From Escherichia phage vB_EcoM-UFV13, in sequence record NC_031103.1: 64,000 nt of DNA; one strand, 5' to 3'. Below the pieces are notes generated by a model. That model saw nothing but the letters and a program-made list of their open reading frames with translations, made no database searches and was not told the origin of the DNA. Position numbers and translations under genes: made by a program. Of this stretch, positions 1-64,000 are shown piece by piece (the first letter of the stretch is position 1; each line of letters opens with the position of its first letter).

Positions 1-45
1 TCTGCTGAGTATGTTCCAGTATCTCATGGTATGTCAATGGTATAA
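1..45 (+). CDS. 17: 3' end of upstream gene (partial), probably terminase large subunit gp17 by synteny
   Basis: Open frame from window edge to TAA at 43-45, directly upstream of gene 18 as in T4 order; too short to confirm by sequence. Confidence 0.35.
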   Translation, partial: SAEYVPVSHGMSMV

Positions 46-48
46 ATA
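41..48 (+). promoter_or_regulatory. T4-type late promoter core TATAAATA for gene 18
   Basis: Exact TATAAATA about 29 nt upstream of the gene 18 ATG. Confidence 0.7.
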
Positions 49-76
49 TATTAAAGCATATTAAAGAGGATTAAAA

Positions 77-2056
77 ATGACTTTATTATCTCCGGGCATT
101 GAGCTCAAAGAAACTACGGTTCAAAGCACCGTGGTTAATAACTCTACTGGTACAGCAGCTTTGGCCGGTAAATTCCAGTGGGGTCCTGCTTTTCAAATTA
201 AACAGGTTACAAATGAAGTAGATTTAGTTAATACTTTTGGTCAACCAACCGCTGAAACTGCTGACTATTTTATGTCTGCGATGAATTTCTTGCAGTACGG
301 AAATGACTTACGAGTAGTTCGTGCTGTTGATAGAGATACCGCTAAAAACTCATCGCCAATTGCTGGTAATATTGAATACACAATTTCTACCCCAGGTAGT
401 AACTACGCGGTTGGAGATAAAATCACGGTCAAATATGTTTCAGATGATATTGAAACTGAAGGTAAAATTACTGAAGTAGACGCAGATGGAAAAATTAAGA
501 AAATTAATATTCCTACTGCAAAAATTATCGCTAAAGCGAAAGAAGTCGGTGAATATCCAACACTAGGTTCTAACTGGACTGCGGAAATTTCTTCATCTTC
601 CTCTGGTTTAGCCGCAGTAATAACTCTTGGAAAAATTATTACTGATTCTGGTATTTTATTAGCTGAAATTGAAAATGCTGAAGCTGCTATGACAGCGGTT
701 GACTTTCAAGCAAATCTCGAAAAATACGGAATTCCAGGAGTAGTAGCTCTTTATCCAGGTGAGTTGGGCGATAAAATTGAAATTGAAATCGTATCTAAAG
801 CTGACTATGCAAAAGGAGCTTCTGCATTACTCCCAATTTATCCAGGCGGTGGTACTCGTGCATCTACTGCCAAAGCAGTGTTTGGATATGGACCGCAAAC
901 TGATTCACAGTACGCTATTATAGTTCGTCGTAATGATGCTATTGTTCAAAGCGTTGTTCTTTCAACTAAGCGTGGCGAAAAAGATATTTACGATAGTAAC
1001 ATCTATATCGATGACTTTTTCGCAAAAGGCGGCTCAGAATATATTTTTGCAACTGCACAAAACTGGCCAGAAGGCTTCTCTGGAATTTTAACTCTGTCTG
1101 GTGGATTATCATCAAATGCTGAAGTAACAGCAGGAGATTTGATGGAAGCTTGGGACTTCTTTGCTGACCGTGAATCTGTTGACGTTCAACTGTTTATTGC
1201 GGGTTCTTGTGCTGGTGAATCTTTAGAAACAGCATCTACTGTCCAAAAACATGTTGTTTCAATCGGGGATGCTCGCCAGGATTGCTTAGTATTGTGCTCA
1301 CCACCGCGCGAAACTGTAGTTGGAATTCCTGTAACTCGCGCTGTTGACAACTTAGTCAATTGGAGAACCGCAACAGGTTCATATACTGATAATAACTTTA
1401 ATATTAGTTCAACCTATGCAGCAATTGATGGTAACTACAAATATCAGTATGACAAATATAATGATGTGAATCGTTGGGTCCCATTAGCAGCTGATATTGC
1501 TGGATTGTGTGCAAGAACTGATAACGTATCTCAGACTTGGATGTCTCCAGCTGGTTATAATCGTGGCCAAATTTTGAACGTTATTAAACTGGCTATTGAA
1601 ACTCGCCAGGCTCAGCGCGACCGTTTATACCAAGAAGCTATCAACCCGGTAACTGGTACAGGTGGTGATGGTTACGTATTGTATGGTGATAAAACAGCTA
1701 CTTCTGTTCCTTCTCCGTTTGATCGTATTAACGTTCGTCGTCTGTTTAATATGTTGAAAACGAATATCGGACGTAGTTCAAAATATCGTTTGTTCGAATT
1801 AAACAATGCGTTTACTCGTTCATCATTCCGCACAGAAACTGCCCAGTACTTACAGGGAATTAAAGCTCTCGGTGGAATTTATGAATATCGTGTAGTTTGC
1901 GATACAACAAATAACACTCCGTCAGTAATTGATAGAAATGAGTTTGTTGCAACATTCTACATCCAACCGGCTAGAAGCATTAACTACATTACCTTAAACT
2001 TCGTAGCAACTGCTACTGGTGCAGACTTCGATGAGTTAACTGGTCTTGCAGGTTAA
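77..2056 (+). CDS. 18: Tail sheath protein gp18
   Basis: 659 aa, same length as T4 gp18; N-terminus MTLLSPGIELKETTVQSTVVNNSTGTAALAGKFQWGP recalled as T4 gp18; ATG start. Confidence 0.95.
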   Translation: MTLLSPGIELKETTVQSTVVNNSTGTAALAGKFQWGPAFQIKQVTNEVDLVNTFGQPTAETADYFMSAMNFLQYGNDLRVVRAVDRDTAKNSSPIAGNIEYTISTPGSNYAVGDKITVKYVSDDIETEGKITEVDADGKIKKINIPTAKIIAKAKEVGEYPTLGSNWTAEISSSSSGLAAVITLGKIITDSGILLAEIENAEAAMTAVDFQANLEKYGIPGVVALYPGELGDKIEIEIVSKADYAKGASALLPIYPGGGTRASTAKAVFGYGPQTDSQYAIIVRRNDAIVQSVVLSTKRGEKDIYDSNIYIDDFFAKGGSEYIFATAQNWPEGFSGILTLSGGLSSNAEVTAGDLMEAWDFFADRESVDVQLFIAGSCAGESLETASTVQKHVVSIGDARQDCLVLCSPPRETVVGIPVTRAVDNLVNWRTATGSYTDNNFNISSTYAAIDGNYKYQYDKYNDVNRWVPLAADIAGLCARTDNVSQTWMSPAGYNRGQILNVIKLAIETRQAQRDRLYQEAINPVTGTGGDGYVLYGDKTATSVPSPFDRINVRRLFNMLKTNIGRSSKYRLFELNNAFTRSSFRTETAQYLQGIKALGGIYEYRVVCDTTNNTPSVIDRNEFVATFYIQPARSINYITLNFVATATGADFDELTGLAG

Positions 2057-2072
2057 TACGGTGCATTCTAAA

Positions 2073-2090
2073 GGCCTGTTTCGGCAGGCC
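2073..2090 (+). terminator. Stem-loop downstream of gene 18 (GGCCTG-N6-CAGGCC)
   Basis: Perfect 6-bp GC-rich inverted repeat 17 nt after the gene 18 stop; no clear U-tract, so it may be an attenuator or RNA-stability hairpin. Confidence 0.45.
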
Positions 2091-2091
2091 A

Positions 2092-2099
2092 TATAAATA
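2092..2099 (+). promoter_or_regulatory. T4-type late promoter TATAAATA for gene 19
   Basis: Exact TATAAATA immediately after the hairpin, about 74 nt upstream of the gene 19 ATG. Confidence 0.65.
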
Positions 2100-2150
2100 C
2101 ACTATATCCTTAATTCTTTAATTCTATATGCCCTAGGTTAAACATAGGGA

Positions 2151-2158
2151 TATAAATA
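2151..2158 (+). promoter_or_regulatory. Second TATAAATA motif upstream of gene 19
   Basis: Exact TATAAATA 15 nt before the ATG; the predicted start would fall in the SD (GAGG), so function is uncertain. Confidence 0.35.
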
Positions 2159-2172
2159 CTACAGAGGCTAAT

Positions 2173-2664
2173 ATGTTTGTAGATGATGTAACACGAGCGT
2201 TTGAATCTGGTGATTTTGCTCGACCTAACTTATTCCAAGTAGAAATTTCTTATCTTGGACAAAATTTTACGTTTCAATGTAAAGCCACTGCTTTGCCAGC
2301 TGGTATTGTAGAAAAAATTCCAGTCGGATTTATGAACCGTAAAATTAACGTGGCAGGAGATCGTACATTCGATGACTGGACTGTTACAGTAATGAACGAT
2401 GAAGCTCATGATGCTCGTCAGAAGTTTGTTGATTGGCAAAGCATTGCTGCTGGTCAAGGAAACGAAATTACTGGTGGAAAACCTGCAGAGTATAAAAAGA
2501 GCGCTATCGTTCGTCAATATGCTCGTGACGCTAAAACAGTAACAAAAGAAATTGAAATTAAAGGTCTGTGGCCTACTAACGTGGGTGAACTTCAATTAGA
2601 TTGGGATTCAAACAATGAAATCCAAACCTTTGAAGTAACTCTTGCTCTCGATTATTGGGAATAA
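2173..2664 (+). CDS. 19: Tail tube protein gp19
   Basis: 163 aa as in T4 gp19; position after gene 18. Confidence 0.93.
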   Translation: MFVDDVTRAFESGDFARPNLFQVEISYLGQNFTFQCKATALPAGIVEKIPVGFMNRKINVAGDRTFDDWTVTVMNDEAHDARQKFVDWQSIAAGQGNEITGGKPAEYKKSAIVRQYARDAKTVTKEIEIKGLWPTNVGELQLDWDSNNEIQTFEVTLALDYWE

Positions 2665-2669
2665 AATGA

Positions 2670-2687
2670 ATGGGGAGAAATCCCCAT
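2670..2687 (+). terminator. Stem-loop after gene 19 (TGGGGA-GAAA-TCCCCA)
   Basis: 6-7 bp perfect stem with GAAA tetraloop 6 nt after the gene 19 stop. Confidence 0.5.
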
Positions 2688-2696
2688 CCTGCTTAA

Positions 2697-4321
<1,625 letters not shown>

Positions 4322-4322
<1 letters not shown>

Positions 4323-4561
4323 TGGAAGGTTTAATTGAAGCTATTAAATCAAACGACCTCGTAGCCGCTCGTAAATTATTTGCTGAAGCCATGGCTGCAA
4401 GAACGATTGATTTAATTAAAGAAGAAAAAATCGCTATCGCTCGTAATTTCTTAATCGAAGGTGAAGAACCTGAAAACGAGGATGAAGATGATGACGAAGA
4501 TAGTGATGATAAAGACGACAAAAAAGACAAAGACTCTGACGAAGACGAGGATGATGAATAA
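4322..4561 (+). CDS. 67: Prohead core protein gp67 with poly-acidic C-terminal tail
   Basis: 79 aa; position between 20 and 68; start overlaps the gene 20 stop; C-terminal D/E-rich tract. Confidence 0.8.
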
Positions 4562-4986
4562 TGCTTCTGATCCCTGAAACTCATGAATTAGTTCTCGAGA
4601 ATGTCGAAGCACTTATTCCTGAAGCACAGGGTCGCTTTGACGAATTGTCTTCTGCTTTAAATAAAGACGATATAAATACAATTGTCGAGAATATGCTTGA
4701 TGATGAAACTGATTTAGCGATTGCATTAGCTTCTATTAATGAAAACATGCCGTTAAATGAATTTATCGTTAAACATGTTTCTGCCCGTGGTGAAATTACT
4801 CGCACTAAAGATCGCAAAACCCGCGAACGAAATGCATTTCAAACCACTGGGCTGTCTAAAGCAAAACGTAGACAAATTGCTCGCAAAGCTACCAAAACGA
4901 AGATTGCCAATCCAGCAGGTCAATCTCGTGCTCAGCGTAAGCGTAAAAAAGCTCTTAAACGCCGTAAAGCATTAGGATTAAGCTAA
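4561..4986 (+). CDS. 68: Prohead core protein gp68
   Basis: 141 aa as in T4; TAATG overlap with 67; basic C-terminus. Confidence 0.8.
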
Positions 4987-5624
4987 TGAATGAACCCCAA
5001 TTACTAATTGAAACTTGGGGTCAACCTGGCGAAATTATTGATGGTGTGCCAATGCTCGAATCCCACGATGGAAAAGACTTAGGTTTAAAACCTGGTTTAT
5101 ACATCGAAGGAATATTCATGCAAGCAGAAGTCGTCAATAGAAATAAACGTCTTTATCCAAAACGCATATTAGAAAAAGCGGTAAAAGACTATATTAATGA
5201 GCAAGTTTTAACTAAACAAGCTCTCGGAGAATTAAATCATCCTCCACGCGCTAATGTTGACCCAATGCAAGCCGCTATCATTATAGAAGATATGTGGTGG
5301 AAAGGAAATGACGTATACGGACGAGCTCGTGTTATTGAAGGTGACCATGGTCCTGGAGATAAATTAGCAGCTAATATTCGTGCCGGATGGATTCCAGGAG
5401 TTTCTTCTCGTGGATTAGGTTCATTGACTGACACAAATAAAGGTTATCGTATCGTAAACGAAGGATTCAAATTAACTGTAGGTGTTGATGCAGTATGGGG
5501 TCCAAGTGCTCCAGATGCATGGGTAACTCCTAAGGAAATTACCGAATCACAGACGGCGGAAGCCGATACAAGTGCCGATGACGCCTATATGGCTCTCGCA
5601 GAGGCCATGAAAAAAGCGTTATAA
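4986..5624 (+). CDS. 21: Prohead core protease gp21
   Basis: 212 aa as in T4 gp21; position. Confidence 0.93.
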   Translation: MNEPQLLIETWGQPGEIIDGVPMLESHDGKDLGLKPGLYIEGIFMQAEVVNRNKRLYPKRILEKAVKDYINEQVLTKQALGELNHPPRANVDPMQAAIIIEDMWWKGNDVYGRARVIEGDHGPGDKLAANIRAGWIPGVSSRGLGSLTDTNKGYRIVNEGFKLTVGVDAVWGPSAPDAWVTPKEITESQTAEADTSADDAYMALAEAMKKAL

Positions 5625-5627
5625 ATA
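5620..5627 (+). promoter_or_regulatory. T4-type late promoter TATAAATA for gene 22
   Basis: Exact TATAAATA overlapping the gene 21 stop, about 28 nt upstream of the gene 22 ATG. Confidence 0.7.
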
Positions 5628-5654
5628 TTATTATCTAAACAACAGGACTACAAA

Positions 5655-6464
5655 ATGCTTAAAGAACAACTGATTGCCGAAGCGCAGAAAATTGATGCTT
5701 CCGTTGCTCTTGATAGTATTTTCGAATCAGTTAATATTTCTCCGGAAGCAAAAGAAACTTTCGGCACTGTATTCGAAGCTACCGTCAAGCAGCACGCCGT
5801 TAAATTAGCTGAATCTCATATCGCTAAAATTGCTGAAAAAGCAGAAGAAGAAGTAGAAAAAAATAAAGAAGAAGCAGAAGAAAAAGCTGAGAAGAAAATC
5901 GCTGAGCAAGCTTCTAAATTCATTGACCATCTTGCGAAAGAATGGCTCGCTGAAAATAAATTAGCAGTTGATAAAGGCATCAAAGCCGAACTGTTTGAAT
6001 CCATGCTTGGTGGATTAAAAGAGCTCTTTGTTGAACACAACGTTGTTGTTCCAGAAGAATCAGTTGATGTTGTAGCTGAAATGGAAGAAGAGCTGCAAGA
6101 ACATAAAGAAGAATCAGCTCGTCTGTTCGAAGAACTCAATATGCGCGACGCATATATCAATTATGTGCAGCGTGAAGTGGCATTGAGCGAAAGTACTAAA
6201 GATCTGACTGAGTCTCAAAAAGAAAAAGTCTCTGCTCTGGTCGAAGGTATGGATTATTCAGATGAATTCTCAAGTAAATTGAGTGCCATCGTAGAAATGG
6301 TGAAGAAGTCTAATAAAGATGAAAGCACTATTACTGAGGGTATAAATACTCCTGATACTGAAGCAGCCGGACTGAATTTCGTCACTGAAGCTGTAGAAGA
6401 TAAATCTGCATCTGGTGCAGAAGATATTGTAAGTGTATATGCGAAAGTCGCATCTCGTTTCTAA
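5655..6464 (+). CDS. 22: Prohead core scaffold protein gp22
   Basis: 269 aa as in T4; acidic, coiled-coil-rich; position. Confidence 0.9.
   Translation: MLKEQLIAEAQKIDASVALDSIFESVNISPEAKETFGTVFEATVKQHAVKLAESHIAKIAEKAEEEVEKNKEEAEEKAEKKIAEQASKFIDHLAKEWLAENKLAVDKGIKAELFESMLGGLKELFVEHNVVVPEESVDVVAEMEEELQEHKEESARLFEELNMRDAYINYVQREVALSESTKDLTESQKEKVSALVEGMDYSDEFSSKLSAIVEMVKKSNKDESTITEGINTPDTEAAGLNFVTEAVEDKSASGAEDIVSVYAKVASRF
6341..6348 (+). promoter_or_regulatory. T4-type late promoter TATAAATA inside the 3' part of gene 22, candidate gene 23 promoter
   Basis: Exact TATAAATA about 135 nt upstream of the gene 23 ATG; no exact motif in the short 22-23 spacer. Confidence 0.45.
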
Positions 6465-6482
6465 TTTTAAAGGTTAACACAA

Positions 6483-8048
6483 ATGACTATCAAAACTAAA
6501 GCTGAACTTTTGAACAAATGGAAGCCATTACTGGAAGGTGAAGGTTTACCGGAAATTGCTAATAGCAAACAAGCGATTATCGCTAAAATCTTTGAAAACC
6601 AGGAAAAAGATTTCCAGACAGCTCCGGAATATAAAGACGAAAAAATTGCTCAGGCATTCGGTTCTTTCTTAACAGAAGCTGAAATCGGTGGTGACCACGG
6701 TTACAATGCTACCAACATCGCTGCAGGTCAGACTTCTGGCGCAGTAACTCAGATTGGCCCAGCTGTTATGGGTATGGTACGTCGTGCTATTCCTAACCTG
6801 ATTGCTTTCGATATTTGCGGTGTTCAGCCGATGAACAGCCCGACTGGCCAGGTATTCGCACTGCGCGCAGTATATGGTAAAGACCCAATCGCTTCCGGTG
6901 CTAAAGAAGCATTCCACCCAATGTATGGTCCAGATGCAATGTTCTCTGGTCAGGGTGCTGCTAAGAAATTCGCTGCTTTGGCTGCTAGCACACAAACTAC
7001 AGTAGGTGATATCTATACTCACTTCTTCCAGGACACTGGTACTGTGTATCTGCAAGCTTCTGTTCAAGTAACAATCGATGCTGGTGCGACTGATGCTGCT
7101 AAATTAGATGCTGAAATTAAGAAACAAATGGAAGCTGGTGCACTGGTAGAAATCGCTGAAGGTATGGCTACTTCTATCGCTGAACTCCAGGAAAGTTTCA
7201 ACGGTTCTACCGATAACCCATGGAATGAAATGGGCTTCCGTATCGATAAACAAGTTATCGAAGCTAAATCTCGCCAACTGAAAGCTGCTTACTCTATCGA
7301 ATTAGCACAAGACCTCCGTGCTGTTCACGGTATGGATGCTGATGCTGAACTGTCTGGTATTCTGGCTACAGAAATCATGCTGGAAATCAACCGTGAAGTT
7401 GTTGATTGGATTAACTACTCAGCTCAGGTTGGTAAATCTGGTATGACCCTGACTCCGGGTTCTAAAGCTGGTGTATTTGACTTCCAGGACCCAATCGATA
7501 TTCGTGGTGCTCGCTGGGCAGGTGAATCCTTTAAAGCTCTGTTGTTCCAGATTGACAAAGAAGCAGTTGAAATTGCTCGTCAGACCGGTCGTGGTGAAGG
7601 TAACTTCATTATCGCTTCCCGTAACGTAGTTAACGTTCTGGCTTCAGTTGATACCGGCATTTCTTATGCTGCACAAGGTCTGGCTACCGGCTTTAACACT
7701 GATACTACCAAGTCAGTATTTGCTGGTGTTCTGGGTGGTAAATACCGTGTATATATCGACCAGTATGCTAAACAGGATTATTTCACTGTAGGTTATAAAG
7801 GTCCGAACGAAATGGATGCTGGTATTTACTACGCTCCATATGTAGCTCTGACTCCGCTGCGTGGTTCCGATCCGAAGAACTTCCAACCAGTAATGGGATT
7901 CAAAACTCGTTACGGTATCGGTATCAACCCATTTGCAGAATCCGCTGCTCAGGCTCCGGCTTCTCGCATCCAGAGCGGTATGCCTTCTATTCTGAATAGC
8001 CTTGGTAAAAACGCTTACTTCCGCCGTGTATATGTTAAAGGTATCTAA
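6483..8048 (+). CDS. 23: Major capsid protein gp23
   Basis: 521 aa as in T4 gp23; strongly codon-biased, highly expressed-type sequence. Confidence 0.96.
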   Translation: MTIKTKAELLNKWKPLLEGEGLPEIANSKQAIIAKIFENQEKDFQTAPEYKDEKIAQAFGSFLTEAEIGGDHGYNATNIAAGQTSGAVTQIGPAVMGMVRRAIPNLIAFDICGVQPMNSPTGQVFALRAVYGKDPIASGAKEAFHPMYGPDAMFSGQGAAKKFAALAASTQTTVGDIYTHFFQDTGTVYLQASVQVTIDAGATDAAKLDAEIKKQMEAGALVEIAEGMATSIAELQESFNGSTDNPWNEMGFRIDKQVIEAKSRQLKAAYSIELAQDLRAVHGMDADAELSGILATEIMLEINREVVDWINYSAQVGKSGMTLTPGSKAGVFDFQDPIDIRGARWAGESFKALLFQIDKEAVEIARQTGRGEGNFIIASRNVVNVLASVDTGISYAAQGLATGFNTDTTKSVFAGVLGGKYRVYIDQYAKQDYFTVGYKGPNEMDAGIYYAPYVALTPLRGSDPKNFQPVMGFKTRYGIGINPFAESAAQAPASRIQSGMPSILNSLGKNAYFRRVYVKGI

Positions 8049-8063
8049 TCTTTGACGATTTAA

Positions 8064-8079
8064 GGGACCTTCGGGTCCC
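8064..8079 (+). terminator. Intrinsic terminator after gene 23 (GGGACC-TTCG-GGTCCC then T-run)
   Basis: Perfect 6-bp GC stem with UUCG tetraloop followed by TTTAGTTGTTTTT. Confidence 0.8.
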
Positions 8080-8096
8080 TTTAGTTGTTTTTATGG

Positions 8097-8104
8097 TATA
8101 AATA
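8097..8104 (+). promoter_or_regulatory. T4-type late promoter TATAAATA for gene 24
   Basis: Exact TATAAATA about 28 nt upstream of the gene 24 ATG. Confidence 0.7.
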
Positions 8105-8131
8105 AATCATATAAACCAAAAGGAAAGCGCA

Positions 8132-9415
8132 ATGGCTAAAATCAACGAACTTCTGCGCGAATCAACCACAACGAATAGCAACTCAATCGGTCGCCCAAAT
8201 CTCGTTGCTTTGACTCGCGCTACCACTAAATTAATATATTCTGACATTGTAGCAACGCAAAGAACTAATCAACCTGTTGCTGCTTTTTACGGTATCAAAT
8301 ACCTTAACCCAGATAACGAATTTACGTTTAAAACTGGTGCTACTTACGCTGGCGAAGCTGGATATGTAGACCGAGAACAAATCACAGAATTAACAGAAGA
8401 GTCTAAATTAACACTCAATAAAGGCGATTTATTCAAATATAATAATATCGTTTATAAAGTATTAGAAGATACTCCATTTGCTGATATTGAAGAAAGCGAC
8501 TTAGAGTTAGCTCTTCAGATTGCAATCGTTCTTTTAAAGGTTCGTCTATTTTCTGACGCAGCGTCAACAAGCAAATTTGAAAGCTCTGATAGCGAAATTG
8601 CGGATGCTAGATTCCAGATTAATAAATGGCAAACCGCCGTTAAATCTCGTAAACTTAAAACTGGTATCACAGTTGAATTAGCACAAGATTTAGAAGCAAA
8701 CGGATTCGACGCTCCTAATTTCCTGGAAGATTTGCTTGCAACTGAAATGGCAGATGAAATCAATAAAGATATTCTACAGTCTTTGATTACAGTATCAAAA
8801 CGTTATAAAGTTACAGGAATTACTGATACTGGATTCATTGATTTGAGTTATGCATCTGCTCCTGAAGCAGGTCGTTCATTATACCGAATGGTATGTGAAA
8901 TGGTTTCACATATCCAAAAAGAATCAACTTATACAGCAACGTTCTGTGTTGCTTCAGCTCGTGCCGCTGCGATTCTTGCTGCATCAGGTTGGTTAAAACA
9001 TAAACCAGAAGATGACAAATATCTTTCACAAAATGCCTACGGGTTCTTAGCTAATGGTTTACCGCTTTATTGCGATACTAACAGCCCATTAGATTATGTA
9101 ATCGTTGGTGTAGTAGAAAATATCGGTGAAAAAGAAATTGTTGGATCAATTTTCTATGCTCCGTATACAGAAGGTCTCGACTTAGATGACCCTGAACATG
9201 TAGGTGCATTTAAAGTTGTGGTTGATCCAGAAAGCTTACAACCGTCTATCGGTTTATTAGTTAGATATGCTTTATCAGCAAATCCTTATACCGTAGCAAA
9301 AGATGAAAAAGAAGCAAGAATAATTGACGGTGGAGACATGGATAAAATGGCAGGTCGTTCAGATTTGTCTGTTTTATTAGGTGTTAAGCTACCAAAAATT
9401 ATTGTTGATGAATAA
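8132..9415 (+). CDS. 24: Capsid vertex protein gp24
   Basis: 427 aa as in T4 gp24; gp23-like fold region (compare ...YYAPYV... in gp23 with ...FYAPYT... here). Confidence 0.93.
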   Translation: MAKINELLRESTTTNSNSIGRPNLVALTRATTKLIYSDIVATQRTNQPVAAFYGIKYLNPDNEFTFKTGATYAGEAGYVDREQITELTEESKLTLNKGDLFKYNNIVYKVLEDTPFADIEESDLELALQIAIVLLKVRLFSDAASTSKFESSDSEIADARFQINKWQTAVKSRKLKTGITVELAQDLEANGFDAPNFLEDLLATEMADEINKDILQSLITVSKRYKVTGITDTGFIDLSYASAPEAGRSLYRMVCEMVSHIQKESTYTATFCVASARAAAILAASGWLKHKPEDDKYLSQNAYGFLANGLPLYCDTNSPLDYVIVGVVENIGEKEIVGSIFYAPYTEGLDLDDPEHVGAFKVVVDPESLQPSIGLLVRYALSANPYTVAKDEKEARIIDGGDMDKMAGRSDLSVLLGVKLPKIIVDE

Positions 9416-9418
9416 AAC

Positions 9419-9440
9419 AAAGGGACCTTTCGGTCCCTTT
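9419..9440. terminator. Bidirectional terminator between gene 24 (+) and rnlB (-)
   Basis: AAGGGACC-TTTC-GGTCCCTT hairpin with A/T-rich runs on both sides, between convergent genes. Confidence 0.8.
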
Positions 9441-9444
9441 TTAT

Positions 9445-10449
9445 TTAACTTACCAATTCAATCCAAGCCGGACGAAGTACATCTTGTACCATTTTAACTA
9501 ATTCCTTTTTAATCAAAGAAGGATTATCCGCTTGAGTTAGAGTAATACCTTCACGAGAAGTTTCTTCCAAAATATCTTGAACAGTTAGTCCCATCACCTT
9601 TCCAAAATCTTTAGGACCAATTTCGCCAATTTTAGAAATAACGTTATTTACTCGGTTCAGTGTAACGTAACAAGCTAAAATTCCCACCAATTTGTTATCA
9701 GCTTCTGATAGTTCAACTTTAGCTTTAATAGGCTTATCAGACTTTTTCTTTTCACTAAATTTGGAATTCTTGCATTTAATAGCTACACGATTGCGATTAG
9801 GCAGCCAAGAAGGATAACAAGGTTTCAATACATATCCTTCAGCGGTAAATACTTCGCCTTTAGCTTCGGCATTCCAAACGCATTTATTTGCATCAACTAA
9901 TCCAGCATGGTCTACTGTAAAATTATAATCTTGGACAACAGAATCTAAATCATTTGGCAATTTAATAAGCTCTTCAAATTTACCGCGGCCTAAAAGTGGA
10001 GCCATTTTAAATTTAAATGTATTACAGAATGATTCCATCATATAATCGTCGACATAAGTCACATCACCACTTTCTGTAGTGACAATAATGTCAAATACAT
10101 AAAAATCTTTATCACCATAATCAACATTCTTCTGAATGCCAGGTCCAGCGAATTCGCCAAAGACTTGATAAGATACAACCGCTGAGGTTTCCATAATATC
10201 TTGTACTGCTTTAATGGAATCAGCGTAATTCTTTAAAATAATTTCATACCCAAAGAAATCTTCAGCAGGAAGAATCGGTCCAGTACGTTTAGCGCAAGTT
10301 ACTTTATCACGCTCAATAATCAATGAGAAATTTGTACCATGAATCTTTTCACGAGCTACCCACTCCCCACCAGTCAATCCCAAGCTGTAAAGTTTTTCAA
10401 TAAATTTAGAGTTGTAATGATTTTCAAGACTGCTATACTTTTTAAACAT
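9445..10449 (-). CDS. rnlB: RNA ligase 2 (Rnl2)
   Basis: 334 aa as in T4 Rnl2; nucleotidyltransferase motif I around [10 protein letters not shown] (KxHG); position after gene 24. Confidence 0.9.
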
Positions 10450-10458
10450 AATTAATCC

Positions 10459-10737
10459 TCAAAATGTAATTTCTAACCAATCACCATCACGCTGATCACT
10501 ATTGACTTTAAAGCTGAATCCTTCTTTTCTCAGCCAATCACCAATTTCTTCAGTAATCAATTTATCGCGAGCAGTACAATAATAACTAAAATATGTTTTA
10601 CCTTGTTCAGCTGCTTTATTAGCAAGTTCTGAAAAATCTTTAATAAAACACTCTAGCTTAAACTGTTTACTTTTTAATGCTTTTTCACGTAATTGATTAG
10701 CAAAAGATTCATTTTCATAAAGATCATACTGTTCCAT
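10459..10737 (-). CDS. Hypothetical protein (positional equivalent of T4 24.2)
   Basis: 92-aa ORF in series with rnlB. Confidence 0.55.
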   Translation of the reverse strand: MEQYDLYENESFANQLREKALKSKQFKLECFIKDFSELANKAAEQGKTYFSYYCTARDKLITEEIGDWLRKEGFSFKVNSDQRDGDWLEITF

Positions 10738-10939
10738 TTTTCACCTTTTTATTGATATGTCTTTTTCTATAGACAACTTTTTCTCGAGTTTCAAATTTAT
10801 TCTTAGCAGTCATAGCTCGAGCCCATAATACAGCCACTTCTTTTGCCTGTAAGTTCAATTCACGAGCAATTTCAATGAATGACTTTCCAGACTCATGAAG
10901 AGTAAACACCACAACCTCAGTTCTCATAATCAATCTCAT
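10724..10939 (-). CDS. Hypothetical small basic protein with possible helix-turn-helix (positional equivalent of T4 24.3)
   Basis: 71 aa, ATG start; segment SGKSFIEIARELNLQAKEVAVLW resembles an HTH. Confidence 0.5.
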   Translation of the reverse strand: MRLIMRTEVVVFTLHESGKSFIEIARELNLQAKEVAVLWARAMTAKNKFETREKVVYRKRHINKKVKNGTV

Positions 10940-11006
10940 GTTATCGAGTTAGTGCCATTATATACATCATTTTCTGATTGTGTTTTGTGTGCTTTCAAAA
11001 TGAAGA

Positions 11007-11024
11007 AAGGGGCCGAAGCCCCTT
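11007..11024 (-). terminator. Stem-loop downstream of hoc (GGGGC-CGAA-GCCCC)
   Basis: Perfect GC stem 5 nt after the hoc stop. Confidence 0.6.
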
Positions 11025-11028
11025 ATGA

Positions 11029-12159
11029 TTATGGATAGGTATAGATGATACCAGTTTCTAAAGCAGTTTTATGAATGATGTATCCATTACGTGATTCTTG
11101 AACATCAACTTCTGGATAGTCTTTCATCATCTTCTGAAGAGTGTAACGATGCAGGTAATATTTACTATCTGGATCGTCAGTTTTCCAATCTTTACCTTCT
11201 TCAGTCATTTTTTGGATTTCATCCATAACCCACCAACCGCACCAGATGTAAGCTGAAGTACGATGTGGAAGAGGATGAACATAAGGTAATTCACCTTCTG
11301 GTTCTGGAGCAACTTTATCAGTTACCTGAACTTGACCTTCTGCTGTAATAGTTTTACTATCATAATCAGTAGCAGTAACAGTTGCAGTAACTTCAATAGT
11401 TTGACTTCCAATAGATGAGGTATCAACGGTATATACATTAGTTGACCCTTCTACAGGAGAAGAATCTTTCTTCCATGAATATTCAATTTGCGCTTCTTCT
11501 GGAGCATCCGTAACATTAGCCGTAAATGTAGCCGAAGCATCTTGCTGAACGTTAATAGAAGGAGGAGTCAATGTAACCTGTGGATTCATTGTCTTCTTAT
11601 TAACAGTCAGTGATACTTCATTAGAAGTAACTTCCTTTGCATCATAATCTGCCGCGGTTACTTGAGCTACACACTTGATTTTTTTAACTCCGCTTGTAGT
11701 AGGAGTGTAATTGAATGTAGCAGAAGTTGCTTCGCCCACAGGAGAACCGTCAACGTGCCATTGATACGTAGCAGATGCACCTGATGGCTGCGAAGCTAAA
11801 GCAGCAGTAAATTCAACTGGGGTTCCGATTACTCCAGCGGCGGGGCTATCAGGAGTTACAGCCAATGTAGTCGTCTGTGTCTTATTTTGAACTGTGATAG
11901 TTGTAGTAGCTTCTGCTGTTTCAGGTTCAGATTCTGCAACTTGATTGGTTGCAACTACTTTAATAGTCTTTTGACCGGCAGGTCCTTTTAGTACATAACT
12001 AAAAGTTGCTGACGTTTCTTCCTGTGGAGCATCGTCTACAGTCCAAGCATATGTAATAGGTCCATCTCCAGTTTGACCACTGGGTGTAGCAGTAAACTGC
12101 TTAGTTTCATCAATAACCCCTGTCGGTGTTTTAGGAGTTATATCAACTGTAAAAGCCAT
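11029..12159 (-). CDS. hoc: Head outer capsid protein Hoc (Ig-like domains)
   Basis: 376 aa as in T4 Hoc; T/S/V-rich repeated beta-strand (Ig-like) segments; position. Confidence 0.88.
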   Translation of the reverse strand: MAFTVDITPKTPTGVIDETKQFTATPSGQTGDGPITYAWTVDDAPQEETSATFSYVLKGPAGQKTIKVVATNQVAESEPETAEATTTITVQNKTQTTTLAVTPDSPAAGVIGTPVEFTAALASQPSGASATYQWHVDGSPVGEATSATFNYTPTTSGVKKIKCVAQVTAADYDAKEVTSNEVSLTVNKKTMNPQVTLTPPSINVQQDASATFTANVTDAPEEAQIEYSWKKDSSPVEGSTNVYTVDTSSIGSQTIEVTATVTATDYDSKTITAEGQVQVTDKVAPEPEGELPYVHPLPHRTSAYIWCGWWVMDEIQKMTEEGKDWKTDDPDSKYYLHRYTLQKMMKDYPEVDVQESRNGYIIHKTALETGIIYTYP

Positions 12160-12168
12160 AAGTTATCC

Positions 12169-12849
12169 TTATTTTAATGTTACGAAAGAAGAATTGCGTG
12201 TTTCACGAATTAAAACTGATCCGTCACGGTTAATGTAATAAATTAAGCTAAATAAAGTTTGGTGTGCTGACGCATGCTCAAAACTTGTTGGGTGAGATTT
12301 CCAATCAGGAGTTTCAGCTATCCATTGATAAATCCACCAAGGAACAGTGCAGAATCCTGGATTTTTTCCAATCAGCTGAAGATTCGGACTAAAGTTTTCC
12401 GGAAGAGTAAATACAGACGGCTTTTCAGATTCAATAATCTCAGCTACAGCCTGTTCGAATTTTTCTTCAACAAAAGGAGTATCTTCAATCAAAACATCGG
12501 TATTTTCAGGAATTTTATCCGTTTCTACTACTTCAATTTTAATGTCAGATTTAACTGGAGAATCAATCAAAAGTGCTGCTTCTGGATTGACTTCTTCATC
12601 GTCATATTTTAATCCCTCTGCAGCATCAGCAGCATCAATTAAGTCTTTAATAGATAACCCATCAGTCTCTGGCATAGGTTCACTAGCGAGCTTCTGGAGG
12701 GCTTCTTCAATATCAACAACGATATTATCAAAAGATTTATTCTTTTTGACCTTTATACCAAACTGTTCAGCATATTCAGCTAATTTAGCTTTAGCTTCTT
12801 TATTATCATCAAGAGCCTTCAGCTCTGCAATATAATCTTTATCTATCAT
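12169..12849 (-). CDS. inh: Inh-like protein (inhibitor of prohead protease), acidic
   Basis: 226 aa, position next to hoc as in T4; GAGGA SD; identity by synteny and recalled length. Confidence 0.65.
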   Translation of the reverse strand: MIDKDYIAELKALDDNKEAKAKLAEYAEQFGIKVKKNKSFDNIVVDIEEALQKLASEPMPETDGLSIKDLIDAADAAEGLKYDDEEVNPEAALLIDSPVKSDIKIEVVETDKIPENTDVLIEDTPFVEEKFEQAVAEIIESEKPSVFTLPENFSPNLQLIGKNPGFCTVPWWIYQWIAETPDWKSHPTSFEHASAHQTLFSLIYYINRDGSVLIRETRNSSFVTLK

Positions 12850-12862
12850 AATATTTCCTCAG

Positions 12863-12870
12863 TATAAATA
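12863..12870 (+). promoter_or_regulatory. T4-type late promoter TATAAATA for uvsW
   Basis: Exact TATAAATA about 30 nt upstream of the uvsW ATG. Confidence 0.65.
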
Positions 12871-12899
12871 TAGATATATTTATTACATGGTATTTAGAC

Positions 12900-14411
12900 A
12901 TGACTGACATTAAAGTACATTTTTATGATTTTAGTCACGTGAGAATTGATTGTGAAGAAAGTACATTTCATGAACTCCGTGATTTCTTTAGCTTTGAAGC
13001 TGATGGGTATCGTTTTAATCCGAAGTACAGATATGGCCACTGGGATGGACGAATCCGTCTTTTAGATTATAATCGTCTTCTTCCATTCGGCTTAGTCGGG
13101 CAAATTAAAAAGTTCTGTGATAACTTTGGCTATAAAGCCTGGATTGACCCACAAATTAACGAAAAAGAAGAATTATCAAGAAAAGATTTTGATGAATGGC
13201 TTTCTAAATTAGAAATCTATTCAGGAAATAAAAGAATTGAACCACACTGGTATCAAAAAGATGCAGTGTTCGAAGGATTAGTTAATCGTCGTAGAATTCT
13301 TAATCTTCCAACATCCGCTGGTAAATCTTTAATTCAAGCTTTGCTTGCGCGATATTATTTGGAAAATTATGAAGGTAAAATTCTTATCATTGTTCCAACA
13401 ACTGCTCTGACAACTCAGATGGCTGATGACTTCGTTGACTATCGTTTATTCAGTCATGCAATGATAAAGAAAATTGGCGGCGGAGCATCAAAAGATGATA
13501 AATATAAAAATGATGCACCAGTCGTTGTTGGTACATGGCAAACTGTAGTTAAACAACCAAAAGAATGGTTCTCACAGTTTGGAATGATGATGAATGATGA
13601 ATGCCATCTTGCTACAGGAAAAAGTATTTCATCTATCATATCAGGTTTAAATAACTGTATGTTTAAATTTGGTCTATCAGGTTCATTACGTGATGGCAAA
13701 GCCAATATCATGCAGTATGTTGGAATGTTTGGTGAAATATTTAAGCCAGTAACGACTTCTAAATTAATGGAAGATGGGCAAGTAACTGAGCTAAAAATTA
13801 ATAGTATTTTTCTTCGCTATCCCGATGAGTTCACTACTAAATTAAAGGGGAAAACTTATCAAGAAGAAATAAAAATTATTACTGGGCTCAGTAAAAGAAA
13901 TAAATGGATCGCTAAATTAGCTATTAAGCTTGCGCAAAAAGATGAAAACGCTTTTGTCATGTTTAAACATGTATCACATGGTAAAGCTATTTTTGATTTA
14001 ATTAAAAATGAATACGATAAAGTTTATTACGTATCAGGGGAAGTTGATACCGAAACCCGCAATATAATGAAAACCTTAGCTGAAAACGGTAAAGGAATAA
14101 TTATAGTAGCTAGTTATGGTGTATTTTCTACTGGTATTTCAGTTAAAAATCTACATCACGTTGTTTTAGCGCACGGTGTTAAATCAAAAATCATTGTATT
14201 ACAAACAATCGGTCGTGTATTACGTAAGCACGGTTCTAAGACAATAGCAACAGTCTGGGACCTCATAGATGATTGTGGTGTTAAGCCAAAATCTGCTAAT
14301 ACGAAAAAGAAATATGTTCATTTGAACTATCTTTTAAAACACGGCATTGATCGTATTCAGCGCTACGCAGATGAAAAATTTAATTACGTAATGAAAACAG
14401 TTAATTTATAA
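12900..14411 (+). CDS. uvsW: UvsW DNA helicase (SF2, recombination/repair)
   Basis: 503 aa; Walker A LPTSAGKS; DECH box (MNDECH); helicase motif VI-like QTIGRVLRK. Confidence 0.92.
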   Translation: MTDIKVHFYDFSHVRIDCEESTFHELRDFFSFEADGYRFNPKYRYGHWDGRIRLLDYNRLLPFGLVGQIKKFCDNFGYKAWIDPQINEKEELSRKDFDEWLSKLEIYSGNKRIEPHWYQKDAVFEGLVNRRRILNLPTSAGKSLIQALLARYYLENYEGKILIIVPTTALTTQMADDFVDYRLFSHAMIKKIGGGASKDDKYKNDAPVVVGTWQTVVKQPKEWFSQFGMMMNDECHLATGKSISSIISGLNNCMFKFGLSGSLRDGKANIMQYVGMFGEIFKPVTTSKLMEDGQVTELKINSIFLRYPDEFTTKLKGKTYQEEIKIITGLSKRNKWIAKLAIKLAQKDENAFVMFKHVSHGKAIFDLIKNEYDKVYYVSGEVDTETRNIMKTLAENGKGIIIVASYGVFSTGISVKNLHHVVLAHGVKSKIIVLQTIGRVLRKHGSKTIATVWDLIDDCGVKPKSANTKKKYVHLNYLLKHGIDRIQRYADEKFNYVMKTVNL

Positions 14412-14424
14412 GGGCTTCGGCCCT
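14411..14424 (+). other. Stem-loop at the uvsW stop (AGGGC-TTCG-GCCCT)
   Basis: Perfect 5-bp stem with UUCG loop overlapping the TAA; followed by the uvsW.1 SD rather than a U-tract. Confidence 0.5.
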
Positions 14425-14436
14425 TTGGAGAAAAAG

Positions 14437-14667
14437 ATGTTACTAGAATTTAAACAATTTCTTTATGAAGCTTCTATTGATGAATTTATGGGTAAAATTG
14501 CCTCTTGTCAAACATTAGAAGGTTTAGAAGAACTTGAAGCTTATTATAAGAAAAGAGTTAAAGAAACTGAATTAAAAGATACTGATGACATCTCTGTGAG
14601 AGATGCTTTGGCAGGAAAAAGAGCTGAATTAGAAGATTCAGACGATGAAGTAGAAGAAAGCTTTTAA
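14437..14667 (+). CDS. uvsW.1: UvsW.1-like small acidic protein
   Basis: 76 aa from the ATG at 14437 (GGAG SD 6 nt upstream), matching T4 UvsW.1 length; the track start at 14425 is TTG. Confidence 0.7.
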   Translation: MLLEFKQFLYEASIDEFMGKIASCQTLEGLEELEAYYKKRVKETELKDTDDISVRDALAGKRAELEDSDDEVEESF

Positions 14668-14676
14668 ATTAAAAAA

Positions 14677-14699
14677 GGCCCAACCGAAAAGGAAGGGCC
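14677..14699 (-). terminator. Stem-loop between uvsW.1 and the minus-strand uvsY operon
   Basis: GGCCC...GGGCC inverted repeat; U-rich 3' side when read on the minus strand. Confidence 0.45.
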
Positions 14700-14722
14700 A
14701 AAACTATAGACTAAAGGTCACA

Positions 14723-14890
14723 CTATAGCAAAAGTTGTGTTTCATTTAATTGTTCTTCCGAACTTTCTGAAACTGGTAGTTCTTTAATGTAATTATAGCA
14801 AGGCCCAGGATGTACAGGACCTTTGTCTGTTTCAACAACCAATGCAGAATCGATTGGAGTTTTACAGACAACACAAATCTTATCTGACAT
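14723..14890 (-). CDS. Small 55-aa protein with CxxC(20)C spacing, absent from the ORF track (possible uvsY.-1 equivalent)
   Basis: ATG at 14890 with GAGGAG SD 6 nt upstream and a late-promoter motif 26 nt upstream; translation MSDKICVVCKTPIDSALVVETDKGPVHPGPCYNYIKELPVSESSEEQLNETQLLL. Confidence 0.45.
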   Translation of the reverse strand: MSDKICVVCKTPIDSALVVETDKGPVHPGPCYNYIKELPVSESSEEQLNETQLLL

Positions 14891-14915
14891 GATTGTCTCC
14901 TCTGAATTATATATC

Positions 14916-14923
14916 TATTTATA
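14916..14923 (-). promoter_or_regulatory. T4-type late promoter (TATAAATA on the minus strand)
   Basis: TATTTATA on the + strand overlapping the stop of the 74-aa ORF, upstream of the 55-aa ORF. Confidence 0.55.
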
Positions 14924-15143
14924 CAACTCTCATATGCATATCAATGCCCATATCTTTAGAATAAAAATATTCATCAAGATATCCGGCAAATTTTCCTTTA
15001 ATATAAAGGACATCTTCACCACATGGATGATCAGCCAGGATACGAATATCCTGACGCTTAAGATTATGCTTTTTCATTAAGAATTGAATTTCCGTTTCAA
15101 ATTCTTCTTCATAATTAAAAGCATCATCAATGTTATATCTCAT
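14919..15143 (-). CDS. Hypothetical protein (positional equivalent of T4 uvsY.-2)
   Basis: 74 aa, immediately downstream of uvsY. Confidence 0.55.
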   Translation of the reverse strand: MRYNIDDAFNYEEEFETEIQFLMKKHNLKRQDIRILADHPCGEDVLYIKGKFAGYLDEYFYSKDMGIDMHMRVV

Positions 15144-15556
15144 TATTTTCCAGCCTCAAATGCTCGCATGTCTTGAATATGCTTAATAGCAAATCCACGT
15201 GATTTGATAGCATCAAGAGCTCCGCTACAGAAATCTAATAAAATTCCCCAATATTGTAATGAAGTATCAACCTTTAAAACATCCTTATCAGCTGATAGAA
15301 CTGTCTTCATTTCTGATTTCTCGTAACGATCCATACTAAATTCATCACCATCTCCTCGTCCCGAGTAGTAGTCTAATTTAGCTTTAAGAGCAACTTTTTT
15401 CTGTGCATCAATTCTAAGCATTTCCTTTTTAATACTTGAATGCTTATTAAGCCATTTACTATATAACATCACATTATTAGCTGCTTCATACTGCAATTTA
15501 GTCGAATCTATAAACACATCTTTCTTCAATTCTTCTTGAAGATCTTCTAATCTCAT
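15143..15556 (-). CDS. uvsY: UvsY recombination mediator
   Basis: 137 aa as in T4 UvsY; position. Confidence 0.9.
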   Translation of the reverse strand: MRLEDLQEELKKDVFIDSTKLQYEAANNVMLYSKWLNKHSSIKKEMLRIDAQKKVALKAKLDYYSGRGDGDEFSMDRYEKSEMKTVLSADKDVLKVDTSLQYWGILLDFCSGALDAIKSRGFAIKHIQDMRAFEAGK

Positions 15557-15596
15557 ATTGTTCTCTATTCAATTGTTATTGGATGGACTTAGATTC

Positions 15597-15622
15597 ATTA
15601 TACCACGTTTATACGTGAAGCA
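15597..15622 (-). promoter_or_regulatory. MotA-dependent middle promoter for uvsY
   Basis: Minus strand reads TGCTTCA (MotA box) - 13 nt - TATAAT, about 40 nt upstream of the uvsY ATG. Confidence 0.55.
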
Positions 15623-16021
15623 TTATACTCTATTACTGGAAGCCAGTTGCAGTTTTATCTGCTCAATATCATCAGGATTATCGATGACCGAAAAGCGTAT
15701 TTCTACTATCAGAGTATAATCATCATAAACCGGTATCACATTAACTGATAATTTATCAATACGTGGCTCATAGTTTCTTACCGCGCTTTCGATGTTACGC
15801 TCAACTGTGTCAGCAGTAAGAGGAGTCATATTTTCAAAAAGCTGGTCTGATAAATCACATCCAAATTCAGGGTCAAACGGTCTTGAACCTTTTCTTGTTG
15901 TAATAATTCCCAAAAGACTGTTTTTAATTGACCTTAATCCAAGAGATCTAGAAACGTCTTTGTCCCAGTCCATTTTCATTTCTGGGTCAATGTCAGAATA
16001 AAGCTTATTAATATTTGCCAT
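15623..16021 (-). CDS. 25: Baseplate wedge protein gp25
   Basis: 132 aa as in T4 gp25; position. Confidence 0.9.
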   Translation of the reverse strand: MANINKLYSDIDPEMKMDWDKDVSRSLGLRSIKNSLLGIITTRKGSRPFDPEFGCDLSDQLFENMTPLTADTVERNIESAVRNYEPRIDKLSVNVIPVYDDYTLIVEIRFSVIDNPDDIEQIKLQLASSNRV

Positions 16022-16647
16022 TACAATAGCTCAAAGAATTCTTTGAGTCCTCTTATTACATGAGCGTGAGTTTTTCCACACTCTGGACACTTAATTGGAA
16101 CAGCCAAATAAACAGTAGGCTTTAAAAGCATATCTTTTATAGCTACAATATCTGACTCTGTGATGATAGAATATAAATCTTCCAGTTCTTTTTCATTTAA
16201 GTCTTCAACTGGAATGCTTTCCCCGTTAGCATGAATCGTTTCTATACATGATACTATCATGTGGGCTATATTTTTATCATCAAAAATTTTAGGGTAATGG
16301 AACTTAATTTTAATGTCACCCAGTGTATACCAGAGGTCTTCTGGTGCATCTATTTGTGTATGTAATAGATTTATATGGGTTGGTATTTCAGTTCCACAGG
16401 TGCACTTCCAGGAGTTTTCGTGATTAACTTCACCAAGAGAATGTGCCCATAAATGAATCAACAATAGTTCTGATTCTTGGCGGTTTAAATCTTTTGCATT
16501 TGTGCAGTCTTTGATTAGCTTTTTAACAATTACTTCTACGGAACCATTATTTTTGGCAGTAATAAGTTCTAGATATTCTTTAAGCGTGAATGCGCGACAA
16601 TTGATTATTTTAGAACCAACTCTCACGTCAAATTTGTATTCATACAT
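16021..16647 (-). CDS. 26: Baseplate hub protein gp26
   Basis: 208 aa as in T4 gp26; position. Confidence 0.85.
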
Positions 16648-16668
16648 ATTTAGCTCCTTTATTTATCA

Positions 16669-16676
16669 TATTTATA
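16669..16676 (-). promoter_or_regulatory. T4-type late promoter for genes 26-25 (TATAAATA on the minus strand)
   Basis: TATTTATA on the + strand, 22 nt upstream of the gene 26 ATG. Confidence 0.65.
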
Positions 16677-16680
16677 AATA
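16673..16680 (+). promoter_or_regulatory. T4-type late promoter TATAAATA for gene 51
   Basis: Exact TATAAATA 18 nt upstream of the gene 51 ATG; overlaps the minus-strand motif in the palindrome TATTTATAAATA. Confidence 0.6.
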
Positions 16681-16697
16681 GAATAAAAGGAGCATCT

Positions 16698-17447
16698 ATG
16701 GCAAACATTATTCGTTGTAAATTACCAGATGGTGTTCATCGTTTTAAACCATTTACGGTAGAAGATTATCGAGATTTTTTGTTAGTTCGAAACGATATAG
16801 AACATCGGTCACCACAAGAACAAAAAGAAGTAATTGCTGATTTAATTGCTGATTATTTTGGAGACTATCCAAAGACTTGGCAACCATTTATATTTTTGCA
16901 GGTATTTGTAGGGTCAATAGGTAAAACTAAAGTACCAGTCACATTTGTGTGTCCAAAATGTAAAAAAGAAAAGACGGTTCCATTTGAAATATATCAAAAA
17001 GAATTAAAGGAACCTGTTTTTGATGTAGCTAATGTTAAAATTAAATTAAAGTTTCCTTCTGAGTTTTATGAAAATAAAGCAAAGATGATTACTGAAAATA
17101 TTCATTCTGTTCAAGTAGATGAAATATGGTATGATTGGAAGGAAATTAGCGAGTCCAGTCAAATAGAACTAGTTGACGCCATCGAGATAGAAACATTAGA
17201 AAAAATTCTCGATGCAATGAATCCTATTAATTTAACATTGCACATGTCGTGTTGTAATAAGTATGTAAAAAAATACACTGATATAGTAGATGTGTTTAAG
17301 CTATTAGTTAACCCAGATGAAATATTTACTTTTTATCAAATTAATCACACACTCGTAAAAAGTAATTATAGCTTAAATTCAATAATGAAAATGATTCCTG
17401 CCGAGCGCGGATTCGTATTAAAACTGATTGAGAAGGATAAACAATAA
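16698..17447 (+). CDS. 51: Baseplate hub assembly catalyst gp51
   Basis: 249 aa as in T4 gp51; position. Confidence 0.85.
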
Positions 17448-18622
17448 TGAGTATGTTGCAACGCCCCGGATATCCAAATCTCAGCGTTAAATTATTTGAT
17501 AGCTACGACGCTTGGAGTAATAATAGATTTGTTGAATTAGCTGCTACTATTACCACATTAACTATGCGGGATTCTCTTTATGGCCGAAATGAAGGAATGC
17601 TGCAGTTTTATGATTCTAAAAATATCCACACAAAAATGGATGGGAATGAAATAATTCAGATTTCTGTAGCTAATGCAAATGATATTAATAATGTTAAAAC
17701 ACGAATTTATGGATGTAAGCATTTTTCCGTGTCAGTAGATTCAAAAGGTGATAACATCATTGCTATTGAATTGGGAACTATTCATTCTATAGAAAATCTT
17801 AAATTTGGTAGACCATTTTTCCCTGATGCAGGTGAATCTATAAAAGAAATGCTTGGCGTCATTTATCAGGATCGCACATTATTAACTCCAGCAATAAATG
17901 CCATAAATGCCTATGTTCCTGATATTCCATGGACTAGCACATTTGAAAACTATTTGTCATATGTAAGAGAAGTTGGTCTAGCTGTAGGAAGCGACAAATT
18001 TGTATTTGTGTGGCAAGACATCATGGGAGTTAACATGATGGACTATGATATGATGATAAATCAAGAACCATATCCAATGATTGTCGGTGAGCCATCTTTA
18101 ATAGGTCAATTCATCCAAGAATTAAAATACCCATTAGCATATGATTTCGTTTGGTTAACTAAATCGAATCCTCACAAACGTGACCCAATGAAAAATGCTA
18201 CTATCTATGCGCATTCATTTTTAGATTCTTCATTGCCAATGATTACTACGGGAAAGGGCGAAAACTCTATTGTAGTGTCAAGGTCAGGTGCTTATTCTGA
18301 AATGACTTATAGGAACGGATATGAAGAAGCTATTCGTCTTCAAACTATGGCACAATATGACGGATATGCTAAATGTTCTACTGTCGGCAATTTTAACTTG
18401 ACTCCTGGTGTTAAAATTATTTTTAATGATAGTAAAAACCAATTTAAAACAGAATTTTACGTTGATGAAGTTATCCATGAATTATCCAATAATAATTCAG
18501 TAACTCATCTATATATGTTCACTAATGCAACGAAACTGGAAACAATAGACCCAGTTAAGGTTAAAAATGAATTTAAATCTGATACTACCACTGAAGAAAG
18601 TAGTTCTTCCAATAAGCAATAA
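17447..18622 (+). CDS. 27: Baseplate hub protein gp27
   Basis: 391 aa as in T4 gp27; TAATG overlap with 51. Confidence 0.9.
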
Positions 18623-19100
18623 AGAAGTTTCTATTCCTAAAATGGGTCTTAAACATTATAACATTTTAAAAGATGTTAAAGGCCCCGATGAAAATTTAAA
18701 ACTTCTTATTGATTCTATTTGTCCGAATTTGTCACCGGCAGAAGTTGATTTCGTTTCTATTCATTTATTGGAATTTAATGGAAAGATTAAATCTCGTAAA
18801 GAAATAGATGGCTATACTTATGACATTAATGATGTTTATGTGTGCCAAAGATTAGAATTTCAATACCAAGGAAATACATTTTATTTTAGACCTCCTGGAA
18901 AATTTGAACAATTTTTAACGGTGAGCGATATGTTATCTAAATGCTTGCTTAAGGTCAACGATGAAGTTAAAGAAATTAATTTTCTTGAGATGCCAGCATT
19001 CGTTTTAAAATGGGCAAATGATATTTTTACAACTTTAGCAATTCCTGGCCCTAATGGTCCAATAACCGGAATTGGCAATATTATTGGATTATTTGAATGA
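18567..19100 (+). CDS. 28: Baseplate hub distal protein gp28
   Basis: 177 aa as in T4 gp28; overlaps the gene 27 3' end. Confidence 0.8.
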
Positions 19101-20869
19101 AAAAGCCACAAGAAATGCAAACGATGCGTAGAAAAGTTATTTCAGATAATAAACCAACACAGGAAGCGGCTAAATCCGCTTCCAACACTTTATCTGGACT
19201 TAACGATATATCTACGAAATTGGATGATGCTCAAGCTGCCTCTGAATTAATAGCTCAAACTGTCGAAGAAAAATCGAATGAAATAGTTGGAGCAATTGAC
19301 AACGTTGAAAGCGCAGTGAGTGATACTACCGCAGGTTCTGAGTTAATTGCCGAGACTGTTGAAATTGGCAATAATATCAATAAAGAAATCGGTGAATCAC
19401 TCGGGAGCAAATTAGATAAATTAACGAGTTTATTAGAACAAAAAATTCAGACAGCTGGAATTCAACAGACGGGAACGAGTTTAGCCACGGTTGAAAGCGC
19501 TATTCCTGTTAAAGTCGTTGAGGATGATACTGCTGAATCTGTAGGTCCTTTATTACCGGCTCCTGAAGCAGTTAATAATGATCCTGACGCTGATTTTTTC
19601 CCTACCCCTCAGCCAGTTGAACCCAAACAAGAATCACCAGAAGAAAAACAGAAAAAAGAAGCATTTAACTTAAAATTATCTCAAGCTTTAGATAAATTAA
19701 CAAAGACAGTTGATTTTGGATTTAAGAAATCTATTTCAATTACTGATAAAATATCAAGCATGCTATTTAAGTACACCGTCAGTGCTGCTATTGAAGCTGC
19801 TAAAATGACTGCAATGATACTGGCTGTTGTTGTTGGAATAGACCTTTTGATGGTTCACTTTAAATACTGGTCAGGTAAATTTTCACAAGCCTGGGACTTG
19901 TTTAGTGCAAACTTTACTAAATTCTCTAGCGAAACCGGAACATGGGGTCCTTTATTACAGAGCATCTTTGGTTCTATTGATAAAATTCAACAATTTTGGG
20001 AAAATGGAGATTGGGGCGGATTGACGGCAGCTATCATAGAAGGACTCGGAAGTGTTCTTTTTAATTTAGGAGAGCTTATTCAATTAGGCATGGCTAAATT
20101 ATCTGCTGCAATTCTTCGAGTCATTCCTGGCATGAAGGATACTGCTGATGAAGTAGAAGGAAGAGCACTGGAAAATTTCCAAAATACTACTGGAGCATCT
20201 CTCAATAAAGAAGACCAGGAAAAAGTTGCAAATTATCAGTACAAAAGAATGAATGGAGACCTTGGTCCAATAGCAAAAGGATTAGACAAAATTGCGAACT
20301 GGAAAACTCGTGCATCTAACTGGATTCGTGGTGTAGATAATAAAGAAGCACTAACATCTGATGAAGAGAGAGCAGAGGAAGAAGAAAAATTAAAGCAGCT
20401 TTCTCCAGAGGAAGCTAAAATTGCTTTAATGAAAGCTAATGAAGCTCGTGCTGCTATGAATCGTTTTGAAAAATATGCTGATTCAGCTGATATGAGTAAA
20501 GACTCAACGGTTAAATCAGTTGAATCTGCCTATGAAGACCTTAAAAAACGGATGGATGACCCGGATTTAAATAATTCAACGGCAGTTAAAAAGGAACTTG
20601 CTGCTAGATTTTCTAAAATTGATGCTACTTATCAAGAGCTCAAGAAAAATCAGCCTAATGCCAAACCTGAAACTTCTGCTAAATCGCCAGAAGCGAAACA
20701 GGTCCAGGTTATTGAAAAGAACAAAGCACAGCAAGCTCCTGTTCAGCAAGCATCTCCTTCAATCAATAATACTAATAATGTTATTAAGAAAAATACTGTC
20801 GTTCATAATATGACACCTGTCACAAGCACAACTGCTCCTGGTGTATTTGATGCGACTGGAGTTAATTAA
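19097..20869 (+). CDS. 29: Tail tape-measure / baseplate hub protein gp29
   Basis: 590 aa as in T4 gp29; position. Confidence 0.9.
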   Translation: MKKPQEMQTMRRKVISDNKPTQEAAKSASNTLSGLNDISTKLDDAQAASELIAQTVEEKSNEIVGAIDNVESAVSDTTAGSELIAETVEIGNNINKEIGESLGSKLDKLTSLLEQKIQTAGIQQTGTSLATVESAIPVKVVEDDTAESVGPLLPAPEAVNNDPDADFFPTPQPVEPKQESPEEKQKKEAFNLKLSQALDKLTKTVDFGFKKSISITDKISSMLFKYTVSAAIEAAKMTAMILAVVVGIDLLMVHFKYWSGKFSQAWDLFSANFTKFSSETGTWGPLLQSIFGSIDKIQQFWENGDWGGLTAAIIEGLGSVLFNLGELIQLGMAKLSAAILRVIPGMKDTADEVEGRALENFQNTTGASLNKEDQEKVANYQYKRMNGDLGPIAKGLDKIANWKTRASNWIRGVDNKEALTSDEERAEEEEKLKQLSPEEAKIALMKANEARAAMNRFEKYADSADMSKDSTVKSVESAYEDLKKRMDDPDLNNSTAVKKELAARFSKIDATYQELKKNQPNAKPETSAKSPEAKQVQVIEKNKAQQAPVQQASPSINNTNNVIKKNTVVHNMTPVTSTTAPGVFDATGVN

Positions 20870-20877
20870 GGAATAAT

Positions 20878-21972
20878 ATGGCAATTGTTAAAGAAATAAC
20901 TACTGATTTAATTAAAAAGTCCGGTGAGAAAATTTCAGCCGGACAGAGCACTAAATCAGAAGTAGTAACTAAAACATACACTGCCCAGTTTCCAACTGGG
21001 CGTGCTAGTGGTAATGACACTACAGGGGACTTCCAGGTAACAGATCTATATAAGAATGGATTATTATTTACTGCATACAATATGTCATCTAGGGATTCTG
21101 GAAGTCTTAGATCGATGAGATCTAACTACTCTTCTTCATCTTCGAGTATTTTAAGTACAGCTAGAAACACTATTAGTAGTACAGTATCAAAACTATCAAA
21201 TGGATTAATATCAAACAATAATTCAGGAACAATAAGTAAAGCTCCTGTGGCAAATATTCTTTTGCCGAGATCTAAATCTGATGTTGATACATCATCACAC
21301 CGATTTAATGATGTTCAAGAAAGTCTTATCAGCAGAGGCGGAGGTACTGCTACTGGTGTGCTAAGTAATATTGCTTCAACTGCAGTATTTGGAGCACTGG
21401 AAAGTATAACACAAGGTATAATGGCTGATAATAATGAACAGATTTATACGACAGCCAGAAGTATGTATGGCGGGGCTGAAAATAGAACTAAAGTGTTCAC
21501 TTGGGATTTGACTCCACGTTCAACAGAAGATTTAATGGCTATTATTAATATCTATCAGTATTTTAACTATTTTTCTTATGGTGAAACAGGTAAATCTCAA
21601 TATGCTGCTGAAATAAAGGGGTATTTAGATGATTGGTATCGTTCTACGTTAATTGAACCTTTATCTCCGGAAGACGCAGCTAAAAATAAAACACTATTTG
21701 AGAAAATGACAGCAAGTTTAACGAACGTTCTTGTAGTTTCAAACCCGACAATTTGGATGGTGAAAAACTTTGGTGCAACATCTAAGTTTGATGGAAAAAC
21801 GGAAATATTTGGTCCATGCCAAATACAGAGCATTAGATTTGATAAAACGCCTAATGGTAACTTTAACGGATTAGCTATTGCTCCAAACCTCCCTAGTACA
21901 TTTACTCTCGAGATTACTATGAGAGAAATTATCACGTTAAACCGTGCTTCTTTATATGCGGGGACTTTTTAA
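20878..21972 (+). CDS. 48: Baseplate tail tube cap protein gp48
   Basis: 364 aa as in T4 gp48. Confidence 0.9.
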   Translation: MAIVKEITTDLIKKSGEKISAGQSTKSEVVTKTYTAQFPTGRASGNDTTGDFQVTDLYKNGLLFTAYNMSSRDSGSLRSMRSNYSSSSSSILSTARNTISSTVSKLSNGLISNNNSGTISKAPVANILLPRSKSDVDTSSHRFNDVQESLISRGGGTATGVLSNIASTAVFGALESITQGIMADNNEQIYTTARSMYGGAENRTKVFTWDLTPRSTEDLMAIINIYQYFNYFSYGETGKSQYAAEIKGYLDDWYRSTLIEPLSPEDAAKNKTLFEKMTASLTNVLVVSNPTIWMVKNFGATSKFDGKTEIFGPCQIQSIRFDKTPNGNFNGLAIAPNLPSTFTLEITMREIITLNRASLYAGTF

Positions 21973-22937
21973 TGTATTCTTTAGAGGAATTTAATAATCA
22001 AGCAATAAACGCAGATTTCCAACGTAATAATATGTTTAGCTGCGTTTTTGCGACAACTCCATCAACTAAAAGCTCTTCGTTGATAAGTTCAATTAGCAAC
22101 TTTTCTTATAATAACTTGGGCCTAAATTCAGATTGGTTAGGATTAACTCAAGGCGATATTAATCAGGGAATTACCACGCTAATTACTGCTGGTACACAAA
22201 AACTAATAAGAAAATCAGGAGTCAGTAAATATCTTATTGGTGCCATGAGTCAACGTACTGTCCAGAGTTTATTAGGCTCATTTACAGTCGGTACATATTT
22301 AATCGATTTCTTTAATATGGCGTATAATTCATCTGGATTGATGATATATTCTGTAAAAATGCCAGAGAATAGATTATCCTATGAAACTGACTGGAACTAT
22401 AATTCTCCTAATATTCGTATAACTGGGAGAGAATTAGACCCTTTGGTTATTTCATTTAGAATGGATTCAGAAGCTTGTAACTATCGTGCAATGCAAGACT
22501 GGGTTAACGCTGTTCAAGACCCAGTAACTGGATTACGTGCTTTGCCACAAGATGTCGAGGCAGATATTCAGGTTAATCTTCATGCTCGTAATGGATTACC
22601 TCATACTGCGGTGATGTTCACCGGATGCATTCCAATATCAGTGAGCGCTCCTGAGTTATCATATGATGGAGATAACCAAATAACTACATTTGACGTTACT
22701 TTTGCGTATAGAGTGATGCAGGCTGGAGCAGTTGATAGGCAAGCTGCGCTTGAATGGCTTGAATCTGCTGCTATAAATGGTATTCAAAGCGTTCTCGGAA
22801 ATAGTGGAGGTGTTACTGGACTATCTAATTCGCTTTCACGACTTAGTAGATTAGGAGGAACTGCAGGAAGCATTTCAAACATTAATACTATGACAGGGAT
22901 TGTCAATTCGCAAAGTAAAATATTAGGAGCAATATAA
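21972..22937 (+). CDS. 54: Baseplate tail tube initiator gp54
   Basis: 321 aa; TAATG overlap with 48. Confidence 0.9.
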   Translation: MYSLEEFNNQAINADFQRNNMFSCVFATTPSTKSSSLISSISNFSYNNLGLNSDWLGLTQGDINQGITTLITAGTQKLIRKSGVSKYLIGAMSQRTVQSLLGSFTVGTYLIDFFNMAYNSSGLMIYSVKMPENRLSYETDWNYNSPNIRITGRELDPLVISFRMDSEACNYRAMQDWVNAVQDPVTGLRALPQDVEADIQVNLHARNGLPHTAVMFTGCIPISVSAPELSYDGDNQITTFDVTFAYRVMQAGAVDRQAALEWLESAAINGIQSVLGNSGGVTGLSNSLSRLSRLGGTAGSISNINTMTGIVNSQSKILGAI

Positions 22938-22940
22938 CAA

Positions 22941-22960
22941 TGGGGACCGAAAGGTCCCCA
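22941..22960. terminator. Bidirectional terminator between gene 54 (+) and the minus-strand early block
   Basis: TGGGGACC-GAAA-GGTCCCCA hairpin with T-runs, between convergent genes. Confidence 0.8.
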
Positions 22961-22965
22961 TATTT

Positions 22966-23256
22966 TTATTTACGGAATGAAATAAAAGCAGCAACTGAAG
23001 CAACTAAACTGTCTTCAATATAAACTTCAATTTTTACCGGAGCTTCTGACTCAAATTTACCTGTTACTACACCTTGAAAAATACTTTCAGTCTGTTCTGG
23101 CTTTGAAAAATTTTCAGAAGGAAAAATTCCGAACTTTTTATCCGTTCCAAAAATTTTGATAAATTCATCGTAAACTGCTTCATTAAAAGCATTATCAGCA
23201 GGAATAACGCCTTCAACTACAAGTTCTTGACCTAAAAAGCGCAAAGAAGATTTCAT
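22966..23256 (-). CDS. Hypothetical protein, 96 aa
   Basis: ATG start with GAGGA SD 7 nt upstream; own early-type promoter; no recognisable domain. Confidence 0.55.
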   Translation of the reverse strand: MKSSLRFLGQELVVEGVIPADNAFNEAVYDEFIKIFGTDKKFGIFPSENFSKPEQTESIFQGVVTGKFESEAPVKIEVYIEDSLVASVAAFISFRK

Positions 23257-23287
23257 TTTGTGTTCCTCATGTTATGTCAGTAAGACT

Positions 23288-23317
23288 ACTATAACACAAC
23301 ATAAGGAACTTGTAAAC
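23288..23317 (-). promoter_or_regulatory. T4 early-type promoter (GTTTACA - 17 nt - TATAGT) inside a conserved leader element, copy 1
   Basis: Minus strand GTTTACA overlapping the alt-paralogue stop, 17-nt spacer, TGTTATAGT; about 90% identical to the element at 38261-38316. Confidence 0.55.
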
Positions 23318-25374
23318 TACATTTTGAACTTTTTAGACATTCCGTTGATGTTAACCAAAGAAGCTAAGATTTGAGAAACTTCGTTTTCCTCTTCTTTTGA
23401 TTCTTCTACAAGGAATTGATTAAATCCAGTCATTGGACGAACTTCACCAGTTTCCATCAGATGGTCGCCATCATATACTGATTCTTCTAATTGTTCAGAA
23501 GGAGGAACGATTGTACCTTCGATTAGATACTTGTTATAAGCAGTTTCTTTCATAAAGTAAGTACTTACTTTATTAATCTTCAGTAAAATTCCACGCGGTA
23601 GAATAACTTCAGCTTCTGATGGAAATCCTGATAAATGACCTGGAACGATAACTTTGATTCGCTCAGCTCCTTTAATTACCATACCCACGCTAGTTTCAGC
23701 ATCTTCATTAGCATATGTAGAATGACTACCCATATGCATTAAATCTTCGGCATCAACGGAACCTTCTCCTTCACCAGAAAATACTGCGCCGGAATCATCT
23801 AGAGCCATATAGTTTTTACCATGCTCACCGAAGATATTTGGTTTAAGCGATGTGGATACGAAGTTCTTGAAATAGAACATTTTATTTTCAATGTTATGAC
23901 GCAAAGTTTTAAAGGTAACTTCTTGTCCACGGTAAAGTGTAGTTCCTGGAGGAAGAACTGATCCTTTGGCAAAGGCAGAATCCAACGTCTCGATGTGCTT
24001 AATAGCTCGTTCCATGTATTCTTCACGGGTAGAATCTGGTTTACCCAAAAGGAACGAGTTCATTTCAACATATGAATCTGCACAATAATCTTCAATTACA
24101 TCAGATTCAGCTTGGGTTAGTCCTTTTGGAGTTACTTCGGTGCTTGCGTATTCATATGCCTGAGCAGCAGATTCATTAATCAATTTATAAATGCCATTCA
24201 TTACAAATTGAATAATAGCTGTCTTTTCATCTGGTGTAGCTTTAGAACCTTTAACTAAATCATTGATAATTTTCTTAATAACATCAAAGCTATTAGAAAT
24301 ATTAATGTCAGCAAGATCACTTAAAATTTTATCAGTTTTATAATCAAAGAATTCTTTATTCTTTAAATATTCTTGAGAACCTTGATATGTTATATCGCTC
24401 TGCAGCTTGATAGATGGATCGCGTAAACGTGCATGGGCCAATGCAATATGATTTCGGAAGCTTTCTAGTTCATAATCGTTAGATTTAAAACGAGAAGCAC
24501 TTCTCATACCACCGATAGCTCCTTTGCTGAAGTTTGAACCAATCTGAATAACGCCAGAGTTCATTGGTCCTTCTGCTTTATATACCGGAACCTTAGATTC
24601 AAACTCTTGATATTTCTTAGCAGCGAAGCTATCACCCTGAAGTGAAGCGTCAACAGTAGAATATTGAGCTTGTGCTGCTAATCGACGACTAATTTTAGTT
24701 TTCTGAATAACAGCTTGGTCAGTACGTTTATCATTTTCTAAAGCAATAGAAGCAGCAACAGCGACAGCTTTAGGAACAGCATTACCTGTTTTAACGTCTA
24801 CATAAACATCACCAACCTTTGATTCAACTTTTGTGAATAACTCAGTTGAAATAGGAGGTACACCTGGAATGTCTTCTAAATTGGCATTTTTACGGTAAAC
24901 CATAATATATGCATATTTCTTATCATAGTCCCAGATTTCCTTTAAGAGAACATATCGACCTGCTCCTTTAGTACGTACTAAACGGTCAGCAATAACTTGC
25001 ATTTGACGAGCAGCGCCATTTGTTTTACTTTTTAGTACGCGGAATAGGCATGCATCAATTTTATACTGCTTCATTGTTTGAAGAGCAGTATCAAAAACAG
25101 CATTAATGACACCAATTGGATTTCCACCCAAGTTTCTAAGCTTAACCAGCGATAATTTCTCGTTGACACCTATCATTACGATATGCATCATTTTATCGCC
25201 TGGCTTAACGTTTTTATTTGTATCACCGCCAGAGGTGTATGTACAAAATCTAAATCCAGGAAGCACACTTTCTTCACCGGCTTGAATAGCAAAAATTTGA
25301 GGTATTTTATGCTTAGGATTTAAGTTAACAACCGGCGCCGAAGCGCCGTCAAATAATTCTGTAATAAGTTCCAT
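23317..25374 (-). CDS. Alt-family ADP-ribosyltransferase paralogue (head-packaged Alt-like protein)
   Basis: 685 aa; N-terminal about 230 aa and C-terminal ART region align with the adjacent Alt; central region diverged. Confidence 0.85.
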   Translation of the reverse strand: MELITELFDGASAPVVNLNPKHKIPQIFAIQAGEESVLPGFRFCTYTSGGDTNKNVKPGDKMMHIVMIGVNEKLSLVKLRNLGGNPIGVINAVFDTALQTMKQYKIDACLFRVLKSKTNGAARQMQVIADRLVRTKGAGRYVLLKEIWDYDKKYAYIMVYRKNANLEDIPGVPPISTELFTKVESKVGDVYVDVKTGNAVPKAVAVAASIALENDKRTDQAVIQKTKISRRLAAQAQYSTVDASLQGDSFAAKKYQEFESKVPVYKAEGPMNSGVIQIGSNFSKGAIGGMRSASRFKSNDYELESFRNHIALAHARLRDPSIKLQSDITYQGSQEYLKNKEFFDYKTDKILSDLADINISNSFDVIKKIINDLVKGSKATPDEKTAIIQFVMNGIYKLINESAAQAYEYASTEVTPKGLTQAESDVIEDYCADSYVEMNSFLLGKPDSTREEYMERAIKHIETLDSAFAKGSVLPPGTTLYRGQEVTFKTLRHNIENKMFYFKNFVSTSLKPNIFGEHGKNYMALDDSGAVFSGEGEGSVDAEDLMHMGSHSTYANEDAETSVGMVIKGAERIKVIVPGHLSGFPSEAEVILPRGILLKINKVSTYFMKETAYNKYLIEGTIVPPSEQLEESVYDGDHLMETGEVRPMTGFNQFLVEESKEEENEVSQILASLVNINGMSKKFKM

Positions 25375-25377
25375 GAT

Positions 25378-27474
25378 TTATCCTTGAACGAACTTGTAAG
25401 GCATGTTTGTAATATCTATGCAAGACGCAATAATTCCAAGAGATGATTCTACTTTCTGTTTAACATTTGATGAAACAAATGATGCAAAGTCAACTCTGTC
25501 TTCTACTTCAATATCACCTGTCATTGCAACTACTTCACCGGTTTCCATTAAATGGTCTCCGTCATAGATTACCGATTCGGTGAGCTCTTCCGTAGTCATA
25601 ACTTCAGCTTGAATGAGTTTTGTATTATTAGATGTTGTTCCGTCATTATTAGAAGCATCAGTTATTTTATTAACTTTGACCATCAATCCGCGCGGTAGAA
25701 TAACTTCAGCTTCTGTTGCTATTCCGAGACTTCCTGGATATACAACATTAACTTTATGAGCTCCATCAATTGCCCATCCTATTTGAACTTTAACGTATTC
25801 AGGATTTTCTTTATACGCTCTTATTTCGTTTGGATTAATAGTTATTCCTTCTTCATTTTTATCAACTGTTAATTCATTGCGAGCTTCTGGTTCTAAAAGA
25901 CCAATACCAGCATGTGTAATTCCAAAACGTCCAAAAATGATAGGAGTTAAAGAAGTAGATACAAAATTTCTGAAATAGAACACTTTATTTTTAACTAGTG
26001 CTTCGTATATAGGAGCAGTCATACTTTGAGCACGATAAACTGTAATGCCTTCCGGTATGCGGTCACCATTTTCAAAAGCTGAATCTAAATTATTTATAGC
26101 AGATTCAATTTCTTTTTCACTCATTACATCATATCGTTCTGGATTGTAACGACCTAAAAGAAGATTATTAATGTCTGTATATCCTGAACCACAATATTCT
26201 CTAATACCTCGCTTTTGTGATGGAGTATATTTAGAACCATCACGGGCGATAGTAATATCAATCATTGGACCAGCGCCAATTCCGGAAAAGCTATAAATCA
26301 TTCGTTTGAGGAATTTAGTTTTTGCCGCATTCCAGGCATTTTTAGTTATTTCTCCCCAGACTTCATCTGACTGCCCTTTACGAGTTTTATTATGTTTATC
26401 AAGCCAATTATCTTTGTATTCTTCAAAGAATTTATTAACAGCTGCTGCGTATTTCTCTAAACATTTTATTGAAGTAGTTGGTTCATTTTTGATTGCGTTA
26501 AAAATTACATCTTTAATTTTTTCTGAAACTTCATCAACCTCACTTTTTGAAAAGAATTTATAGTCATAGTGAAGTTCATTCGCAGTTCCTTCGGCAATAA
26601 TTTTTGCTGCCTTAGTTTTAGAAGCTAATGAATTAATTCCAAGCTTCATTTCTTCTGCTTCGGGAATTAAAGGAGCGGTAGCAGGTTTATTGAAATTAGC
26701 TGCGGTAGATTCATACTTCTGGAATAATTCACTTTCAAATCTAGAAGATTCCAATGATTGACTTTGCGCAATTGCTCTACGGGAAATTTTAACTTTAACG
26801 ATTACAGCTTGGTCAGAACGCTTATCATTTTCTTGCGCAATAGATGCTGCAATTGCCTCATTTTTAGTTACTTGGGCTCCAGTATCTTTATTGATATAAA
26901 CATCACCGACCTTCGATTCAACTTTAGTAAAGAGCTCGGTACTAATTTCCGGAACTCCTGGAATGTCTTCTAGCGATACATTTTTGCGATGTATAAGAAT
27001 ATATGCATACTTTTTATCGTAATCCCAGAGTTCCTTAAGAAGGACGTATCTGCCACCTGAACGACTACGGATAAGTCTATCAGCAATAACTTGAATTTGT
27101 CGAGCTTGACCAGCAGTTTTAGACTTAAGAATACGAAGCATACAAGCATCAATTTTATATTGACGCATAGTTTGCATTGCAACAGTAAAAACTGAATTGA
27201 TATAATTAATTGGGCTTGGACCAAGACCTTTTAATTTAGCAATTGAACCTTTAGCAGTTAATGTAAAAGGAACAATATGCATCATTTTATCGCCCATCTT
27301 TAAATCGCGATTAGTATCACCTCCAGATGTATAGGTACATAAACGAAAGCCTGGTTGTTCAATTGCATCATCAACATGAACTGAAAAAATTTGTGGTATT
27401 TTCTTCTTTGGATTTAAGTTTGTAATCGGAAGAGTAGTATCTTCGTCAAATAATTCTGTAATAAGTTCCATCAT
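25378..27474 (-). CDS. alt: Alt ADP-ribosyltransferase
   Basis: 698 aa; N-terminus MELITELFDEDTTLPITNL and C-terminus IASCIDITNMPYKFVQG recalled as T4 Alt; ART motifs (YRxQ-like, STSL, EAEVILPRG). Confidence 0.9.
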   Translation of the reverse strand: MMELITELFDEDTTLPITNLNPKKKIPQIFSVHVDDAIEQPGFRLCTYTSGGDTNRDLKMGDKMMHIVPFTLTAKGSIAKLKGLGPSPINYINSVFTVAMQTMRQYKIDACMLRILKSKTAGQARQIQVIADRLIRSRSGGRYVLLKELWDYDKKYAYILIHRKNVSLEDIPGVPEISTELFTKVESKVGDVYINKDTGAQVTKNEAIAASIAQENDKRSDQAVIVKVKISRRAIAQSQSLESSRFESELFQKYESTAANFNKPATAPLIPEAEEMKLGINSLASKTKAAKIIAEGTANELHYDYKFFSKSEVDEVSEKIKDVIFNAIKNEPTTSIKCLEKYAAAVNKFFEEYKDNWLDKHNKTRKGQSDEVWGEITKNAWNAAKTKFLKRMIYSFSGIGAGPMIDITIARDGSKYTPSQKRGIREYCGSGYTDINNLLLGRYNPERYDVMSEKEIESAINNLDSAFENGDRIPEGITVYRAQSMTAPIYEALVKNKVFYFRNFVSTSLTPIIFGRFGITHAGIGLLEPEARNELTVDKNEEGITINPNEIRAYKENPEYVKVQIGWAIDGAHKVNVVYPGSLGIATEAEVILPRGLMVKVNKITDASNNDGTTSNNTKLIQAEVMTTEELTESVIYDGDHLMETGEVVAMTGDIEVEDRVDFASFVSSNVKQKVESSLGIIASCIDITNMPYKFVQG

Positions 27475-27494
27475 AGCCTCTCTAGTGTTTATTC

Positions 27495-27502
27495 TATTTA
27501 TA
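27495..27502 (-). promoter_or_regulatory. T4-type late promoter for the alt tandem (TATAAATA on the minus strand)
   Basis: TATTTATA on the + strand, 21 nt upstream of the alt ATG; Alt is a late, head-packaged protein in T4. Confidence 0.6.
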
Positions 27503-27507
27503 AAATT

Positions 27508-27525
27508 AAAGGCCCGAAGGCCTTT
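27508..27525 (-). terminator. Stem-loop (AAAGGCC-CGAA-GGCCTTT) overlapping the stop of the 62-aa ORF
   Basis: Palindromic 7-bp stem with tetraloop between the ligase operon and the alt late promoter. Confidence 0.55.
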
Positions 27526-27712
27526 AGTAATCTAGTGGTAAGAGAGTACGATATATTTCAAACTTTGGTCCTTTTTCATAGGCATCAAATGTTTCTGTAA
27601 ATTTATTATAAGCGTATGCATCTACAAATTCGAGAATGACTTGTGATACAGAAGTAGAAACATCTCCACCTTCTTTTTGAGCAATGACAATTGTTTCTAA
27701 GTAAGCTTTCAT
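27524..27712 (-). CDS. Hypothetical protein, 62 aa, translationally coupled to DNA ligase
   Basis: ATG overlaps the ligase stop (ATGA). Confidence 0.5.
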   Translation of the reverse strand: MKAYLETIVIAQKEGGDVSTSVSQVILEFVDAYAYNKFTETFDAYEKGPKFEIYRTLLPLDY

Positions 27713-29172
27713 AGACCAGTTACCTCATGAAAATCGCCAAATACATCTTCGAACGTATTAGCTTTAGTTTTATCTTCGCGTAAACGAATCGCAATTGGAA
27801 GAAATAATTTAACGTAATCAGTGCGGCCATCAGATTTTAACCAACCGTTGCATTCGCACTCTAGAATTTTTCCAATATAATAATTTTGGTTTTCCATAAT
27901 GCGAGTACGGTCAAGTTCATGCGATTTTACGCCGGCTTTATCTTTTAAGCCTGAACCAGCATTTACTTTAATTTTTCCACACTCTGACTCAAGAATAAAT
28001 CCACCTGCTTTAGTAGGGTCTTTACGGTGAGGATAAATTCCTACAATTTTTAAATCAACATCAATTACTTCTTTAAATTTATAAAGATTTTTTGAACGAG
28101 CATTTTCCCATAATCCATCGATATTTTTGAGAATAATACCTTCAAGACCTTGGTCAATATACTTTTTATAAATTACCTTAGCTTCATCTAGGTTATTTAC
28201 TACCTGGTTTTCAATTAAAATTACTTTATCATAACCTGATGTCATTTGTTCTAGTTTAGAAAAACGTACATCATATTTCAAACGAAATGCAGGAAGACCG
28301 TATATTTCTACCAACGGGACATAATCCCAGACCTGAAACTTCATGCATTGAGCTTCTTTTTCAGAAATGGTTCCCTTTAAAGATTTATTAGCGATTCCAT
28401 TAGAAGCAGTACGTGATTCAGCTACTTCGGCGAATTCTTTAGCTTTACTAATTTCAGGATAAGCATCAAAAAGAAAATCTAGGCCTTCTGGCTCCTTTTT
28501 AACTTGCTCATGGTATACCAATTCGCCATCAATTAACACACCTTCTGGATGAATCTGGCGGGCTTCAGCGGTCATTTTGATTAACTCTTCTTTGAGAAGG
28601 TCTAATCCTAGATATTCATTACCAGCTCGTGATAAAAGACGAACATCATCTAATTCATCACCTCTGACTTCAGCAAAGCACCGAGCCCCATCAGCTTTTA
28701 ACTGGGCAAAGGCTGGAAATTTGATATTCTTATTAATGCCTTTTTCATCATAAGAACTTGCCAGCATTTGAGGTTGTTCAGGAATTAAACCTGGCCAAAC
28801 TTTGTTTGCAATAGATACTGAAGCACCGCATTCAAGGTCTCGCATCATCACCCGACGCAAAACTTCAACATCATCTTTTTTACCGTCAGTAATATATCCA
28901 GTTAATTCCTCAATTGCCGCATTTCCAGTCAATTTCCGAGTAGCTAACGTGAATTCAATGAAGTCGAGCATATCGGTAAGAGTCAACATTCCAAAACTCT
29001 GGGTAGCAATACCCGGTTTAGGCCATTTCTTGATATAATACTGTAACCCACGAGAATAAGTCAGACGATATACTCGTTTAAGCAATTCATTATCTTTATT
29101 CTTTTCAAGAATTGCTTGCTTCTGCTTAGTTGAACCAATAGATGCTATTTCGTTCAGAATTTTAAGAATCAT
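27709..29172 (-). CDS. 30: ATP-dependent DNA ligase gp30
   Basis: 487 aa as in T4 DNA ligase; N-terminus MILKILNEIASIGSTKQKQAILEKNKDNELLKRVY recalled as T4 ligase; adenylation lysine motif region. Confidence 0.96.
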   Translation of the reverse strand: MILKILNEIASIGSTKQKQAILEKNKDNELLKRVYRLTYSRGLQYYIKKWPKPGIATQSFGMLTLTDMLDFIEFTLATRKLTGNAAIEELTGYITDGKKDDVEVLRRVMMRDLECGASVSIANKVWPGLIPEQPQMLASSYDEKGINKNIKFPAFAQLKADGARCFAEVRGDELDDVRLLSRAGNEYLGLDLLKEELIKMTAEARQIHPEGVLIDGELVYHEQVKKEPEGLDFLFDAYPEISKAKEFAEVAESRTASNGIANKSLKGTISEKEAQCMKFQVWDYVPLVEIYGLPAFRLKYDVRFSKLEQMTSGYDKVILIENQVVNNLDEAKVIYKKYIDQGLEGIILKNIDGLWENARSKNLYKFKEVIDVDLKIVGIYPHRKDPTKAGGFILESECGKIKVNAGSGLKDKAGVKSHELDRTRIMENQNYYIGKILECECNGWLKSDGRTDYVKLFLPIAIRLREDKTKANTFEDVFGDFHEVTGL

Positions 29173-29438
29173 TGTTCATCCTTTAGAGTTTGGTTTACAG
29201 CTCTATTATAAATCAATTCATCATTAAGCTCAGTCAAAGACCTGTGGTATGTGGTTCTAACTTTATTTCCTTGCATCCAGTGCTTGACGTAAATGAAACC
29301 TTGCTCTACACATTTTTTAAAAATTCGTTCGTCTTTTTGAGCTCGGAATTCTGGATTGCATCTAAAAAATTGATTTACGTGACCGTAATCACGTGTAGTA
29401 TTACCTTCATTTTCATAAATAGTGTGAACGACAAACAT
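29169..29438 (-). CDS. Hypothetical protein, 89 aa (T4 30.1 position)
   Basis: ATG start; stop overlaps the ligase start (ATGA). Confidence 0.55.
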   Translation of the reverse strand: MFVVHTIYENEGNTTRDYGHVNQFFRCNPEFRAQKDERIFKKCVEQGFIYVKHWMQGNKVRTTYHRSLTELNDELIYNRAVNQTLKDEQ

Positions 29439-30277
29439 TAGAATGCTCCTTGGAAAATATTATCACCACTAGTAGGTCTATTATACAAATACTCTATGCC
29501 ACCAGGTTTAATATAGTTCCATGTCTGAAACGGATGTGTCTGATATGGATGATATAGATGATTATAAGGATTAAATCCAGGAGTTCTCCAGGTAGTGTTC
29601 CAAGGAAAAGAATCGTTTTTGATCATCTTCTCAATTACATCTTTTATAACTTTTTCACTATCAAAACTTTCTTTATTTTCCTTCGATGGAAAAAGCTTAT
29701 TCTCTACATCATTCCATGTATAAACTCGCTGTGCAGTTTTTGGAATACTGTCACGCTCTCCTCGAGCCATCCAATAAACAGGAACACTTAATATTTCACT
29801 CGCATGATCGCAGTGGTGAGCGAGATCGTCAATATAACAAATTACGTTATATTTCTCTTTTGCCTTTTTGAACAACTCTTCTTTTGAAGAATCATGACCA
29901 CACATCAATACTTCTGAGAAGGCACCAGGAAAAAGAGCATTCAAATTAAATTGACGATTCAGCAGAGCGTCAATAGAATCACCCAGTGCTGTAACAGCTA
30001 CAAAATTATAATCTTCTTTTAATTTGTTAATTACACACAGGGCATCTTTATATGGCGACAAGTAACGAATAAAATCTGAACGATTGTATTTTTCAATTAG
30101 CTTAACGCCAAGTTCTTCATCACAATTAAAAAGTTTACCAGGAGAAATAAATTTCTCATCCTGGATCATTTTTAAAATATGTTCTAACGGAAGATTATAT
30201 TTCTGAGCAAAATAAGGAAGGCCTGATTGCCAGCTTAAACATACACCATCAATATCAGTCAAAATAGTAGGCTTCAT
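29438..30277 (-). CDS. HAD-superfamily hydrolase-like protein (T4 30.2 position)
   Basis: 279 aa; N-terminal LTDIDGV matches HAD motif I (DxDG[TV]); His-rich C-terminus. Confidence 0.6.
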   Translation of the reverse strand: MKPTILTDIDGVCLSWQSGLPYFAQKYNLPLEHILKMIQDEKFISPGKLFNCDEELGVKLIEKYNRSDFIRYLSPYKDALCVINKLKEDYNFVAVTALGDSIDALLNRQFNLNALFPGAFSEVLMCGHDSSKEELFKKAKEKYNVICYIDDLAHHCDHASEILSVPVYWMARGERDSIPKTAQRVYTWNDVENKLFPSKENKESFDSEKVIKDVIEKMIKNDSFPWNTTWRTPGFNPYNHLYHPYQTHPFQTWNYIKPGGIEYLYNRPTSGDNIFQGAF

Positions 30278-30732
30278 AGAGAGTCTCTTAATAGGTTTAA
30301 CACATCAATAAATTCAGCTTCGGTTAGTATTGTATCATCTTTTGTTAGACCACTAGCCATGCTGTGCTTCAAAACTTTTCCTTTCGAGGCTAGTAATGCA
30401 TCACGAAAGCCCTTGTTTTGGATCGCTGCTTCAAAATATGCATTTGTGTATAATTCTTTCCACGCTGGGGAGTATCTTGAAAACGGAACTCCCAGCCAGA
30501 AGAGGGTCCCACGGTCCTGAGCTCTTGCATAAGACCTTCCAGCTTGTTGGGCGGCCAATCCGGAGAGCCTAAATATACGTTTTTGTTGTTCAACATTTTT
30601 CACCTTGCATCCTTGGAGGAATCCTTCAAGACCTCCAAATTGGATACCATCCATAACAAAAGGCCATTGGGCGAAATTACTTAATGCGCATGATGGCCAT
30701 CTAAAATTACTTCTTATCTCTAACTCAGACAT
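30274..30732 (-). CDS. NADAR (YbiA/DUF1768)-like protein (T4 30.3 position)
   Basis: 152 aa; segment LSNFAQWPFVMDG...F mirrors the E. coli YbiA signature FSNFAAWPIKVDG...W as I recall it. Confidence 0.55.
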   Translation of the reverse strand: MSELEIRSNFRWPSCALSNFAQWPFVMDGIQFGGLEGFLQGCKVKNVEQQKRIFRLSGLAAQQAGRSYARAQDRGTLFWLGVPFSRYSPAWKELYTNAYFEAAIQNKGFRDALLASKGKVLKHSMASGLTKDDTILTEAEFIDVLNLLRDSL

Positions 30733-30940
30733 CTTTAATACTTATAATTTCAACATCAGCCCAATGACCATAACTTGGCAGACGGTCTTCAATAGATAAT
30801 CCGCCATCATATTTAAGCATTTTAATTGTCATAATATATGGCTCTAAATGGTCTTCTGTGAGCGGAGAAACGTCAGTCACACGATAAGTAACTTCAACCA
30901 TTTCCGTACCTAATAATTTCTGAATTAATTTCTTAAACAT
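30725..30940 (-). CDS. Hypothetical protein, 71 aa
   Basis: ORF in operon series. Confidence 0.45.
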   Translation of the reverse strand: MFKKLIQKLLGTEMVEVTYRVTDVSPLTEDHLEPYIMTIKMLKYDGGLSIEDRLPSYGHWADVEIISIKDV

Positions 30941-30944
30941 ATTA

Positions 30945-31232
30945 TCAGAACCTCATCTGAAAACCGTGTGATTTAACATTACCGCCACCAATATCAGAGA
31001 TATTAATTTCGCGCGCAATTGAAGGGTCAATGTCAATTTCATGATTAAGTTTAGTGATAGCTAAAGTATCACGCCCATTTACTGTACGGAATTCTAAAGG
31101 ACAAACCACATCAACGTAATTTTTAATCGATTCACTTGTAGGTTGCAAATGTACAGGAAGGTCTTTGGGCGCCTTTGAGAAAACAACTTCACAGAAATTT
31201 TTGCGGGTGTCAAAATAAGTAGTCATAAACAT
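30945..31232 (-). CDS. Hypothetical protein, 95 aa
   Basis: ATG start, GAGGA SD. Confidence 0.5.
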   Translation of the reverse strand: MFMTTYFDTRKNFCEVVFSKAPKDLPVHLQPTSESIKNYVDVVCPLEFRTVNGRDTLAITKLNHEIDIDPSIAREINISDIGGGNVKSHGFQMRF

Positions 31233-31248
31233 AATGTTTTCCTCAGTA

Positions 31249-31264
31249 AGGGGCCGAAGCCCCT
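31249..31264 (-). other. Intercistronic stem-loop (GGGGC-CGAA-GCCCC)
   Basis: Perfect GC hairpin between two minus-strand ORFs, followed by an SD rather than a U-tract. Confidence 0.5.
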
Positions 31265-31273
31265 CATTTTATT

Positions 31274-31639
31274 TTAAATATCAAATTCGTTAAGAACTAC
31301 ATCAAAGATTGCTTCAAGATGCTCAGGTTTAGCTCTGTTACTCAGAATATGACGAATCCAAGTTTTAACAAGAAGCTTGCGATTAACGCCATTCCAGCAA
31401 GGATGAGTACCTAAATCACGTTGACGAAAATCATCATCCAGAGCGATTTTAAAGTTGGAACCTTCCATCGTGATTGAAACCGTGATACCGTTTTCAAATC
31501 GCATATAAACGTAGTTAGGAGTCATATACTGCTCAATTTCGCATACTGATCCATTTTGATGTTTCCAAAGGCAAATAGTATCAATAGAACCTGCAATACC
31601 ATTAGAAACATATTTACGTTCAAAGTTAATGTAGTTCAT
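31274..31639 (-). CDS. Hypothetical protein, 121 aa
   Basis: ATG at 31639 with GGAG SD; the track start at 31651 is TTG. Confidence 0.5.
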   Translation of the reverse strand: MNYINFERKYVSNGIAGSIDTICLWKHQNGSVCEIEQYMTPNYVYMRFENGITVSITMEGSNFKIALDDDFRQRDLGTHPCWNGVNRKLLVKTWIRHILSNRAKPEHLEAIFDVVLNEFDI

Positions 31640-31664
31640 TTTATTCTCCAAGATGTTTAATTGT

Positions 31665-31704
31665 GGTACAGGTGTATAATATCATATCCTGTACCAAAGT
31701 AAAC
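31665..31704 (-). promoter_or_regulatory. Early-type promoter (GTTTAC - 16 nt - TGATATTAT) with the -10 inside a hairpin loop
   Basis: GTAAAC at 31699-31704 (+), -10 at 31676-31681; inverted repeat GGTACAGG/CCTGTACC at 31665-31672 and 31688-31695. Confidence 0.55.
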
Positions 31705-31706
31705 AA

Positions 31707-32039
31707 TTATTTTACTACTTTCCAATGCTTCATGTCAAGTTTACCAACTTTTTTCATCTTCTCAATTAAGCGTTCGGCACGTTGGCGAGCTGTAACATAA
31801 TACCATTCACCTAATTCATTTTGTTCAATTTTTCCAACGATTACTGTATTCAATTCATAAATCCAACCAGTAAAGAAATTATGAACTTGAATTGTAAAGG
31901 TGAAATCTGTTCCCATACCTTCTGTTGTTTCTACTTCAATAATATCACCTTCAACTGCCATTAAGAACCACATAGTTTCATCATATGCACCGTTGAAGCA
32001 TTTAGTTTTAACAGCAGCGTTCAGATTAATCGTTTTCAT
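31707..32039 (-). CDS. Hypothetical protein, 110 aa
   Basis: ATG start with AAGGAG SD. Confidence 0.5.
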   Translation of the reverse strand: MKTINLNAAVKTKCFNGAYDETMWFLMAVEGDIIEVETTEGMGTDFTFTIQVHNFFTGWIYELNTVIVGKIEQNELGEWYYVTARQRAERLIEKMKKVGKLDMKHWKVVK

Positions 32040-32066
32040 TTTATTCTCCTTTGTTTGTGTAAGATA

Positions 32067-32096
32067 ATACTATCACAAAGGAACCATACTGTAAAC
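32067..32096 (-). promoter_or_regulatory. Early-type promoter (GTTTACA - 17 nt - TAGTAT)
   Basis: GTAAAC at 32091-32096 (+), TGTGATAGTAT -10 region. Confidence 0.5.
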
Positions 32097-32125
32097 AACT
32101 TTATGCAATCTTTGGAAAATAAAAA

Positions 32126-32145
32126 AGGACTCCCGAAGGAGTCCT
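32126..32145 (-). terminator. Intrinsic terminator (AGGACTC-CCGAAG-GAGTCCT then U-run) after the small basic ORF
   Basis: Perfect 7-bp stem, followed on the minus strand by TTTTTTATTTTCC. Confidence 0.7.
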
Positions 32146-32149
32146 CAAC

Positions 32150-32326
32150 TTATGCTTTCTGCTTACCAAAACGAGAAGCATCATCTCGAAGAACCGCACG
32201 TGCTCGGCGCATGATCTTCTCAACAGTTTGATTGATACGAGAGTTCGACCCACGCTTGTAGCCAGCGCGTTTAGAATCACCAACTTTCTTTTCAACTGCT
32301 TTCTTTGCTTTAACTTGTTTTGCCAT
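32150..32326 (-). CDS. Small basic protein, 58 aa (MAKQVKAKKAVEKK...)
   Basis: Internal ATG at 32326 preferred over the longer track ORF; lysine/arginine-rich. Confidence 0.4.
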   Translation of the reverse strand: MAKQVKAKKAVEKKVGDSKRAGYKRGSNSRINQTVEKIMRRARAVLRDDASRFGKQKA

Positions 32327-32446
32327 TATAAATTCTCTTTTAAATGAAAATGCAGGACTTATTGGCATTGCCTGCGCAAGCCCTCAAAGGGGTACTTAGG
32401 TTTTGAATATTTACCGACAGGATAACCATAAACCTCGTCAACATAA

Positions 32447-32695
32447 TTACTTCAATGTTACCACAAAGTGACGAACTGCTTTTCGTGCAGCAGAAGCCAG
32501 AGGCTTAGCATATTTAAGTTCATCTTTTTCCTGAAGCTCAGCAGCTAATGCAGTTTGAGCAGGATTTAGATGTTTGAAATAACGCAGGATTTCAAGAGCT
32601 TCGGCTTCAACATCAATAGATGCGCCATAGTTTTCGTGACCATTATTCCATGCGTTTCGTTGCAGTTCAAGAGCGTGTTGTAATTGTTTAATCAT
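32447..32695 (-). CDS. rIII: rIII lysis-inhibition accessory protein
   Basis: 82 aa as in T4 rIII; immediately downstream of gene 31 as in T4. Confidence 0.7.
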   Translation of the reverse strand: MIKQLQHALELQRNAWNNGHENYGASIDVEAEALEILRYFKHLNPAQTALAAELQEKDELKYAKPLASAARKAVRHFVVTLK

Positions 32696-32834
32696 TTAAA
32701 AATTCTCGTTAGAGATTAAAACTCGGTAGTCACGTTCTTCTGAATTTCATCTTCTTTCGACAGATCTCTCAGTTGTAGACTACCACATAGAATTGTTCGG
32801 TTAACTTATTATTCCGACACCCAATTCATATTAT

Positions 32835-32842
32835 TATTTATA
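32835..32842 (-). promoter_or_regulatory. Late-promoter motif (TATAAATA on the minus strand) at the gene 31 stop, facing rIII
   Basis: TATTTATA on the + strand adjoining the gene 31 stop. Confidence 0.4.
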
Positions 32843-33178
32843 TCACTTATAAAGACACGGAATAGCTTTATAGTGACAAGTAACGAATTTTTGTTTAATT
32901 TCTTTTGGTTGCTTAAGACCCAGAGCTACAAAAGGATGCGGAACATTTCGAATTTGACCAACTGGAAGAGAAGTCAAATCACCAACTTCGCAGAAACCTT
33001 CAGGAACATCAGGACCAACAGAGTGAACTACACACAGTTCAGGAACTTCACCTTGAACACGTTTACCGATAATAAGTCCTGATTCTGTAACTTCTTCATC
33101 ACCGGCTTGTGCAGGTTCAGAAACTAAAATAACATATTCACCGACAGCACGAATTGGTAGCTGTTGTACTTCAGACAT
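32843..33178 (-). CDS. 31: Co-chaperonin gp31 (GroES analogue)
   Basis: 111 aa as in T4 gp31; position between rIII and cd. Confidence 0.88.
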
Positions 33179-33208
33179 CGTTTTTCCTTTTTGTTAACAG
33201 ATGAATTA

Positions 33209-33233
33209 ATAATAACAAATAATTCTTAAAGCA
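33209..33233 (-). promoter_or_regulatory. MotA-dependent middle promoter for gene 31
   Basis: Minus strand TGCTTTA (MotA box) - 12 nt - TATTAT, about 30 nt upstream of the gene 31 ATG. Confidence 0.6.
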
Positions 33234-33234
33234 T

Positions 33235-33543
33235 TTATTTACCAATAAATTGGAGTAAATGCTCAACTTTCATACCATTAACAGAAATCAATTTGTCAAT
33301 AGAAAAACCTCGCCACGCACCAAGTTCAACATCAAATACTGGAATCATGTCAGTAGATTCTTTCCGAGTAGATTCAGTCAATTTACCGGTTTGCATAGTT
33401 GGCATAAAGTCTGCATCACGAGTACCTTTCATGGTACGAATAGTACCATCAGACTTTTCAAAAACTACGTTTGAAACACCCATGGACAATTTAGTTTTCA
33501 AAATTTCACGAATTGCTACTTTCTGCTCAGTTGTCAGTTTCAT
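33235..33543 (-). CDS. Hypothetical protein (T4 31.1 position)
   Basis: 102-aa ORF. Confidence 0.55.
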   Translation of the reverse strand: MKLTTEQKVAIREILKTKLSMGVSNVVFEKSDGTIRTMKGTRDADFMPTMQTGKLTESTRKESTDMIPVFDVELGAWRGFSIDKLISVNGMKVEHLLQFIGK

Positions 33544-33780
33544 TTATTTACCTATCACAGTTTTAATATGAGTTGTTCCACGTTCTTTAAGGGTGGAAAG
33601 TAATTTTTGGCATTTTTCTAAATCAGATTTCCAACTATATGGTCTATCAATACTAGTCCAATCAGTTTTATAATACTGTTTCCATTTAGAGAAAAAATAT
33701 TTCTTATACTCTACAGCAAATGAGATGTTCTCGTTAGAATAAGAACTAATTGCTGTGAGCTTTACCAAACGAAATTTCAT
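33544..33780 (-). CDS. Hypothetical protein (T4 31.2 position)
   Basis: 78-aa ORF; stop abuts the 31.1-position start. Confidence 0.5.
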   Translation of the reverse strand: MKFRLVKLTAISSYSNENISFAVEYKKYFFSKWKQYYKTDWTSIDRPYSWKSDLEKCQKLLSTLKERGTTHIKTVIGK

Positions 33781-34361
33781 TATTCACCACAGAATTCGTT
33801 GATATTTTCCCAGTTTAACTTATTCAAGTTTTTCTTAGGAACATTAAACACTTCAATACCTGCATTTCGCAGAATATCATCCCAACCAGGTTTATTTTTG
33901 TCGTATGTTTCACAATAAACCAGCTTTTTAATACCAGATTGAGCTATTGCTTTTGCACAATCTGGACAGGGAGAAAGTGTTACATACATAGTAGCACCTT
34001 CAATAGAAGAACCATTTCGTGCAGCAAACAAAATTGCATTTAGTTCAGCATGAATTTCATTTTTAGACGACCATTCAGAGTGAGCGCTGCGGTGTTCTTT
34101 CGCCAAGACAAAACGATCAGTTGAACCAAATGATACGCATTCAGGCTTATGACCTTGAATGATAGTATGTTTAGGCTTATTCAACAACCAACCTTGCTCA
34201 GCAGCATAATCACAGCAGTTCACACCCCCTGCGGGTGAACCATTATACCCAGTAGAAATAATACGTCCATTCTTTTCAATTACTGCTCCTACCTTCCAGG
34301 AGCAACATTTTGATTCTTGTGATACTAAATATGCAATTTGAAGTACTGTACTCGCTTTCAT
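33780..34361 (-). CDS. cd: dCMP deaminase
   Basis: 193 aa as in T4 Cd; zinc-binding deaminase motifs (HAE...PCxxC). Confidence 0.95.
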   Translation of the reverse strand: MKASTVLQIAYLVSQESKCCSWKVGAVIEKNGRIISTGYNGSPAGGVNCCDYAAEQGWLLNKPKHTIIQGHKPECVSFGSTDRFVLAKEHRSAHSEWSSKNEIHAELNAILFAARNGSSIEGATMYVTLSPCPDCAKAIAQSGIKKLVYCETYDKNKPGWDDILRNAGIEVFNVPKKNLNKLNWENINEFCGE

Positions 34362-34696
34362 TTCATAATCACCAGATAAGCAGATTTAGCAGTTTCAACA
34401 CGATAAATTTCGTGACGAAGTTTAGTTATACTTTTAATAACAGAACTAATTATATTCTGCCCATCTTTAAAGCGGTTTTTCTTATCAATAAAAACTGCGC
34501 CAACCATCTTTTTGTGAAGCTCAACTGGATACTTCGTCACAATAATAGCATCATACACAGAAGGATGAATACTATTCACTAGAGTATCATTCATTAAAGT
34601 TATTCTAATGAACTGTGCTGTTTCAGAGTCAAGCGCTCTATGATCGCCAGTATCATTTTCAAGACAATTATCAATTATATCAGTTAAATTCATCAT
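34358..34696 (-). CDS. Hypothetical protein (cd.1 position)
   Basis: 112-aa ORF overlapping the cd start by 4 nt. Confidence 0.5.
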   Translation of the reverse strand: MMNLTDIIDNCLENDTGDHRALDSETAQFIRITLMNDTLVNSIHPSVYDAIIVTKYPVELHKKMVGAVFIDKKNRFKDGQNIISSVIKSITKLRHEIYRVETAKSAYLVIMK

Positions 34697-34932
34697 AGTA
34701 CGCCATACACCCTTTGTGCTTCAACTAATCCATCAAAATCTAATTTAAGATGCGATATTTGGTCACCATCACCTGGATTCACAATTACTAATACTGAACG
34801 AGGAGTTTCGGTAATAACACGAACCGATGTTTCAGGAAATCGTTCAGAAACCTTATTTACCAATTCCTGAGCAAATAGTTTAACTTTTTCTTGGAATTCT
34901 TTAACAGTAATTGGTTTTTCACTTAGCAGCAT
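34693..34932 (-). CDS. Hypothetical protein (cd.2 position)
   Basis: 79 aa, ATG start with GAGGA SD. Confidence 0.5.
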   Translation of the reverse strand: MLLSEKPITVKEFQEKVKLFAQELVNKVSERFPETSVRVITETPRSVLVIVNPGDGDQISHLKLDFDGLVEAQRVYGVL

Positions 34933-34952
34933 TTTGTTTTCCTCATTTGTTT

Positions 34953-34991
34953 GGTAGAGCTATAATATCACAACTCTACCGTAAAGTAAAC
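34953..34991 (-). promoter_or_regulatory. Early-type promoter (GTTTAC - 17 nt - TGTGATATTAT) with the -10 inside a hairpin loop
   Basis: GTAAAC at 34986-34991 (+), -10 at 34962-34967; inverted repeat GGTAGAG/CTCTACC at 34953-34959 and 34974-34980. Confidence 0.55.
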
Positions 34992-34993
34992 TA

Positions 34994-35269
34994 TTAAATC
35001 GCTTTGAATTCCGCAGTTTGAGATTCAAAGCGAATGTCGCCTTTGATGACTAGCTCAGCATCAAGACCGAATACAACAATGATATGCGCGGAACCTGGAT
35101 ACAGCGTAATGGCAACAGAATCCACCTGGTCTGGAAGCAAAGTGTTCAATACATGAGTCACTTGAGCATGGATTCGAAGTTCAGCTGCATTATCAAGCTT
35201 TTCAAACATATTATTAGCGATAATTTGACTAAACACTACTTCTACGATTTTAGAATAAGTCGGAAACAT
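34994..35269 (-). CDS. Hypothetical protein (cd.3 position)
   Basis: 91-aa ORF. Confidence 0.5.
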   Translation of the reverse strand: MFPTYSKIVEVVFSQIIANNMFEKLDNAAELRIHAQVTHVLNTLLPDQVDSVAITLYPGSAHIIVVFGLDAELVIKGDIRFESQTAEFKAI

Positions 35270-35271
35270 AT

Positions 35272-35464
35272 TTACCTCACATAATTTTCTTCAAGCCAAT
35301 CAATAACATCCAAAGCGTTATCAAAAATTGAACCATCTACTTTGTCTTCTGTTTCATAATCAAGAACATCTAAGCCTACTCTTCCGTCAACAATAGGCCA
35401 TAGACAAAATAGATATTTCTTTTCTTTTTCAATTTTATCACAAAGACGATAAATCTTTTCTAGA

Positions 35465-35472
<8 letters not shown>
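35272..35472 (-). CDS. Hypothetical protein (cd.4 position)
   Basis: 66-aa ORF. Confidence 0.45.
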
Positions 35473-36883
<1,411 letters not shown>

Positions 36884-36887
<4 letters not shown>

Positions 36888-37120
36888 TTATTTTTCTCAA
36901 CTAATGATTGAATATAATCATGCAGCTCTTTAGATGCTTTACCCCACTTATTTTGATATTCATTTTTAAGATTAGCACGTGATTGAGCTAATAAAACATC
37001 ATTAGTTGGAGGTAAAGATTCTAACCGTTGAATCTGGCGTCCATAAATCATTGCAGCCATCTCGGATTCATAAATCAATCCTTTGAGATGTTCAAATTGA
37101 TGCCATGAAATCATTTGCAT
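36884..37120 (-). CDS. Hypothetical protein, 78 aa
   Basis: ORF in series. Confidence 0.45.
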
Positions 37121-37410
37121 TTATCCTCTTTTAACTCTTGACGATAATAACATATCATAGTTTTCTGATCATGTACATATCGTTTTACATCATTAAGCCA
37201 AATGCGAAATTCCTGGGAATCTTCAAATGGCATACCGACCCAAGCTTTACCATCAATAACTTTAACTTGCCAAGATAGTTTAGCTTCATCATATGACTTT
37301 ATTTGTACAGGCCAATTAGGATGAACTGTTTCTTTCTTTACTTCTAGAGGCTTTGTCGAACAACCAACTAGAAGACCAATAGATAATATTACTGCTGATA
37401 GTTTAATCAT
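37111..37410 (-). CDS. Outer-membrane spanin lipoprotein (o-spanin; T4 PseT.2-type)
   Basis: 99 aa; lipobox signal MIKLSAVILSIGLLVGC; sits next to a TM plus coiled-coil partner, as for the T4 spanin pair pseT.3/pseT.2. Confidence 0.65.
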   Translation of the reverse strand: MIKLSAVILSIGLLVGCSTKPLEVKKETVHPNWPVQIKSYDEAKLSWQVKVIDGKAWVGMPFEDSQEFRIWLNDVKRYVHDQKTMICYYRQELKEDKCK

Positions 37411-37760
37411 TTAGAAAGGTCCTGGATGTCTTCTGCGAACTTGTTGAAGGAGTTGTTGATTTGTTTTTCAACCAATCCTGGCTTATGAGCCACCACATCC
37501 GCCTTCTTTGCGTCTTTGCGCAGTTTTTCATTTTCACGCTCAATAGCAGCAATTGCCTCACGATTTTTATTATTCATCGCATCAATATAATTATACTGAA
37601 TTCGCAAATTATTTAATGCTAAAGCGTTTTCATTGGCCGTTTTTGTAATTTCTACAACAGACGTTTCTAATCTTTCAATTTTATTTTTTAAAATTAAAGA
37701 AGTTCCGCCCAATGCAATTACAATTAATAGCAAGCCTGCTGTCGTATTACTTAATTGCAT
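37407..37760 (-). CDS. Inner-membrane spanin (i-spanin; T4 PseT.3-type)
   Basis: 117 aa; N-terminal TM helix LLLIVIALGGTSLIL followed by a coiled-coil periplasmic domain. Confidence 0.65.
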   Translation of the reverse strand: MQLSNTTAGLLLIVIALGGTSLILKNKIERLETSVVEITKTANENALALNNLRIQYNYIDAMNNKNREAIAAIERENEKLRKDAKKADVVAHKPGLVEKQINNSFNKFAEDIQDLSK

Positions 37761-38254
37761 AAAGTTTTAATAACCTCTATAATATCGTCTTGAGAAAGAC
37801 CGTTAATTAAAATATGATGTTCAGCAGGAGATTTAGAAATTTTAAAGCATGCCTCAACATCTTCTGCCATATCTGATGCGCTACGATTTGGATTACTAAT
37901 TCCAAGACGATGTTTTCCCGTCAAAGGATTAACGATGATATAGCATTTACAGTTGTTAATATGAACATTAGGTTGAGTCTGATTAATGAACACATCACAA
38001 TCATATTTCGCAAGCTGATTTTCTAAAAAGACTTTCATCTCCTCAACTGCATCAGGAAGCATATCACGGGCTTGCTCAAGACGACGATTTCGATATTCTT
38101 TAATGGTCGTTTTCCGCTTGACTTGCTTAGCTAAATCTTTCTTAAGATCGGTGATATATCCAACTCGACGATTTCCTTTAAATACAGAAATCCCATCTGT
38201 AGTATCACCGTATGCTTCAACGACCATTTCAGTAGTAATAAGCTGTAAATCCAT
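37751..38254 (-). CDS. alc: Alc (host transcription shut-off)
   Basis: 167 aa from the second ATG, as in T4 Alc; position between spanins and rnlA. Confidence 0.8.
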   Translation of the reverse strand: MDLQLITTEMVVEAYGDTTDGISVFKGNRRVGYITDLKKDLAKQVKRKTTIKEYRNRRLEQARDMLPDAVEEMKVFLENQLAKYDCDVFINQTQPNVHINNCKCYIIVNPLTGKHRLGISNPNRSASDMAEDVEACFKISKSPAEHHILINGLSQDDIIEVIKTLCN

Positions 38255-38260
38255 CATAAA

Positions 38261-38316
38261 GTCCTCATGTTATGTCAGTAAGACTACTGTAACACAACAC
38301 GAGGGACTTGTAAACA
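38261..38316 (-). promoter_or_regulatory. Early-type promoter (GTTTACA - 17 nt - TACAGT) plus conserved leader, copy 2, upstream of alc
   Basis: About 90% identical to 23262-23316; GTAAAC at 38310-38315 (+); the leader carries the GAGGA SD. Confidence 0.55.
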
Positions 38317-38318
38317 GC

Positions 38319-39906
<1,588 letters not shown>

Positions 39907-39913
39907 AATAAAA

Positions 39914-39927
39914 TGGGCCTTGCGGCC
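39914..39927 (-). terminator. Terminator after nrdB (GGGCC-GCAA-GGCCC then U-run, minus strand)
   Basis: Perfect GC hairpin 7 nt after the nrdB stop, followed by ATTTTATTATG. Confidence 0.65.
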
Positions 39928-39933
39928 CACTCC

Positions 39934-41103
39934 TTAAAAATATTTTTTAAAACTCATCATAACTTTATCATCAACATCATTATCAATCTGCGCAACAAGG
40001 TAAGATGACAGTTCTACTTCTTGCGGTGCAGATTGAACATTATCAGAATTAAGATATTCACGAATCCAAGGATACGGATGTTTAACCGGAGCATCAGTAA
40101 TTGGGCATGGAAGACCGCACTGTTTCATACGAGATACAGTTAAGTAATCAATAAAGCTCCACATGCTATTTGTATTTAATCCAGGAACATCGCCATCTTT
40201 AAATAAATGAACTGCCCAGTCTTTTTCTTGACGGTTAACTTCCATGAAAATATCAACTGCTTCTTGTTCACATTCTTGGGCAATTTTAACCCATTCATCA
40301 CCATCAGTGCCAAGTTGAAGTTGACGAATAATATATTGGGTGCCTTTAAGGTGAAGCTGCTCATCACGTGCAATGAACTTCATAATCTTGGCATTACCTT
40401 CCATAATTTCCATGTTCTTATGGAAGTTAAAGGTACATGCGAAAGATACATAAAAACGAATAGCTTCCAATGCGTTGATTACGTGCAGGCAGAGGTAAAG
40501 AGATTTCATTAGTGCTCGTTTAGTACATTCAACAACTTTGCCTAACTCTTCTTTACGAAATCCTTCTGATAAAATTCCTTCATAATCTTCAACCGCATTC
40601 TGATATTCACGAGTCTTAACTAGAACATCATCGTAATAGCGACCAATGGACTCGGCACGTTTCATAATAGCTTTATCTAATACAATCTCGTCAAATACTT
40701 TTGACGGATCAGTATAAAGATTTCGCATAATATGAGTATATGAACGGCTGTGAATAGTTTCGCTAAAAGTCCATGTAGCAACCCATGTATCAAGACTTGG
40801 GTCTGAAATTAACGACATAAGTACAGCAGACGGCGCACGACCCTGAATGCTATCCAAAAGTGATTGATACTTCAGGTTATTAGTAAAAATATCTTGCTGA
40901 TATTGAGGAAGCTTGTTAAATTGTGCAGCATCCATCATCAAGTTTACTTCTTCAGGACGCCAGAAAAATGATAATTGCTTTTCGGTTAAATCTTCAAAAA
41001 CTTTATGACGTTGAATATCGTAACGCGCAATACCGAGACCTGAACCGAAGAACATAGGTTCTTTTAAAACATCAACTGGATTTGTATTAAAAACTGTGCT
41101 CAT
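39934..41103 (-). CDS. nrdB: Ribonucleotide reductase small subunit (uninterrupted, no intron)
   Basis: 389 aa continuous ORF; di-iron ligand motifs; T4 nrdB carries a group I intron that is absent here. Confidence 0.95.
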   Translation of the reverse strand: MSTVFNTNPVDVLKEPMFFGSGLGIARYDIQRHKVFEDLTEKQLSFFWRPEEVNLMMDAAQFNKLPQYQQDIFTNNLKYQSLLDSIQGRAPSAVLMSLISDPSLDTWVATWTFSETIHSRSYTHIMRNLYTDPSKVFDEIVLDKAIMKRAESIGRYYDDVLVKTREYQNAVEDYEGILSEGFRKEELGKVVECTKRALMKSLYLCLHVINALEAIRFYVSFACTFNFHKNMEIMEGNAKIMKFIARDEQLHLKGTQYIIRQLQLGTDGDEWVKIAQECEQEAVDIFMEVNRQEKDWAVHLFKDGDVPGLNTNSMWSFIDYLTVSRMKQCGLPCPITDAPVKHPYPWIREYLNSDNVQSAPQEVELSSYLVAQIDNDVDDKVMMSFKKYF

Positions 41104-41154
41104 AAATTTTCCGCTTAGTTAATAGATAGTGACTCGTCCGTGAGTCAAATTATA

Positions 41155-43419
41155 TCATAATTTACAGGATGAACAATCTTCAGCTTTTGGAGTTTCTATT
41201 TCATAATCATCAGTACCAGAACCATCGCGGGTATTATGATAATAGAAATTTTTTCCGCCAAAATACCAAAAATACAAAAGGTCATCAATCATTATTGACA
41301 TTGGAACCTTTCCTTTTGGAAAAATCTGCGGGTCATAATATGTATTTGCTGAAGCTGATTGACATACCCATTTAAGCATAATAGCTACCTGCGTAAGATA
41401 AGGTTTATTACCTTTCTTAGCTAATTTCCACGTATAATCATAGAGGTCTATGTTATGCTCAATATTGGGCACGACTTGATTAAAGGAACCCTCTTTTGAT
41501 TCTTTAACAGAGACTGGTCCACGTGGAGGCTCGATACCGTTTGTACTGTTAGAAACTTGGGAAGATGACTCACATGGCATAAGTGCTGATAATGTGCTAT
41601 TACGGATGCCAAAGAGCTTAAGGTCTTCCCGCAGCGACGACCAGTCACAAACGTATTTTGGAGCTGCGATTTGGTCAATCTTTTTATTGTACCAGTCGAT
41701 AGGTAATTCGCCTCGAGACCAACGAGTGTCTGAATAATATTCGCAAGGTCCTTTTTCTTTGGCGAGCTTAATGGATGCTTTAATGAGTCCATACTGTAAT
41801 CTCTCAAATAGCTCATGTGTTAAATCGTTAGCGTCTTCATAAGAAGCAAAATTACTTGCCAGCCAAGCTGCATAGTTAGTAACACCTACACCGAGATTTC
41901 GACGCTTTTTAGCTTTTTCTGCTTCAGGAACTGGATATCCTTGGTAGTCCAAAAGATTATCAAGAGCACGAACTTGAACTTCTGCCAATTCATTAATTTT
42001 ATCTTGGTCTTGCCAATCAAAGTTATCTAACACAAATGCAGATAACGTACACAATCCAATTTCAGCATCAGGACTATTCACGTCATTTGTTGGAATAGCA
42101 ATTTCACAACACAAGTTGCTCTGACGAATAGGTGCCTTTTCACGAATAAATGGAGTATAGTTATTCGTATTATCAATGAACTGTACATAAATCCTTGCTG
42201 TTCCTGAGCGTTCAGTCATTAGCAATTCAAACAGTTCACGGGCTTTAATACGCTTTTTACGAATATTAGGGTCTTTTTCTGCGGCTTCATATAATTCACG
42301 GAAACGGTCTTGGTCTTTAAAATAAGAATAATAAAGCTCACCACCCATTTCATGTGGACTGAACAAAGTAATGTAGTCGTTCTTTCCAAAACGTTCCATC
42401 ATTAGGTCATTCAGTTGAACGCCATAATCCATATGACGAATACGGTTTTCTTCTACGCCTTTGTTATTTTTCAAAACGAGAAGATTTTCAACTTCCAAAT
42501 GCCAAATAGGATAATAAGCAGTAGCAGCGCCGCCACGAATTCCACCCTGTGAGCATGATTTAACAGCAGTCTGAAAATGTTTCCAAAAAGGAATAACACC
42601 AGTATGACGTACTTCACCTGTACCAATCTTAGAACCTTCGGCACGAATCATACCAACGTTAATACCAATTCCAGCGCGTTTGGAGATATATTCAACAATT
42701 GAAGCAGAAGCTTTGTTAATAGACTTCAGCGAATCACCTGCTTCAATAACAACGCATGAACTAAACTGCCGAGTTGGAGTACGACAACCAGCCATAATAG
42801 GAGTTGGTAATGAAATCTGTCGAGTAGATACCGCTTCATAAAAACGAATAACGTGTTTTAATCTATCAACAGGTTCATCTTGATGCAATGCCATTCCAAT
42901 AGTCATAAATGCAAACTGTGGAGTTTCATAAATTTGACCAGTGGTTTTATCTTTAACGAGATATTTTTCTTTTAATTGCATCGCCCCGGAATAAGTAAAT
43001 TCCATATCCCGCTCGTGCTTAATTTTTGATTCTAAAAATGTAATTTCTTCTGCTGAATATTTTGACAGCAGTTCAGGGTCATATTTACCTTCATTTACAC
43101 AGTAAGAAATATGGTCAATAAATGAACGTGGTTCATATTGTCCGTAAACATGCTTACGAAGAGCAAACATTAAACAGCGAGCGGCTACGTATTGATAATC
43201 AGGCTCTTCAACTGAAATAGAATTCGCAGCAGCCTTAATTACAATGGTTTGAATGTCATCAGTGGTCATTCCATCACGGAGATATGATTTAATATTTTCA
43301 TATAATTCATAAGGATCTACAGATGTTCCTTCGGCTGCCCAAGATAAAACTTTAATAATTTTTTGCGGGTCAAAGCTCTGAGAAACACCACTACTTTTGA
43401 TAACATTAATTAATTGCAT
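41155..43419 (-). CDS. nrdA: Ribonucleotide reductase large subunit
   Basis: 754 aa as in T4 NrdA; active-site cysteine motifs; C-terminal CSSCKL. Confidence 0.96.
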   Translation of the reverse strand: MQLINVIKSSGVSQSFDPQKIIKVLSWAAEGTSVDPYELYENIKSYLRDGMTTDDIQTIVIKAAANSISVEEPDYQYVAARCLMFALRKHVYGQYEPRSFIDHISYCVNEGKYDPELLSKYSAEEITFLESKIKHERDMEFTYSGAMQLKEKYLVKDKTTGQIYETPQFAFMTIGMALHQDEPVDRLKHVIRFYEAVSTRQISLPTPIMAGCRTPTRQFSSCVVIEAGDSLKSINKASASIVEYISKRAGIGINVGMIRAEGSKIGTGEVRHTGVIPFWKHFQTAVKSCSQGGIRGGAATAYYPIWHLEVENLLVLKNNKGVEENRIRHMDYGVQLNDLMMERFGKNDYITLFSPHEMGGELYYSYFKDQDRFRELYEAAEKDPNIRKKRIKARELFELLMTERSGTARIYVQFIDNTNNYTPFIREKAPIRQSNLCCEIAIPTNDVNSPDAEIGLCTLSAFVLDNFDWQDQDKINELAEVQVRALDNLLDYQGYPVPEAEKAKKRRNLGVGVTNYAAWLASNFASYEDANDLTHELFERLQYGLIKASIKLAKEKGPCEYYSDTRWSRGELPIDWYNKKIDQIAAPKYVCDWSSLREDLKLFGIRNSTLSALMPCESSSQVSNSTNGIEPPRGPVSVKESKEGSFNQVVPNIEHNIDLYDYTWKLAKKGNKPYLTQVAIMLKWVCQSASANTYYDPQIFPKGKVPMSIMIDDLLYFWYFGGKNFYYHNTRDGSGTDDYEIETPKAEDCSSCKL

Positions 43420-43736
43420 AAGTCCTCAACTTGAAAATCGTCTTTAAACAATCGGTTAACTATATGAGCTATTATATCACCATGACACGGCTTTGGTTTA
43501 CATGTGCATCCTAGCCTCATTCCACGTAAAGGCTCTAAATGTGCTTTAGTTATTTCTCCGGATTTAATTCGACGTATAAAATCTTTTTTGAATAATTCAA
43601 TGGCAGCCTCCCGGCTGCCAGCATCTTTACCGACGTAATTTCCCCAAAATGTACCACGGTGAATATTAACATCAAAGTCGGATTTATATTTATTCACTAC
43701 CTGGCATAGACGGCCCGCGCGGTGATAATTCGTCAT
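43410..43736 (-). CDS. Hypothetical protein (nrdA.1 position), Cys/His-containing
   Basis: 108 aa; [11 protein letters not shown] motif. Confidence 0.55.
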
Positions 43737-43965
43737 ATTGTTTTTCCGTTAAAACAGTAATATCATAGTAACAATCTGAAGAAGTTTTAACTGTAGAAAT
43801 TTTATTATCAAAATACTCACGAGTCATTTTATGAGTATAGTATTTTTTACCATAAATGGTAATAGGCTGTTCTGGTCCTGGAACTTCTAACTCGCTTGGG
43901 TTAGGAAGTGTAAAAAGAACGGCGCCAGAAGTATCTTTAAATCGTAAAATCATATATCCTCGCAA
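43690..43965 (-). CDS. Hypothetical protein (nrdA.2 position)
   Basis: 91-aa ORF. Confidence 0.5.
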
Positions 43966-43976
43966 TTAAATTAAAA

Positions 43977-44837
43977 TTATACCGCCATTTTTCCTTTCAA
44001 GACGCCGTGGGACTGATAATCTTTGAGAACGAAATCTTTAGGCCTGAGTTTAAGAATGTATTCCAATTGTTCTTTAGTAGAAAGATATCGGAATTTATAA
44101 GGCAATCCGCCTATTATCAGTTCACAAAGCTCTTTAGGTTCACGACACAAAATTTCTTTACATTGTTCTACGTGATTCATATAGATATGAGTATTACCGC
44201 CAGAAAATATCAAATCTCCAGGAATAAGATTACACATCTTAGCTACAATATGAACTAACGCAGCATATGATGCAATGTTGAATGGCAAGCCCAAGAACAC
44301 GTCAACACTTCTTTGATACCACTGCAAATCTAAATAGCCATTACGCACATTAAACTGATAGAACATATGACAAGGTGGTAATGCCATATATTTAAGTTCA
44401 GCTGGATTCCACGCAGAAACAATTTGACGCCTATCACTTGGTAGTTTTTTAATACGATCAATAACTTTTACAATTTGGTCTACACCGCCAAAATCACGCC
44501 ATTGTTTTCCATAAATTGGACCAAGTTCACCGCTATGGTATCCTAAATCTTTTGCTTGATTTTCGTAATTTTCATCCCAGACTGTTTTGCCTTGAATTAA
44601 TGAATCATGCTGAATTAATCGTAAATCATTGACATTTGTGCTTCCTGATAAAAACCAAAGCAGCTCAGCAATGCAAGCTTTCCAGGCGAGCTTCTTGGTT
44701 GTTACCGCAGGAAAACCTTTAGTTAAATCCCAACGTAATTTAGTACCGAACAAAGCAATTGTTCCTGTGCCTGTTCGATCATCGGTTTCATAGCCATTTT
44801 CAAAAATATCTTTAATTAAATCTTGGTATTGTTTCAT
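43977..44837 (-). CDS. td: Thymidylate synthase (uninterrupted, no intron)
   Basis: 286 aa continuous; N-terminus MKQYQDLIKDIFENGYETDDRTGTGT and active-site PPCH recalled as T4 Td; the T4 td intron/I-TevI is absent. Confidence 0.96.
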   Translation of the reverse strand: MKQYQDLIKDIFENGYETDDRTGTGTIALFGTKLRWDLTKGFPAVTTKKLAWKACIAELLWFLSGSTNVNDLRLIQHDSLIQGKTVWDENYENQAKDLGYHSGELGPIYGKQWRDFGGVDQIVKVIDRIKKLPSDRRQIVSAWNPAELKYMALPPCHMFYQFNVRNGYLDLQWYQRSVDVFLGLPFNIASYAALVHIVAKMCNLIPGDLIFSGGNTHIYMNHVEQCKEILCREPKELCELIIGGLPYKFRYLSTKEQLEYILKLRPKDFVLKDYQSHGVLKGKMAV

Positions 44838-44853
44838 TTAGTACCTTATATAA

Positions 44854-44877
44854 ATTATAATACATTTTATGAAGCTA
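44854..44877 (-). promoter_or_regulatory. Possible middle promoter for td (AGCTTCA box-like - 10 nt - TATAAT)
   Basis: Imperfect MotA-box-like motif and TATAAT in the 45-nt spacer before td. Confidence 0.3.
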
Positions 44878-44882
44878 AATAA

Positions 44883-45230
44883 TCAATACGGTTTAGCATC
44901 AAATTTTCTCTCAATTTCAGGTGTGAAATATAATTCTTTACCACGTTTGGAAAAGCGACCAATAATATGATAATTATTCTCATCAAACGTGATATTACCA
45001 ATATCCATAGCTTTCAACCAAATATCGATATTTCTATCCAGCTTTATGTCAAAATTCCAATACAGAGAACTATTACCGAAAATACTGCAAGCGGATTCAG
45101 TGAAACAACTGCTATAAATCTTGTCTTTAGGAACTACTAATTGATAGACACCTTTAATAAACTGAGGACCCTGCCACTTTGGCTGTTTCTCATCTTTTTC
45201 TAATAGAATAGGGTAATAATTAAAATTCAT
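44883..45230 (-). CDS. Hypothetical 115-aa protein in the frd-td junction (not present at this junction in T4)
   Basis: ATG-initiated ORF filling a roughly 410-bp gap between frd and td; no recognisable motif. Confidence 0.6.
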   Translation of the reverse strand: MNFNYYPILLEKDEKQPKWQGPQFIKGVYQLVVPKDKIYSSCFTESACSIFGNSSLYWNFDIKLDRNIDIWLKAMDIGNITFDENNYHIIGRFSKRGKELYFTPEIERKFDAKPY

Positions 45231-45249
45231 ATTTCCGCCACGCGTTATT

Positions 45250-46076
<827 letters not shown>

Positions 46077-46086
46077 ATTATTTTCC

Positions 46087-46329
46087 TTAAACAGACTTTT
46101 TCACAATTTTCCAATCAGCTTTAAACTGATTGACGTCAGAATGGTAAATCCAGAATCCTGCGCTTTCTCCATCCTCATAAAGAGGGCATCCATCGCATTC
46201 ATCTTCCCATCCCATATCACGTAAAAGTTGTTCAGCTTTTTCAACAAGTTCAGAATCTTTACCGATGATATTAAAATACCATTTACCTCTAACTTCCGAA
46301 TCTTTGATGCTCTGGCGTTGTAATCTCAT
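46087..46329 (-). CDS. Hypothetical protein (frd.2 position)
   Basis: 80 aa; CDGC motif. Confidence 0.5.
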   Translation of the reverse strand: MRLQRQSIKDSEVRGKWYFNIIGKDSELVEKAEQLLRDMGWEDECDGCPLYEDGESAGFWIYHSDVNQFKADWKIVKKSV

Positions 46330-46347
46330 TTTATTCTCCTTAGTTGA

Positions 46348-46384
46348 TAGGGTAATAGTATCACACTACTACCCTACTGTAAAC
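46348..46384 (-). promoter_or_regulatory. Early-type promoter (GTTTACA - 17 nt - TGTGATACTAT) with the -10 inside a hairpin loop
   Basis: GTAAAC at 46379-46384 (+), -10 at 46355-46360; inverted repeat TAGGGTA/TACCCTA at 46348-46354 and 46370-46376. Confidence 0.55.
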
Positions 46385-46749
46385 TACTTTTTGAAAGTTT
46401 TTCGCAAAAGTTCAATGATTTCGTCTACATTGTTTTCATCTACAATGCAGTGAATTTTTGTTACGCCAGAAACCTTGTCTTCGACTTCATCTTCTTCAAA
46501 AGTCGGTTCTTTATACTCACGAAAACAATGAAATTCGTCTTCGCAAACGTTAAAATAAAAATGCTTTCCATTTGTGCATTCAATGTGTTTTATTACTCTA
46601 AATCCATCAACAAAGAAAGCTTCTTTAACTTCAAACCATCCGCCATTTTCTTGAATAATTTTAACTATTGCTGAATTAGAACGTGGACGATAATTAATAA
46701 ATGTATCAATAAGTCTTGGAACAAGTTCATACTTTTTACCGATATACAT
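46384..46749 (-). CDS. Hypothetical protein (frd.3 position)
   Basis: 121-aa ORF. Confidence 0.5.
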   Translation of the reverse strand: MYIGKKYELVPRLIDTFINYRPRSNSAIVKIIQENGGWFEVKEAFFVDGFRVIKHIECTNGKHFYFNVCEDEFHCFREYKEPTFEEDEVEDKVSGVTKIHCIVDENNVDEIIELLRKTFKK

Positions 46750-46770
46750 TTTCTTTTCCTCATTTTAATA

Positions 46771-46786
46771 GGGGCTTGATAGCCCC
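46771..46786 (-). other. Intercistronic stem-loop (GGGGCT-TGAT-AGCCCC)
   Basis: Perfect 6-bp stem between two minus-strand ORFs; not followed by a U-tract. Confidence 0.45.
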
Positions 46787-46793
46787 TTGATAA

Positions 46794-47021
46794 TTACTGT
46801 TCAATAAATCCTGTGTAAAATTCTACATCTTCAGCATCCATACCGTCGCAGTATTCATTAACCATAAACTGTTTAAGACGATCTAAAGGACCTTCAATAA
46901 CAACTGAAACATTACAATTAGGATCATCTAATGCGCTTATGATACTAAGTTCAGGATAACGATTACGAATAATTTCTTCAATATATTCAAAATCAACAAC
47001 ATCAATATCAATTTTAGCCAT
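46794..47021 (-). CDS. Hypothetical acidic protein, 75 aa, downstream of gene 32
   Basis: ATG start with AAGAGGA SD; own early-type promoter. Confidence 0.5.
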
Positions 47022-47064
47022 ATTATTTTCCTCTTTAATTATCAGCAGTATTGCCGATAGTTGT

Positions 47065-47094
47065 ATAGTACTATAAAGCTTTGTGCTTGTAAAC
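47065..47094 (-). promoter_or_regulatory. Early-type promoter (GTTTACA - 17 nt - TACTAT)
   Basis: GTAAAC at 47089-47094 (+); -10 lies in the 12-bp palindrome TATAGTACTATA. Confidence 0.5.
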
Positions 47095-47124
47095 CACTTT
47101 GTGAAAAATTTTTGAAATAAAAAA

Positions 47125-47143
47125 GGGGACCCTAGAGGTCCCC
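47125..47143 (-). terminator. Intrinsic terminator downstream of gene 32 (GGGGACC-CTAGA-GGTCCCC then U-run)
   Basis: 7-bp perfect stem followed on the minus strand by TTTTTTATTTCAAAAATTTTT. Confidence 0.8.
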
Positions 47144-47165
47144 AATTAATTAATAATATAATCTA

Positions 47166-48074
47166 TTAAAGGTCATTCAAAAGGTCATCCAGGTCCGTGT
47201 CATCAGCACTAGATGAACTGCCAGAGCTTGAGCTCATAAAATCATCTTCAGTTTTTGTTTTGAAGTCATCAACATTGAATGCATCCAAATCATCAGCAAC
47301 TTTATCAGCTTTCTTAGCAGCAATTGCAGCGGCACCACCCATCACAGCAGTTCCCATGACTTGACTGAACTTAGTGCTCAGTTCTTCAAATGATTTGAAT
47401 TTATCTTTAGAAGTCATTTCAGAAAGGTCAACCATTTGTTCGAACAGTTCTTTCTGGAAAGATTCATCATCAATGTTTGGAATCGCAGATTGATTCAGGA
47501 ATTTAGATTCATCGTAGTTACTAAATCCAGAAACTTGTTTAACTTTCAGTACAAAGTTAGCACCTTCCCACGGACAAGTTACATCAACCGGAGTTTCACC
47601 CATTTCAACATCAACTGCAATCATTGCGTTGATTTTATCCCAGATTTTCTTACCGAAACGGTATTTAAATACTTTACCTTCATTTTCTGGAGCAGCCGGG
47701 TCTTTTACAACAAGAATGTTAGCCCAGTAAGAAGTTTTACGTTTAACAAGACTGTACTCTTTATTGTCAGTGTTGTACAAATCATTTTTACTGATGTACT
47801 GACATACTGGGCAAGAATCGTAATCACCGTGGGTAGATGAGCAATTTTCGATATACCATTTACCGTTTTTCTTGAAACCGTGATTTACAAGAATTGCGAA
47901 TGGTGCTTGTTCATCATTTTTAGACGGAAGAAAACGAATTACTGCTTGACCGTTACCCGCATTGTCGAGTTTCAGTTTCCACTCGCCTTTATCTTCAGAA
48001 GAAAAACCACCTTTATTTCCAGCCAGTTTAGCCATTTGTGCAGCGAGTTCAGCAGTAGATTTACGTTTAAACAT
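47166..48074 (-). CDS. 32: Single-stranded DNA-binding protein gp32
   Basis: 302 aa; N-terminus [52 protein letters not shown] recalled as T4 gp32; Zn site C..H..C..C; acidic C-terminus. Confidence 0.96.
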
Positions 48075-48145
48075 TTTTATTTCCTTTTTAATTTAATTAA
48101 CAGTTGGTGCTATGACGATGTATGACCTCATAGCTGGTCAGTGAG
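48075..48145 (-). promoter_or_regulatory. Gene 32 translational operator: 5'-leader pseudoknot plus A/U-rich unstructured region (autoregulation site)
   Basis: Leader RNA ...UGACC-A-GCUAUGA-GGUCA-UACAUCG-UCAUAGC... gives interleaved pairings UGACC/GGUCA and GCUAUGA/UCAUAGC, followed by a U/A-rich stretch to the AUG. Confidence 0.7.
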
Positions 48146-48157
48146 ATAATTATAATC

Positions 48158-48165
48158 TATTTATA
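48158..48165 (-). promoter_or_regulatory. T4-type late promoter for gene 32 (TATAAATA on the minus strand)
   Basis: TATTTATA on the + strand about 85 nt upstream of the gene 32 ATG, upstream of the operator leader. Confidence 0.55.
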
Positions 48166-48173
48166 ATAAGCAA

Positions 48174-48827
48174 TTAATACTTACAAGATTTCACAGTTTC
48201 AATGAAAACATTTTTAGCTTTCTGTGAATCAATATTTAAAATTTTTCTATAAGCCTTTAACTTTATAGAATAATTATTCCAGACTAAATTATCAGTCTGT
48301 TCATCATGTTTATCAATTATATTTAAAAATGAATCAAGCAAGATAAACGTCTCAAACGAAATTATGTTCGACTGAAGCAGTTTAAAAATATAACTCGATT
48401 GAACCTTTGGATTATATTCAAAGATTTCTTTAAAAGCAGAAACTTCAACTTTTTTACTAAAATAATAAATGTTGCGAATATCTTCTTCAAACTTAAATTT
48501 AATTTGCTTTAAGCGTCCGATATATTCACGATAAAACACAAGTGCATCAGCGTCAGAGATGTCACCAATCCAAGCATCTTGGTTAGCAACCAGATTGCTT
48601 ATAAAGATTAAAGCAAGTTCCTTTAATTTATATTTTTCTGATAACTTCTGGAAAAAATACTTATCCCTTCGCTTTTGATAAGCGGCATCAGACACCCGCA
48701 TGCACCAATTATACTTAATTACATCATACTTTCCGTTCATATGTTGTTTTATCATTAAGTATAATTTATAAACTGATTTACCATCAATGTATCTTTCACC
48801 ACAAGCAGGCATGCGGAGTTTAATCAT
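48174..48827 (-). CDS. 59: gp59 helicase loader
   Basis: 217 aa as in T4 gp59; position between 33 and 32. Confidence 0.88.
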   Translation of the reverse strand: MIKLRMPACGERYIDGKSVYKLYLMIKQHMNGKYDVIKYNWCMRVSDAAYQKRRDKYFFQKLSEKYKLKELALIFISNLVANQDAWIGDISDADALVFYREYIGRLKQIKFKFEEDIRNIYYFSKKVEVSAFKEIFEYNPKVQSSYIFKLLQSNIISFETFILLDSFLNIIDKHDEQTDNLVWNNYSIKLKAYRKILNIDSQKAKNVFIETVKSCKY

Positions 48828-49162
48828 AGCAGAAAATCTAATGTATTAGTTTTTTCACAACGAACAACAGAAGGACGTAAAAGATTTTCGTCAATGGCTT
48901 CTGACTGAATTTTTTCAATTATACCCGAAGGAATAAATTTAGCAAATTGAGTTTCAGGAATAGAATTTTCTTCTAAGAATGCTGTTGTAGCTTCAAGATA
49001 ACTCATTCCAAACTCTTCTACCATTTTTTCAATAATAAATCCATTTTCTTGACGATCAAGAAGCTTTGCGATTTCATCTTTTTCCTTTTTAAGGGAAAGT
49101 TCTTTTTCTGAAAGCCCGGCCTCATCGACCGGGCGAATATCATTTAGAGAAAACTGTGTCAT
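48824..49162 (-). CDS. 33: gp33 late-transcription co-activator
   Basis: 112 aa from the ATG at 49162; the track start is TTG; position. Confidence 0.82.
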   Translation of the reverse strand: MTQFSLNDIRPVDEAGLSEKELSLKKEKDEIAKLLDRQENGFIIEKMVEEFGMSYLEATTAFLEENSIPETQFAKFIPSGIIEKIQSEAIDENLLRPSVVRCEKTNTLDFLL

Positions 49163-49409
49163 AAAGTTCAACTACCTCTTCAGTTTCAGCTTCAAACACA
49201 TCACGATTATCTTTATGATACAAAGCTAATAGACGATTAAACATCTTACCATCAACGCCAAGTTCATCTTTAGCACGAATTCGAATATCTTTAATCAGTT
49301 CATTATAACCGGAAATTTTCAGTTTATGATCAGATGCTTCTTTAATAAATTTAGCCAAGTCTTCGCCGTGGATAGCTTCATCAAATTCAACCATTTCTTT
49401 TTTAGCCAT
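49140..49409 (-). CDS. dsbA: DsbA double-stranded DNA-binding protein
   Basis: 89 aa as in T4 DsbA; position between rnh and 33. Confidence 0.75.
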   Translation of the reverse strand: MAKKEMVEFDEAIHGEDLAKFIKEASDHKLKISGYNELIKDIRIRAKDELGVDGKMFNRLLALYHKDNRDVFEAETEEVVELYDTVFSK

Positions 49410-49417
49410 TATTCACC

Positions 49418-50335
49418 TCAAAATTCATTAATGCTATTAGTTAATTTAGAAAGACCCGCTTTTACAAAATATGAATAAATTTTGCCACGCGGTGGTAATT
49501 TATATGAATTATAGTAATTCACAATGTTTGAAGCAATATTATCAGGAATATAATCAAAATCAATTAGAACTAAATTTTCTTTATAACGATTATATTCAGA
49601 TTCTGTGAGAAGCACCTTAGCTTGCTCACGGTCATTAGCAATAGCTTCAACGATTGAAGTTTTCATTGAAGGAGTTCGTTCACCTTCAACTTTGGTAAAC
49701 CAAAAGTCAGATCGTACTTTAACTGAAGCAACGTTATCCTTTTTGTCACCTTTAAGGATTTTAGTCATACAGTCAATTTCAGCAGAACCGCTTTTAATTT
49801 TAACCCATTTCTTATGCATCGGTGACCATTGCTTAACATTTGGGTATTTGTGAAGCTGTGTAAAGTCACCATCCGACGAAATGATTAAAATCTTATGTCC
49901 TTCTAAAGAGAACTTTTTAACAAGAACAGCAATGTGGTCATCTGCTTCATACTTATCAATATCCATAACAATGTATGGCATATAAGCTTTCAATTCATCT
50001 ATAACTTTATGGCTGGATTCAAAATAACCTTCCCAGTCCCAAGTAGATTCTTCTCGTGCTTTTCCACGGTTTTTCTTATAATAATAAGCGAAATCACGAC
50101 GCCAGTATCCAGATTTCGCGTTATCAATACACAGTACAATTTTAGTGTATCCAAGCGTTTTTGCTTTTTTGACATTAAACTTAATTGAGTTCAATATCAA
50201 ATGACGAACCATTGATAAATTAATTTTTTCTTTATCTGGGAAGTTTACTAAAGCAGTTGAAAGCGCAATTTGACTAAAGTCAATTAAGCAAATTCCTTCT
50301 TTGTAATCTTCATCCAGCATCATTTCTAAATCCAT
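49418..50335 (-). CDS. rnh: RNase H (5'-3' exonuclease / flap endonuclease)
   Basis: 305 aa from the ATG at 50335 (MDLEMMLDEDYKEGICLIDF as in T4 RNase H); the track start is TTG. Confidence 0.93.
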   Translation of the reverse strand: MDLEMMLDEDYKEGICLIDFSQIALSTALVNFPDKEKINLSMVRHLILNSIKFNVKKAKTLGYTKIVLCIDNAKSGYWRRDFAYYYKKNRGKAREESTWDWEGYFESSHKVIDELKAYMPYIVMDIDKYEADDHIAVLVKKFSLEGHKILIISSDGDFTQLHKYPNVKQWSPMHKKWVKIKSGSAEIDCMTKILKGDKKDNVASVKVRSDFWFTKVEGERTPSMKTSIVEAIANDREQAKVLLTESEYNRYKENLVLIDFDYIPDNIASNIVNYYNSYKLPPRGKIYSYFVKAGLSKLTNSINEF

Positions 50336-50364
50336 ATGAACCTCGTTCAATTAGTGAGATTTCT

Positions 50365-50394
50365 ATTATATACTATCCAAATCTTAAAGTAAAC
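50365..50394 (-). promoter_or_regulatory. Early-type promoter for rnh (GTTTAC - 17 nt - TATAAT)
   Basis: GTAAAC at 50389-50394 (+), TATAAT revcomp at 50365-50370. Confidence 0.5.
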
Positions 50395-50397
50395 AAG

Positions 50398-50405
50398 TAT
50401 AAATA
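50398..50405 (+). promoter_or_regulatory. T4-type late promoter TATAAATA for gene 34
   Basis: Exact TATAAATA 35 nt upstream of the gene 34 ATG, back-to-back with the rnh promoter. Confidence 0.7.
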
Positions 50406-50439
50406 CTTATTATTGAAAACACAATAGGAGCCCGGGAGA

Positions 50440-53400
50440 ATGGCCGAGATTAAAAGAAAGTTCAGAGCAGAAGATGGTCTGGACGCAGGTGGTGATAAAA
50501 TAATCAACGTAGCTTTAGCTGATCGTACCGTAGGAACTGACGGTGTTAACGTTGATTATCTAATTCAAGAAAACACAGTTCAACAATATGATCCAACTCG
50601 TGGATATTTAAAAGATTTTGTAATCATTTATGATAACCGCTTTTGGGCTGCTATAAATGATATTCCAAAACCAGCAGGAGCTTTTAATAGCGGACGCTGG
50701 AGAGCATTACGTACCGATGCTAACTGGATTACGGTTTCATCTGGTTCATATCAATTAAAATCCGGTGAAGCAATTTCGGTTAACACTGCAGCTGGTAATG
50801 ATATTACATTTACTTTACCATCTACCCCAATTGATGGTGATACTATCGTTCTCCAAGATATTGGAGGAAAACCTGGAGTTAACCAAGTTTTAATTGTAGC
50901 TCCGGTGCAAAGTATTGTAAACTTCAGAGGTCAACAAGTACGTTCAGTACTAATGACTCATCCAAAGTCACAGCTAGTTTTAATTTTTAGTAATCGTCTG
51001 TGGCAAATGTATGTTGCTGATTATAGTAGAGAAGCTGTAGTTGTAACACCAGCGAATACTTATCAAGCACAGTCTAACGATTTTATCGTACGTAGATTTA
51101 CTTCTGCTGCACCAATTAATATTAAACTTCCGAGATTTGCTAATCACGGAGATATTATTAATTTCGTTGATTTGGATAAATTAAATCCACTTTATCATAC
51201 AATTGTTACTACATACGATGAAACTACTTCAATACAAGAAGATGGAACTCATTCTATTGAAGGCCGTACATCGATTGACGGTTTCTTGATGTTTGATGAT
51301 AATGAGAAATTGTGGAGATTGTTTGACGGAGACAGTAAAGCACGTTTACGTATCATAACGACTAATTCAAACATTCGTCCAAATGAAGAAGTTATGGTAT
51401 TTGGTGCGAATAACGGAACAACTCAAACAATTGAGCTTCAGCTTCCAACTAATATTTCTGTTGGTGATACTGTTAAAATTTCCATGAATTACATGAGAAA
51501 AGGACAAACAGTTAAAATCAAAGCTGCCGGTGAAGATAAAATTGCTTCTTCAGTTCAATTGCTGCAATTCCCAAAACGCTCAGAATATCCGCCTGAAGCT
51601 GAATGGGTTACAGTTCAAGAATTAGTTTTTAATGGTGAAACTAATTATGTTCCAGTTTTAGAGCTTGCTTATATAGAAGATTCTGATGGAAAATACTGGG
51701 TTGTACAGCAAAACGTTCCAACTGTAGAAAGAGTTGATTCTTTAAATGATTCTACTAGAGCAAGATTAGGCGTAATTGCTTTAGCTACACAAGCTCAAGC
51801 TAATGTCGATTTAGAAAATTCTCCACAAAAAGAATTAGCAATTACTCCAGAAACGTTAGCTAATCGTACTGCTACAGAAACTCGTAGAGGTATCGCAAGA
51901 ATAGCAACTACTGCTCAAGTGAATCAGAACTCCACATTCTCTTTTGCTGATGATATTATCATCACTCCTAAAAAGCTGAATGAAAGAACTGCTACAGAAA
52001 CTCGTAGAGGCGTTGCTGAAATTGCTACGCAACAGGAAACTAATGCAGGTACTGATGACACTACAATCATCACTCCTAAAAAGCTTCAAGCTCGTCAAGG
52101 TTCTGAATCATTATCTGGTATTGTAACTTTTGTATCTACTGCAGGTGCTACTCCAGCTTCTAGCCGTGAATTAAATGGTACCAACGTTTATAATAAAAAC
52201 ACTAATAATTTAGTTGTTTCACCTAAAGCTTTGGATCAGTATAAAGCTACGCCTACTCAACAGGGTGCAGTAATTTTAGCAGTTGAAAGTGAAGTAATTG
52301 CTGGACAAAGTCAGCAAGGATGGGCAAATGCTGTTGTAACTCCAGAAACGTTACACAAAAAGACATCAACTGATGGAAGAATTGGTTTAATTGAAATTGC
52401 TACGCAAAGTGAAGTTAATACAGGAACTGATTATACTCGTGCAGTCACTCCTAAAACTTTAAATGACCGTAGAGCAACTGAAAGTTTAAGTGGTATAGCT
52501 GAAATTGCTACACAAGTTGAATTCGACGCAGGCGTCGACGATACTCGTATCTCTACACCATTAAAAATTAAAACCAGATTTAATAGTACTGATCGTACTT
52601 CTGTTGTTGCTCTATCTGGATTAGTTGAATCAGGAACTCTCTGGGACCATTATACCCTTAATATTCTTGAAGCAAATGAGACACAGCGTGGTACACTTCG
52701 TGTAGCTACACAAGTTGAAGCTGCTGCAGGAAAATTAGATAATGTTTTAATAACTCCTAAAAAGCTTTTAGGTACTAAATCTACCGAATCGCAAGAAGGT
52801 GTTATTAAAGTTGCAACTCAGTCTGAAACTGTGGCTGGAACGTCAGCAAATACTGCTGTATCTCCAAAAAATTTAAAATGGATTGTGCAGAGTGAACCTA
52901 CCTGGGCAGCTACTACTGCGATAAGAGGTTTTGTTAAAACTTCATCTGGTTCAATTACATTCGTTGGTAATGATACAGTCGGTTCTACCCAAGATTTAGA
53001 ACTGTATGAGAAAAATAGCTATGCGGTATCACCATATGAATTAAACCGTGTATTAGCAAATTATTTGCCGTTAAAAGCAAAAGCTGCTGATACAAATTTA
53101 TTAGATGGTCTAGATTCATCTCAGTTCATTCGTAGGGATATTGCACAGACGGTTAATGGTTCACTAACCTTAGCCCAACAAACGAATCTGAGTGCCCCTC
53201 TTGTATCATCTAGTACTGCTACGTTTGGTGGTTCAGTTTCGGCAAATAGTACATTAACTATTTCTAATACTGGAACGGCAACTCGTCTGATTTTTGAGAA
53301 AGGACCTCAGACTGGAACTAACCCAGCACAGACGATGACTATCAGAGTTTGGGGAAATCAGTTTGGCGGCGGATCAGATACAACGCGTTCTACTGTATTT

Positions 53401-54309
53401 GAAGTTGGTGATGAAACATCTAATCACTTTTATTCTCAACGTAATAAAGCTGGGAATATAACGTTTAGTATCAATGGTACTGTGATGCCAATAAATGTTA
53501 ACGCTTCAGGCACGTTAAATGCGAATGGCGTTGCAACATTTGGTCGTTCAGTTACAGCCAATGGTGAATTCATTAGCAAGTCTGCAAATGCTTTCAGAGC
53601 AATTAGTGGTGATTACGGATTCTTTATTCGTAATGATGGCGGCAGCACATATTTTATGCTCACTGCATCCGGTGATCAGACTGGCGGATTTAATGGATTA
53701 CGTCCTTTGGCTATTAATAATGCATCTGGCCAAGTAACGATTGGTGAAGGCTTAATCATTGCCAAAGGTGCTACTATAAATTCAGGTGGTTTGACTGTTA
53801 ACTCGAGAATTCGTTCTCAGGGCAATAAAACATCTGATTTATATACTCGTGCTCCTACTGCTGATACAGTCGGATTCTGGTCAATTGATATTAATGATTC
53901 AGCCACTTATAACCAGTTCCCGGGTTATTTTAAAATGGTTGAAAAAACTAATGAAGTGACTGGGCTTCCATACTTAGAACGTGGCGAAGAAGTTAAATCT
54001 CCTGGTACACTGACACAGTTTGGTAACACACTTGATTCGCTTTACCAAGATTGGATTACTTATCCAACAACTCCAGAAGCGCGTACCACTCGTTGGACCC
54101 GCACATGGCAGAAAACCAAAAACTCTTGGTCAAGTTTTGTTCAGGTATTTGACGGAGGTAACCCTCCTCAGCCGTCTGATATCGGTGCTTTACCATCTGA
54201 TAATGCTACAATGGGGAATCTTACTATTCGTGATTTCTTACGAATTGGTAATGTTCGCATTATTCCTGACCCAGTGAATAAAACGGTTAAATTTGAATGG
54301 GTTGAATAA
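50440..54309 (+). CDS. 34: Long tail fibre proximal subunit gp34
   Basis: 1289 aa as in T4 gp34; internal fibre repeat motifs. Confidence 0.95.
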   Translation: MAEIKRKFRAEDGLDAGGDKIINVALADRTVGTDGVNVDYLIQENTVQQYDPTRGYLKDFVIIYDNRFWAAINDIPKPAGAFNSGRWRALRTDANWITVSSGSYQLKSGEAISVNTAAGNDITFTLPSTPIDGDTIVLQDIGGKPGVNQVLIVAPVQSIVNFRGQQVRSVLMTHPKSQLVLIFSNRLWQMYVADYSREAVVVTPANTYQAQSNDFIVRRFTSAAPINIKLPRFANHGDIINFVDLDKLNPLYHTIVTTYDETTSIQEDGTHSIEGRTSIDGFLMFDDNEKLWRLFDGDSKARLRIITTNSNIRPNEEVMVFGANNGTTQTIELQLPTNISVGDTVKISMNYMRKGQTVKIKAAGEDKIASSVQLLQFPKRSEYPPEAEWVTVQELVFNGETNYVPVLELAYIEDSDGKYWVVQQNVPTVERVDSLNDSTRARLGVIALATQAQANVDLENSPQKELAITPETLANRTATETRRGIARIATTAQVNQNSTFSFADDIIITPKKLNERTATETRRGVAEIATQQETNAGTDDTTIITPKKLQARQGSESLSGIVTFVSTAGATPASSRELNGTNVYNKNTNNLVVSPKALDQYKATPTQQGAVILAVESEVIAGQSQQGWANAVVTPETLHKKTSTDGRIGLIEIATQSEVNTGTDYTRAVTPKTLNDRRATESLSGIAEIATQVEFDAGVDDTRISTPLKIKTRFNSTDRTSVVALSGLVESGTLWDHYTLNILEANETQRGTLRVATQVEAAAGKLDNVLITPKKLLGTKSTESQEGVIKVATQSETVAGTSANTAVSPKNLKWIVQSEPTWAATTAIRGFVKTSSGSITFVGNDTVGSTQDLELYEKNSYAVSPYELNRVLANYLPLKAKAADTNLLDGLDSSQFIRRDIAQTVNGSLTLAQQTNLSAPLVSSSTATFGGSVSANSTLTISNTGTATRLIFEKGPQTGTNPAQTMTIRVWGNQFGGGSDTTRSTVFEVGDETSNHFYSQRNKAGNITFSINGTVMPINVNASGTLNANGVATFGRSVTANGEFISKSANAFRAISGDYGFFIRNDGGSTYFMLTASGDQTGGFNGLRPLAINNASGQVTIGEGLIIAKGATINSGGLTVNSRIRSQGNKTSDLYTRAPTADTVGFWSIDINDSATYNQFPGYFKMVEKTNEVTGLPYLERGEEVKSPGTLTQFGNTLDSLYQDWITYPTTPEARTTRWTRTWQKTKNSWSSFVQVFDGGNPPQPSDIGALPSDNATMGNLTIRDFLRIGNVRIIPDPVNKTVKFEWVE

Positions 54310-54317
54310 GAGGTATT

Positions 54318-55433
54318 ATGGAAAAATTTATGGCAGAGTTTGGACAAGGATATGTCCAAACGCCATTTTTATCGGAAAGCAATTCAGTAAGATATAAAAT
54401 AAGCATAGCGGGTTCTTGCCAGCTTTCTACAGCAGGACCATACGTTAAATTTCAGGATAATCCTATCGGAAATCAAACATTTAGCGCAGGCCTTCATTTA
54501 AGAGTTTTTGACCCTTCCACCGGAGCATTAGTTGATAGTAAGTCATATGCTTTTTCTACTTCAAATGATACTACATCAGCTGCTTTTGTTAGTTTCATGA
54601 ATTCTTTGGCGAATAATAGACTTGTTGCTATATTAACTAACGGAAAGGTTAATTTTCCTCCTGAAGTAGTATCTTGGTTAAGAACCGCAGGAACGTCTGC
54701 TTTTCCATCTGATTCTATATTGTCAAGATTCGACGTATCATATGCTGCTTTTTATACTTCTTCTAAAAGAGCTATTGCATTAGAGCATGTTAAACTGAGT
54801 AATAGAAAAAGCACAGATGATTATCAAACTATTTTAGATGTAGTATTTGACAGTTTAGAAGATGTAGGAGCTACCGGGTTTCCAAGAAGAACGTATGAAA
54901 GCGTTGAGCAATTCATGTCAGCGGTTGGTGGAACTAATAATGAAATTGCGAGATTGCCAACTTCAGCTGCTATAAGTAAACTCTCTGATTATAATTTAAT
55001 TCCTGGTGATGTTCTTTATCTTAAAGCTCAGTTATATGCTGATGCTGATTTACTTGCGCTTGGAACTACAAATATATCTATCCGTTTTTATAATGCATCA
55101 AATGGATATATTTCTTCAACACAAGCTGAGTTCACCGGACAAGCTGGGTCTTGGGAATTAAAGGAAGACTATGTAGTTGTTCCAGAAAACGCTGTCGGAT
55201 TTACGATATATGCACAAAGAACTGCACAAGCCGGTCAAGGCGGCATGAGAAATTTAAGCTTTTCTGAAGTGTCAAGAAATGGAGGTATTTCGAAACCTGC
55301 TGAATTTGGCGTCAACGGCATTCGTGTTAATTATATCTGTGAATCTGCTTCACCTCCGGATATAATGGTACTTCCTACGCAAGCATCGTCTAAAACTGGT
55401 AAAGTGTTTGGGCAAGAATTTAGAGAAGTATAA
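54318..55433 (+). CDS. 35: Long tail fibre hinge protein gp35
   Basis: 371 aa; position. Confidence 0.9.
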   Translation: MEKFMAEFGQGYVQTPFLSESNSVRYKISIAGSCQLSTAGPYVKFQDNPIGNQTFSAGLHLRVFDPSTGALVDSKSYAFSTSNDTTSAAFVSFMNSLANNRLVAILTNGKVNFPPEVVSWLRTAGTSAFPSDSILSRFDVSYAAFYTSSKRAIALEHVKLSNRKSTDDYQTILDVVFDSLEDVGATGFPRRTYESVEQFMSAVGGTNNEIARLPTSAAISKLSDYNLIPGDVLYLKAQLYADADLLALGTTNISIRFYNASNGYISSTQAEFTGQAGSWELKEDYVVVPENAVGFTIYAQRTAQAGQGGMRNLSFSEVSRNGGISKPAEFGVNGIRVNYICESASPPDIMVLPTQASSKTGKVFGQEFREV

Positions 55434-55438
55434 ATTGA

Positions 55439-55456
55439 GGGAGCCTTCGGGTTCCC
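55439..55456 (+). terminator. Stem-loop after gene 35 (GGGAGCC-TTCG-GGTTCCC then T-run)
   Basis: 7-bp stem (one G.U pair) with UUCG loop followed by TTTTTCTTT. Confidence 0.65.
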
Positions 55457-55464
55457 TTTTTCTT

Positions 55465-55472
55465 TATAAATA
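55465..55472 (+). promoter_or_regulatory. T4-type late promoter TATAAATA for gene 36
   Basis: Exact TATAAATA 24 nt upstream of the gene 36 ATG. Confidence 0.7.
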
Positions 55473-55495
55473 CTATTAAAATAAAGGGGCATACA

Positions 55496-56158
55496 ATGGC
55501 TGATTTAAAAGTAGGTTCAACAACTGGAGGCTCTGTCATTTGGCATCAAGGAAATTTTCCATTGAATCCAGCCGGTGACGATGTACTCTATAAATCATTT
55601 AAAATATATTCAGAATACAATAAACCACAAGCTGCTGATAACGATTTCGTTTCTAAAGCTAATGGTGGTACTTACGCCGCGACTGTTCGATTTAATGGAG
55701 GAGTACATGTTCCTACTATAGGTAGTAGTCAACAGTGTGGTGTTTATCCAGGTAACGGTGATGCAGCTACTTTTGCTATGGCAAATATTGACATCGTTTC
55801 GTGGAATGGTATTGGTTTTAAATCATCACAAGGTTCAGCAGACCGAACTGTTGTAATTAATGCACGTAATGGTGATATTAGTACAAAAGGCGTTGTGACA
55901 GCAGTAGGTCAAATAAGAAGTAATGCAGTTACTCCTATAGCAGCGAATGACCTTACTAGAAAGGACTATGTTGATGGAGCAATAAATACTGTTACAGCAA
56001 ATGCGAACTCTAGAGTGTTGCGTTCTGGCGATACTATGACAGGGAACTTAACCGCACCAAACTTTTTTTCGCAGAATCCTGCATCTCAACCTTCACATGT
56101 TCCACGATTTGACCAAATCGTAATTAAGGATTCTGTTCAAGATTTCGGCTATTATTAA
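55496..56158 (+). CDS. 36: Long tail fibre distal connector gp36
   Basis: 220 aa; position. Confidence 0.9.
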   Translation: MADLKVGSTTGGSVIWHQGNFPLNPAGDDVLYKSFKIYSEYNKPQAADNDFVSKANGGTYAATVRFNGGVHVPTIGSSQQCGVYPGNGDAATFAMANIDIVSWNGIGFKSSQGSADRTVVINARNGDISTKGVVTAVGQIRSNAVTPIAANDLTRKDYVDGAINTVTANANSRVLRSGDTMTGNLTAPNFFSQNPASQPSHVPRFDQIVIKDSVQDFGYY

Positions 56159-56166
56159 GAGGACTT

Positions 56167-59100
56167 ATGGCTACTTTAAAACAGATACAATTTAAAAGAA
56201 GCAAAACCGCAGGTGCACGTCCTGCTGCTTCAGTATTAGCCGAAGGTGAATTGGCTATAAACTTAAAAGATAGAACAATTTTTACTAAAGATGATTCGGG
56301 AAATATCATTGATCTAGGTATTGCTAAAGGCGGTCAAATTGATGGAAATGTGACTATCAATGGTCTTTTAAGATTAAATGGGGATTATACACAAACTGGT
56401 GGAATGACCGTAAATGGACCTATTGGTTCTACTGAAGGCGTATCCGCCTTAGTTTTTAGATCTATGCGAGGGTCATTTTACGCAAGAGCAACAAATGATA
56501 CTTCCAATGCCCATCTTTGGTTTGAAAATACAAATGGATCAGAGAGAGGTGTTTTATATTCAAAACCGCAGTCTGAAAATGAAGGCGTAATTACAATGCG
56601 CGTTCGTCAAGGAACCGCAGCAGGGGCTCAAAATTCAGAATTTCATTTCATTTCTACTGATGGCGGTATCTTCCAGGCACGCAAATTAACTGCTTTAACT
56701 TCTATTAGTACACCAACTATTAGTGTTAATTTAATTAATCACGATTCTAAAGCCTTTGGACAATATGATTCACAGTCATTAGTTCAGTATGTTTATCCTG
56801 GAACAGGTGAAACAAATGGCGTAAACTATCTTCGTAAAGTTCGTGCTAAATCAGGTGGTACAATTTATCATGAAATTTGTACAGCTCAGACTGGGCTGGC
56901 AGATGAAATGTCATGGTGGACTGGTAATACACCGTTATTTAAACTATACGGTATTCGTAACGACGGTAGAATGATTATCCGCAATAGCTTGGCCATTGGT
57001 ACTGTGACTGAAGGATACCCGTCAAGCGATTATGGAAATACCGGGGTAATGGGAGATAGGTATTTAGCTCTTGGCGATAATGCTTCTGGACTTAAATGGG
57101 TTCGTACTGGCGTTATTGACTTAATGGCTAACGGTATTTCTGCGGCGACTATTATTAATAATGGTATTAATAGTACTAAAAAATTGATGGTCGGTTATAG
57201 CCGCGATTCTGGTACTACATGGGATTTTCCAAATAACAACCAAGCAATGTTTACTGCGCGTACCGATATTGATGGTAATAATAACGGTGATGGGCAAACT
57301 CATATCGGTTATAACAGTAATTCTAAAATGTATCACTATTTCCGTGGTACAGGTCGTATGGCTGTTGGTATGTCCCAAGGTCTCCTTGTTGAACCAGGAA
57401 TTTTAGATATTAACACTGGTTCTAACAGAGTTGCTATTAGAGCAGATGGTACATTTGACTCAACCCAACGTATTTCTATGCGTACGGGCTTGTTTTTAAG
57501 CGGTGATGATAATACTAATGCTTTATTGTTTAAAGCGCCTTCCGGCGTAGATGGTACTAAACCCATTAGCTGGGCCGCAGGTACTCGTAACGGTCAGAAT
57601 AAAAATGACATTTCAATTAAAGTATGGGGTAATGCCTTTAACTCAGTTCCGGGTATTAGAGAAACTGTATTTGAAGTATATGATTCACAAGGTTATTATT
57701 TTTATTCACAACGCCAGCGCCCAGAAGGTTCTGAAACTGTTGGGCCTGTTGTAACTCAGTTCAGTGGTCAAGTTAATGCTAACGGCTCTATTAGCACTGC
57801 AGGAAATCTTAAAGTTGATGGTTTGAGTACTTTAAACGGTAATGTTACAATGAAGAACGGTTTGTTTGTTCAAGGTGGTTCTTCTATTACTGGACAAGTT
57901 AAAATCGGCGGAACAGCTGACGCATTAAGAATTTGGAATGCTGAATATGGTGCTATTTTCCGCCGTTCGGAAAGTAATCTTTATATTATCCCGACTCCTA
58001 AAGGTGCCGGAGAATCGGGCGGTATAAGTAATCTTAGACCATTGATAATAGAACTGAACACTGGTACAGTTAAAATGTCGCATGATGTTCATTTAGGAGA
58101 TTCTGGATCTGGTACAGGATTATTACAAGTAAGTAATAGTCTTAAAACTATTAAAATGATATGTCCAGTAACTATTAATGAACGCAATGCAGCGCTTACT
58201 TTAGATTCTCCTTCATCTTCTTCTGCTAATTATTTACAGGGTTCTAAAGCTGGAACTAGATCATGGTATGTTGGTCTTGGTGGCGCTGGAAATGATTTAT
58301 CGCTTTATAGCCAATCTTATGGACATGGTCTTGTTATAAGCGATAATTTCGTGTCAATCAGTAAACCTCTTAAAGTCGGAAATGCCCAATTAGGAACTGA
58401 CGGTAATATTACCAATGGTTCAGGAAACTTTGCCAACTTAAACACCACGTTAAATCGTAAAGTTAATTCTGGATTTATTACTTATGGAGCAACTGCTGGC
58501 TGGTATAAGTTTGCAACAGTAACAATGCCACAATCCACTTCTACGGTCTTCTTTAAAATAGCCGGTGGTTCTGGATTTAATAGCGGATTATTCACACAAT
58601 GCAATATTGCTGAAATTGTTTTACGTACTAGTAATGAAAGACCTGCTGACTTAAATGCTGTATTATATACAAGAACATCTGGACTGTATAGCGCAGCATT
58701 TAGAAATATTGCAGTTAACAATGTCTCTGGAAATACATATGACATTTATGTTTATGCCGGAACATATTGTAATCAACTAGCGTGTGAATGGTCATGTACC
58801 GAAAATGCTACTGTTAGCGTTATTGGTATTAACTCATCTACACAATCACCTGTAGATGCTCTTCCAGATACAGCAGTTAACGGTCAAGTTGCTAATGTTC
58901 TTAATAACTTGGTTGATCGTGGTAAAGCAAAACGTTATGTAGCAGAGTCGGAAATTGCTATTAATAACCAAACTGGTATTCGTATTACGAGTAATTCTGA
59001 TAGATCAGGTTCTAATTCCGTTTTATTTCGAAATGACGGTGGAAACTTCTATATTTTACTGACCGACAAAAACTCTTCGGACGGCGATAATAAAGCGACT

Positions 59101-60027
59101 GAAGGCGATTGGAATGGAAAACGACCGTTTTCCATTGATATGACTGCTGGTACTGTTCGTCTTGGCGAAAATACTTCTTTTGATAAAGATATTACTATTA
59201 ATGGAAACATTAATTCACGAGTTAAAGCTGCCGGACAATGGAGTGTTAGCTTTTCTGCTATTTCAGATGTGACTCGCGACAATTCTGCATTCTTAGCGAA
59301 TACGGGTGGCATTTCCAAGACAAGTCAAGCTTATTACCCGCTATTTTCTGGATACAGTTTTTTAACTGACGCGGGTTATCGACAATCGTTTGAATTTGGA
59401 TGGTTAGGTGTTTCTGGTACTTGGCGCCAAGGCATTATTCGCATGCGTGGTGACAACGCATCGGGGCAACAGGCTCGTTGGACTTTTGATATGGATGGAA
59501 CATTTTATGCTCCTATACTATCATGCGGATCTGCGAGAGCATTCGGTGTCAATACATCAAATGGTCTCGGTGGAAACAGTATAACATTTGGTGATAGCGA
59601 TACCGGTATTAAGCAAAATGGTGATGGATTATTAGACATATATGCGAACAACGCACAAGTATTCCGTTTCCAAAACGGCGATTTGTACTCATACAAAAAT
59701 ATAAATGCTCCAAACGTTTATATTCGTTCTGATATTCGTTTAAAATCCAACTTCAAACCTATCGAAAATGCACTTGATAAAGTTGAAAAACTTAACGGTG
59801 TCATTTACGATAAAGCTGAATACATCGGTGGAGAGGCAATTGAAACTGAAGCGGGTATTGTGGCTCAAACGTTGCAAGACGTTTTACCAGAAGCTGTCCG
59901 TGAAACAGAAGACAGTAAGGGTAATAAAATACTCACTGTTTCTTCTCAAGCCCAGATTGCTCTTCTAGTTGAAGCTGTGAAAACACTTTCTTCTCGTGTA
60001 AAAGAACTTGAATCTAAACTTATGTAA
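56167..60027 (+). CDS. 37: Long tail fibre distal subunit gp37 with C-terminal intramolecular chaperone (self-cleaving) domain; T2/T6-type
   Basis: 1286 aa (T4 gp37 is 1026 aa); N-terminus conserved with T4; C-terminal about 110 aa carries the SD-x-RLK autoproteolysis motif (RSDIRLKSN) and a coiled-coil tail. Confidence 0.9.
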   Translation: MATLKQIQFKRSKTAGARPAASVLAEGELAINLKDRTIFTKDDSGNIIDLGIAKGGQIDGNVTINGLLRLNGDYTQTGGMTVNGPIGSTEGVSALVFRSMRGSFYARATNDTSNAHLWFENTNGSERGVLYSKPQSENEGVITMRVRQGTAAGAQNSEFHFISTDGGIFQARKLTALTSISTPTISVNLINHDSKAFGQYDSQSLVQYVYPGTGETNGVNYLRKVRAKSGGTIYHEICTAQTGLADEMSWWTGNTPLFKLYGIRNDGRMIIRNSLAIGTVTEGYPSSDYGNTGVMGDRYLALGDNASGLKWVRTGVIDLMANGISAATIINNGINSTKKLMVGYSRDSGTTWDFPNNNQAMFTARTDIDGNNNGDGQTHIGYNSNSKMYHYFRGTGRMAVGMSQGLLVEPGILDINTGSNRVAIRADGTFDSTQRISMRTGLFLSGDDNTNALLFKAPSGVDGTKPISWAAGTRNGQNKNDISIKVWGNAFNSVPGIRETVFEVYDSQGYYFYSQRQRPEGSETVGPVVTQFSGQVNANGSISTAGNLKVDGLSTLNGNVTMKNGLFVQGGSSITGQVKIGGTADALRIWNAEYGAIFRRSESNLYIIPTPKGAGESGGISNLRPLIIELNTGTVKMSHDVHLGDSGSGTGLLQVSNSLKTIKMICPVTINERNAALTLDSPSSSSANYLQGSKAGTRSWYVGLGGAGNDLSLYSQSYGHGLVISDNFVSISKPLKVGNAQLGTDGNITNGSGNFANLNTTLNRKVNSGFITYGATAGWYKFATVTMPQSTSTVFFKIAGGSGFNSGLFTQCNIAEIVLRTSNERPADLNAVLYTRTSGLYSAAFRNIAVNNVSGNTYDIYVYAGTYCNQLACEWSCTENATVSVIGINSSTQSPVDALPDTAVNGQVANVLNNLVDRGKAKRYVAESEIAINNQTGIRITSNSDRSGSNSVLFRNDGGNFYILLTDKNSSDGDNKATEGDWNGKRPFSIDMTAGTVRLGENTSFDKDITINGNINSRVKAAGQWSVSFSAISDVTRDNSAFLANTGGISKTSQAYYPLFSGYSFLTDAGYRQSFEFGWLGVSGTWRQGIIRMRGDNASGQQARWTFDMDGTFYAPILSCGSARAFGVNTSNGLGGNSITFGDSDTGIKQNGDGLLDIYANNAQVFRFQNGDLYSYKNINAPNVYIRSDIRLKSNFKPIENALDKVEKLNGVIYDKAEYIGGEAIETEAGIVAQTLQDVLPEAVRETEDSKGNKILTVSSQAQIALLVEAVKTLSSRVKELESKLM

Positions 60028-60029
60028 AA

Positions 60030-60045
60030 GAGGGCTTCGGCCCTC
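60030..60045 (+). other. Stem-loop between genes 37 and 38 (GAGGGC-TTCG-GCCCTC)
   Basis: Perfect 6-bp GC stem with UUCG loop 3 nt after the gene 37 stop. Confidence 0.6.
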
Positions 60046-60057
60046 TAAGGATTTTTA

Positions 60058-60849
60058 ATGGCAATTGTAGGTGTTCCTGGCTGGATTGGCGAATCTGCCG
60101 TGAATGAAACTGGACAACGTTGGATGGATGCTGCGATGAAAGCTGTTCGTGTTTCAGTTCCCGGTTGGATGAGTTCAATGGCTGGGCAATCTAAAGAAGT
60201 ATATTATAGTGTTGGTGCTAGTAATTCTTATAATAAAGACACACTAATAAATTGGATAAAAGCTCAAGGAAGTACTCCTGTTGTTATTACTATTACAGGA
60301 AATATTGTTTCTCAATCTACTGGTGTTCCATGCTTAGATTTTCCTAGCTCATTAACTAATGCGTATGTTACCTTAAATATTAATAGCGGGGTTCATGTAT
60401 TAGGTCGGGGAGGAAATGGCGGAAGTAACTCTGCTGGTGGAGCAGGAGGAACTGCAATAAATAACGGAATTGGAACTCGTTTAAGAATAAACAATAATGG
60501 TATTATTGGTGGCGGTGGCGGTGGCGGCGCAGGTGCTAGATACAATCCTTTCCCTCAAATGGATATGAAATTTGGCGGCGGAGGAGGTCGTCCATTTGGT
60601 GCTGCCGGTGCAGCCGGTGGCGGCGCAGCGGCTGCATCTGCCGGTACAATTTCTGCTCCTGGTAAAGGCACTGTTTCTGGGGTTCACCATGGAGGAGATG
60701 GTGGAGATTTGGGAGCTGCTGGCAAATCTTCATATATTCAAGGTGGTACTGGAGGAACTGTTCACTCGGGTGGTGCTGCGGGTAAAGCTGTTACTGGTAA
60801 TGCTCCAACTTGGACTAAAGTTGGTACAATATATGGTGCAAGAGTATAA
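60058..60849 (+). CDS. 38: gp38 receptor-binding adhesin (glycine-rich-motif type, T2/T6-like)
   Basis: 263 aa (T4 gp38 chaperone is 183 aa); conserved N-terminal gp37-attachment region; C-terminal poly-Gly motifs (GGGGGGGAGA, GGGGRPFGAAGAAGGG) separated by variable segments. Confidence 0.85.
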   Translation: MAIVGVPGWIGESAVNETGQRWMDAAMKAVRVSVPGWMSSMAGQSKEVYYSVGASNSYNKDTLINWIKAQGSTPVVITITGNIVSQSTGVPCLDFPSSLTNAYVTLNINSGVHVLGRGGNGGSNSAGGAGGTAINNGIGTRLRINNNGIIGGGGGGGAGARYNPFPQMDMKFGGGGGRPFGAAGAAGGGAAAASAGTISAPGKGTVSGVHHGGDGGDLGAAGKSSYIQGGTGGTVHSGGAAGKAVTGNAPTWTKVGTIYGARV

Positions 60850-60880
60850 TTTTGAATAAATATCCTTAAAAGGAGGGTCT

Positions 60881-61537
60881 ATGGCAGCACCTAGAATATC
60901 ATTTTCGCCCTCTGATATTCTGTTGGGTGTTCTAGATCGCTTGTTCAAAGATAACGCTACCGGGAAAGTTCTTGCTTCCCGGGTAGCTGTCGTAATTCTT
61001 TTGTTTATAATGGCGATTGTTTGGTATAGGGGAGATAGTTTCTTTGAGTACTATAAGCAATCAAAGTATGAAACATACAGTGAAATTATTGAAAAGGAAA
61101 GAAATGCACGCTTTGAATCTGTCGCCCTGGAACAACTCCAGATAGTTCATATATCATCTGAGGCAGACTTTAGTGCGGTGTATTCTTTCCGCCCTAAAAA
61201 CTTAAACTATTTTGTTGATATTATAGCATATGAAGGAAAATTACCTTCAACAATAAGTGAAAAATCACTTGGAGGATATCCTGTTGATAAAACTATGGAT
61301 GAATATACAGTTCATTTAAATGGACGTCATTATTATTCCAACTCAAAATTTGCTTTTTTACCAACTAAAAAGCCTACTCCCGAAATAAACTACATGTACA
61401 GTTGTCCATATTTTAATTTGGATAATATCTATGCTGGAACGATAACCATGTACTGGTATAGAAATGATCATATAAGTAATGACCGCCTTGAATCAATATG
61501 TGCTCAGGCGGCCAGAATATTAGGAAGGGCTAAATAA
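60881..61537 (+). CDS. t: Holin T
   Basis: 218 aa as in T4 holin; single N-terminal TM (VVILLFIMAIVWY) and large periplasmic domain. Confidence 0.93.
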   Translation: MAAPRISFSPSDILLGVLDRLFKDNATGKVLASRVAVVILLFIMAIVWYRGDSFFEYYKQSKYETYSEIIEKERNARFESVALEQLQIVHISSEADFSAVYSFRPKNLNYFVDIIAYEGKLPSTISEKSLGGYPVDKTMDEYTVHLNGRHYYSNSKFAFLPTKKPTPEINYMYSCPYFNLDNIYAGTITMYWYRNDHISNDRLESICAQAARILGRAK

Positions 61538-61810
61538 TTATTTGTTCGTATACATCTCTAGATATCGATATACACCCTCAAAACCCTCGTTGAATTCGTC
61601 GATGAGGGTTTTCTTATCTTCCTGGGTTAATTCAGAAACAATTTTACGGAATGAATTCTGATTTAATTTTCTACCTTCATGCGTTACTCCAATCTCATTC
61701 AGAAATGCAATAAAATTAGCACGATTCTCAACAATATCTTCTCTGGAAAATTTAATCAAAATAGACGCAACAGTAATAATTTCACGAATTGTATCAATGT
61801 TTTTATTCAT
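61538..61810 (-). CDS. asiA: AsiA anti-sigma70 factor
   Basis: 90 aa; MNKNIDTIREIITVASILIKFSREDIVENRANFIAFLNEIGVTHEGRKL recalled as T4 AsiA. Confidence 0.95.
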   Translation of the reverse strand: MNKNIDTIREIITVASILIKFSREDIVENRANFIAFLNEIGVTHEGRKLNQNSFRKIVSELTQEDKKTLIDEFNEGFEGVYRYLEMYTNK

Positions 61811-61822
61811 TAACTATACCAC

Positions 61823-61975
61823 TCAATTAGTTGACTTTATTATAATATCATCAGACGCTTGATTTGTAAACTGGTCTGTGTTATTTTCTTCAAAAATTTT
61901 TTCTACGAATTCCTTGAACGACTTACGTTCCTGAGCTACATTATGCTCGATTACTTTTTCAAGATTATGACTCAT
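61823..61975 (-). CDS. Small 50-aa ORF between arn and asiA, absent from the ORF track
   Basis: ATG overlaps the arn stop (ATGA); translation MSHNLEKVIEHNVAQERKSFKEFVEKIFEENNTDQFTNQASDDIIIKSTN; the asiA promoter lies within its 3' end. Confidence 0.35.
   Translation of the reverse strand: MSHNLEKVIEHNVAQERKSFKEFVEKIFEENNTDQFTNQASDDIIIKSTN
61842..61871 (-). promoter_or_regulatory. Early-type promoter for asiA (GTTTACA - 17 nt - TGATATTAT)
   Basis: GTAAAC revcomp at 61865-61871 (+), -10 at 61842-61847, about 30 nt upstream of the asiA ATG. Confidence 0.55.
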
Positions 61976-62250
61976 TCGAAATAATCTTCAATTTCATAAT
62001 CATGGACATAAATCATTATAGTTTTTAATACATCATCAATACTTTTTCCTGGAGCTGGAATTACGTAAAAATATCCTGCTTTTGAGAGGTCTTTATAAGT
62101 TCCAATCAAGAAATCATTATTCTCAAGATGTAGTTCTTCAACTAATTCATTAACAATTGAATGGTATAAATTTGGTAGAAACTTATATAGCTTTTCTAGA
62201 ATATCAATTTTGATTGTGTATTGAACCACGGACTGAGAATCAATAATCAT
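61972..62250 (-). CDS. arn: Arn anti-restriction nuclease (DNA-mimic inhibitor of McrBC)
   Basis: 92 aa as in T4 Arn; highly acidic; position after asiA. Confidence 0.8.
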   Translation of the reverse strand: MIIDSQSVVQYTIKIDILEKLYKFLPNLYHSIVNELVEELHLENNDFLIGTYKDLSKAGYFYVIPAPGKSIDDVLKTIMIYVHDYEIEDYFE

Positions 62251-62333
62251 AGACCTTCCCCTTATGTTTCTGTTTGCGATTAGATTCTTTAAACGCTTTC
62301 TTCTTATCTTTATGGACAGAAGCTTTATTAAAA

Positions 62334-62552
62334 TTATGTTTTGCGACTAAATTGTTCATAGTGCTGAATTACCTCTCTCAAACATTTGCATGTGAATGAA
62401 AACTTTTTAGCTACACCACATTCAAATATATGTTCTCTTAAATCGCGTGTATCGGTATATCCCATCTCAACAATAAAATGCCGTATTAGATTTTTATCTT
62501 TATCATTGAGAGAATTAAAATAGTCAGATTTTGAATTAATTTCCCTGGCCAA
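62334..62552 (-). CDS. Hypothetical protein, 72 aa (arn.x position), Cys-containing
   Basis: ORF in series; CGVAKKFSFTCKC motif. Confidence 0.45.
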   Translation of the reverse strand: MAREINSKSDYFNSLNDKDKNLIRHFIVEMGYTDTRDLREHIFECGVAKKFSFTCKCLREVIQHYEQFSRKT

Positions 62553-62832
62553 ATTGAATCACCTTCAGTTGACGTTTTAACTCTTTTATCATTTCTTCGT
62601 TCATCGCAATATAAAGATCACGTAAAGCAGGTTTTAGCATTCCATTTACTGGAGAACTAAATGGACATACATAATCTTTTCCTACGAGCTTTTTAGTGAA
62701 TTCAATATTACAGAACTGAAATGCCGGCTCATTGGTATAAATTCCCCAATTAGTTGACATCATTTTATTAGCATATTCCAGTGCCTGGATTTGATTCATA
62801 ATTCCATCAATTTGAAACTTTTTAATATTCAT
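62536..62832 (-). CDS. Hypothetical protein, 98 aa
   Basis: ORF in series. Confidence 0.45.
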   Translation of the reverse strand: MNIKKFQIDGIMNQIQALEYANKMMSTNWGIYTNEPAFQFCNIEFTKKLVGKDYVCPFSSPVNGMLKPALRDLYIAMNEEMIKELKRQLKVIQFGQGN

Positions 62833-63293
62833 TAGTAAAGGTCCTCAGAGTAAAGTTCTTTTTCACTACCACCGCGTTCAATACGCACCTGCCCAGCGTA
62901 AGTTGCAATAATCATTGCTTCTTCACGTGTCCAATAATTACTATATTGGTCAATAAACCCTTGGTCATCATCACAAACTTGTTGAGTAACTAATTGAGGT
63001 TTAACTACATCTAAAACTTCTGCCATATCTTTAGAATAATGACGAGCACCTGGAATAATAAGAGTTCGTCCATCTTTTAATTTAAAACGGTTGGCTGCGC
63101 AGACAATTCGTCGTTGATACTTTTGGTTTTCATCCCAATACGCAGTCTGCCAACAGATTTCAGGAACTTCTTTCAGAATATCTTCTTCTGCGCATTTATA
63201 ACCATGCGCTTTAAATTTTTCAACAAGACTTTCTGGAGTTTCACGAGATAAAGGAACATTTAACATTTTTAAACGATTAATAAATGGGTTCAT
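62832..63293 (-). CDS. Hypothetical protein, 153 aa
   Basis: ORF in series, ATGA-type overlap with the upstream ORF. Confidence 0.5.
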
Positions 63294-63619
63294 TTAAACC
63301 ATCCTTTAATACGTTGCCACAAAGTTTTCTGCTGAGCTTTGTTAACACCAATTGAACGAATAACTGGTTGAGATTCCTGGAATTCTTTATAATCAGCAAG
63401 GTAAATTTCGTAAGCTGCATCCGTAAATGAACTTATCGCTGCCATAAAATTATTGCGAATACCTACTGGAGCATCTTTACTTTCACGAATAATCATGTAT
63501 TTACCAGTCTTAATCTTTACGATAGTTCCAAGATAAGCTCCATGATACCAGATGTCCCAACCCTCTTGAGTGGGTTCTGCGCAACGACGAAGTTCATTGA
63601 TAATTTCTAACTTGTTCAT
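63290..63619 (-). CDS. Hypothetical protein, 109 aa
   Basis: ORF in series. Confidence 0.5.
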
Positions 63620-63629
63620 TATTTATTCC

Positions 63630-64000
63630 TCACAGTTCAGATGCTACAGTGATTACAGCTTCAATGTTTTCTACCGAACGTTTAATGTCAAGATACACAT
63701 TACCGTTTTTAGCGATTTTACATGACATTCCGATGTCAGTAAATTTCTGAATATGATGTTCCATCATTTTGTATCCAAAAATTCGCATGTTTCCATTGTT
63801 GTTAATTTCAAAATTGCGAATTCCGTGAGTGCGTTTTTCTAAAATAGCGAGATAGTTACTGCGATAAGTTTCGACCTTTTTAAGAACAAATCCATTTTCA
63901 TCTAAAAGTTTTAACATGAGGTCTTTATCTTCTTCCATATCAGAAGTAATCTCACGAGCTTTACGAGTTGCTCGTTTTTTCAGCAGTTCAGGAGCATTTT
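63630..64000 (-). CDS. motA: MotA middle-transcription activator, C-terminal part (N-terminus lies beyond the window end)
   Basis: Frame stays open upstream of the track Met to the window edge (...NAPELLKKRATRKAREITSDMEEDKDLMLKLL...), matching the linker and DNA-binding domain of T4 MotA as recalled. Confidence 0.75.
   Translation of the reverse strand, partial: NAPELLKKRATRKAREITSDMEEDKDLMLKLLDENGFVLKKVETYRSNYLAILEKRTHGIRNFEINNNGNMRIFGYKMMEHHIQKFTDIGMSCKIAKNGNVYLDIKRSVENIEAVITVASEL

Follow-up and report, generated by a model that had tools for sequence, protein, structure and literature searches.

Gene 38 of a T2/K3-lineage Tequatrovirus encodes a fibre-tip adhesin that most likely binds Tsx

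Which outer membrane protein is recognised by the gene 38 product (gp38) of Escherichia phage vB_EcoM-UFV13, and which parts of the gene decide the choice, are the questions raised by this locus. The primary receptor is known to be set by gp38 (PMC3157838; exchanges of gp38 in bioRxiv 10.64898/2026.04.02.716166). In T2, K3, T6, and S16 the protein is a virion component located at the fibre tip, and adsorption requires it (PMC3157838; PMC6851490). [quoted passage not shown] 2011, PMC3157838). Here we establish which protein the gp38 encoded in the window (the whole stretch of 64,000 nucleotides analysed) is, its fold and family, the layout of its motifs, its allele class, and the mosaic nature of its cassette. 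We consider it highly probable that this gp38 is the adhesin of a T2/K3-lineage Tequatrovirus (UFV13 or a near-twin), that it belongs to the Bas43/RB18 class of alleles, and that it forms a polyglycine-II (PGII) sandwich fibre tip, most likely one that binds Tsx. The features of the locus are collected in Table 1.

The open reading frame of gene 38 starts with ATG and stops with TAA. An exact-sequence look-up matched its product at 100%, with no difference in protein, to YP_009290512.1 of vB_EcoM-UFV13 (RefSeq), which is annotated as a host-specificity tail fibre protein. Two adhesin families of Pfam were recovered above the curated cut-off of 25 bits that applies to each, GP38 (PF05268; E = 1.2e-68, 231.6 bits, residues 47-263) and Gp38_N (PF21721; E = 7.3e-18, 64.7 bits, residues 1-42), and no other Pfam family was found at E ≤ 0.01. 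S16 gp38 (6f45_D) was matched over residues 8-261 of the window protein with E = 1.5e-47, and PP01 gp38 (9v85) with E = 1.3e-30. A weak match to griffithsin (E = 0.007) was rejected as a glycine-composition artefact. The closest DNA in the phage collection searched was ∼95% identical over 24 kb (KIT06, Phaginator, Shfl2), and for gene 38 alone the best DNA identity in this collection was 97.7%. The gp38 proteins of RB18 and Shfl2 differ from that of the window at 2 residues, and the corresponding genes differ at 29 and 18 positions, respectively, nearly all of them synonymous. The window gp38 is an already catalogued protein, of known architecture and of an experimentally tested allele class. 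Separately, contig SRR25571499 encodes an identical gp38 protein, with 21 synonymous differences from gene 38 of the window.

Table 1. Features of the gene 38 locus and its surroundings, in coordinates of the window
Feature	Position	Strand	Evidence or remark
T4-type late promoter TATAAATA, 5' of gene 36	55465..55472	+	Motif; nearest of its type upstream of gene 38
Gene 37, distal half-fibre (1286 aa), bears gp38 at tip	56167..60027	+	Pfam gp37_trimer, Gp34_trimer, Peptidase_S74
gp37 intramolecular chaperone domain (aa 1188-1286)	59728..60024	+	Pfam Peptidase_S74, residues 1188-1245
Intergenic hairpin AGAGGGC-UUCG-GCCCUCU	60029-60046	+	Folding
Shine-Dalgarno AAGGA	60047-60051	+	6 nt 5' of gene 38 ATG
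Gene 38, tail-fibre tip adhesin (263 aa)	60058..60849	+	ORF, Pfam, exact-sequence look-up, AF2 model
N-terminal attachment domain (aa 1-42), W9/W22/W37	60058..60183	+	Pfam Gp38_N; alignment to 6f45_D
Central beta-helix body (aa 43-115), conserved in T2/K3 lineage	60184..60402	+	Model strands; low family entropy
GRM1, GRGGNGG (aa 116-122)	60403..60423	+	Near-invariant in 192 homologues
HVS1, SNSAGG (aa 123-128)	60424..60441	+	Variable, indel-bearing across family
Conserved AGG and beta-helix return (aa 129-150)	60442..60507	+	Semi-conserved IxNxIGxRLRIxNxGxI block; model strands 134-136, 142-146, 149-151
GRM2, GGGGGGG (aa 151-157), holds (GGTGGC)x3.3	60508..60528	+	TRF, codon comparison, zero gaps in 192 sequences
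HVS2, AGARYNPFPQMDMKF (aa 158-172)	60529..60573	+	Alignment with receptor labels; model beta-hairpin, strands 160-165 and 168-173
GRM3, GGGGGRPFG (aa 173-181), includes run ggcggcggaggaggt	60574..60600	+	Zero gaps in 192 sequences
HVS3, Ala/Gly-rich form AAGAAGGGAAAASAG... (aa 182-210)	60601..60687	+	Typical of Bas43/RB18 class, unlike T6
GRM4, HGGDGGDLGAAG (aa 211-222)	60688..60723	+	Alignment
HVS4, KSSYIQGGTGGTVHS (aa 223-237)	60724..60768	+	2 residues longer than T6 and K3 types
GRM5, GGAAGKAV (aa 238-245), and conserved C-terminal tail (aa 246-263)	60769..60846	+	Alignment, entropy profile

Several database records suggest another function. Labels such as 'distal long tail fiber assembly catalyst' and 'tail assembly protein' are attached to this gene in RB18, AV109/114/115, T6, and teqhal, as would suit an assembly chaperone of the T4 type. 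However, the gp38 of T4 is an unrelated protein (PMC6851490; PMC3157838), and the window gp38 matches adhesin Pfam families and adhesin crystal structures instead. The gp37 of the window also has an S74 intramolecular chaperone of its own, and ends in it rather than in a T4-type receptor-binding tip. Neither homology to T4 gp38 nor a gp37 with its own receptor-binding tip, the two marks of the T4 type, was found, and the probability that this gp38 is a T4-type chaperone is practically negligible. The gene order is 37-38-t, with the S74-bearing gp37 upstream and the holin gene t downstream, as in phages of the T2/T6 type. An earlier note on this DNA had described gp38 as a T2/T6-type receptor-binding adhesin with the GRM/HVS layout, and the Pfam families, the matches to 6f45_D and 9v85, and the AF2 fold bear out the description.

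The AF2 model of gp38 has a pLDDT of 93.2 and a pTM of 0.87. Foldseek comparison of the model with the PDB gave TM values of 0.78/0.82 to 6f45_D and 0.70/0.82 to 9v85_C, and no other PDB fold was matched at E < 1. The predicted structure has three domains, namely an N-terminal helical bundle, a beta-helix, and a polyglycine-II sandwich. S16 gp38 (6F45) and the PP01 gp38 RBD (9V85) share this architecture and the PGII sandwich with the model (TM 0.70-0.82), and the three tryptophans and the long glycine helix 151-158 are conserved in the window protein. In sequence, however, S16 and PP01 gp38 are only ∼40% identical to the window protein, with HVS loops unrelated to its own, and OmpC is the receptor of both.

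W9, W22, and W37 fall on the S16 tryptophans in the alignment to 6f45_D, and in the model helices 10-18, 23-29, and 38-41 come right after them. In S16 gp38, helices alpha1-3 each carry a tryptophan at the apex, and these three residues insert into pockets on the trimeric gp37 (PMC6851490). The final ∼140 aa of the window gp37 are 96-100% identical to T2 gp37. The SD[IVL]RxK motif occurs as SDIRLK at S1188 in the window gp37, and lies at position 1243 in T2; cleavage of gp37 at this site is predicted by analogy with the family. By the examples of S16 and T2, gp38 probably attaches to gp37 here as well: a single gp38 monomer would cap the trimeric distal half-fibre after the S74-type chaperone has been cut off at S1188, its three-helix bundle serving for attachment and its tryptophans entering three equivalent gp37 pockets. 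The C-terminal half would form the PGII 'sandwich', with the invariant glycine runs as structural strands and the HVSs as distal loops contacting the receptor.

The GRM/HVS layout was traced with an entropy and gap profile of 192 homologues and a block-wise alignment to 19 reference adhesins. GRM1, GRM2, GRM3, and residues 238-245 of GRM5 are invariant or nearly so among the 192 members, GRM4 is partially conserved with invariant glycines, and the blocks corresponding to the four HVSs are variable. The alternation at the coordinates of Table 1 is far beyond chance. Per-position entropy over the 192 distinct members also agrees with the description given in the earlier note, in which a conserved N-terminal part is followed by alternating polyglycine and variable segments, the N-terminal half being comparatively conserved. 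GRM2 aligns with the long PGII helix 3 of S16 gp38 (151-GGGGGGGG-158), described in PMC6851490, and GRM3 is kept in 20 of 20 reference sequences, with a single F-to-L change, in S16. The share of glycine is 34% in residues 116-263 versus 9.6% in residues 1-115, and together glycine and alanine account for 49% of the C-terminal domain. This composition results in a higher local G+C content (0.56-0.58) than in the flanking genes (∼0.27-0.44).

At the DNA level, the runs pointed out previously are present, ggtggcggtggcggtggcggcgcaggt at 60508-60534 and ggcggcggaggaggt at 60574-60588, and Tandem Repeats Finder reported a perfect (GGTGGC)x3.3 array at 60508-60527. This array and the short 9- and 12-nt repeats close to it could be seen as a slippage-prone, contingency-like tract that makes length variants of the adhesin, since in-frame slippage by +/-6 nt is mechanistically possible. 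Family comparison speaks against the suggestion. Residues 151-157 and 173-181 are gap-free in 192 distinct homologues, with 0 indels in the glycine runs, and all indels are found in HVS1-4. The hexamer repeat is unconserved even among 98-99% identical proteins: its intact form is common to RB18 only, while Shfl2, Bas43, AV114, and Delraymugoa interrupt it synonymously and keep the 7 glycines. Moreover, the glycine runs are PGII strands in a saturated hydrogen-bond lattice (PMC6851490), and T6 with GRM2, GRM3, or GRM4 deleted was never viable (PMC3157838). GGC is enriched in the glycine runs (6/12 codons versus 7/49 elsewhere, Fisher p = 0.014), and the alternation of GGT and GGC avoids long G homopolymers, the opposite of a design for slippage. 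The proneness to slippage asserted in the earlier note was not upheld, and a contingency-like role is highly improbable. The GGT/GGC repeats arise as a side effect of spelling polyglycine with the two preferred, non-homopolymeric glycine codons.

The same runs had been called prone to recombination. Exchange is indeed supported at this locus, but it involves the whole GRM1-GRM5 cassette and not the shuffling of individual HVSs, in agreement with Trojet et al. 2011 (PMC3157838). Breakpoints sit just outside GRM1 and GRM5. Residues 43-115 are 94-98% identical to K3 and JK38, despite differing C-terminal domains, and identity to JK38 is back to 97% from ∼aa 241, marking a recombination junction. 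In 30-nt bins, identity to T2 DNA is 90-100% between the 3' end of gp37 and aa ∼40 of gp38, and again in gene t. T2 (FadL/OmpF) and K3 (OmpA) have the same attachment module as the window, but different receptors; in T2 gp38 the specificity domain is 47% and the HVSs 13% identical to those of the window. Delraymugoa has an N-terminal domain of the Krischvirus type, 80% identical to that of the window, and its gene is located elsewhere in the genome. The specificity cassette has moved between Tequatrovirus, Mosigvirus, and Krischvirus, and the locus is a clear case of an adhesin cassette exchanged among three Straboviridae genera. Delraymugoa and kaaroe have the same gp38.

No published receptor for UFV13, RB18, or Shfl2 was found in a literature search; the UFV13 papers make no mention of gp38 or of a receptor, and neither Trojet et al. 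nor the 2026 preprint (bioRxiv 10.64898/2026.04.02.716166) includes RB18. Receptors have been reported for close relatives. The C-terminal domain of the window gp38 is 96-97% identical to those of Bas43, AV114, and Delraymugoa, and Bas43, AV114/AV115, KIT06, and Delraymugoa have its length, its GRM/HVS layout, its Ala/Gly-rich HVS3, and its long HVS4. All four HVSs of RB18 and Shfl2 are identical (100%) to those of the window, and HVS identity is 98.5% for Delraymugoa, 96.9% for AV114, and 95.4% for Bas43; KIT06 gp38 has 10 aa differences, 3 of them within HVSs. The receptor of Bas43 (TadeuszReichstein) is Tsx (BASEL supplementary table; RB-TnSeq), as is that of Delraymugoa (CPL00151), AV114 and AV115 need Tsx (deletion mutants of ECOR4), and KIT06 does not infect the Keio tsx deletion strain, with a weak dependence on BtuB too. 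The earlier note had held that the outer membrane protein could not be inferred, a position superseded by these five phages, all of which carry near-identical alleles and need Tsx. Judged by sequence, the HVS set of the window gp38 matches that of tested Tsx-dependent phages, and we infer Tsx binding from these near-identical alleles.

Alignment with receptor labels gave a further marker. The HVS2 motif Y/W-x-P-F-x-Q-M is found in 9/9 Tsx binders and in 0/9 binders of OmpA, OmpC, OmpF, or FadL, and the window HVS2 carries its Y-x-P-F-x-Q-M form as YNPFPQM. T6, the classical Tsx binder, and JK38/CM8 share the fold family, the receptor, and this motif with the window allele. However, their HVS identity to it is just 42-48%, their HVS3 and HVS4 are unrelated to it in sequence, and the N-terminal domain of T6 is just 47% identical. 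The T6 type and the window type are separate Tsx subtypes, as already noted (bioRxiv 10.64898/2026.04.02.716166), and represent two solutions to Tsx binding. Within the allele class of the window, dN/dS in HVS2-4 is 0-0.17, which fits a receptor-locked interface; the window and RB18 differ in these segments by 14 synonymous and 0 non-synonymous changes.

Binding to OmpA, as by K3, has some sequence similarity in its favour. Over the first 114 residues, identity is 94% to K3 gp38 (P07876) and 95% to Bas45 gp38, both of OmpA binders, GenBank notes on the nearly identical gp38 of RB18 and Shfl2 read 'similar to K3', and in some cases only few changes lie between a Tsx and an OmpA specificity (Trojet et al., PMC3157838). 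The similarity to K3 is confined to the N-terminal half, though, and identity to K3 and Bas45 falls to just 64% in the C-terminal domain and 35% in the HVSs. The five-residue Y-x-P-F-x stretch of HVS2 is absent from K3, Bas45, and RB49, and HVS3 has a 4-residue insertion in these phages. Alleles of the K3/Ox2 type have a short HVS2 (GGGNRGKLIF) and an HVS3 with the insertion GEGSLSA; the window gp38 has a long HVS2 and no insertion in HVS3. Since 5/5 tested phages with a window-type allele depend on Tsx and not on OmpA, an OmpA-binding adhesin is very unlikely. For this allele of the Bas43/RB18 class, the most probable primary receptor is the nucleoside channel Tsx, bound reversibly at its extracellular loops, and the short tail fibres would then engage the LPS core. 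Secondary contributions are possible, given the weak BtuB dependence of KIT06. The LPS-core secondary receptor of these phages is determined by the short tail fibre gp12 (bioRxiv 10.64898/2026.04.02.716166), and defence systems also restrict host range; gp38 sets the primary receptor, but to call it the host-range determinant, as was done initially, is an overstatement.

Few residues distinguish the window gp38 from tested relatives. N163, K171, H211, D214, and Q228 are mostly H, I, Y, N, and K/Q, respectively, in relatives tested for Tsx. Among the differences in the receptor-binding domain (aa 116-245), H211 alone is without a counterpart in any tested Tsx-dependent phage: N163, K171, and D214 are all found in Tsx-dependent Delraymugoa, and Q228 in AV114. 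It could be argued that Tsx is bound, but that the combination H211/N163/K171/D214 alters or widens specificity, e.g. towards variant Tsx loops in Shigella or in other lineages of E. coli, or a second outer membrane protein. Position 211 is Y in all tested relatives, the HH-GG-D form occurs in just 2/16 distinct window-type sequences, and Shigella flexneri was the isolation host of Shfl2, which has the same HVSs; the weak BtuB dependence of KIT06 points the same way. A single HVS substitution may also retarget gp38, as Q206L does from OmpF to OmpW in RB51/RB68 (bioRxiv 10.64898/2026.04.02.716166), and in PST three residues widen the specificity of a T6-type gp38 (Trojet et al., PMC3157838). 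Against this stand the Tsx dependence of Delraymugoa and AV114, which carry the other substitutions, the conservative nature of the H-to-Y difference and its place at the border of HVS3 and GRM4, and the strong purifying selection across the class, which argues for a single shared target. Altered or widened specificity is unlikely on this evidence. For the H211 sub-variant in particular, which UFV13 shares only with RB18 and Shfl2, a shift or widening, for instance to certain alleles of the Tsx loops in Shigella or in E. coli from mastitis, or to a second outer membrane protein, is rather improbable. If true, H211 would be a natural one-residue specificity switch, like Q206L of RB68.

The architecture of gp38 has been described since 1987-2011, a solved structure of the fold dates from 2018, and phenotypes are on record for near-identical alleles, leaving little novelty in the protein as such. 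The practical value lies in a confident, testable assignment of Tsx to UFV13, which has been put forward as a phage for the control of mastitis and biofilms. Viable tsx deletion mutants in the cited receptor screens indicate that Tsx is non-essential; resistance through loss of tsx is therefore to be expected, and partners in a phage cocktail should use other receptors.

With regard to expression, genes 36, 37, and 38 are probably transcribed together, late in infection. Among relatives in Tequatrovirus and Mosigvirus, conservation of the segment that holds the intergenic hairpin and the Shine-Dalgarno sequence (60029..60051) is 97-100%. The hairpin was considered as a candidate structured RNA and rejected: its folding energy has a z-score of just -1.4, and it fits a simple terminator-like pattern.

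The useful additions of this analysis are a confident prediction that UFV13 binds Tsx, the rejection of the slippage idea for the glycine codons of gene 38, and a map of cassette exchange. Identification of the 263-aa protein as gp38, proposed in an earlier note, is correct but routine; the protein itself, the family and fold to which it belongs, and the receptor used by its allele class had all been known before. The open reading frame and its Pfam matches (GP38 adhesin, residues 47-263, 231.6 bits; Gp38_N, residues 1-42, 64.7 bits) confirm it. Pfam identifies the protein encoded upstream as gp37, from matches to gp37_trimer, Gp34_trimer and, at the C-terminus (1188-1245), Peptidase_S74 ('chaperone of endosialidase'). 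The window is from a Tequatrovirus, and its closest phage-collection records over 24 kb are KIT06, Phaginator, Shfl2 and Bas43 (~94-96% identical). An exact-sequence look-up returned a 100% match to vB_EcoM-UFV13 gp38 (ANA50278.1/YP_009290512.1), the latter labelled 'tail fiber protein; host specificity' in RefSeq, and run SRR25571499 contains a contig whose gene 38 differs from the window's by 21 synonymous substitutions, which leave the protein unchanged. The accessible UFV13 literature neither mentions gp38 nor identifies a receptor.

In GenBank, adhesin-type gp38 genes often carry the label 'distal long tail fiber assembly catalyst' or 'tail assembly protein' (RB18, T6, AV109/114/115, teqhal), which wrongly gives them the function of T4 gp38, and T2 record MH751506 labels gene 38 'hypothetical protein'. 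One homologue (P0071), labelled 'receptor-recognizing protein [Bacillus cereus]', lies on a 171.5-kb contig and is most likely T-even phage contamination of the assembly; likewise, many 'Escherichia coli' or 'Shigella' gp38 entries on ~165-170-kb contigs are likely whole phage genomes inside bacterial assemblies. ORFs of 50-95 aa in other frames overlap the C-terminal half of gene 38 (60393-60859, both strands) and look like read-through of stop-poor, G+C-rich sequence, such as a reverse-strand poly-Pro stretch.

Features in and around gene 38
Feature	Nucleotides	Residues	Strand	Remarks
Gene 38 ORF	60058-60849	263 codons	+	ATG start, TAA stop
Gene 37 ORF	56167-60027	1286 aa		upstream of gene 38
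Holin T ORF	60881-61537	218 aa		downstream of gene 38; Pfam
gp37 S74 intramolecular chaperone domain	59728-60024	1188-1286		SDIRLK autocleavage-type motif at S1188
T4-type late-promoter motif TATAAATA	55465-55472			24 nt upstream of gene 36 start (55496)
Hairpin AGAGGGC-UUCG-GCCCUCU	60029-60051 (including Shine-Dalgarno AAGGA)			30-nt gap between genes 37 and 38; 7 bp, G+C-rich, UUCG tetraloop
GRM1, GRGGNGG		116-122		invariant or near-invariant, 192 homologues
HVS1		123-128		high entropy, 192 homologues
GRM2		151-157		invariant or near-invariant, 192 homologues
HVS2		158-172		high entropy, 192 homologues
GRM3, GGGGGRPFG		173-181		invariant or near-invariant, 192 homologues
HVS3		182-210		high entropy, 192 homologues
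GRM4		211-222		partly conserved, 192 homologues
HVS4		223-237		high entropy, 192 homologues
GRM5		238-245		invariant or near-invariant, 192 homologues
Overlapping ORF	60572-60859	95 aa	+	
Overlapping ORF	60481-60690	69 aa	-	

Searches of PDB sequences with phmmer matched the gp38 of Salmonella phage S16 (6f45_D; E = 1.5e-47, residues 8-261) and the receptor-binding domain of PP01 gp38 (9v85; E = 1.3e-30). An AlphaFold2 model built from an 87-sequence alignment (mean pLDDT 93.2, pTM 0.87) was matched by Foldseek to the same S16 and PP01 entries (TM 0.78/0.82 and 0.70/0.82), with no other PDB match below E = 1. Its N-terminus forms three short helices (10-18, 23-29, 38-41), each preceded by a tryptophan (W9, W22, W37) that aligns to one of the S16 tryptophans; the S16 residues fit into three equivalent pockets on the gp37 trimer (PMC6851490). 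Glycine accounts for 34% of residues 116-263 vs 9.6% of residues 1-115, and local G+C reaches 0.56-0.58 in the glycine-rich part of the gene. In an alignment of 192 distinct full-length homologues, glycine-rich motifs (GRMs) and hypervariable segments (HVSs) follow the scheme of Trojet et al. 2011 (PMC3157838), the C-terminal tail is also invariant or near-invariant, and 151-GGGGGGG-157 aligns with polyglycine-II (PGII) helix 3 of S16 (PMC6851490). Model confidence drops slightly in the HVS blocks. The claimed C-terminal architecture is thus borne out by both composition and alignment.

The earlier note considered the receptor beyond inference from sequence alone, but an inference is possible because this allele class has been phenotyped repeatedly as Tsx-dependent. 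The gp38 proteins of RB18 and Shfl2 are 99.2% identical to that of the window (100% in the HVSs), followed by Bas43 (TadeuszReichstein; 97.7%, HVSs 95.4%), AV114 and AV115 (97.0%; HVSs 96.9% for AV114), KIT06 (96.2%) and Delraymugoa, whose gp38 is the same as kaaroe's (90.6%, HVSs 98.5%). Bas43 was assigned to Tsx in the BASEL supplementary table and again by RB-TnSeq, AV114 and AV115 were 'shown to recognize Tsx' with ECOR4 deletion mutants, Delraymugoa (CPL00151) is assigned to Tsx/Kdo, and KIT06 does not infect the Keio tsx deletion strain and shows weak BtuB dependence too. Residues N163, K171 and D214 of the window recur in Delraymugoa and Q228 in AV114; within the receptor-binding domain (aa 116-245), the one residue without a counterpart in any tested phage is H211, at the HVS3/GRM4 border, where all of them have Y. 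From these near-identical, phenotyped alleles, UFV13 gp38 is very probably a Tsx binder. The residual doubt comes from the weak BtuB dependence of KIT06 and from documented retargeting by single substitutions: Q206L alone moves a gp38 from OmpF to OmpW (bioRxiv 10.64898/2026.04.02.716166), and three residues retarget PST gp38 (Trojet et al. 2011, PMC3157838).

The OmpA binders K3 (P07876) and Bas45 are 94-95% identical to the window over the N-terminal 114 residues, but identity falls to only 64% over the C-terminal domain and to 35% within the HVSs, which explains the misleading 'similar to K3' remarks in the RB18 and Shfl2 entries. T6, JK38, CM8, GoldenSnicker and JK32 have in common with the window only the HVS2 motif Y/W-x-P-F-x-Q-M, which occurs in 9/9 Tsx binders compared, in 0/9 binders of OmpA, OmpC, OmpF or FadL, and in 44 of the 192 family members. 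HVS3 and HVS4 of T6, the classical Tsx binder, are unrelated to those of the window class, which is a second Tsx-binding solution; this type has already been set apart as a subtype (bioRxiv 10.64898/2026.04.02.716166). HVS2-4 differ from RB18 by 14 synonymous and 0 non-synonymous changes, and dN/dS is 0.09-0.17 against Bas43, AV114 and KIT06. By these comparisons the HVSs are hypervariable only between receptor classes, with strong purifying selection inside the allele class. A Tsx-specific gp38 explains neither of two reported effects of UFV13, the reduction of Trueperella pyogenes biofilm and adsorption to the sulfate reducer Oceanidesulfovibrio marinus, which the papers credit to virion-associated hydrolases (PMC11425119, PMC5146434).

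The GGT/GGC runs described previously are present at 60508-60534 and 60574-60588, and Tandem Repeats Finder detects a perfect (GGTGGC)x3.3 array at 60508-60527. Their supposed proneness to slippage is not supported. Across the 192 distinct sequences, residues 151-157 and 173-181 are free of gaps and all indels fall in HVS1-4, and the perfect hexamer repeat is common to the window and RB18 only; Shfl2, Bas43, AV114 and Delraymugoa keep the seven glycines with synonymously scrambled codons. The most fitting reading of the repeat is a side effect of coding for poly-Gly. These runs form PGII strands in a saturated hydrogen-bond lattice (PMC6851490), and deletion of GRM2, GRM3 or GRM4 in T6 gave 0 viable phages among 220 recombinants (PMC3157838). 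Run codons are mostly GGT and GGC, a usage that avoids long G homopolymers; GGC makes up 6/12 run codons vs 7/49 elsewhere in gene 38 (Fisher p = 0.014). In all 15 phages compared (window 60508-60588, related loci L001-L014), poly-Gly is encoded mainly by GGT/GGC, while GGA is less frequent and GGG almost missing; counted across all of gene 38, GGA ranks second among the glycine codons. The choice may serve to avoid homopolymers of G/A, or may stem from a constraint on the translation of poly-Gly.

The suggestion that the gene is prone to recombination stands for whole modules. In sliding 30-nt DNA identity to the window, T2 scores 97-100% over the 3' end of gene 37 and 90-100% up to gp38 aa ~40, then 27-73% until the last gene 38 codons, and 97-100% again in gene t. 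Delraymugoa, a Krischvirus, in which gene 38 sits at a different genomic position, scores 93-100% in most bins (83-100% overall) from aa ~111 to ~250, a span that takes in GRM1 to GRM5 with a few residues on either side. AV114, a Mosigvirus, scores 87-100% across the 3' end of gene 37 and the greater part of gene 38, and 60-80% in gene t, while JK38 has junctions at aa ~100-120, ~140 and ~240. Attachment and specificity modules are thus exchanged independently of each other, the junctions lying within or next to conserved motifs, the modular pattern described by Tetart et al. and Trojet et al. (PMC3157838). Shuffling of single HVSs was not seen in the 30-nt comparison, which matches Trojet's 14 chimeras.

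The following scheme draws mostly on knowledge of the family. Genes 36-37-38 would be transcribed late, and gp37 would trimerise with the help of its S74 domain, which would then be removed at SDIRLK. One gp38 monomer would dock on the new gp37 tip through W9, W22 and W37, its distal HVS loops would bind Tsx, and contact of the short tail fibres with the LPS core would follow; in the relatives Bas43 and Delraymugoa this step uses Kdo. gp38 is therefore the determinant of the primary receptor, but not the sole host-range determinant.

The motif ahead of gene 36 is the nearest late-promoter motif upstream of gene 38, with none between the two genes; the window holds 19 such motifs vs 8.4 expected, consistent with a late-gene region. 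The hairpin between genes 37 and 38 abuts the Shine-Dalgarno sequence, is 97-100% conserved in Tequatrovirus and Mosigvirus relatives, and fits a simple terminator pattern with a folding z-score of only -1.4; it might stabilise the transcript or couple translation. SDIRLK and the last ~140 residues of gp37 match T2 (96-100% identity over these residues) and most of the shaft is only 15-70% identical, which makes gp37 itself a strong mosaic. The hinge protein gp35 (54318-55433) matches Pfam ILEI (interleukin-like EMT inducer; E = 2e-8, residues 58-127) above the family cut-off, a surprising domain to be assigned to a phage fibre connector.

A cassette of a gp37-like fibre with S74 chaperone domain and a gp38-type adhesin also occurs outside Straboviridae (L017:4311-8843, L018:1-4245, L019:5188-8786). 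One setting is a cluster of 40 members, mostly ~106-112 kb, including E. coli/Shigella assembly contigs of 107.8 and 68.8 kb, in which the cassette adjoins a GpJ-like tail tip, ParA, DnaB and a TacA antitoxin; from this gene content the contigs look like a phage-plasmid, and their gp38 is 69% identical to that of the window. In the other, the cassette belongs to a prophage on a 1.1-Mb contig of Enterobacter hormaechei, and its gp38 is 54% identical.
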